Shown one piece after another: positions 1 to 25,248 of a stretch of 25,248 nucleotides of DNA (positions are counted from its first letter, which is position 1; every line of letters begins with the position of its first letter). Position numbers and translations under genes: made by a program. The notes below the pieces were generated by a model. That model searched no databases. It had not been told where the DNA came from and saw nothing but the letters and a program-made list of their open reading frames with translations. The stretch covers positions 1 through 25,248 of the forward strand of contig JBKJVO010000128.1 in assembly GCA_046717305.1 (NCBI GenBank). The letters run 5' to 3'. The DNA comes from Candidatus Limnocylindrales bacterium (GTDB taxonomy: Bacteria > Chloroflexota > Limnocylindria > Limnocylindrales > CSP1-4).

Positions 1-1
1 G

Positions 2-385
2 TGTTACTAAATCCTGCTCTGCAACCCCGCTGTCGGTTATAACCGGGGGGGGCCCCTGGGGCCGGGCGGGCCGGACGATGCCCATCACCACGTCGTGGTT
101 GAAGAACAGCGGGACCCGCCCGGAGACGACGTCGCCGCGTGGCTCCAGGCCCCACGCCTTGACCAGGTGATGGCGGTGGACGACCTCGTCGGCCGCCTCG
201 ATCGCCACGCGCCCGACCGGCTCGATCCTGTGGGTCACCGTCGGCGGCACGAGGTGGTAGAGGAGCGAACTCCGACCGGCGAACCCCTCGACGCCGAACA
301 GCTCCTCGGCGTAGAGCCCGCCGTCCGACCTCCGATGCTGGGTGTGGCGCTGGGGCGGGACGCTGCCGTTGCGGACGTAATACAT
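2..385 (-). CDS. hmgA: Homogentisate 1,2-dioxygenase, 5' portion only; runs off the window and homology appears lost over the first ~60 nt
   Basis: Absent from the ORF track because it has no stop. Manual translation from ATG at 385: MYYVRNGSVPPQRHTQHRRSDGGLYAEELFGVEGFAGRSSLLYHLVPPT...VPLFFNHDVVMGIVRP, the typical N-terminus of bacterial HmgA. SD GAGGAGG lies 11 nt upstream. Context: FAA hydrolase and hppD. Confidence 0.88.
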   Translation of the reverse strand, partial: MYYVRNGSVPPQRHTQHRRSDGGLYAEELFGVEGFAGRSSLLYHLVPPTVTHRIEPVGRVAIEAADEVVHRHHLVKAWGLEPRGDVVSGRVPLFFNHDVVMGIVRPARPQGPPPVITDSGVAEQDLVT

Positions 386-390
386 GGTGC

Positions 391-420
391 GACTGGCCTC
401 CTCGCGTGAGGAGGCCAGTC
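391..420 (-). promoter_or_regulatory. Perfect 13-bp hairpin that contains the hmgA Shine-Dalgarno
   Basis: GACTGGCCTCCTC (391-403), loop GCGT, GAGGAGGCCAGTC (408-420). On the minus-strand mRNA the 3' arm carries GAGGAGG. Confidence 0.75.
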
Positions 421-435
421 TAGGTCCGGACGGTC

Positions 436-1683
436 TCAGGATGTCGGTTGAAGCCAGCCGTAATAGCCGTAACCGAGGGTGTCTCCGAAGAAGGTCAGCG
501 CCCCGTGCTCATTGATGCGGTGTGCGTTCCGACCATCAGGATCCATCAGGTAGAAGGTCGTCGGGCCCCAGTACATGATGTGCAGCCCGTCCGGCGTCCA
601 GCTTGGGGCTCCAGATCCCTTGGAGGCCGGGATCAGCGACTGAAGGTCCGTCCCATCGGGGCGGACGGTGGAAATGGTGCCCCCGCGATTGAACTCGTGG
701 ATCGGATACGAGTCGAAGACGATCCGCGAGCCGTCGGGCGACCAATCCGCATCACCATACGGAACCCCATCGGGCAGGGCGAGCTCGTGGAGCCCGGTGT
801 CGTCCGCGTTGACGATGAAGATGCTGGAGTCGACGATGGCGTCCTGTGCCGGATCACGATGAACGTCGTGGTACACGATCTGGAGGCCGTCGGGCGACCA
901 GGACGGTTCCGCGAGCCAGACGTCCGGGGACGAGGTCCGCGTGGACTCCAGGATTGTGACGCTGCCGCTCCCCAGATCAAGGATCGCGAGCGCGTTCGAC
1001 TGATCGGTCCCGGTCGAGCGCACGAACGCGATGCGGCCACCGTCGGCCGAGTATGCCGGGGAACCGTCCATGCATTCGTCGGGTTGACCGCTGCAGTCCG
1101 TCGAGAGCAGCCGTGGATCGCCGCCTTCGATGCCGACCTCCCAGATCTGAACGGGGGGGTCCCAGGCGCCGAAGGCGACTGTCGTGCCGTCGGGTGAGAT
1201 GTCGGGGCTGCCCTTCCCAGAGGCCGGAAGACCAGGGGCGAGCTCGTGGAGGCCGGTGCCGTCCGCATGCACGAGCCAGAGCGAGCGTGGGTATTCGACT
1301 CCCGCGGGCGTCGAGCCGTCGGGTGCCTTGCCGAAGTGTTCGAACAGGATCCAGCCAGGGAGCGCCGAATAGTCGACCACGGTTGGTTGTGGCCTCGAGG
1401 TGGGTGTCACGAGCGTCGGTGTCGGGCTCGGTGCGCCGACATCGTTCTGGCCGGGCAGGTTGATATAGATCAGGCCGAGCACGACGACGCCCACAAGGGC
1501 GGTCGCAGCCAGGCGCATCGGCGAGTTCATTGTGGGCAACCTCCACGGGACTCGGAAGTCCCGTTCCTGTGATGTCTGGTCGATTTCGAGGAGGGCGGCT
1601 TCGACGACCCGGTCCGGGGCGTCGGTGGGTCCGAGCTCGAGCCAGGCCCGAGCGTCACGCTCGAATCGGTGCTCGTCGCTCAT
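436..1683 (-). CDS. Probable membrane-anchored anti-sigma factor with extracytoplasmic TolB-like/PD40 beta-propeller
   Basis: About 55-aa N-terminal cytoplasmic segment, one TM (LAATALVGVVVLGLIYI), Pro/Thr linker, then five PD40-type repeats (PDISPDG, PAYSADG, PSWSPDG, ADWSPDG, PSWTPDG). Start overlaps the ECF stop (ATGA, 1680-1683). Confidence 0.78.
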   Translation of the reverse strand: MSDEHRFERDARAWLELGPTDAPDRVVEAALLEIDQTSQERDFRVPWRLPTMNSPMRLAATALVGVVVLGLIYINLPGQNDVGAPSPTPTLVTPTSRPQPTVVDYSALPGWILFEHFGKAPDGSTPAGVEYPRSLWLVHADGTGLHELAPGLPASGKGSPDISPDGTTVAFGAWDPPVQIWEVGIEGGDPRLLSTDCSGQPDECMDGSPAYSADGGRIAFVRSTGTDQSNALAILDLGSGSVTILESTRTSSPDVWLAEPSWSPDGLQIVYHDVHRDPAQDAIVDSSIFIVNADDTGLHELALPDGVPYGDADWSPDGSRIVFDSYPIHEFNRGGTISTVRPDGTDLQSLIPASKGSGAPSWTPDGLHIMYWGPTTFYLMDPDGRNAHRINEHGALTFFGDTLGYGYYGWLQPTS

Positions 1684-2231
1684 GCCAGGCCTTCCTTCTC
1701 GGTGACGGGCTCCCGGCCGGCCTCAATGGCCAGCCGAAGCGCGCGGGTGGCGTAGTGCAGGCGCGATCGGGCCGTGCCGGCGGGGATGCCGAGGGTCCCG
1801 GCGATCTCCACGAGCGGCAGCCCGATGTAGTGGTGCAGGACGAAGACCGCCCGCTGGTCCACGGGGAGCCGGCGGAAGGCCCGTTCGAGCTCGTCGCGTT
1901 CGCCGATCGCGCGGCTTTCATCCGGGGTCGACGCCTGGAATTCAGGCAGGACCCGAACGTTGGCCGCCCAGCGGCGATTTCGACGGACTTCGACGTAACA
2001 GGCGTTGACGAGGACCTTGTGGAGCCATGCGTCGAAACGGTCGATCTCCCGCAGGTGCGGGAGCTGCCGCCAGGCGCTGACGAGCGCGCTCTGCAGAGCG
2101 TCCTCGGCGAGACCCGTGTCGCGAAGGATCCGGAAGGCGATCGCGTACAGCCGATCGCTGACCTGATGCACCAGGCCGGCGAAGGCGTCGCGGTCCCCCT
2201 TTCGGGCCCGTTCCACGAGGTCTCGATCCAC
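1680..2231 (-). CDS. ECF RNA polymerase sigma-70 factor
   Basis: Region 2 (AEDALQSALVSAW...FDAWLHKVLVN) and region 4 (LPVDQRAVFVLHHYIGLPLVEIAGTLGIPAGTARSRLHYA). GTG at 2231 with GGAGG 5 nt upstream is preferred over ATG 2243. Confidence 0.93.
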   Translation of the reverse strand: MDRDLVERARKGDRDAFAGLVHQVSDRLYAIAFRILRDTGLAEDALQSALVSAWRQLPHLREIDRFDAWLHKVLVNACYVEVRRNRRWAANVRVLPEFQASTPDESRAIGERDELERAFRRLPVDQRAVFVLHHYIGLPLVEIAGTLGIPAGTARSRLHYATRALRLAIEAGREPVTEKEGLA

Positions 2232-2278
2232 CTCGGCCTCCATGAGCCGCGCCGTGATGGCCCGGGTCTAGTAGCTTT

Positions 2279-2305
2279 GATGCGCGCTTGGGGGCGGAAC
2301 GTTCA
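2279..2305 (-). promoter_or_regulatory. Candidate ECF-dependent (autoregulatory) promoter TGAAC-N17-GCATC
   Basis: TGAAC (2305-2301), 17 nt, GCATC (2283-2279) directly upstream of the ECF gene; fits the general GAAC-type ECF -35 pattern. Confidence 0.4.
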
Positions 2306-2644
2306 GTCGCGCCGCCGCTCCATGAGGGTCACGTCGCGCCACTCCCCGCCCGCGTCGCGGCCGCGGTGGGACGCGGCGATGTAGATGCTCTCCGGGGCGA
2401 TGCCGGCGTAGACCTCTCGAGCGGAGCAGGGCGCCAGGGCGACGAAGCCGGCCACGACGCCGGTCGCGCGCGCCACGAAGCGGCAATGCGGGCGATGCGA
2501 CGCGTCCCAGGCGGGCCAGTTAGGGACGGTCGTGTCGAACGTCGCGACACCGGTCGCCATGCCCTCGCCGTAAATCGCGCGGACGGCCGGCCAGTCCTTG
2601 GGCAGCATCGCCTCGATGACGACGCGAGGCCGCGGGGCGATCAT
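2303..2644 (-). pseudogene. GNAT N-acetyltransferase (Pat/YncA-like) with an in-frame internal deletion
   Basis: DWPAVRAIYGEG.ATG.ATFDT.VP.W..WD...and VYAG...SIYIA..HRG match the family. The sequence then jumps directly to the C-terminal WRDVTLMERR; 113 aa versus about 160-170 expected. Confidence 0.72.
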
Positions 2645-3717
2645 CTCGTGGAGCGGGTGGGACAGGCGACGACCGGCGACCTGAGCACGCCGAGTCGCTC
2701 GATCTGGAGCGTCACCTCGTCGCCCGGCTCAAGCCACCGGCCGAGCGTCGAGTCCTTCACCTCGAGGAGGCAGCCGGTGCCGACCGTGCCCGAGCCGAGG
2801 ATCTCGCCGGGCCGGACGTGGACGTCGGCCGAGGCGCGGGTGAGCATCTGGCCGAACGAGAAGTGGGACGCCGACCACGTTCCCGAGGAGATCGTGGTCT
2901 CCCGGTCGTCCGCACCCCTGACGGAGGCCGACATCGCGAGGTCCGGCCCGGTGGCTCCGGCCGCTCGTACATCAGCGAGCTCGTCCGGCGTCACCAGCCA
3001 TGGTCCGATCGAGGTTGCGAAGTCCTTGCCCTTCGCCGGGCCCATCCGAACCGGCATCTCATCGCGCTGGAGGTCGCGGGCGGACCAGTCGTTGAGCACG
3101 AAGTACCCGCCGATCGCCTCCTCGGCGCGCTCCTCGGGGAGATCGAACGCGGCCGTGTCCACGAGCGCGCCGACCTCGAGCTCGAAGTCCAGTTCGGTTG
3201 AGCCCCGGGGCGCCCAGACCGGGTCACCCGGCCCACGGATCTCCGAGGTGTTCGAGAAGTAGAAGACCGGCATCCGGTACCAGTTCTCCGGGATCTCGCC
3301 GCCGCGACGCTCCCACATCGTCCGAACGTGCTGTTCGAAGGCGTAGAAGTCGCGGAACGCCGGCGGCCGCAGGATCGGGGAGCCGAACCGGAGACCGCTC
3401 GCATCGAGGACGGCGTCGTCGTCAGGGTCAGGCTCGACCGTGGAGCTCGCGGCGCCGAACGCCTCGACGATCTCGGCGAGCGCCTCCACCCGGAGCCCGC
3501 GTGCCAGGTGGTCGTCCAGCGTGATGATCGGCAGGCGGAAGAGGACGCTGTTGTGGGCGCGACGCGGGTCTGCACCGATCAACCGGCGGCGTGCCAACTC
3601 GAGGTCCAGCCAACCGGCCGGATCTGGGTTCGTGGCGGCTCCGGCACCGAGGGCGGCCGCAAGCCGCCACGGGGCGCCGGCCGGGGCGTGTCGCTCGCGA
3701 ACGTGGGCAATCCGCAT
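2641..3717 (-). CDS. fahA: Fumarylacetoacetate hydrolase family protein (probable fumarylacetoacetase)
   Basis: FRDFYAFEQH, PVFYFSN, LDFELE, NDWSARDLQ, KGKDF, GSGT and PGDEVTLQIERLG motifs; located with hmgA and hppD. Confidence 0.85.
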   Translation of the reverse strand: MRIAHVRERHAPAGAPWRLAAALGAGAATNPDPAGWLDLELARRRLIGADPRRAHNSVLFRLPIITLDDHLARGLRVEALAEIVEAFGAASSTVEPDPDDDAVLDASGLRFGSPILRPPAFRDFYAFEQHVRTMWERRGGEIPENWYRMPVFYFSNTSEIRGPGDPVWAPRGSTELDFELEVGALVDTAAFDLPEERAEEAIGGYFVLNDWSARDLQRDEMPVRMGPAKGKDFATSIGPWLVTPDELADVRAAGATGPDLAMSASVRGADDRETTISSGTWSASHFSFGQMLTRASADVHVRPGEILGSGTVGTGCLLEVKDSTLGRWLEPGDEVTLQIERLGVLRSPVVACPTRSTR

Positions 3718-4041
3718 CGCGGGAAGAGTCTACGGCCCGGTGGCGGAAGCAACCCGATCTCTGTGCCGGCTCGTGCCGGCTGGGTTCACGCTCGCGACCC
3801 CCGGCCTTGTCTCGGCCCGTGATGCCCCCATCAGCAAAGTCCGGGCTGCACCGGGGATTGGCCGGCTCGAGCACCGAGCTCGCCGTCCGCCGTGGCCGTC
3901 CGAGCGTCAGGCTGAGCACGAGGCGCCGGGGCTCCGTGCTCCCACGGCCGGCCTCAGGTCGGCGCGATGGACCTTGGCGGGCCGCTTCCGCCCGAAATGC
4001 TGCTCCCAGCATCACGGCGCCCGTCAACGTCGGTTCGCCGT

Positions 4042-4085
4042 GGGACGCGCCGGGGGACGGGCACGGGACGCGCCGGGGGACGGGC
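4042..4085 (+). repeat. Two copies of 21-nt GGGACGCGCCGGGGGACGGGC; G-quadruplex-type motif
   Basis: Exact copies at 4042-4062 and 4065-4085; six runs of at least 3 G with loops of 2-7 nt. Confidence 0.8.
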
Positions 4086-4206
4086 GATGCGAGGGGCAGG
4101 TCAGTACGGGCGTTGGGATGCTTACCCCGTCGGCGACGGGGGCTCCCACAAACCGCCCTCGTGTGTCAGGATCGCAGTCCCACAAGACCACCGAGGGCGT
4201 TTGCCA

Positions 4207-5052
4207 ATGCGTCTCCAGCGGCGCCGATTCTCCGAACCCAGCGAAGTCCGCACGTTCCCGCGCGGCCGCGTCGAGGTCGTCGAGCTCGAGGACACCGTCA
4301 TCGGCCGGATGACCTACGAGCCCGGCTGGCGCTGGTCGGTCGACGTCCAGGCGCTCGCCGGCACGGCAACCTGTCAGTACCACCACCTCGGTGTGACCAT
4401 CTCCGGCCACATCCGGGCGCAGATGATCGACGGCACCGAGCTCGAGATCGGTCCGGGTGACGTCTTCGAGATCCCGCCCGGCCACGATGCCTGGGTCGTC
4501 GGCGACGAGCCATGGATCTCCGTCGACTTCGAGGCGATGCGCACCTACGGCAAGGGGAAGGACGCCCAGGTCGAGCGCGTCCTCGCCTCGATCGTGATGA
4601 CCGATATCGTCGATTCCACGCAACGCGCCGGCGAGCTGGGTGCGGCCCGCTGGCGGGACCTCGTCGGCGAGCACAACCGGAAGGCGATGACGGCCGTCGA
4701 CCGGCAGCGGGGACGACTCGTCAAGACCACCGGCGATGGCGTCCTCGCCCAGTTCGACGGGGCGGAGCGCGCCGTCCGCGGCGCCGCCGCGATCCGCGAG
4801 GCCGTCCGCGGCCTCGGCCTCGAGATCCGGGCCGGCGTCCACAGCGGCGAGGTGGAGGCGACCGTCGACGACGTTCGGGGAATCGCGGTCCACACCGCCT
4901 CCCGGATCATGGCCGCCGCCGAGCCCGGTGAGATTCTCGTGTCGGCGACCGTCATGGACCTCGTGGACGGGTCTGATCTGGCCTTCGAGGACGCCGGCGT
5001 CCATGAGCTCAAGGGCCTCCACGGGACGCGGCAGCTCTACCGCCTGGTCTGA
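4207..5052 (+). CDS. Cupin domain fused to class III adenylate/guanylate cyclase (soluble)
   Basis: N-terminal cupin (EPGWRWS..., CQYHHLG, GPGDVFEIPPGHDAWVVGDEP) and C-terminal cyclase (MTDIVDST, VKTTGDG, RAGVHSGEV, DVRGIAVHTASRI, ELKG). ATG 4207 is preferred; the extension to 3967 is low complexity. Confidence 0.88.
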   Translation: MRLQRRRFSEPSEVRTFPRGRVEVVELEDTVIGRMTYEPGWRWSVDVQALAGTATCQYHHLGVTISGHIRAQMIDGTELEIGPGDVFEIPPGHDAWVVGDEPWISVDFEAMRTYGKGKDAQVERVLASIVMTDIVDSTQRAGELGAARWRDLVGEHNRKAMTAVDRQRGRLVKTTGDGVLAQFDGAERAVRGAAAIREAVRGLGLEIRAGVHSGEVEATVDDVRGIAVHTASRIMAAAEPGEILVSATVMDLVDGSDLAFEDAGVHELKGLHGTRQLYRLV

Positions 5053-5105
5053 TCAAGCTGCGGCCCAGAGGGCGGGCCCACAGCCGAGCGCGCCCCGGGC
5101 GCCGC

Positions 5106-5897
5106 TCAGGCCGTCAGCCTGCGGAAGGCCCATAGCGTGGCGCCCTGGAGGACGACGCCCAGGATCAGGATCGCGAGCACCGCCCTGCCGATGACGTCGC
5201 CCTCGAAGCCGACGGTCATCAGGGAGCGCATCGCCTCGATCACGTAGCTGATCGGGTTCCAGTCGTTGAACGTCTGCAGCCAGTCCGGCATGAGTGCCGG
5301 TGGGACGAAGGCGGTCGACATGAAGGCGATCGGCATGAACAGCAGCGACAGCGTCCCGGTCGCCTGCTCGTTCTTCGTGAGCAGGGCGGGCACCATCGAG
5401 GTGCCGGCCCACGCGACGCCGAACGCCCCACCCAGGAGCACGATCGCCGCGGCGCCAAGCAGGCCCGTGGTCACGTGAGCCCCGAGGAGCACGGCAAGGA
5501 CCAGGATCGCCGCGGCCATCGCGGCCGACTCGAGGAAGAGCGGGACCAGCTCACCGGCGAGGATCGCGAAGCGATTGATCGGGCTGGCCCGCAGCTTGTC
5601 CAGGTAGCCGTTGCGCCAGTCAACGAGGAGGCTGCCGCCCGACCATGCGACCGCAAAGAACACCGTGAACGTGACCTGTCCGGGAGCGAGATAGTCCAGA
5701 TACGAGATGTCGCCATTACCGCTCGCGGCGAACCCCGGGAGCGACACGATGTCCTTGAACAGCTGCGAGAAGACGAACAGCTGGATGAGGGGAAAGAGCA
5801 GGGTCGAGACCGGATTGGAGGGTACCCGGTAGAAGCGCCGCAGGGATCGCCCGCCGAGGAGCCAGGTCTCGCGCATGAAGTCGGCCGCTGCGCTCAT
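5106..5897 (-). CDS. ABC-2 type exporter permease (DrrB-like)
   Basis: Six hydrophobic segments; YLDYLAPG, GYLDKLRASPINR, SxAFVPPALMPDWLQ..NPISY..EAMR motifs; start at MSAAADF. Confidence 0.9.
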   Translation of the reverse strand: MSAAADFMRETWLLGGRSLRRFYRVPSNPVSTLLFPLIQLFVFSQLFKDIVSLPGFAASGNGDISYLDYLAPGQVTFTVFFAVAWSGGSLLVDWRNGYLDKLRASPINRFAILAGELVPLFLESAAMAAAILVLAVLLGAHVTTGLLGAAAIVLLGGAFGVAWAGTSMVPALLTKNEQATGTLSLLFMPIAFMSTAFVPPALMPDWLQTFNDWNPISYVIEAMRSLMTVGFEGDVIGRAVLAILILGVVLQGATLWAFRRLTA

Positions 5898-5901
5898 CGC
5901 T

Positions 5902-6930
5902 CTACCACCAGCCGGTCTCGAGGGGCCGGTCGGCCTCCTCGGCCCGGATGCGACGGCCGCAGTACCGCAGGAACACATCGTCGAGGGTCGGCTCGCGCAT
6001 CGTCAGCCCGGTCACCCGCACGCCGTCGCCATCCAGCCGACGAAGCAGCGTTGGCACGGCCGAGTGGGCATTCGCCACGGCGACCGCGATGCCGACGGTC
6101 GATGGCTCGACCGCGATGACCCCGTCGATTCCCGACAGGCGGGCAATCGCGTCCGCCTGAGCGGACGCGAGGGTCTCGGACCCGTTGGTGTGGCCGAGGG
6201 CGATCTCGACAGCATCGGCCCCGACCGAACGCTTGAGTTCGCGCGGGCTGCCCTCGACGACGATCCGCCCGGCGTCCACGATCGCCAGGCGTTCGCACAG
6301 CCGATCCGCCTCCTCCATGTAGTGCGTCGTCAGGAACATCGTGGTGCCGGCCCGATTGATCCGGACGAGCTCCTCCCAGAGCGCCGTCCGGCTCTGGGGG
6401 TCCAGTCCCTCGGTCGGCTCGTCCAGGAAGAGCACGGCGGGCCGATGGACCAGCGCACTGGCGAGATCGAGCCGGCGCCGCATTCCGCCGGAGTACGTCC
6501 CGACCAGGCGGCCGGCGGCGGCCGTCAGGTTCATCAGCTCCAGCAGCTCGTCGACGCGGCGCCGCAGCTCGGGTCCGGGCACCCGATGGAGCCGGCCGAT
6601 GAGCTCGAGGTTCTCGCGGCCGGTGAGGAGGTTCTCCAGGGCCACGGTCTGCATCGCGAGGCCGATCATCGCCCGGACCTTCGCGGCGTCGCGGACGACG
6701 TCGAGGCCCGCTACCCGGGCGACGCCTGAGGTGGCCCGGGCGAGCGTGGCGAGGATCCGGATCGCCGTCGTCTTCCCCGCACCCTTCGGGCCCAGGAACC
6801 CGAAGAACTCCCCGGCCCGGACGGCGACGCTGATCCCGTCCAGGGCCCGGATGGGATCGCCCCCGCGGCTCGCCGGGTAGACCTTGACGAGATCGACGAT
6901 TTCAACGACGGGGACTTCCGTGGGCTCCAT
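5902..6930 (-). CDS. ABC exporter ATP-binding protein (DrrA-like)
   Basis: Walker A GPKGAGKT, signature YSGGMRRR, Walker B LFLDEPT, TTHY switch, C-terminal EPTLDDVFL; start at MEPTEVP (6930). Confidence 0.92.
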   Translation of the reverse strand: MEPTEVPVVEIVDLVKVYPASRGGDPIRALDGISVAVRAGEFFGFLGPKGAGKTTAIRILATLARATSGVARVAGLDVVRDAAKVRAMIGLAMQTVALENLLTGRENLELIGRLHRVPGPELRRRVDELLELMNLTAAAGRLVGTYSGGMRRRLDLASALVHRPAVLFLDEPTEGLDPQSRTALWEELVRINRAGTTMFLTTHYMEEADRLCERLAIVDAGRIVVEGSPRELKRSVGADAVEIALGHTNGSETLASAQADAIARLSGIDGVIAVEPSTVGIAVAVANAHSAVPTLLRRLDGDGVRVTGLTMREPTLDDVFLRYCGRRIRAEEADRPLETGWW

Positions 6931-6941
6931 CGGTTCTCCGC

Positions 6942-7445
6942 TCAGAAGGGCTTGAACATCATGAGCCAGAGGATGACGAGGAACCCGACGCCACCGACGA
7001 CGGCGGTCAACTCGGGCCGCCGGGACTGCGTGAGGGTCACCACCTCCTCGAACGGCAGCGGCACCGGATCTGGCTGGTCCTCCTTGAGGTTGCCGGGCCG
7101 CTGGCCAAGGGCCCGGCGGATCTCCGCGAAGTGGAACCCGGCAAGCGGCGTCATGAGGCCACCGACGAGGATGAACACGACGAGCGAGATCCAGATCCAG
7201 GCTTGCCCGAAGTCGCCGCGCACGATGCCGGCAACGATCCCGGATACGAGGAGCACGAGCAGTCCGATTCCCGCGAGGTTGAGGGACCAGGCGGACAGGT
7301 CCAGAAGGGCCAGCATCCGGGCGCCCTCCCGCTCCTGGCGCAGCCGGAACGCCACTGCCATGGAGACGCCGTGGCCGGCCGCGAACAGAAAGGCGCCGGC
7401 GACGTGGAGGAACCTCAGCCAGTCCTGATACGGGGTCAGGTCCAT
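6942..7445 (-). CDS. DUF2269-like 4-TM membrane protein
   Basis: WLRFLH at TM1, four TM segments, C-terminal LWLMMFKPF typical of the family; tightly packed in the operon. Confidence 0.75.
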   Translation of the reverse strand: MDLTPYQDWLRFLHVAGAFLFAAGHGVSMAVAFRLRQEREGARMLALLDLSAWSLNLAGIGLLVLLVSGIVAGIVRGDFGQAWIWISLVVFILVGGLMTPLAGFHFAEIRRALGQRPGNLKEDQPDPVPLPFEEVVTLTQSRRPELTAVVGGVGFLVILWLMMFKPF

Positions 7446-7891
7446 TCACTTCCCTCCCTCGTGGATGTGCCCGCACCGGGTACGGGCGTCGCGGGGCCTT
7501 CGGCCGGCGCCTTCCGCGCCACCTCGCGCCATGCGCGTCGTGCGTACCACACGGCGAGCGCGAAGAGCAACATTGCGTTGACCGGGTGGAGCGCGGCGAG
7601 GGCGGGAACCGACGCCCGGAACTGCGGCAGCGCCGTCTGGACGACATACAGCACGAGCAGCCCAAAGCTGATCCCGATCTCCCGGCGTCCGACGCGGGCC
7701 GCCACGGCGGTCAGCACGACCGCCAGTGCGATGAGTCCGACGACGGTGTAGCCGAACTCGATGTGGGTCTTGAAGTCGCCGCTGCCGCCGAGGTTGGCGA
7801 TGGCCGCCCCCGCCAGGAACACCTGGATCACGATGCTGGCCACAAACAACCAGGCCGCGAGGGCGTGGATCTGCCGGGCGATCGAGCGCAT
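7436..7891 (-). CDS. DUF6220-like 4-TM membrane protein
   Basis: IQVFLAG...H and VVQ..LP...ALHPVNA motifs; SD AGGAAGGAG; 3' end overlaps the next gene by 10 nt. Confidence 0.7.
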   Translation of the reverse strand: MRSIARQIHALAAWLFVASIVIQVFLAGAAIANLGGSGDFKTHIEFGYTVVGLIALAVVLTAVAARVGRREIGISFGLLVLYVVQTALPQFRASVPALAALHPVNAMLLFALAVWYARRAWREVARKAPAEGPATPVPGAGTSTREGSEWT

Positions 7892-7904
7892 CGCTCCTTC
7901 CTCC

Positions 7905-8702
7905 CTACTGCACGTCGATCGTGCCGAGCATGCCCGCCTCGCGGTGACCGGGGATCGCGCAGTAGAACTCGAGCGTGCCGGCGGCAGTCGGCTTCACGGC
8001 AAGCGCGACCGTGGCATTCGCCGGGACCTGGACGTGGAGATTGAGCGCGTCGATGTCGAACGAGTGGGCGAACGAGTCGTTGTTCTGGACGAACAGGCCC
8101 AGGACGTCCGACGATGTCATGGAGTAGCTCGTCGTCAGGAACTTCGTCCCCTCGGCGACCAGGGCCCCCGTCGTCGTCGGGGCCGCCGCGATCGCCGCGC
8201 CGGCGCCGGTGGAGTTCGCCGCCAGGTAGCCCGTCGCGAAGGCCCCGGCGGTGGCGCCGGCAACGATGGCCACGGCCCATCGGGCCCGGGCGCCGCTGCG
8301 TGACGGCGTCGCCGGGTCTCCCGCCTCGCGGTACGCGGTGATCCCGGCCACCACCAGGACGATCGTCGCTACGACCAGGGGCAGGATCGCGGTGAACGCG
8401 ATGTCGGCCGGGTGCGTGAGCGGGTACGGGATGAACGGGGCGTTCATCAGGAGAAACAGCACCGGCGGGATTAGGAGGCCGATCCACAGCCAGCGCCGAC
8501 GCGGCGCGGAACGCAGGAACGTCGACAGGCCGGCACCGATCACGAAGAGCACCAGGAAGGCGAGGATCAGCGGCAGGAACGCCTTCGTCTCGGGACTCTC
8601 GTCCAGGGCCGGCAGGATCAGGACCGCGAGGATGTACACGAACAGGACGGCCAGCAGCCAGTACGTGGCGGCGTAGACCTTCATCGCGAACGTTCTCGTC
8701 AT
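7905..8702 (-). CDS. 5-TM membrane protein with C-terminal cupredoxin (type-1 copper) domain
   Basis: Five hydrophobic helices, then N-x-D-S-F-A-H-S-F and C-x4-H-x4-M (CAIPGHREAGM); SD GAGGAGG. Confidence 0.85.
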   Translation of the reverse strand: MTRTFAMKVYAATYWLLAVLFVYILAVLILPALDESPETKAFLPLILAFLVLFVIGAGLSTFLRSAPRRRWLWIGLLIPPVLFLLMNAPFIPYPLTHPADIAFTAILPLVVATIVLVVAGITAYREAGDPATPSRSGARARWAVAIVAGATAGAFATGYLAANSTGAGAAIAAAPTTTGALVAEGTKFLTTSYSMTSSDVLGLFVQNNDSFAHSFDIDALNLHVQVPANATVALAVKPTAAGTLEFYCAIPGHREAGMLGTIDVQ

Positions 8703-8766
8703 CGCCGGTGGACCTCCTCGCTCTCGGCCCGTTCGGGCTTGTCGCCCGATGTGTAGCCGCTGGGGT

Positions 8767-8784
8767 GTCCCGGTGTCATGGGAC
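8767..8784. promoter_or_regulatory. Candidate response-regulator operator GTCCC-N8-GGGAC
   Basis: Dyad 65 bp upstream of the cupredoxin gene; the spacer contains a -35-like ATGACA on the minus strand (8779-8774). Confidence 0.35.
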
Positions 8785-8830
8785 CGCCGTCACGAATCCG
8801 CCTGGGTCGCGCCGGCCGCGGCGTCGCCGT

Positions 8831-9511
8831 CTAGGAGGTCTGCCGTCGCTCGCCGCCCAGGCCGGCCTCGCGCGCCCGGACGATGGCCTGCGCCCGGTCC
8901 GCCACCTGGAGTTTGCTGAAGATGTTCGACACGTGGTTGCGGACGGTCTTCGGCGACACGCCCAGCCGCCCGGTGATCTCCGTGTTGTTCAATCCCCGCG
9001 CGATCATGTCGAGGATCTCCCGCTCCCGATCGGTCAGCTCGGGGAACACCGTCGCCTCCACCGCCGGACGGGCGGCAAAGAAGGCGGCCAGCCGCCGGGC
9101 GATCGCGGGCCCGAAGATCGCCTCGCCCGATGCGACGCCCCGGATCGCCCGGACGAGCTCGGCGCGGTCCGCGCCCTTCAGGAGGTAGCCGCGGGCGCCC
9201 GCCTTGAGCGCGCCGAAGACCTGGTCGTCGTCCTGGTACATCGAGAGCACCAGAACGGCGATGTGGGGGCTCGTCGAGACGATCCGGCGGGTGGCCTCGA
9301 TCCCGTCGAGGCCGGGCATGTTGAGGTCCATGACCACGACGTCGGGCTGAAGGTCCGCGGCCCGGTCGACCGCCGCCTCACCGCTCGCCGCCTGACCCAC
9401 TACCTCGAACCCGTCGATGGTCCCGAGCAGGGCCTCCAGGCCGGTGCGGAACGGCGCGTGGTCATCCACCACCAGGATCCGGATCGGCTCGGAGGGGCCC
9501 TGGTGATCCAT
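8831..9511 (-). CDS. NarL/LuxR-family response regulator (REC + HTH)
   Basis: VVDDH, VVVMDLNMP (phospho-Asp), LSM, GYLLK, and ELTDREREIL...VRNHVSNIFSKL LuxR HTH. Confidence 0.95.
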   Translation of the reverse strand: MDHQGPSEPIRILVVDDHAPFRTGLEALLGTIDGFEVVGQAASGEAAVDRAADLQPDVVVMDLNMPGLDGIEATRRIVSTSPHIAVLVLSMYQDDDQVFGALKAGARGYLLKGADRAELVRAIRGVASGEAIFGPAIARRLAAFFAARPAVEATVFPELTDREREILDMIARGLNNTEITGRLGVSPKTVRNHVSNIFSKLQVADRAQAIVRAREAGLGGERRQTS

Positions 9512-9518
9512 CTCCAGC

Positions 9519-11789
9519 CTAGCTCCAGACCCGGCCGTCGAGCGGCAGGCGGGCGAAGACTCGAGTGCCGCCGCCGGCGATCGATTCGACGACGCACGTC
9601 CCGCCGACTTCGGCGGCCCGCTCCCGCATCGAGAGCAGGCCGATCCCGGGCCGGAGCCCGGGCGGCAGGCCCCGACCGTCGTCGGTGACCTCGACCTCCA
9701 GCGCGCGGTCCTGGTCGCCTGCCTCCGAGACCCTCACCCGACACGTCCGTCCCTCGGCATGGCGGGCCGCATTCGTCATCGCTTCAACGGCGATCCGGTA
9801 CGCGGCAACCTCCACCGCCGCCGACAGCTCGGGCAGCACCCCCGCCGCCGCCACGTCGAGGGTCTGCTCGGGACGGAGGCGGCCAGCCTGGGCCTGGATC
9901 GCCCCGATGAGTCCGAGCTCATCGAGCGCCGGTGGTCGGAGAGCGTCCACGAGTCGGCGGATGTCCGTCAGGGCGCCGCGGACCTCCCCCCGGAGCTCCG
10001 CGAGGACGCGCTCGGCTCCGGCCGGATCGCGCGCCGCAAGCTCGGCGGCCACCTCGGCGCGCATGCCGATGGCCGCCAGGGTCGGGCCGAGCCCGTCGTG
10101 AAGGTCGCGCCTGATGCGTCGCCGCTCCTCCTCGCGCGCAACGACGAGGCGCTCGCGCGATGCGATGAGGTCGAGCGTGAGCCCGAGCGCATGCACCGCA
10201 GCGCCGGCCTGCCGGGCGAGCGCGTTGAGCAGCTGCAGGTCCGCGATCGAGAGTGGCTCCGTTGGAGAGCGGGGCGCGACGAGCAGGTCGCCCACGACCT
10301 CGGCGCCGTACACAAGCGGCACCTCCACGACCTTGCCCGGCGGTTGCCGGCCATGCGCGATCGTGCGCCCGACATCGCCCGCCGGGCCGATCCGGATGGC
10401 GACCCACGGCAGGCGGAGGGACTCCGCCACGGTCCGCACGATGACCGTCGGCGCCTCGATCGGGTCGAGCGTGTCGTCCAGCCGCTCTCCGAGTCGCGTC
10501 AGCGCCCGATACGGGTCGTCGCGATCGCCGTACATCACGCGGTTGACGGTCCTCTGGATGACGTCGCGAATCGGCAGCGCGACGACGGCCGCAAGGCCGG
10601 TGGCCAGCAGCGACGCCGAAAAGCCGCCCTGGAACCGGAGGAACGTCCCGAGGATGGAGACGGAGATCGCGTAGATCACAACGATCGAGACCGTCGCGCC
10701 GCCGTAGACGAGGGTCCGGTTGATCGCCACGTCGATGTCAAAGAGGCGGTACCGCAGGATGCCCGCGGCGATGCCCAGCGGCATCGGCAGCGCCAGGAGC
10801 CCTACCGCGCTCCACGGGACGATCGGTCGGCCGGTCAGCAGCTGCGGCAGCAGGAGGAGGACCAGCGACGAGACCGTCGCGACGAGGCCGCCGACTGCCG
10901 CCCAGCGCACCTGATCGCGGACGGCCGGCGGTGACGCCCGAAAGGCTCGCACCGTCAGGGCGATCCCGGCCACGATGGTCGGGATGATCACGAGCGTCTG
11001 CACGGTCGCCCACGTTCCCACCCAGGCGGTCGACGACGGTGCGCTCAGCCTCGACGCCACCAGCACGACGACGTACCCACCGAGCGGCAGCCCGTAGACC
11101 ACGGCGAGGGCGCGCCGACTCGGGACCTCGGACGGACGGGCCATGGCAAGCGGGAGGTGGAGTGCACCCGCCGGCCAGAGGAGCATGTACAGGCCGCCGG
11201 CCGTGAAGGCGTGGAGCAGGAACGGCCAGCCGCGCACGACGTCGCTCACCTGGAGCCCCAGCAGCCACGGCAGCGTGCTGCCGGTGACGCCGACGGCGGC
11301 CACCGCGAGCGCCACCCCCGCCGAGGCTTCGGGGCGCCGCCAGAGGACGTACCCGGCGACAAGCTGGAGGACGACGGTGAACAGGAGGACGCTCCAGTTG
11401 TCCACCAGCGTTCCGCCAATGTCATCGGGTGCGAGGGCGACCGCGACATCTAGGGTGGCGCCGTCACGTCGGACCGTATACGTGACACTGTTTGAGCCGC
11501 CCAACGCCGATCGATCCAGGCTGGGGTCCAGGATGCCGTCCAACCACGCGGCGAGGGGACGCCCCTCGACGGCTGTGACCACGTCGCCCGGGGCCAGGCC
11601 GACTGCGGGCCGATCGACGTCGGCGATCTGTGCGCCGTCCGTCGTCCACGCGTCGGCGTAGAACGCGATGGTTGCGCCGTCGGAGGATCCGCCCACGCGC
11701 CAGGCGAGGAAACCAAGGCTGGCCACGATCGATAGGCCGGCCAGGATCCAGACCCCCGTCCGTCGCGGTCGGTCTAACACGATCGTCAC
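9519..11789 (-). CDS. Sensor histidine kinase: TM, PDZ-like, multi-TM, GAF-like, HisKA_3, HATPase
   Basis: GLAPGDVVTAVEGRP (PDZ-like), about 10 TM segments, ERRRIRRDLHDGLGP (H-box), EAMTNAARHA, DDGRG, GIGLLSMRERA. GTG 11789 has an SD (GAAGGGGAG) and an upstream -10-like TATCCT; ATG 11855 is the alternative. Confidence 0.92.
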   Translation of the reverse strand: MTIVLDRPRRTGVWILAGLSIVASLGFLAWRVGGSSDGATIAFYADAWTTDGAQIADVDRPAVGLAPGDVVTAVEGRPLAAWLDGILDPSLDRSALGGSNSVTYTVRRDGATLDVAVALAPDDIGGTLVDNWSVLLFTVVLQLVAGYVLWRRPEASAGVALAVAAVGVTGSTLPWLLGLQVSDVVRGWPFLLHAFTAGGLYMLLWPAGALHLPLAMARPSEVPSRRALAVVYGLPLGGYVVVLVASRLSAPSSTAWVGTWATVQTLVIIPTIVAGIALTVRAFRASPPAVRDQVRWAAVGGLVATVSSLVLLLLPQLLTGRPIVPWSAVGLLALPMPLGIAAGILRYRLFDIDVAINRTLVYGGATVSIVVIYAISVSILGTFLRFQGGFSASLLATGLAAVVALPIRDVIQRTVNRVMYGDRDDPYRALTRLGERLDDTLDPIEAPTVIVRTVAESLRLPWVAIRIGPAGDVGRTIAHGRQPPGKVVEVPLVYGAEVVGDLLVAPRSPTEPLSIADLQLLNALARQAGAAVHALGLTLDLIASRERLVVAREEERRRIRRDLHDGLGPTLAAIGMRAEVAAELAARDPAGAERVLAELRGEVRGALTDIRRLVDALRPPALDELGLIGAIQAQAGRLRPEQTLDVAAAGVLPELSAAVEVAAYRIAVEAMTNAARHAEGRTCRVRVSEAGDQDRALEVEVTDDGRGLPPGLRPGIGLLSMRERAAEVGGTCVVESIAGGGTRVFARLPLDGRVWS

Positions 11790-12029
11790 GACTCCCCTTC
11801 CTGCGGCGACAGGATAGTCCGGGCGCTTCGATGAGAGGGACGCTCGGTCGGCCATCGCGGGTCGGTTTCACCCGCAGGATGCCCGGCCCGATCAATCGAC
11901 CGTCCTCGACGCCTGCCGTGGGTGGCTCGCTCGGCCGCCTGCTGACCCCGCCCTGCGTCTGTCAGGCAACGGCCCATCGCGAGCCCGGGTGAGGCTCCCC
12001 AGCCGTCGCACATCTCGGAGGGTGGACAC

Positions 12030-12491
12030 GTGTCGACAGATCAGCGCCCCGCAGGCGGCTCGCACCATCGGATGCCTTCCGTGCGAAGGCTCCTCGTCAT
12101 CGTCGCCACCATCGCGGCCCTCACCATGCTGGCGCCAGCTGCGTCGGCGACCTCGCCGCTCGGGCCGATCTCCCTGACGAAGACATGCGACGCCCCAGAC
12201 CACTGCACCGTCCAAACGTCTCTCACCAACAGTCCGCTCCGTGTGGGCACCGAGGGCTTCTACAACGGCCCGGTTCCCGTCAGCCGGCTGAGCAGCCACG
12301 TCGTTCTCGTGACACCCGGCGATGCAGGGACGACAACCGGGCACTGCACACTCAACTTCGTGAGCGCCATCGGAACGTGCACGTTCGCCCGGGGGACCGG
12401 TTCGCTCGCCGGATTCCATGCCAACCTGACCGTCACCACCGCTGACTGGGAGACGTTCCTCTGGGAGGGCACCTATCACTTCGACCGCTAG
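12030..12491 (+). CDS. Small secreted beta-rich protein of unknown function
   Basis: Signal peptide (RRLLVIVATIAALTMLAPAASA), four Cys, C-terminal GTCTFARGTGSLAGF..LTV; start could be 12030, 12072 or 12081. Confidence 0.72.
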   Translation: MSTDQRPAGGSHHRMPSVRRLLVIVATIAALTMLAPAASATSPLGPISLTKTCDAPDHCTVQTSLTNSPLRVGTEGFYNGPVPVSRLSSHVVLVTPGDAGTTTGHCTLNFVSAIGTCTFARGTGSLAGFHANLTVTTADWETFLWEGTYHFDR

Positions 12492-12697
12492 CCTCGGCTG
12501 ACCTTCGCGTCGAGAGGTGCCACCCCAGGACTGACCGGCGATCTACCGGCTCCCGCTCGATTGGCGCGCCCCAGGTGTCATCTCGACACGGGCGGACGCT
12601 TCGGTGCGTCGATCGAGCGGAAGTTCGGGTTGAGGGATCCGGCCCTCGGTCCGAACCGGCCGATCCACCCTCGACCGCCAGCGCAGAACCGGGGTCC

Positions 12698-12744
12698 GTT
12701 GCCACACGAAATGCCGAGTCGTCCGTGGATGTCGAAGTGACAAC
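12698..12744. repeat. Imperfect palindrome (REP-like?)
   Basis: GTTGCCAC (12698-12705) and GTGACAAC (12737-12744) pair 7/8; inner CGAAAT/ATGTCG pair 5/6; intergenic. Confidence 0.4.
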
Positions 12745-12787
12745 TCGAAGCGGTGGCCCCAGAGCCGACGAAGCTGTCAGCCCGCGA

Positions 12788-14607
<1,820 letters not shown>

Positions 14608-14613
14608 CCCGCC

Positions 14614-15153
14614 GTGTTCATGCTCTTGGCGATCCCGATCGGGATCATCGCCGGGCTCTTCCTTCGAGGCAGGATGGACGGCCTCCTCCAGCTCCGATTC
14701 CGGTGGGCCGCGCTCGCGGTGGGTGGGCTGCTCGTCCAGCTCGTGCTGTTCACGCCGTTCGGTGACGGCTTCGCCGGCGACCTCGGGCCGGCGATCTACA
14801 TCGCCTCCACCGCGGCCGTCTTTGTTGCCGTCGTGCGCAACCTGCGGATGCCGGGCATGGCGATCGTGGCCGCCGGAGCGCTCAGCAATCTCGTCGCGAT
14901 CACTGCGAACGATGGCGCGATGCCGGCCGATCCGGGCGCGCTCGCCATCGCCGGCTTTGCCGGCCCCGGCGACCATACGAACAGCGTCGTCCTCGCGGAG
15001 CCGGCGTTCCGGGCGCTGACCGACATCTTCGCGCTGCCGGCGTGGCTGCCGATGGCCAACGTCTTCAGCGTCGGCGACGTCCTCATCGGGCTGGGTGTCG
15101 CGGTCGCGATCGTCGCCGCGATGCGGCGGCCGGAGGCAGCCTCGCCGGATTGA
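14614..15153 (+). CDS. DUF5317-like membrane protein
   Basis: G..LRGR...L..LRFRW, N.VAITANDGAMP, LTDIFALP...NVFSVGDVLI motifs. Confidence 0.75.
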   Translation: MFMLLAIPIGIIAGLFLRGRMDGLLQLRFRWAALAVGGLLVQLVLFTPFGDGFAGDLGPAIYIASTAAVFVAVVRNLRMPGMAIVAAGALSNLVAITANDGAMPADPGALAIAGFAGPGDHTNSVVLAEPAFRALTDIFALPAWLPMANVFSVGDVLIGLGVAVAIVAAMRRPEAASPD

Positions 15154-15161
15154 GACGATCC

Positions 15162-15184
15162 GGCCGGCGGCGACCCCGCCGGCC
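15162..15184. terminator. GC-rich hairpin between convergent genes
   Basis: GGCCGGCGG / loop CGACC / CCGCCGGCC (9-bp stem); no U-tract. Confidence 0.45.
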
Positions 15185-15191
15185 CCGGTTG

Positions 15192-16121
15192 TCAGCCGCC
15201 GCGGCGCTCCCGCCAGAGGCTGCCGAGGAGGAACGCGACGTTGGCGGGTCGTTCAGCGAGGCGACGCATGAAATACGGGTACCACTGGCCGCCGAACGGG
15301 ACATAGATGCGCACCTTCCAGCCGTCACGGAGCAGCCGCTCCTGGAGGTCCCGCCGGACCCCGTAGAGCATCTGGAATTCGAAGCGGTCCGGCGCGATGC
15401 CGCGTTCGCGCGCGTAGGCGACCGCACGGTCCGCAATCCGGTCATCGTGGGTCGCAATCGCCGGATAGGTCCCTGCATCGAGCAGCCGCTCCATCACCGC
15501 GACATACGCAGCATCCACGTCGGCCTTGTCCTGGTGCGCAACCGCGGCCGGTTCCTTGTACGCGCCCTTGCAGAGGCGGATCCGGGCCTTCTCGCCGATG
15601 AGCGCCTCGGCATCGGCCGGAGTTCGTCGGAGCGCCGACTGCAGGACGACGCCCACGTCGCCCGAGCCGGCCATGAGCGGCCGCAGGTCGCGCCAGAGCG
15701 CGAGCGTCGCGTCCGTCGTCGAGTGGTCCTCCATGTCGATCCGGACGAAGGCGCCGACGGCCGCGGCGGCGGTGAGGACGCGCGCCACGTTCTCGCGCGC
15801 AAGTCCGCGGTCCAGGGCCAGGCCCATCTGGCTGAGCTTCAGGCTCACGTTGAGGTCGAGGCCCCCGTCGGCGAGCATCGGGATCGCGGCGACGTATGCG
15901 GCGGCCGCATCAAGAGCGGCGACCTCTGACGTGACGGACTCGCCCAGGATGTCCACAGTCGTTGCGAACCCCCGCGCGTGGATCGCCCGCAGGGCGGGAA
16001 GCGCCGTCTCGAGCGTCTCGCCGGCGATGAACCGGGTGACCATCGGACGCGTGAACGGCAACCGGGTCGCGAGCCGGCCGATGAAGCGCCGGTGCGACAA
16101 ATAGAGGAGAACCGAGCGCAT
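15192..16121 (-). CDS. putB: Monofunctional proline dehydrogenase (PRODH)
   Basis: RFIAGE, DILGE, SLKLSQMG, VRIDMED, RLCKGAY, IATHD, FQMLYGVR, YVPFG..WYPYFMRRLAERP; start at MRSVLL (16121), alternative 16163. Confidence 0.93.
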   Translation of the reverse strand: MRSVLLYLSHRRFIGRLATRLPFTRPMVTRFIAGETLETALPALRAIHARGFATTVDILGESVTSEVAALDAAAAYVAAIPMLADGGLDLNVSLKLSQMGLALDRGLARENVARVLTAAAAVGAFVRIDMEDHSTTDATLALWRDLRPLMAGSGDVGVVLQSALRRTPADAEALIGEKARIRLCKGAYKEPAAVAHQDKADVDAAYVAVMERLLDAGTYPAIATHDDRIADRAVAYARERGIAPDRFEFQMLYGVRRDLQERLLRDGWKVRIYVPFGGQWYPYFMRRLAERPANVAFLLGSLWRERRGG

Positions 16122-16227
16122 CGCGCCCTCGAGCGCCGCGCCGAGGGCTCGGCGAATCCTCATCTCCCTGCCGGCTCCCACGGCCCGCGACGGCGCGACG
16201 TCGCGTCGGACTCGCGGCGACGGTGGA

Positions 16228-17088
16228 TCAACTGGGCCGGCCGTCCTCCGGCGCGAGCGTCGCCTCCAGCTGGTCCCCGAGCTCCACCGTCCGCCGGAAC
16301 GCGGCCCAGACCGCCTCCGACAGGACCGTCCGCAACCGCCCGGACTCGAGCTCGTGGAGGGCGGCGGCGCTCGTGCCGCCCGGGGAGGTGACCATGTTGC
16401 GGAGCTCGGCCGGATGCATCCCCGACTGCTTCGCGAAGAGCGTGCTCCCCTCGAGCGTCTCGATGACCAGGTCGTGGGCGATGTGGCGCGGGAAGCCGAG
16501 ATGGACGGCGGCATCGATGAGCGCCTCCATGACGAGGAACACATACGTGGGACCGGTTCCGGAGACCGCGGTCGCCATCGCGACGAGCTTCTCATCGTCC
16601 ACCTCGAGCTGGACACCCAGCGCCCCGAGGAGCGCAGCCGCCTGCGCCCGCTGCTCGGCTGTCACTGCCGGCGTCGCGAACCAGACGGTCATGCCCTTGC
16701 CGAGCCGGGCCGGGGTGTTCGGCATGCTGCGGACGACCTGATCGTGCCCGAGCGCACCGATGAGCGCCCGCGTCGTGGCACCGGCGAGGACGCTGATCAC
16801 CAGCTGGCCGCGGCGGAGGTGGGGACCGAAGTCCTTCGCCACGCGACCGAGCATCTGCGGCTTGATCGCCAGGACGATGACGTCCGCGCCCTCAATCGCA
16901 TCGATGTTGGAGGCCACCGCACGGATGCCGTGGGTCGCAGCCAGCTCCTCGCGACGCTCGGCGCGGGGGTGACTCGCCACGATCTGCGACGGCTCCACGA
17001 GCCGTCCACGGAGCACGCCGGCGATCATCGCCTCCGCCATGACGCCGGAGCCGACGGTCGCGATCGTGAGTTTCGCGAGGGGGGACAT
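16228..17088 (-). CDS. proC: Pyrroline-5-carboxylate reductase
   Basis: GSGVMAEAM, LAIKPQ, VRSMPNTP, TAVSGTGPTY, VTSPGGTS motifs; start MSPLAK at 17088 with TGgCATACT -10 7 nt upstream. Confidence 0.95.
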   Translation of the reverse strand: MSPLAKLTIATVGSGVMAEAMIAGVLRGRLVEPSQIVASHPRAERREELAATHGIRAVASNIDAIEGADVIVLAIKPQMLGRVAKDFGPHLRRGQLVISVLAGATTRALIGALGHDQVVRSMPNTPARLGKGMTVWFATPAVTAEQRAQAAALLGALGVQLEVDDEKLVAMATAVSGTGPTYVFLVMEALIDAAVHLGFPRHIAHDLVIETLEGSTLFAKQSGMHPAELRNMVTSPGGTSAAALHELESGRLRTVLSEAVWAAFRRTVELGDQLEATLAPEDGRPS

Positions 17089-17151
17089 GTGCCCGAGTAT
17101 GCCACGCGAGGCGGGCAGGACCGGGCGCGGCGCCCGCACGACCCCCGGGGC

Positions 17152-17373
17152 TCAGCCGTCCGGACCGCGCTCCCCGGTCGTGGGCCGAGGGTCACGGGAC
17201 GCGGCCGTGCGCTCGTCCAGCGCGCGTCGCAGCCGGAAGCGCAGGAATTCGTTGTCGCCGGCGCGGCCCACGCAGGCCGGGCAGAGCTGGGCCCAGCCCT
17301 CCAGGTCGTCGTTGCTCCGGGTCGCGTGATGCGTCCCGCACCACAGGCAATCGAACTCGCGACGAGCGGGCAT
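17152..17373 (-). CDS. 73-aa protein with CxxC...CxxC (Zn/rubredoxin-like knuckles)
   Basis: MPARREFDCLWCG...WAQLCPACVGRAGDNEFLRFRL...; protein-like composition; sits between ferredoxin and proC. Confidence 0.62.
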   Translation of the reverse strand: MPARREFDCLWCGTHHATRSNDDLEGWAQLCPACVGRAGDNEFLRFRLRRALDERTAASRDPRPTTGERGPDG

Positions 17374-17425
17374 CCGGTGATTTCGTCGTCGGCCGCGGGA
17401 CCGCCGGTCCGGCGTCAGGCGCGCG

Positions 17426-17713
17426 TCAGCGCGGCTTCGCGGCGTCCACGGCGACGCGCGCCGCGCCGCGATCCGTGAACCACGTGGCATCGATCTGCAC
17501 GTAGTTGGACCACTCGGCCGGAACCTGATCTTCCGGGAATATCGCGTTCACCGGGCATTCGGGCTCGCACGCGCCGCAGTCGATGCACTCGTTCGGGTCG
17601 ATGAAGAGCTTCCGGTCCACGCCTTCCTCGAAGTGGATGCAATCCACGGGGCAGACCGAGACGCACGAAATGTCGAGCACGTCGATGCAGGGCTCGGCAA
17701 TGACGTAGGCCAT
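17426..17713 (-). CDS. fdxA: 7Fe ferredoxin ([3Fe-4S]+[4Fe-4S], FdxA-type)
   Basis: C-x7-C-x3-CP-x2-C and CIDCGACEPECP motifs; SD AGGAG; start MAYVIAEPC. Confidence 0.9.
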   Translation of the reverse strand: MAYVIAEPCIDVLDISCVSVCPVDCIHFEEGVDRKLFIDPNECIDCGACEPECPVNAIFPEDQVPAEWSNYVQIDATWFTDRGAARVAVDAAKPR

Positions 17714-17726
17714 GGGACGTCGACTC

Positions 17727-18353
17727 CTATCGCGACGCTGCGCTTCGACCCGCCCGAACGGGCGCCCGAAGGGTATCACCGGTGCCTGCGGCGGGGGTCA
17801 GGAGCGGTGCGCCGTCCGATCCCACGAAGCGGACCTGGACGACCATCCCCTGGGCCCAGTGCCCCGGAATGTGGCAGCCGACGAACCACCCGCCGGCATC
17901 GGTCGGCGCCGCCAGCGGGATGGTCCATGGCACGTCCTTCCGCTCGCCGGACGCCACGACGATCCGCAATCCGGCGAGATCCGGCGCCACCGAGACCTCG
18001 GGCGTGGGGCCCGGTGGAGCGGAGGCCGTCGGCGCCTCGACGGCTTCCCACGCCTCCTGGACCGGCATCGGGCCAACGACCGCCTCGTGGACCGCGAGCC
18101 CGCCGTTGACGACCTGAAACACGACCGTCTCACCCGGCACGAGGTCCACGACCCCCGGAATGAACGAGTAGTCCTTCGTGACGATGATGACCGCACGAGG
18201 CTGGTCGGGGGTACCGGGTGTGATCGCCGGCGTATCCACCGGGGCGGCGTCGCAGGCGGTCAGGACGGCACCCAGGAGCAGCGTTCCGGCGATTGCGCAA
18301 CCGCGGAGCAGCAACCTCGAGTGCGTCTGCGGCGGGCGGAACGGCACGGGCAT
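17727..18353 (-). CDS. Cupredoxin (plastocyanin/azurin/CopI-like) lipoprotein
   Basis: Lipobox LTAC; DYSFIP..V.LVPGETV.F.V.N.G..VHE; [11 protein letters not shown] (C-x4-H-x4-M). Confidence 0.85.
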
Positions 18354-18382
18354 GGCGGCGCCAGTCTACGGGTGACGTTTCC

Positions 18383-18411
18383 TTGACATGGGGCGCGGGC
18401 CACCGGATAGT
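18383..18411 (+). promoter_or_regulatory. Housekeeping sigma70 promoter of the polyamine ABC operon
   Basis: Perfect TTGACA (18383-18388), 17 nt, GATAGT (18406-18411). Confidence 0.65.
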
Positions 18412-18535
18412 GCGGGCCAGCCGCACGCGGGTCGATCCGAGAGCCCGATCGCGCGACGGTGTGCCCGATCCGGGGAAGCCACGAACCGCGCCCACGTCGT
18501 CTCGGACCGCCGACGGGACCCGCACGAGGAGCCGC

Positions 18536-19675
18536 TTGGCCATCACGACGCCCGCCCAGCCCGTGACCGCCGCGGCCGCGATGCCGCGGTCCGGCATGGT
18601 CGCGGTTCGCCTGGACGGGATTGTCAAGCACTTCGGCAACGACGAGCGGGGCCGCCGCGTGGTCAAGGCCGTCGGAACCCCCGAGGGGGAGGCGATCGTC
18701 GCCGTCGCCGGCATCGATCTGGACATCTACGACGGCGAGTTCTTCTCCATGCTCGGGCCGTCCGGGTCCGGGAAGACGACGACGCTCCGGATGATCGCCG
18801 GTTTCGAACGGCCGACTGCGGGCCGGATCCTCCTGCACGGCGAGGACGTCACGGAGCTGCCGCCGTTCGAGCGGGACGTCAATACGGTCTTCCAGGACTA
18901 CGCCCTGTTCCCGCACATGACCGTAGGCGAGAACGTGGCCTATGGATTGATGGTCCGGAAGGTCCCCCGACCGGAGCGCGACCGGCAGGTCGGAGAGGTC
19001 ATGGCGATGGTCCGGCTGGAGGGCTACGAGCGACGCAAGCCCGGCCAGCTGTCCGGTGGCCAGCGGCAGCGGGTCGCGCTCGCCCGTGCGCTCGTGAACC
19101 GGCCGAAGGTCCTCCTTCTTGACGAACCCCTCGGCGCGCTGGACCTGAAGCTCCGCGAGGAGATGCAGATCGAGCTGAAGGCGATCCAGCAGGAGGTCGG
19201 AATCACCTTCATCTACGTGACCCACGACCAGCAGGAGGCGCTCACGATGAGCGACCGCCTCGCGGTCTTCAACCGCGGCCGGATCGAGCAGGTCGGCACG
19301 CCGGCGGACGTCTACGAGCGACCCGCGACCCGGTTCGTGGCCGGATTCGTGGGCACCTCCAACCTGCTGAGCGGCGAGACCGCCCGGACCATCGTCGGCG
19401 TGGACGGCACCTTCACCGTGCGCCCCGAGAAGATTCAACTGGCCGACAGGGACTCGACGCCAGCCCCGGATGAGGCCTCGGCCACCGGGACGATCCGCGA
19501 TGTGGTCTACCTCGGACCGGATACTCGGTATATCGTGTCGCTCGATGCCGGTGGCGAACTCGTCGTGACCCAGCAGAACCTCGCGACCTCATCGATGGAG
19601 GCGCTCTCGGCCAAGGGGCGGGCGGTCCGTCTCACCTGGAAGCGCCAGCACAATCTGCCCGTCGGGGACGGGTAG
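18536..19675 (+). CDS. ydcT: Polyamine ABC transporter ATP-binding protein (PotA/YdcT-like)
   Basis: [38 protein letters not shown]-terminal TOBE-like region; TTG 18536 has SD GAGGAG. Confidence 0.92.
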
Positions 19676-19755
19676 GACCAGGCGTCGCCGTGCCGGACGT
19701 GCCGGCAGGCATGGAGTGGGGATCGGTTCCGAGTGGAACCGATCGGAGGAGGAGC

Positions 19756-20931
19756 ATGAAGCAGCGCAGTTTCCTGGCCGCACTCGCGACGATCGCGATC
19801 GTCGCGGCGGCATGCGGCAGTGGGGCCAGCCCGAAGCCGTCGCTCGACCTGCCGAAGGAGATCGGCGCGGGCGAAGGTAAGCTCAATCTGGTCATCTGGG
19901 CCGGCTACGCCGAGCGCGGCGAGGTCTACCCCGACTTCGACTGGGTGACCGGGTTCGAGACCGAAACCAGCTGCAAGGTCGCAACGACGAACATGACCGA
20001 CTCGAACAACGGCGTGTCGCTCATGCAGTCCGGCGCCTACGACGGCATCTCGGCGTCCGGTGACGCGACGACGCGGCTGATCGCCGGCGGCTACGCGGCC
20101 CCGGTGAACACGGCCTTGTTCGAGAATTACAAGAACGTATTCGCCGGCCTCAAGGGCCTGCCGCACAACACCATCGACGGCGTCAACTACGGCGTCCCGC
20201 ACGGCCGCGGCCCGAATCTGCTCGCGTACAACACGGACGTCATCACCACGGCCCCCACGAGCTGGGACTCCGTGTGGGAGGACGGCTCGACCTACCAGGG
20301 CAAGATCAGCGTCTACGACTCGTCCATCTACATCGCCGACGCGGCGCTGCACCTGATGACCAAGCAGCCGGATCTCAAGATCAAGAACCCGTACCAGCTG
20401 ACCCAGGCACAGTTCGACGCCGCGATCGACCTGCTCGAGAAGCAGAAGGCGAACGGGGCCAACTACTGGGGATCCTACAGCGACCAGGTCAGCCAGTACG
20501 CATCCGGCGACGTCGTCACCGGGACCACCTGGCAGTTCCAGGTCAACCTGCTCCAGGCCGAGAGCGCACCGATCGCGGCAGTCCTGCCCGACGAGGGCTC
20601 GACCGGCTGGTCCGACACCTGGATGATCGCCAAGAATGCGAAGAACCCGAACTGCATGTACAAGTGGATGGACCACATGATGTCGGCCGAAGCCAACGGG
20701 CAGGCCACCGTCTTCTTCGGCGAGGCGTCCACCAGCCAGCAGGCCTGTGACTACGCCGAGACCATCTCGCCCGGTCATTGCGAGCTGACGCACGCGACCG
20801 ACCAGGCCTACTACGACAAGATCTGGTACTGGAGCACGCCGCAGGCCGACTGCGCCGACACCGATGCCAGTACCGCCTGCAAGGATCAGGACGCGTGGGT
20901 CGCGGCCTGGACCGCCCTCCGCGGCGGCTGA
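19756..20931 (+). CDS. ydcS: Polyamine ABC transporter substrate-binding lipoprotein (YdcS-like)
   Basis: Lipobox AAAC; GEGKLNLVIWAGY, DWVT.FE.ET.C, SASGDA..RLI, GPNLLAYN, IYIADAAL, EG.TGWSDT, NC.YKWM recognised as YdcS-like; SD GGAGGAGGAG. Confidence 0.88.
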   Translation: MKQRSFLAALATIAIVAAACGSGASPKPSLDLPKEIGAGEGKLNLVIWAGYAERGEVYPDFDWVTGFETETSCKVATTNMTDSNNGVSLMQSGAYDGISASGDATTRLIAGGYAAPVNTALFENYKNVFAGLKGLPHNTIDGVNYGVPHGRGPNLLAYNTDVITTAPTSWDSVWEDGSTYQGKISVYDSSIYIADAALHLMTKQPDLKIKNPYQLTQAQFDAAIDLLEKQKANGANYWGSYSDQVSQYASGDVVTGTTWQFQVNLLQAESAPIAAVLPDEGSTGWSDTWMIAKNAKNPNCMYKWMDHMMSAEANGQATVFFGEASTSQQACDYAETISPGHCELTHATDQAYYDKIWYWSTPQADCADTDASTACKDQDAWVAAWTALRGG

Positions 20932-20964
20932 GCCGCCGGCTCGTTCATCGCTGAGACTGCGAAG

Positions 20965-20993
20965 AGGCTCCCCGGGCATCACCCGGGGAGCCT
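20965..20993 (+). terminator. Intercistronic 12-bp stem-loop after the binding-protein gene (partial terminator or mRNA stabiliser)
   Basis: AGGCTCCCCGGG / loop CATCA / CCCGGGGAGCCT followed by TTC. Confidence 0.7.
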
Positions 20994-21017
20994 TTCAGCA
21001 TCGACCCCCGGAGATCC

Positions 21018-21929
21018 ATGTCCGCTCCGACCACCCCCCGCGCAGCCTCAGGCGCCGGGCCCGGGCTCGCTCGCCGGATCGCAATCTGGCTCCATCCGCG
21101 GCGCGGTCTGCAGCTCCGCCTGCTGCTCGCCGGCCCGCTCGGGTGGCTTGCCGTTGCCTATCTGGGCGCGCTGGCGATCCTGTTGCTCAACGCCTTCTGG
21201 GAGAAGGACGCGTTCACCGGCCGTGTCGAGCCCTTCGCCTGGACCCTGAATGCGTTCCGGGACCTCCTCAGTCACGAGGTCTACAGGACGGTGGCGGTTC
21301 GGACGCTCCTCATGGCCGTCCTCGTCACGCTCACGGACGCGCTCCTTGCGTTTCCGATCGCCTACTACATGGCCCGGATCGCGTCGCCGCGTGTCCGCGC
21401 TGTGCTCGTGATCGCCGTCCTGATGCCCCTCTGGGCCGCCTACCTCGTGAAGGTCTACGCATGGCGGACGATTCTCCAGGGCAACGGCTTCATGGAGTGG
21501 GCGCTCAGCCCCTTCGGCGTCGACAGTCCGGGGCTGGACGAGATCTCGAATGCATGGCTCGTCCTCAGCTACCTCTGGCTGCCGTACATGATCCTGCCGA
21601 TCTACGCCGGCCTGGAGCGCATTCCGAACTCGCTCCTGGAGGCGTCCGCGGACCTCGGCGCGAAGGCCGGCACTACCTTCAGGCGCGTGATCCTGCCGCT
21701 CGTCTTTCCGGCCTTCGTGGCCGGCTCGATCTTCACGTTCTCGCTGACCCTCGGCGACTACATCACGCCGGACCTCGTCGCGGACGCGAAGTTCATCGGC
21801 AACGTCATCTACGACAACTCGAGCCTTGGCAACCTCCCGCTGGCGGCCGCGTACTCGCTCCTGCCAATCGGGATCATGACCGCCTATCTGCTGATCGCCC
21901 GGCGTCTCGGCGCCTTCGATTCGCTGTGA
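21018..21929 (+). CDS. ydcU: Polyamine ABC permease (PotB/YdcU-like)
   Basis: LAFPIAYYMAR, PLWAAYLVKVYAW, EAA motif LLEASADLGA, LTLGDYITP. Confidence 0.9.
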   Translation: MSAPTTPRAASGAGPGLARRIAIWLHPRRGLQLRLLLAGPLGWLAVAYLGALAILLLNAFWEKDAFTGRVEPFAWTLNAFRDLLSHEVYRTVAVRTLLMAVLVTLTDALLAFPIAYYMARIASPRVRAVLVIAVLMPLWAAYLVKVYAWRTILQGNGFMEWALSPFGVDSPGLDEISNAWLVLSYLWLPYMILPIYAGLERIPNSLLEASADLGAKAGTTFRRVILPLVFPAFVAGSIFTFSLTLGDYITPDLVADAKFIGNVIYDNSSLGNLPLAAAYSLLPIGIMTAYLLIARRLGAFDSL

Positions 21930-21941
21930 GAGAGGCCTCCG

Positions 21942-22745
21942 GTGGTTGAGTCGCGCGCCGTCCGTCTGGCGCTCCGCCTGGCGAGCGGCTTCGTCCTGAC
22001 GTTCCTCTACCTGCCGTTGATCATCCTGGCAATCTATGCGTTCAATCCGAGCCGCCTCCTCGTCTGGCCGCCGACTGGGTTCACGCTCGGTTGGTTCGCC
22101 GAGGCGGCCGCGAATCCGGCCATCTCCGTGGCCGTTGTCAATTCGCTGATCGCGGGCGGCTTCGCGACGGCCCTGGCGCTGATCCTCGGGACGCTGGCCG
22201 CGATCGCCGTCCACCGGTTCAGCTTCTTCGGACGCCAGACGATCTCGTTCTTCCTGGTCCTGCCGATCGCGCTTCCGGGGGTCGTCACCGGGATCGCGCT
22301 GCGCACGAGCTTCGTGACGTTCGGGATCGACTTCGGGTTGCTGACGATCGTCGTCGGCCACGCCACGTTCTGCGTCGTGATCGTCTACAACAATGTCGTC
22401 GCTCGGCTGCGCCGGATGCCGAGATCGCCGGAGGAGGCCTCGGCGGACCTGGGCGCCGACATGTGGACCACCTTCCGGCGCGTCACGTTCCCGGGCCTGG
22501 GGACGGCACTCCTGTCCGGCGGGCTCCTCGCCTTCGCCCTCTCGTTCGACGAGATCATCGTCACGAACTTCACGGCCGGGGCCGGCACGCAGACGATCCC
22601 GATGTGGATCCTGGCCGCCATCCAGCGCCCGACCGAGCTGCCGGTCGTGAACGTCGTCGCCCTCGTCCTGGTGCTGATCAGCATCATCCCCGTCTATCTC
22701 GCGCAGCGAATCTCGGGAGGGGCGGCGGCGGGCGTCACGCGCTGA
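21942..22745 (+). CDS. ydcV: Polyamine ABC permease (PotC/YdcV-like)
   Basis: FLYLPL..LAIYAFN, LPIALPGVVTG, GHATFC, EEASADLGA, ALSFDEIIVT.FTAG. Confidence 0.9.
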   Translation: MVESRAVRLALRLASGFVLTFLYLPLIILAIYAFNPSRLLVWPPTGFTLGWFAEAAANPAISVAVVNSLIAGGFATALALILGTLAAIAVHRFSFFGRQTISFFLVLPIALPGVVTGIALRTSFVTFGIDFGLLTIVVGHATFCVVIVYNNVVARLRRMPRSPEEASADLGADMWTTFRRVTFPGLGTALLSGGLLAFALSFDEIIVTNFTAGAGTQTIPMWILAAIQRPTELPVVNVVALVLVLISIIPVYLAQRISGGAAAGVTR

Positions 22746-22813
22746 CGAGGCGCCCGTCCGCAGCCCCCGACGGCGCCCCGGTTGGCGCGGGCCGCGCTAG
22801 GATCACGGCCACC

Positions 22814-23152
22814 ATGGACCATCCTCAGGACTCCTCCACCGTCCAGGCCGTCCTCCAGGCGGAAGCCGCGCGCCTGCGTGCAGAGGTCGGGGAGCCCATC
22901 GAGGGGCCCGGGCAGATGACGTACGGCTCGCAGGCCGCCGCCGCCAGCGACGTCTTCGCGCAGCAGCGCGACCTCGCGCTCCGGGACCGGGAGCGCGTCC
23001 AGCTCCGCCAGGTGGAGGATGCGCTCGAGCGTCTTGCGGGCGGCACGTACGGCACGTGCCGCAACTGCGGCCGGCCGATCGCGCCGGAGCGCCTCGAAGC
23101 CCTCCCGTGGGTGGCGACCTGCATCGCCTGCGCCCGGGCCGCGGGGCGGTGA
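22814..23152 (+). CDS. TraR/DksA C4-type zinc-finger protein
   Basis: Coiled coil followed by ALERL..GTYGTCRNCGRPIAPERLEALPWVATCIAC. Confidence 0.9.
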   Translation: MDHPQDSSTVQAVLQAEAARLRAEVGEPIEGPGQMTYGSQAAAASDVFAQQRDLALRDRERVQLRQVEDALERLAGGTYGTCRNCGRPIAPERLEALPWVATCIACARAAGR

Positions 23153-24135
23153 GCGAACCGCTCGTCGGCATCGAGGCGATTCGCGAGGCCGCCGTCCGGC
23201 TCCGGGGCATCGCGATCCGCGCGCCGCTCGTCCCCTTCTCGCCCGGCCCGCCCCGCGTGCTGCTGAAGGCCGAGTCCCTCCAGCCCATCGGGGCCTTCAA
23301 GATCCGCGGCGCCTACAACGCGATCGCCCAGCTGACGGCCGATGAGCTGCGTCGCGGCGTCGTCGCCCATTCGTCCGGGAACCACGCTCAGGGCGTGGCG
23401 CGGGCGGCTCGGCTCATCGGGACGCATGCCGTCGTGGTCATGCCTTCGGACGCACCGGCCGTGAAGCGGGCGCGGGTTGAGGCGGACGGTGCCGAGATCG
23501 TGACCGTCGGCGTGGAAAGCAGCGCCCGCGAGACGATCGCAGCGCAGCTCGCCGCGGAGCGCGGCCTCGTGCCGATCCCACCCTTCGACGACGACCGGAT
23601 CATCGCGGGACAGGGCACCTGCGGCCTCGAGATCGCGGAGGACGTCCCCGACCTCGAGCTCGTCCTCGTACCGATCGGCGGGGGCGGGCTCGCGAGTGGC
23701 GTCGCGACGGCAGTCAAGGCGCTCCATCCGGGCGCCCGGGTCGTCGGCGTGGAGCCGGAGCTCGCGGCGGATGCCGCCGAGAGTCTCCGTGCGGGCCGGA
23801 TCATCCGCTGGGACGGTGCCCTGACGGCCCGGACGATTGCCGATGGCGCGCGGACGCAGGCGCTCGGGCAACGACCGTTCGACCATCTCTCGCGCCTGCT
23901 CGACGGTGTCGTCACGGTCACCGAGGCGGAGATCGCGGCCGCGGTCCGCCTCGCCGCCGAGGAGAGCCGGCTCGTCGTTGAGCCATCCGGCGCCCTGTCC
24001 ATCGCCGCCGCCAGGTTCCACGCTGCCGAGCTGGGGATGCCCGGCCTCCGTGGCACGGTCGTCGCCGTCGTCAGCGGCGGGAACGTGGACCCGGCGCGCT
24101 ATCGCGAGCTGCTCGCCTCGCCCGTCCCCGACTGA
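23149..24135 (+). CDS. PLP-dependent threonine/serine dehydratase (serine racemase family)
   Basis: KAESLQPIGAFKIRGA (PLP Lys), SSGNHAQG, IIAGQGT, VPIGGGGLASG, EPSGA, SGGN; GTG 23149 overlaps the upstream stop (GTGA); no ACT domain. Confidence 0.92.
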   Translation: MSEPLVGIEAIREAAVRLRGIAIRAPLVPFSPGPPRVLLKAESLQPIGAFKIRGAYNAIAQLTADELRRGVVAHSSGNHAQGVARAARLIGTHAVVVMPSDAPAVKRARVEADGAEIVTVGVESSARETIAAQLAAERGLVPIPPFDDDRIIAGQGTCGLEIAEDVPDLELVLVPIGGGGLASGVATAVKALHPGARVVGVEPELAADAAESLRAGRIIRWDGALTARTIADGARTQALGQRPFDHLSRLLDGVVTVTEAEIAAAVRLAAEESRLVVEPSGALSIAAARFHAAELGMPGLRGTVVAVVSGGNVDPARYRELLASPVPD

Positions 24136-25187
24136 CCTGCCGTCGTCGCCGACTGACCTGCCGTCGTCGATGTCGGCGGCGGTGTCGGCGGTGGTGCCCC
24201 GGACGCCCGTCGTTGCCGGTGGACCGCCTCCCGCTCCCGGATCTGGGCGCGCTCGCCGTCCGCGCGGCGCTCGGCGGCGGCGGTGCCCCGCTCCTCGGAC
24301 CGCATCCACCCGGCGAGAACGGCGAGGAGGACGGCGAGAAAGATCACGTCCCCGACGAACCACATCAGGCCCGCGGCCAGCCGCTGGTCAGCCAGGGCGT
24401 CGATCCCGTAGGGCGACCCGAGCGTGACGTAGTGCCTGTAGAGCGGCGCGTCCGCGAACAGGATGGCCATCGCGAGAAACGAGTTCTGGGGCATCTGGAG
24501 GAAGAGGTAGAGGATTCGGCCCGGGTGGCCCATGCGGTACGGCGCGGGGTCGAGCGCCACGACCGGCCACCAGAACAGGAGCCCAGCCCCGAGATAGAGC
24601 CCATGCTCAAGGTCGTGAACGAGCGGCATCTCCAGCGACAGGTCGAAGAGCGGCGAGAAGTGCGTCGCCCACATGACGGAGACGAAGACGAGCCAGGCCA
24701 CGACCGGGTGCGCCAGGACCCGGACCGGCAGCGAATGAAGGACCGGCAGGATCCAGCGACTCCTGATGACCGCAGGTGCAGCCCGCATGAGCTGCGTGAT
24801 CGGGGCGCCGAGGGCGAGCAGGAGCGGTGCCACGAGCGTGAGGAGCAGGTGCTGGGCCATGTGGACGGAAAACAGCGTCGTGTCGTAGCGCTCGATCCCC
24901 GACTGCAGCGCGACGGCAATCGCGAGCAGGCCGCCGAGGAACGCCCAGCGTCGCGGTCGCGGGACGGGATGTTCAGGGTGCGCGCGGTTCACGCGCCCGA
25001 TGAGCCGCCACCAGCCGATCGCGACGGCGACCAGCGGCAGGATGAGGACCGGCTCGAACGCCCAACCGAGGGCCAGCGTGGCCACGCTCGGCGGCCCCGG
25101 CGGCACCGTGCCGTGCGCTGCCACCGGCCAGGCGAATGCCGCGACGGCAGCGAGCGACGCGATTGCGGCGAGGACCGTGCGAGGCAT
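24099..25187 (-). CDS. ctaG: Cytochrome c oxidase assembly factor (Caa3_CtaG family)
   Basis: FSVHMAQHLLL, WATH, VHDLEH, LLFWWPV, DQRLAAGLMW motifs. The frame is open to the window edge, so the start (ATG 25187 chosen) is uncertain. Confidence 0.85.
   Translation of the reverse strand: MPRTVLAAIASLAAVAAFAWPVAAHGTVPPGPPSVATLALGWAFEPVLILPLVAVAIGWWRLIGRVNRAHPEHPVPRPRRWAFLGGLLAIAVALQSGIERYDTTLFSVHMAQHLLLTLVAPLLLALGAPITQLMRAAPAVIRSRWILPVLHSLPVRVLAHPVVAWLVFVSVMWATHFSPLFDLSLEMPLVHDLEHGLYLGAGLLFWWPVVALDPAPYRMGHPGRILYLFLQMPQNSFLAMAILFADAPLYRHYVTLGSPYGIDALADQRLAAGLMWFVGDVIFLAVLLAVLAGWMRSEERGTAAAERRADGERAQIREREAVHRQRRASGAPPPTPPPTSTTAGQSATTAGQSGTGEASSSR
24128..24169. repeat. Exact 21-nt tandem duplication
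   Basis: CCGACTGACCTGCCGTCGTCG at 24128-24148 and 24149-24169; encodes TTAGQS twice in the CtaG tail. Confidence 0.9.
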
Positions 25188-25248
25188 GGACGGGGCGACG
25201 TTCACCGCGACATCGTCCCACGGCAGGCCCCACTGGAAGCAGCCCATT

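Follow-up and report, generated by a model that had tools for sequence, protein, structure and literature searches.

In Escherichia coli, the HprSR (YedVW) two-component system adjoins the msrPQ operon, in which MsrQ, a membrane protein with haem b, hands electrons to a redox protein on the outer side of the membrane; envelope oxidative or copper stress induces the operon. LiaFSR/VraSR, BceRS-BceAB, and DrrAB are described envelope-stress and drug-export systems. In the copper-trafficking systems CopCD/YcnJ and Sco, an outward copper-binding beta-sandwich protein is paired with polytopic membrane proteins that bear His residues. Auracyanin and the tethered cupredoxin domains of three-domain copper nitrite reductases are type-1 copper domains that are membrane-anchored or tethered to a partner. 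The mycobacterial dormancy regulon is controlled by DosRS/DosT (DevRS), a NarL-family regulator with GAF-HisKA_3 kinases. PuuD, a membrane oxidase fused to cytochrome c, couples its membrane domain (DUF989) to that outward carrier, and a distant similarity to DUF2269 has been reported (PMC4562309). HemJ (PgdH2, UPF0093) is, like PuuD, a small-helix-bundle membrane oxidoreductase and is a membrane b-type haemoprotein that binds haem b (PMC13564367). Here we describe a locus in a 25,248-nt stretch of DNA (the window) from a Candidatus Limnocylindrales bacterium that resembles each of these systems in part. A DNA switch conserved in many related genomes suggests that it encodes an undescribed, inducible electron route to the cell surface.

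As in HprSR/MsrPQ, the layout proposed here joins a sensor pair to a small polytopic redox protein with a partner that faces outward. The components differ. The response regulator is of the NarL/LiaR type, whereas HprR is of the OmpR type; MsrQ is ferric-reductase-like and has no sequence relation to either small membrane protein of this locus; and the outward partner is a blue-copper domain instead of a molybdoenzyme, with an ABC exporter attached. GC3 frame analysis and the ORF listing place seven co-directional genes on the minus strand between positions 5106 and 11855 (Table 1). The sensor kinase (HK) and response regulator (RR) genes, 7 nt apart, are followed by a 128-nt gap and then by five tightly packed genes for a cupredoxin (CUP), a DUF6220 protein, a DUF2269 protein, and the two exporter subunits. 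CUP and DUF6220 genes are separated by 13 nt, DUF6220 and DUF2269 genes overlap by 10 nt, and spacings of 11 nt and 4 nt precede the ATPase and permease genes, respectively. The seven genes, the divergent secreted-looking ORF beside them, and the position of the block between hppD and fahA (here an FAA-hydrolase-family gene) were all present as described in the initial annotation. The divergent ORF product matched no family in Pfam or NCBIfam, its homologues are confined to the vicinity of two close relatives (L021 and L043), and the 174-nt divergent spacer before it contains no copy of the operator described below. We treat it as a flank gene and not as an established part of the module.

Table 1. 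Features of the locus and its flanks, with positions in the window
Feature	Position	Strand	Evidence or remark
HK, sensor histidine kinase, 778 aa	9519..11855	-	Pfam
RR, NarL/LuxR-type response regulator (REC + GerE), 226 aa	8831..9511	-	Pfam, NCBIfam
Operator-like element, 27 nt	8767..8793	-	Conserved in orthologous spacers
-10-like box TACACAT	8749..8755	-	Aligned spacers
CUP, polytopic cupredoxin, 265 aa	7905..8702	-	Pfam Cupredoxin_1, alignment A1
DUF6220 protein, 151 aa, four TM helices	7436..7891	-	Pfam, alignment A2, AlphaFold2
DUF2269 protein, 167 aa, four TM helices	6942..7445	-	Pfam, alignments A3 and A5, model
ABC ATP-binding subunit, DrrA subfamily, 342 aa	5902..6930	-	TIGR01188, ABC_tran, DrrA1-3_C
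ABC-2 type permease (DrrB-like), 263 aa	5106..5897	-	ABC2_membrane
Divergent small secreted-looking protein, 153 aa	12030..12491	+	ORF, signal-peptide-like N-terminus
hppD, frameshifted in this assembly	12788-13956		One side of block
FAA-hydrolase-family gene	2641-3717		Other side of block
Convergent cupin-cyclase gene	4204-5052		Between block and FAA-hydrolase gene

The arrangement is beyond chance and recurs in many genomes. Co-occurrence elsewhere had been set beforehand as a test that could refute the module, and the full seven-gene set was found in about nine other Limnocylindria-like loci (L022, L026, L028, L035, L036, L038, L043, L044, and L300), with a permuted gene order in L036 and L044. 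Within 6 kb of 37 CUP loci, we found HK at 25, RR at 24, DUF6220 at 17, DUF2269 at 15, and the ABC ATPase at 15. The constant core is the HK-RR pair with DUF6220, usually accompanied by DUF2269, while the cupredoxin and the ABC pair are optional. The ABC pair is missing from the nearest relative, L021, whose locus is 81% identical; L167, a locus of the same genus, has neither this pair nor the cupredoxin; and the full set stands at only 1 of 122 metagenomic operator sites. The seven genes are therefore not a single obligate system. We found no published description of the system, in line with the earlier statement that this combination was undescribed; in the literature searched, DUF6220 is not mentioned, and DUF2269 is named in passing in two papers.

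The gap between RR and CUP contains a 27-nt element, GTGAC-GGCG-GTCCC-ATGAC-ACC-GGGAC, of the general form GGGAC-N4-GTCCC, then a -35-like RTGAC, then another GGGAC. Its end lies 64 nt ahead of the CUP start codon. We read it as the putative operator to which RR would bind. The element was found in the spacer between RR and the next gene in all 17 of the 17 orthologous loci examined, whether that gene encodes CUP or DUF6220. It occurs once in the 2.1-Mb genome and once in the window even with two mismatches allowed, where 0 copies are expected by chance. The 1.92 Mb of fetched loci contain 27 sites, all but four of which have a gene of the module, Sco1, or a remote DUF2269 gene downstream on the same strand. 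At other loci, the genes that follow the element encode homologous HK-RR pairs, DUF6220, DUF2269, or Sco1 together with a cupredoxin, and one locus (L030) has a second copy before a DUF2269 gene ∼6.7 kb upstream of its CUP gene. A homologous two-component system adjoins 54 of the 122 metagenomic copies. Control of the exporter and its neighbours by the adjacent regulator, as first proposed, is thus supported by a conserved operator-like element behind RR that would link the five downstream genes to it.

A -10-like box, TACACAT (cross-locus consensus TAnAnnT), is conserved in the alignment of spacers, both in its letters and in its place. It lies 11 nt downstream from the operator and 18 nt past the ATGACA that the operator contains. 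It may be the promoter of the five-gene operon. A simple sigma-70 consensus scan did not call the box, so this assignment is a tentative one. A search for RNA runs that contain the locus returned none.

GGGAC-N4-GTCCC, the operator's left half, is also the core of the published DosR consensus TTSGGGACTWWAGTCCCSAA (PMC2275270). In a DosR/DevR-like hypoxia or redox-gas regulon, RR would read this Dos-box-like site, the GAF-like domain of HK would sense O2, NO, CO, or redox state, and the membrane redox proteins would re-route respiration at low oxygen. Like DevS and DosT, HK indeed joins HisKA_3 to a GAF-like module, and DevR is among the closer solved relatives of RR (E = 4e-35). However, VraR and NarL score above DevR, the GAF model matches weakly and only in part (23.5 bits, under the cut-off), HK is polytopic with a PDZ insert while DevS and DosT are soluble, and no USP gene or other gene typical of the Dos regulon was seen among the different target genes behind the operator. 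The element also has two further half-sites and a GC-rich spacer. We regard such a regulon as very unlikely; it names a signal and is compatible with the electron relay proposed below.

The domains of HK follow in the order TM1, a PDZ-like domain (approximately residues 60 to 145) predicted to be extracytoplasmic from the flanking TM segments, a block of 7 to 8 TM helices, a GAF-like domain, HisKA_3 with H586, and HATPase_c. Placement of its start codon is uncertain, and conservation begins near residue 25. Pfam returned HisKA_3 and HATPase_c matches and weak GAF and HisKA_7TM matches. H586 lies in an R-D-L-H-D box and is conserved among 27 kinases, and the family alignment contains no conserved His, Cys, or Met in the sensor part. 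RR has REC and GerE domains, and its closest solved relatives are VraR (E = 5e-45), NarL, DevR, and DesR. These domains, the HisKA_3 H-box, the HATPase_c domain, and the close spacing of the two genes are the characters of a NarL/LuxR-type system.

For the PDZ-like domain, single-sequence searches gave sub-threshold matches (E = 0.2, then 0.025). A profile of 14 orthologous HK N-termini matched the PDZ domains of RseP, DegQ, and DegP in the PDB (E = 3.6e-8 to 1e-4), and three PDZ families matched 3 to 6 of the 14 orthologues. Judged by this profile, the PDZ domain is real. The insert is limited to Limnocylindria-type kinases and is missing from 684-aa related kinases under the same operator; therefore, it cannot be the general sensing element. 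The external PDZ domain of the initial annotation is supported, but its role as the signal sensor could at most be lineage specific.

The ATPase scored 327.9 bits against TIGR01188, the DrrA subfamily (cut-off, 312.45), and also matched ABC_tran and DrrA1-3_C. The permease matched ABC2_membrane (E = 2.4e-25) and fell below the curated DrrB cut-offs (TIGR01247, 90.3 bits versus 223), which leaves it in the general ABC2_membrane family. The exporter is optional and occurs in some lineages only, probably as a co-regulated accessory.

Peptide C-termini are the typical ligands of PDZ domains, and the one in HK matches the RseP and DegP types. A module for sensing and expelling antimicrobial peptides or xenobiotics, akin to Bce, Lia/Vra, or DrrAB, would use this PDZ/7TM kinase to sense peptides or membrane damage and to turn on the ABC-2 exporter, with the small proteins as accessory or immunity-type factors and the cupredoxin as a passenger. 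The combination of a HisKA_3 kinase, a NarL-type regulator closest to the envelope-stress regulators VraR/LiaR, and an adjacent ABC transporter with an ATPase above the DrrA cut-off resembles those systems, and in other loci a TPMT/TehB-like methyltransferase gene stands behind the operator. Against this reading, the closest relative has no ABC pair, nor do most loci under the operator (the pair stands at only 2 of 122 metagenomic sites). The PDZ domain is lacking in many kinases of this operator family, the kinase architecture differs, and no LiaF-like or BceB-like partner is encoded here. The conserved targets are cofactor-type membrane proteins, and passive immunity proteins would not be expected to have invariant His, Met, and Gln residues in their TM helices or to keep, as DUF6220 does, the company of cupredoxin, Rieske, and cytochrome c. 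We consider a peptide or drug module unlikely.

CUP has five predicted TM helices and an outward C-terminal type-1 copper domain, in a topology derived from the positive-inside rule. The ligands H213, C248, H253, and M258 are invariant in an alignment of 31 homologues, the last three in a C-x4-H-x4-M loop; H97-P98-x-D100, in an outer loop, is likewise invariant. The Pfam Cupredoxin_1 score of 26.6 bits is just under the 27-bit cut-off, and many homologues carry a precomputed PF13473 assignment. A CUP profile matched, in the PDB, the tethered cupredoxin domains of copper nitrite reductases (E = 2.4e-8), auracyanin, nitrosocyanin, and plastocyanin. By this comparison, the closest solved relatives of CUP are electron-transfer cupredoxins, and its ligands predict a canonical buried type-1 electron-transfer site. 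Auracyanin and the nitrite reductase domains, the best profile matches (E = 2.4e-8 to 2.9e-5), share the C-x4-H-x4-M loop with CUP. The copper domain of CUP, by contrast, is preceded by a conserved 5-TM domain with the H-P-x-D motif, which goes well beyond a lipid or single-helix anchor, and no reductase or photosynthetic partner is encoded nearby.

The DUF6220 protein scored 39.2 bits against PF19728 (cut-off, 29.8), and 17 of 17 aligned orthologues match this family, which comprises 2,127 representative clusters at 50% identity. Its invariant residues are W14, Q23, H43, Q85, H102, and N105, with H43 and H102 at the outer ends of TM2 and TM4, and the AlphaFold2 model is a four-helix bundle (pLDDT 89.9). 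The DUF2269 protein scored 43.1 bits against PF10027 (cut-off, 28) over profile positions 3 to 150 of 150; 16 of 16 orthologues match this family, and the model of the protein has a pLDDT of 90.5. H14, H25, M98, and M162 are invariant and form His/Met pairs close to either face of the membrane; of these residues, H14 and M162 are kept in wider DUF2269/DUF4149-like relatives too. In both families, the invariant His/Met or His/Gln residues thus lie inside or at the ends of TM helices. Fold searches with the two proteins returned generic four-helix bundles only.

The genomic company of DUF6220 points to electron transfer. It adjoins cupredoxin genes in Limnocylindria, Anaerolineae, Solirubrobacterales, and Myxococcota and TAT-signal Rieske proteins in two Actinomycetota genomes, and in one protein (P0252) it is fused via a fifth TM helix to a CxxCH cytochrome c, a PuuD-like layout of which there is one case. 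DUF6220 and DUF2269 are also often found without a recognisable redox carrier nearby. The redox part of the "membrane redox plus efflux" module first proposed gains independent support from these neighbours and this fusion, whereas the efflux part is optional. The detoxification, or copper or haem handling, that the module was first suggested to serve would be putative roles.

Similarity to known haem proteins is more distant. Prokaryotic cytochrome b561 (PF01292) weakly matched 9 of 17 DUF6220 members (best E = 0.041, ∼14 bits versus a cut-off of 30.1), and where cytochrome b561 binds two haems through two pairs of His, DUF6220 has only two invariant His residues. At another locus, a DUF2269 relative encoded 2.3 kb downstream from the operator copy there weakly matched HemJ/UPF0093 (PF03653; E = 3e-6, 28 bits versus a cut-off of 34.2) and, also below the curated cut-off, the PuuD N-terminus. 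The DUF2269 protein of the window itself matched neither family, HemJ not even at E values up to 5. Its invariant TM1 His (H14) has a putative counterpart in the conserved TM1 His of the HemJ family, a correspondence to a haem ligand that is likewise putative. DUF2269 would thus be distantly HemJ/PuuD-like, with the difference that the carrier here is a separate polypeptide, a cupredoxin.

Copper trafficking or copper stress offers another account of these proteins. The two-component system would answer envelope copper excess or shortage, the cupredoxin, the His/Met four-TM proteins and, in other lineages, Sco1 would handle copper much as CopC/CopD or Sco do, by binding, moving, or inserting it, and the ABC-2 exporter would help to export a metal or cofactor, the part that NosFY plays for N2O reductase. 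In three loci (L056, L058, and L060), the operator precedes a Sco1 gene followed by a CUP gene, and in L056 and the near-identical L057 the HK and RR genes come after this pair. The Sco1 gene product belongs to SCO1/SenC (Pfam E = 1e-26) and has an HCTDVCP motif. A Cu,Zn-SOD gene follows the motif on one contig (L252) and probably on a second (L253, judged by sequence only); neither contig has a linked two-component system, so the SOD link is a lead only. Membrane proteins without an assigned family also stand behind the operator elsewhere. Because the operator precedes Sco1, possibly Cu,Zn-SOD, the methyltransferase, and these membrane proteins, the regulon may concern copper or general envelope stress and not electron transfer as such. 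The His/Met pairs of DUF2269, the resemblance of the DUF6220 model to DUF4149/TMEM205-like proteins (TM-score 0.66), the H-P-x-D motif of CUP, and a weak match of the CopI NCBIfam model to its copper-site loop (25.2 bits versus a cut-off of 280) fit this account as well. Yet the copper site is of the buried redox type and not a labile transfer site, and the sensor part of HK has no conserved His, Cys, or Met. The conserved loci and their surroundings yielded no recognisable CopA, CopZ, CsoR, CopC, or CopD, and neither DUF2269 nor DUF6220 members matched CopD (PF05425) at E values up to 5. Furthermore, the Rieske and cytochrome c partners of DUF6220 are non-copper proteins. On balance, we judge copper trafficking to be rather unlikely.

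We favour an inducible transmembrane electron relay to an outward blue-copper site, with a co-regulated exporter, and give this reading an even chance of being correct; with the same middling confidence, we take the locus to be a dedicated two-component switch with its target operon. The membrane kinase would phosphorylate RR, which would bind the single operator overlapping the -35 region and drive transcription of the five genes, which would be coupled in translation. The relay would span the cytoplasmic membrane and consist of three of these products, DUF2269, DUF6220, and CUP. The first two would be four-helix proteins that carry a cofactor, most likely haem b, and that link the type-1 copper centre of CUP to the quinone pool or to a donor in the cytoplasm, and CUP would exchange electrons with an extracytoplasmic partner. 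The observations behind this scheme are the gene content with its conservation and modularity, the conserved operator, the intact copper ligands, and the redox carriers that accompany DUF6220. Contacts among the three proteins and the direction of electron flow are presumed in this scheme, as are the inducing signal and any substrate of the exporter. The cytochrome b561 and HemJ matches below curated cut-offs speak against the relay, as do the generic bundles from the fold searches and the many DUF6220 and DUF2269 genes that have no recognisable redox carrier beside them, and the neighbourhoods of the loci hold no conserved cytoplasmic reductase or obvious terminal partner. The relay also leaves the role of the ABC exporter unexplained.

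A broader and speculative proposal, which we think somewhat unlikely, is that DUF6220 (∼2,100 representative clusters) and DUF2269 are unrecognised haem-binding families of small membrane proteins that act as generic plugs wiring extracytoplasmic one-electron carriers of the blue-copper, Rieske, or cytochrome c kind to the membrane redox pool. In soil Chloroflexota, they would be switched on via a dedicated two-component system and a Dos-box-like operator and, with the 5-TM cupredoxin, would make up a new inducible electron-export chain.

If the relay is correct, it would give two DUFs a first testable role, as the membrane partner of outward-facing electron carriers, and would add an inducible route of electron exchange at the cell surface to the MsrPQ-, DsbD-, and PuuD-type systems. 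The conserved 5-TM domain joined to a type-1 copper domain would be a new blue-copper architecture. Even if copper trafficking were the right explanation, the operator-defined regulon would tie Sco1, cupredoxins, and DUF6220/DUF2269 together in an undescribed way. For the Limnocylindria, an uncultured and abundant soil and freshwater lineage, the locus would, on the relay reading, define a set of regulator, operator, and regulon with a precise cis element.

The seven-gene block lies on contig C128, which makes up the entire 25-kb window and comes from a metagenome-assembled genome (MAG) of 2.1 Mb in 355 contigs, ~81% complete and with 70% G+C. Soil, groundwater, and sediment are the sources of its nearest relatives, MAGs labelled Candidatus Limnocylindrales/Limnocylindria or Chloroflexota. 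Genes of the window were called by GC3 frame analysis and ORF listing, which gave seven successive minus-strand genes for a sensor histidine kinase (HK), a response regulator (RR), a type-1 copper cupredoxin membrane protein (CUP), the small membrane proteins DUF6220 and DUF2269, and an ABC pair. Ribosome-binding sites are AGGAGG-like or GGAGG at CUP, DUF6220, and DUF2269, with a weaker GGAG at the ATPase gene. Family models identify HK as HisKA_3/HATPase_c with weak GAF and 7TM matches, RR as REC plus GerE, CUP as Cupredoxin_1, and the permease as ABC2_membrane; the ATPase scores above the DrrA subfamily cut-off, and the DUF6220 and DUF2269 products each exceed their own Pfam cut-off. The co-directional genes and domain families guessed from sequence in the initial annotation were thereby confirmed, as was the siting of the block between hppD and a gene of the FAA-hydrolase family, which annotation of the flanks supports.

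Features of the window, in order of transcription of the module, followed by its flanks
Feature	Coordinates	Strand	Remarks
HK	9519-11855	-	First gene of block
RR	8831-9511	-	7-nt gap after HK
27-nt element GTGACGGCGGTCCCATGACACCGGGAC	8767-8793	-	64 nt between element end and CUP start codon
TAnAnnT box (TACACAT)	8749-8755	-	Conserved; 11 nt past element, 18 nt past ATGACA
CUP	7905-8702	-	128-nt gap after RR
DUF6220	7436-7891	-	13-nt gap after CUP
DUF2269	6942-7445	-	10-nt overlap with DUF6220
ABC ATPase	5902-6930	-	11-nt gap after DUF2269
ABC-2 permease	5106-5897	-	4-nt gap after ATPase
hppD	12788-13956	-	Frameshifted in the window's assembly; break near 12933
Cupin-class III nucleotide cyclase fusion, soluble	4204-5052	+	Convergent to permease gene
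FAA-hydrolase-family gene	2641-3717	-	Flank of module
ECF sigma factor gene	1680-2243	-	4-nt overlap with 436-1683
PD40/WD40-like beta-propeller protein gene	436-1683	-	Partner of ECF sigma gene

ORF 12433-13956 has the reading frame of the N-terminal part of hppD, and ORF 12788-14191 that of its C-terminal part. At the meeting point of these frames, contigs of two soil sequencing runs from the same study (X1 and X3) have an additional G following position 12933, so the frameshift is probably an assembly error or a strain indel and not the mark of a dead gene. The cupin-cyclase gene adjoins the module and the FAA-hydrolase gene in the relatives L021 and L228, and further copies occur in L153, L169, L234, and L299. 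The FAA-hydrolase-family gene recurs downstream of the module, whatever the content of the latter, in rather distant relatives (L026, L030, L036, L044, L158, L167, and L228), which may reflect synteny alone or a connection with homogentisate/tyrosine catabolism. At 436-2243, the ECF sigma and beta-propeller genes look like a sigma/anti-sigma-type pair.

The recurrence of the module was assessed in 80 loci from species-representative genomes fetched with a CUP profile, together with contigs encoding single CUP homologues, onto which the seven window proteins and three family HMMs were mapped. Genes in these loci are ORF-based calls in high-GC DNA, with shadow ORFs removed by clustering and GC3, and the counts are approximate. 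The complete set was found in nine loci (L022, L026, L028, L035, L036, L038, L043, L044, and metagenome contig L300), and the genes do co-occur in other genomes. CUP, DUF6220, and DUF2269 occur together in roughly 12 loci. In L036 and L044 the order is DUF6220-DUF2269-CUP-ABC, and genes kept together despite reordering speak well for a functional link. Of 37 non-redundant CUP loci, 25 have a homologous kinase within 6 kb; over the same distance a regulator was present at 24/37, DUF6220 at 17/37, DUF2269 at 15/37, the ATPase at 15/37, and the permease at 10/37. The initial view of the seven genes as one system is supported in part, the set being modular. The nearest relative, L021, has a CUP 81% identical to that of the window and the same hppD...FAH synteny, and it encodes HK-RR-CUP-DUF6220-DUF2269 without ABC genes; L167, from the same genus, encodes HK-RR-DUF6220-DUF2269 without cupredoxin or pump. 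Three DUF6220 paralogues each, without DUF2269, occur in L029, L031, and L032, while CUP and DUF2269 alone occur in L045, L050, and L054, the last with an apparently fragmented CUP. CUP paralogues are often solitary, and a 259-aa protein upstream of one of them in L023 is related to none of the module families. DUF6220 was found in 41/301 Chloroflexota genomes, with DUF2269 as the adjacent gene in 12/40 DUF6220 loci examined. This variable gene content leaves the two-component system and DUF6220, usually with DUF2269, as the constant core, to which the cupredoxin and the exporter are accessories.

When the spacers that separate RR from the following gene were aligned across 17 loci, a 27-nt element emerged with the pattern G[G/T]GAC-N4-NYCCC-[A/G]TGAC-N3-GGGAC; in the window it combines a GGGAC/GTCCC inverted repeat with a -35-like ATGACA and one more GGGAC. 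The element is kept whether CUP or DUF6220 comes next, which indicates that it travels with the regulator and the operon start and not with a particular coding sequence. A consensus scan for promoters and terminators called no promoter; the single terminator-like site, located within the RR gene, does not exceed chance expectation. The 2.1-Mb genome contains one copy of the element, and the window still has only this copy when two mismatches are allowed, versus zero expected. The fetched loci (1.92 Mb) contain 27 copies, all except four of which lie upstream, on the same strand, of module genes, a Sco1 gene, or a remote DUF2269. L030 has a second copy before the genes for a 204-aa membrane protein and for a DUF2269 that lies 6.7 kb upstream of the CUP gene, and L043 has three further copies, before a DUF4149/DUF2269-like 4-TM protein, a small secreted protein, and a PEP-utiliser mobile-domain protein. 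JGI metagenomes, scanned for the exact pattern, yielded at least 122 oriented sites. Among the 122 listed, a homologous two-component system adjoins 54, the regulator is directly upstream at 22, DUF6220 follows at 16 and DUF2269 at 8, and the complete cupredoxin/ABC set follows at one. A 684-aa kinase without the PDZ insert is directly downstream at 31 of these sites (e.g., L275:895-2949); loci of the L275 type run element, 684-aa kinase, regulator, and then a 215-aa ECF-like sigma factor. This position of the element suggests autoregulated systems; in the window no element precedes the kinase gene. From this pattern of conservation, the element is very probably the operator of the orthogroup of RR, which we infer would bind it, and in the window's genome the predicted operator would control the five-gene operon only.

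The company of the element elsewhere bears on function. In an unclassified bacterial lineage it is followed by a SCO1/SenC gene and then a CUP homologue (L056:2570-3169, L058:185-784, and L060:5577-6155), and in L056 and the near-identical L057 HK and RR genes come after this pair. These loci tie the regulator family to a second class of cuproprotein. As a lead from gene order, a Cu,Zn superoxide dismutase may also be under the operator in L252 (2015-2584, Pfam-confirmed) and probably in L253 (by sequence only), neither contig showing a kinase or regulator; in L252 a gene for a 203-aa membrane protein lies between operator pattern and dismutase. Since Sco1, the dismutase, and the cupredoxin are all cuproproteins, a copper-supply or copper-stress regulon is a serious alternative reading of the module. 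However, the conserved loci and their surroundings contain no recognisable CopA, CopZ, CsoR, CopC, or CopD, the copper site of CUP is of the buried redox type, and the alignment of the kinase family contains no conserved His, Cys, or Met in the sensor part.

Other genes occur behind the operator. Small secreted proteins of ~136-140 aa with no family lie directly behind it in L271 (372-782), L203, and L043 (5179-5598); past the predicted signal peptide their sequence starts with ...AAHEC... or ...AAIHEM..., and the His among the first three residues could form an amino-terminal copper site. In L282 (7646-9698), from another relative, the operator is followed by a 211-aa gene that matches no family, the gene for a TPMT/TehB-like SAM methyltransferase, that for a 208-aa membrane protein, and lastly that for a HemJ-like DUF2269, and a TPMT/TehB-like methyltransferase is likewise behind the operator on L301.

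The PDZ domain ascribed to the kinase in the initial annotation is not visible in a single-sequence scan (E 0.2). It holds nonetheless, because a profile of 14 orthologous HK N-termini matches the PDZ domains of RseP homologues, DegQ, and DegP (best E 3.6e-8). Among solved structures, VraR/LiaR and NarL are closer to RR than DevR is. The core of the left half of the window's element is also that of the published DosR box TTSGGGACTWWAGTCCCSAA (PMC2275270); given the affinities of RR, this likeness is a lead on the presumed inducing signal and not a sign of membership. The VraR/LiaR-like regulator, the PDZ domain, and the DrrA-type ATPase would suggest a module that senses and exports peptides or drugs as putative substrates, a reading weakened by the fact that pump and PDZ are both dispensable across the family.

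CUP has five predicted TM helices, and the positive-inside pattern places its C-terminal domain outside. The type-1 copper ligands H213, C248, H253, and M258 are invariant in 31 homologues, as are W73 and an outer-loop H97-P98-x-D100 motif. Its best matches among solved structures are electron-transfer cupredoxins, namely the N-terminal domains tethered to Cu nitrite reductases of the three-domain type (E 2.4e-8), auracyanin B, nitrosocyanin, and plastocyanin. A common "HP" motif before TM4 had raised the idea that CUP is a DUF6220-cupredoxin fusion, which was dropped because hhalign found no homology of the 5-TM domain to DUF6220 (probability 0.8%) or DUF2269 (16%).

DUF6220 is modelled as a four-helix bundle (pLDDT 90) and DUF2269 as a four-helix bundle with one extra short helix (pLDDT 90.5). 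The orthologue alignment of DUF6220 has invariant W14, Q23, H43, Q85, H102, and N105; by topology, the two His mark the outer ends of TM2 and TM4, and the two Gln lie in the middle of the membrane, within TM1 and TM3. DUF2269 has invariant H14, H25, M98, and M162, of which H14 and M162 remain so once more distant DUF2269/DUF4149-like proteins of the regulon join the alignment. The two families show no homology by hhalign (probability 0.4%), and prediction of their complex scored 0.00, uninformative in either direction. Fold searches (Foldseek against PDB for DUF6220, VIA-align wide for DUF2269) returned generic four-helix bundles only, in which designed bundles ranked as high as, or higher than, subunits of cytochrome b561, b6, and bd oxidase. 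As a weak lead, an Atlas fold search placed DUF6220 nearest DUF4149/TMEM205-like proteins (TM-score 0.66); a feature search of the ESM Atlas yielded nothing beyond DUF2269 clusters and unnamed ones, and a search for longer, fused DUF2269 forms gave one uninformative protein. Sequence comparison gave weak, sub-threshold matches to prokaryotic cytochrome b561 in 9/17 DUF6220 members. One DUF2269 family member, encoded outside the window and 2.3 kb downstream of the operator copy in its own locus, also matches HemJ/UPF0093 (E 3e-6) and, at E 0.024, the N-terminal domain of PuuD, a membrane urate oxidase. A search of 121 Chloroflexota genomes turned up no true HemJ. HemJ is a haemoprotein of the b type that resides in the membrane (PMC13564367); in PuuD a membrane oxidase is joined to an outward cytochrome c, and the authors of the PuuD study remarked on its distant similarity to DUF2269 (PMC4562309).

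The most useful evidence on function is the company that module proteins keep outside the lineage. Short cupredoxins adjoin DUF6220 in one Anaerolineae, one Solirubrobacterales, and one Myxococcota genome; DUF6220 is directly downstream of TAT-signal Rieske [2Fe-2S] proteins in two Actinomycetota genomes; and in P0252, out of the 2,127 clusters that represent the family, DUF6220 is fused via a fifth TM helix to a CxxCH cytochrome c. The presence of three unrelated classes of extracytoplasmic one-electron carriers beside DUF6220 argues for a role of DUF6220 in the membrane as their redox partner or anchor. Neither the Rieske nor the cytochrome c partners are copper proteins, a further point against the copper regulon. 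Together with the canonical type-1 site of CUP, the evidence on DUF6220 and DUF2269 favours an electron relay across the membrane, with putative haem binding and a putative electron donor or acceptor, that would end at or start from the outward copper centre of CUP.

Among sampled Chloroflexota, arginase, AlkZ, CorA, pantoate ligase, and HtrA genes beside DUF6220 (family f3) were set aside as lineage synteny, not function. In Actinomycetota (L177:300-1300, L179:1100-1330, and L180:1020-1400), DUF6220 lies behind a GerE-type regulator with an N-terminal membrane segment and a different conserved upstream element, direct repeats ATGAACC-N4-(A/T)TGAACC and then CCTTTCGGCCGATGCC; in L177 an Anthrone_oxy/DUF1772-like 4-TM gene lies between regulator and DUF6220.

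The locus belongs with the envelope modules under two-component control, and its core includes two families with no characterised function. By analogy, it would share the logic of HprSR-MsrPQ, a two-component-controlled envelope redox module, and part of its architecture resembles the membrane domain and outward carrier of PuuD. The regulator and kinase belong to the NarL/HisKA_3 class, the pump to the DrrA-type ABC-2 systems, and the copper domain is an ordinary type-1 cupredoxin. The searchable literature contains no mention of DUF6220, mentions DUF2269 only briefly in two papers, and offers nothing linking HemJ, CopD, and PuuD. Within it, the claim that this combination of parts lacks a described precedent is supported, and this extends to the 5-TM cupredoxin architecture, any role of DUF6220 or DUF2269, and the operator with its regulon. 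A two-component system next to a membrane operon is alone unlikely to astonish a specialist. The operator-defined regulon, together with the cupredoxin, Rieske, and cytochrome c associations, makes the function of two sizeable DUF families directly testable.
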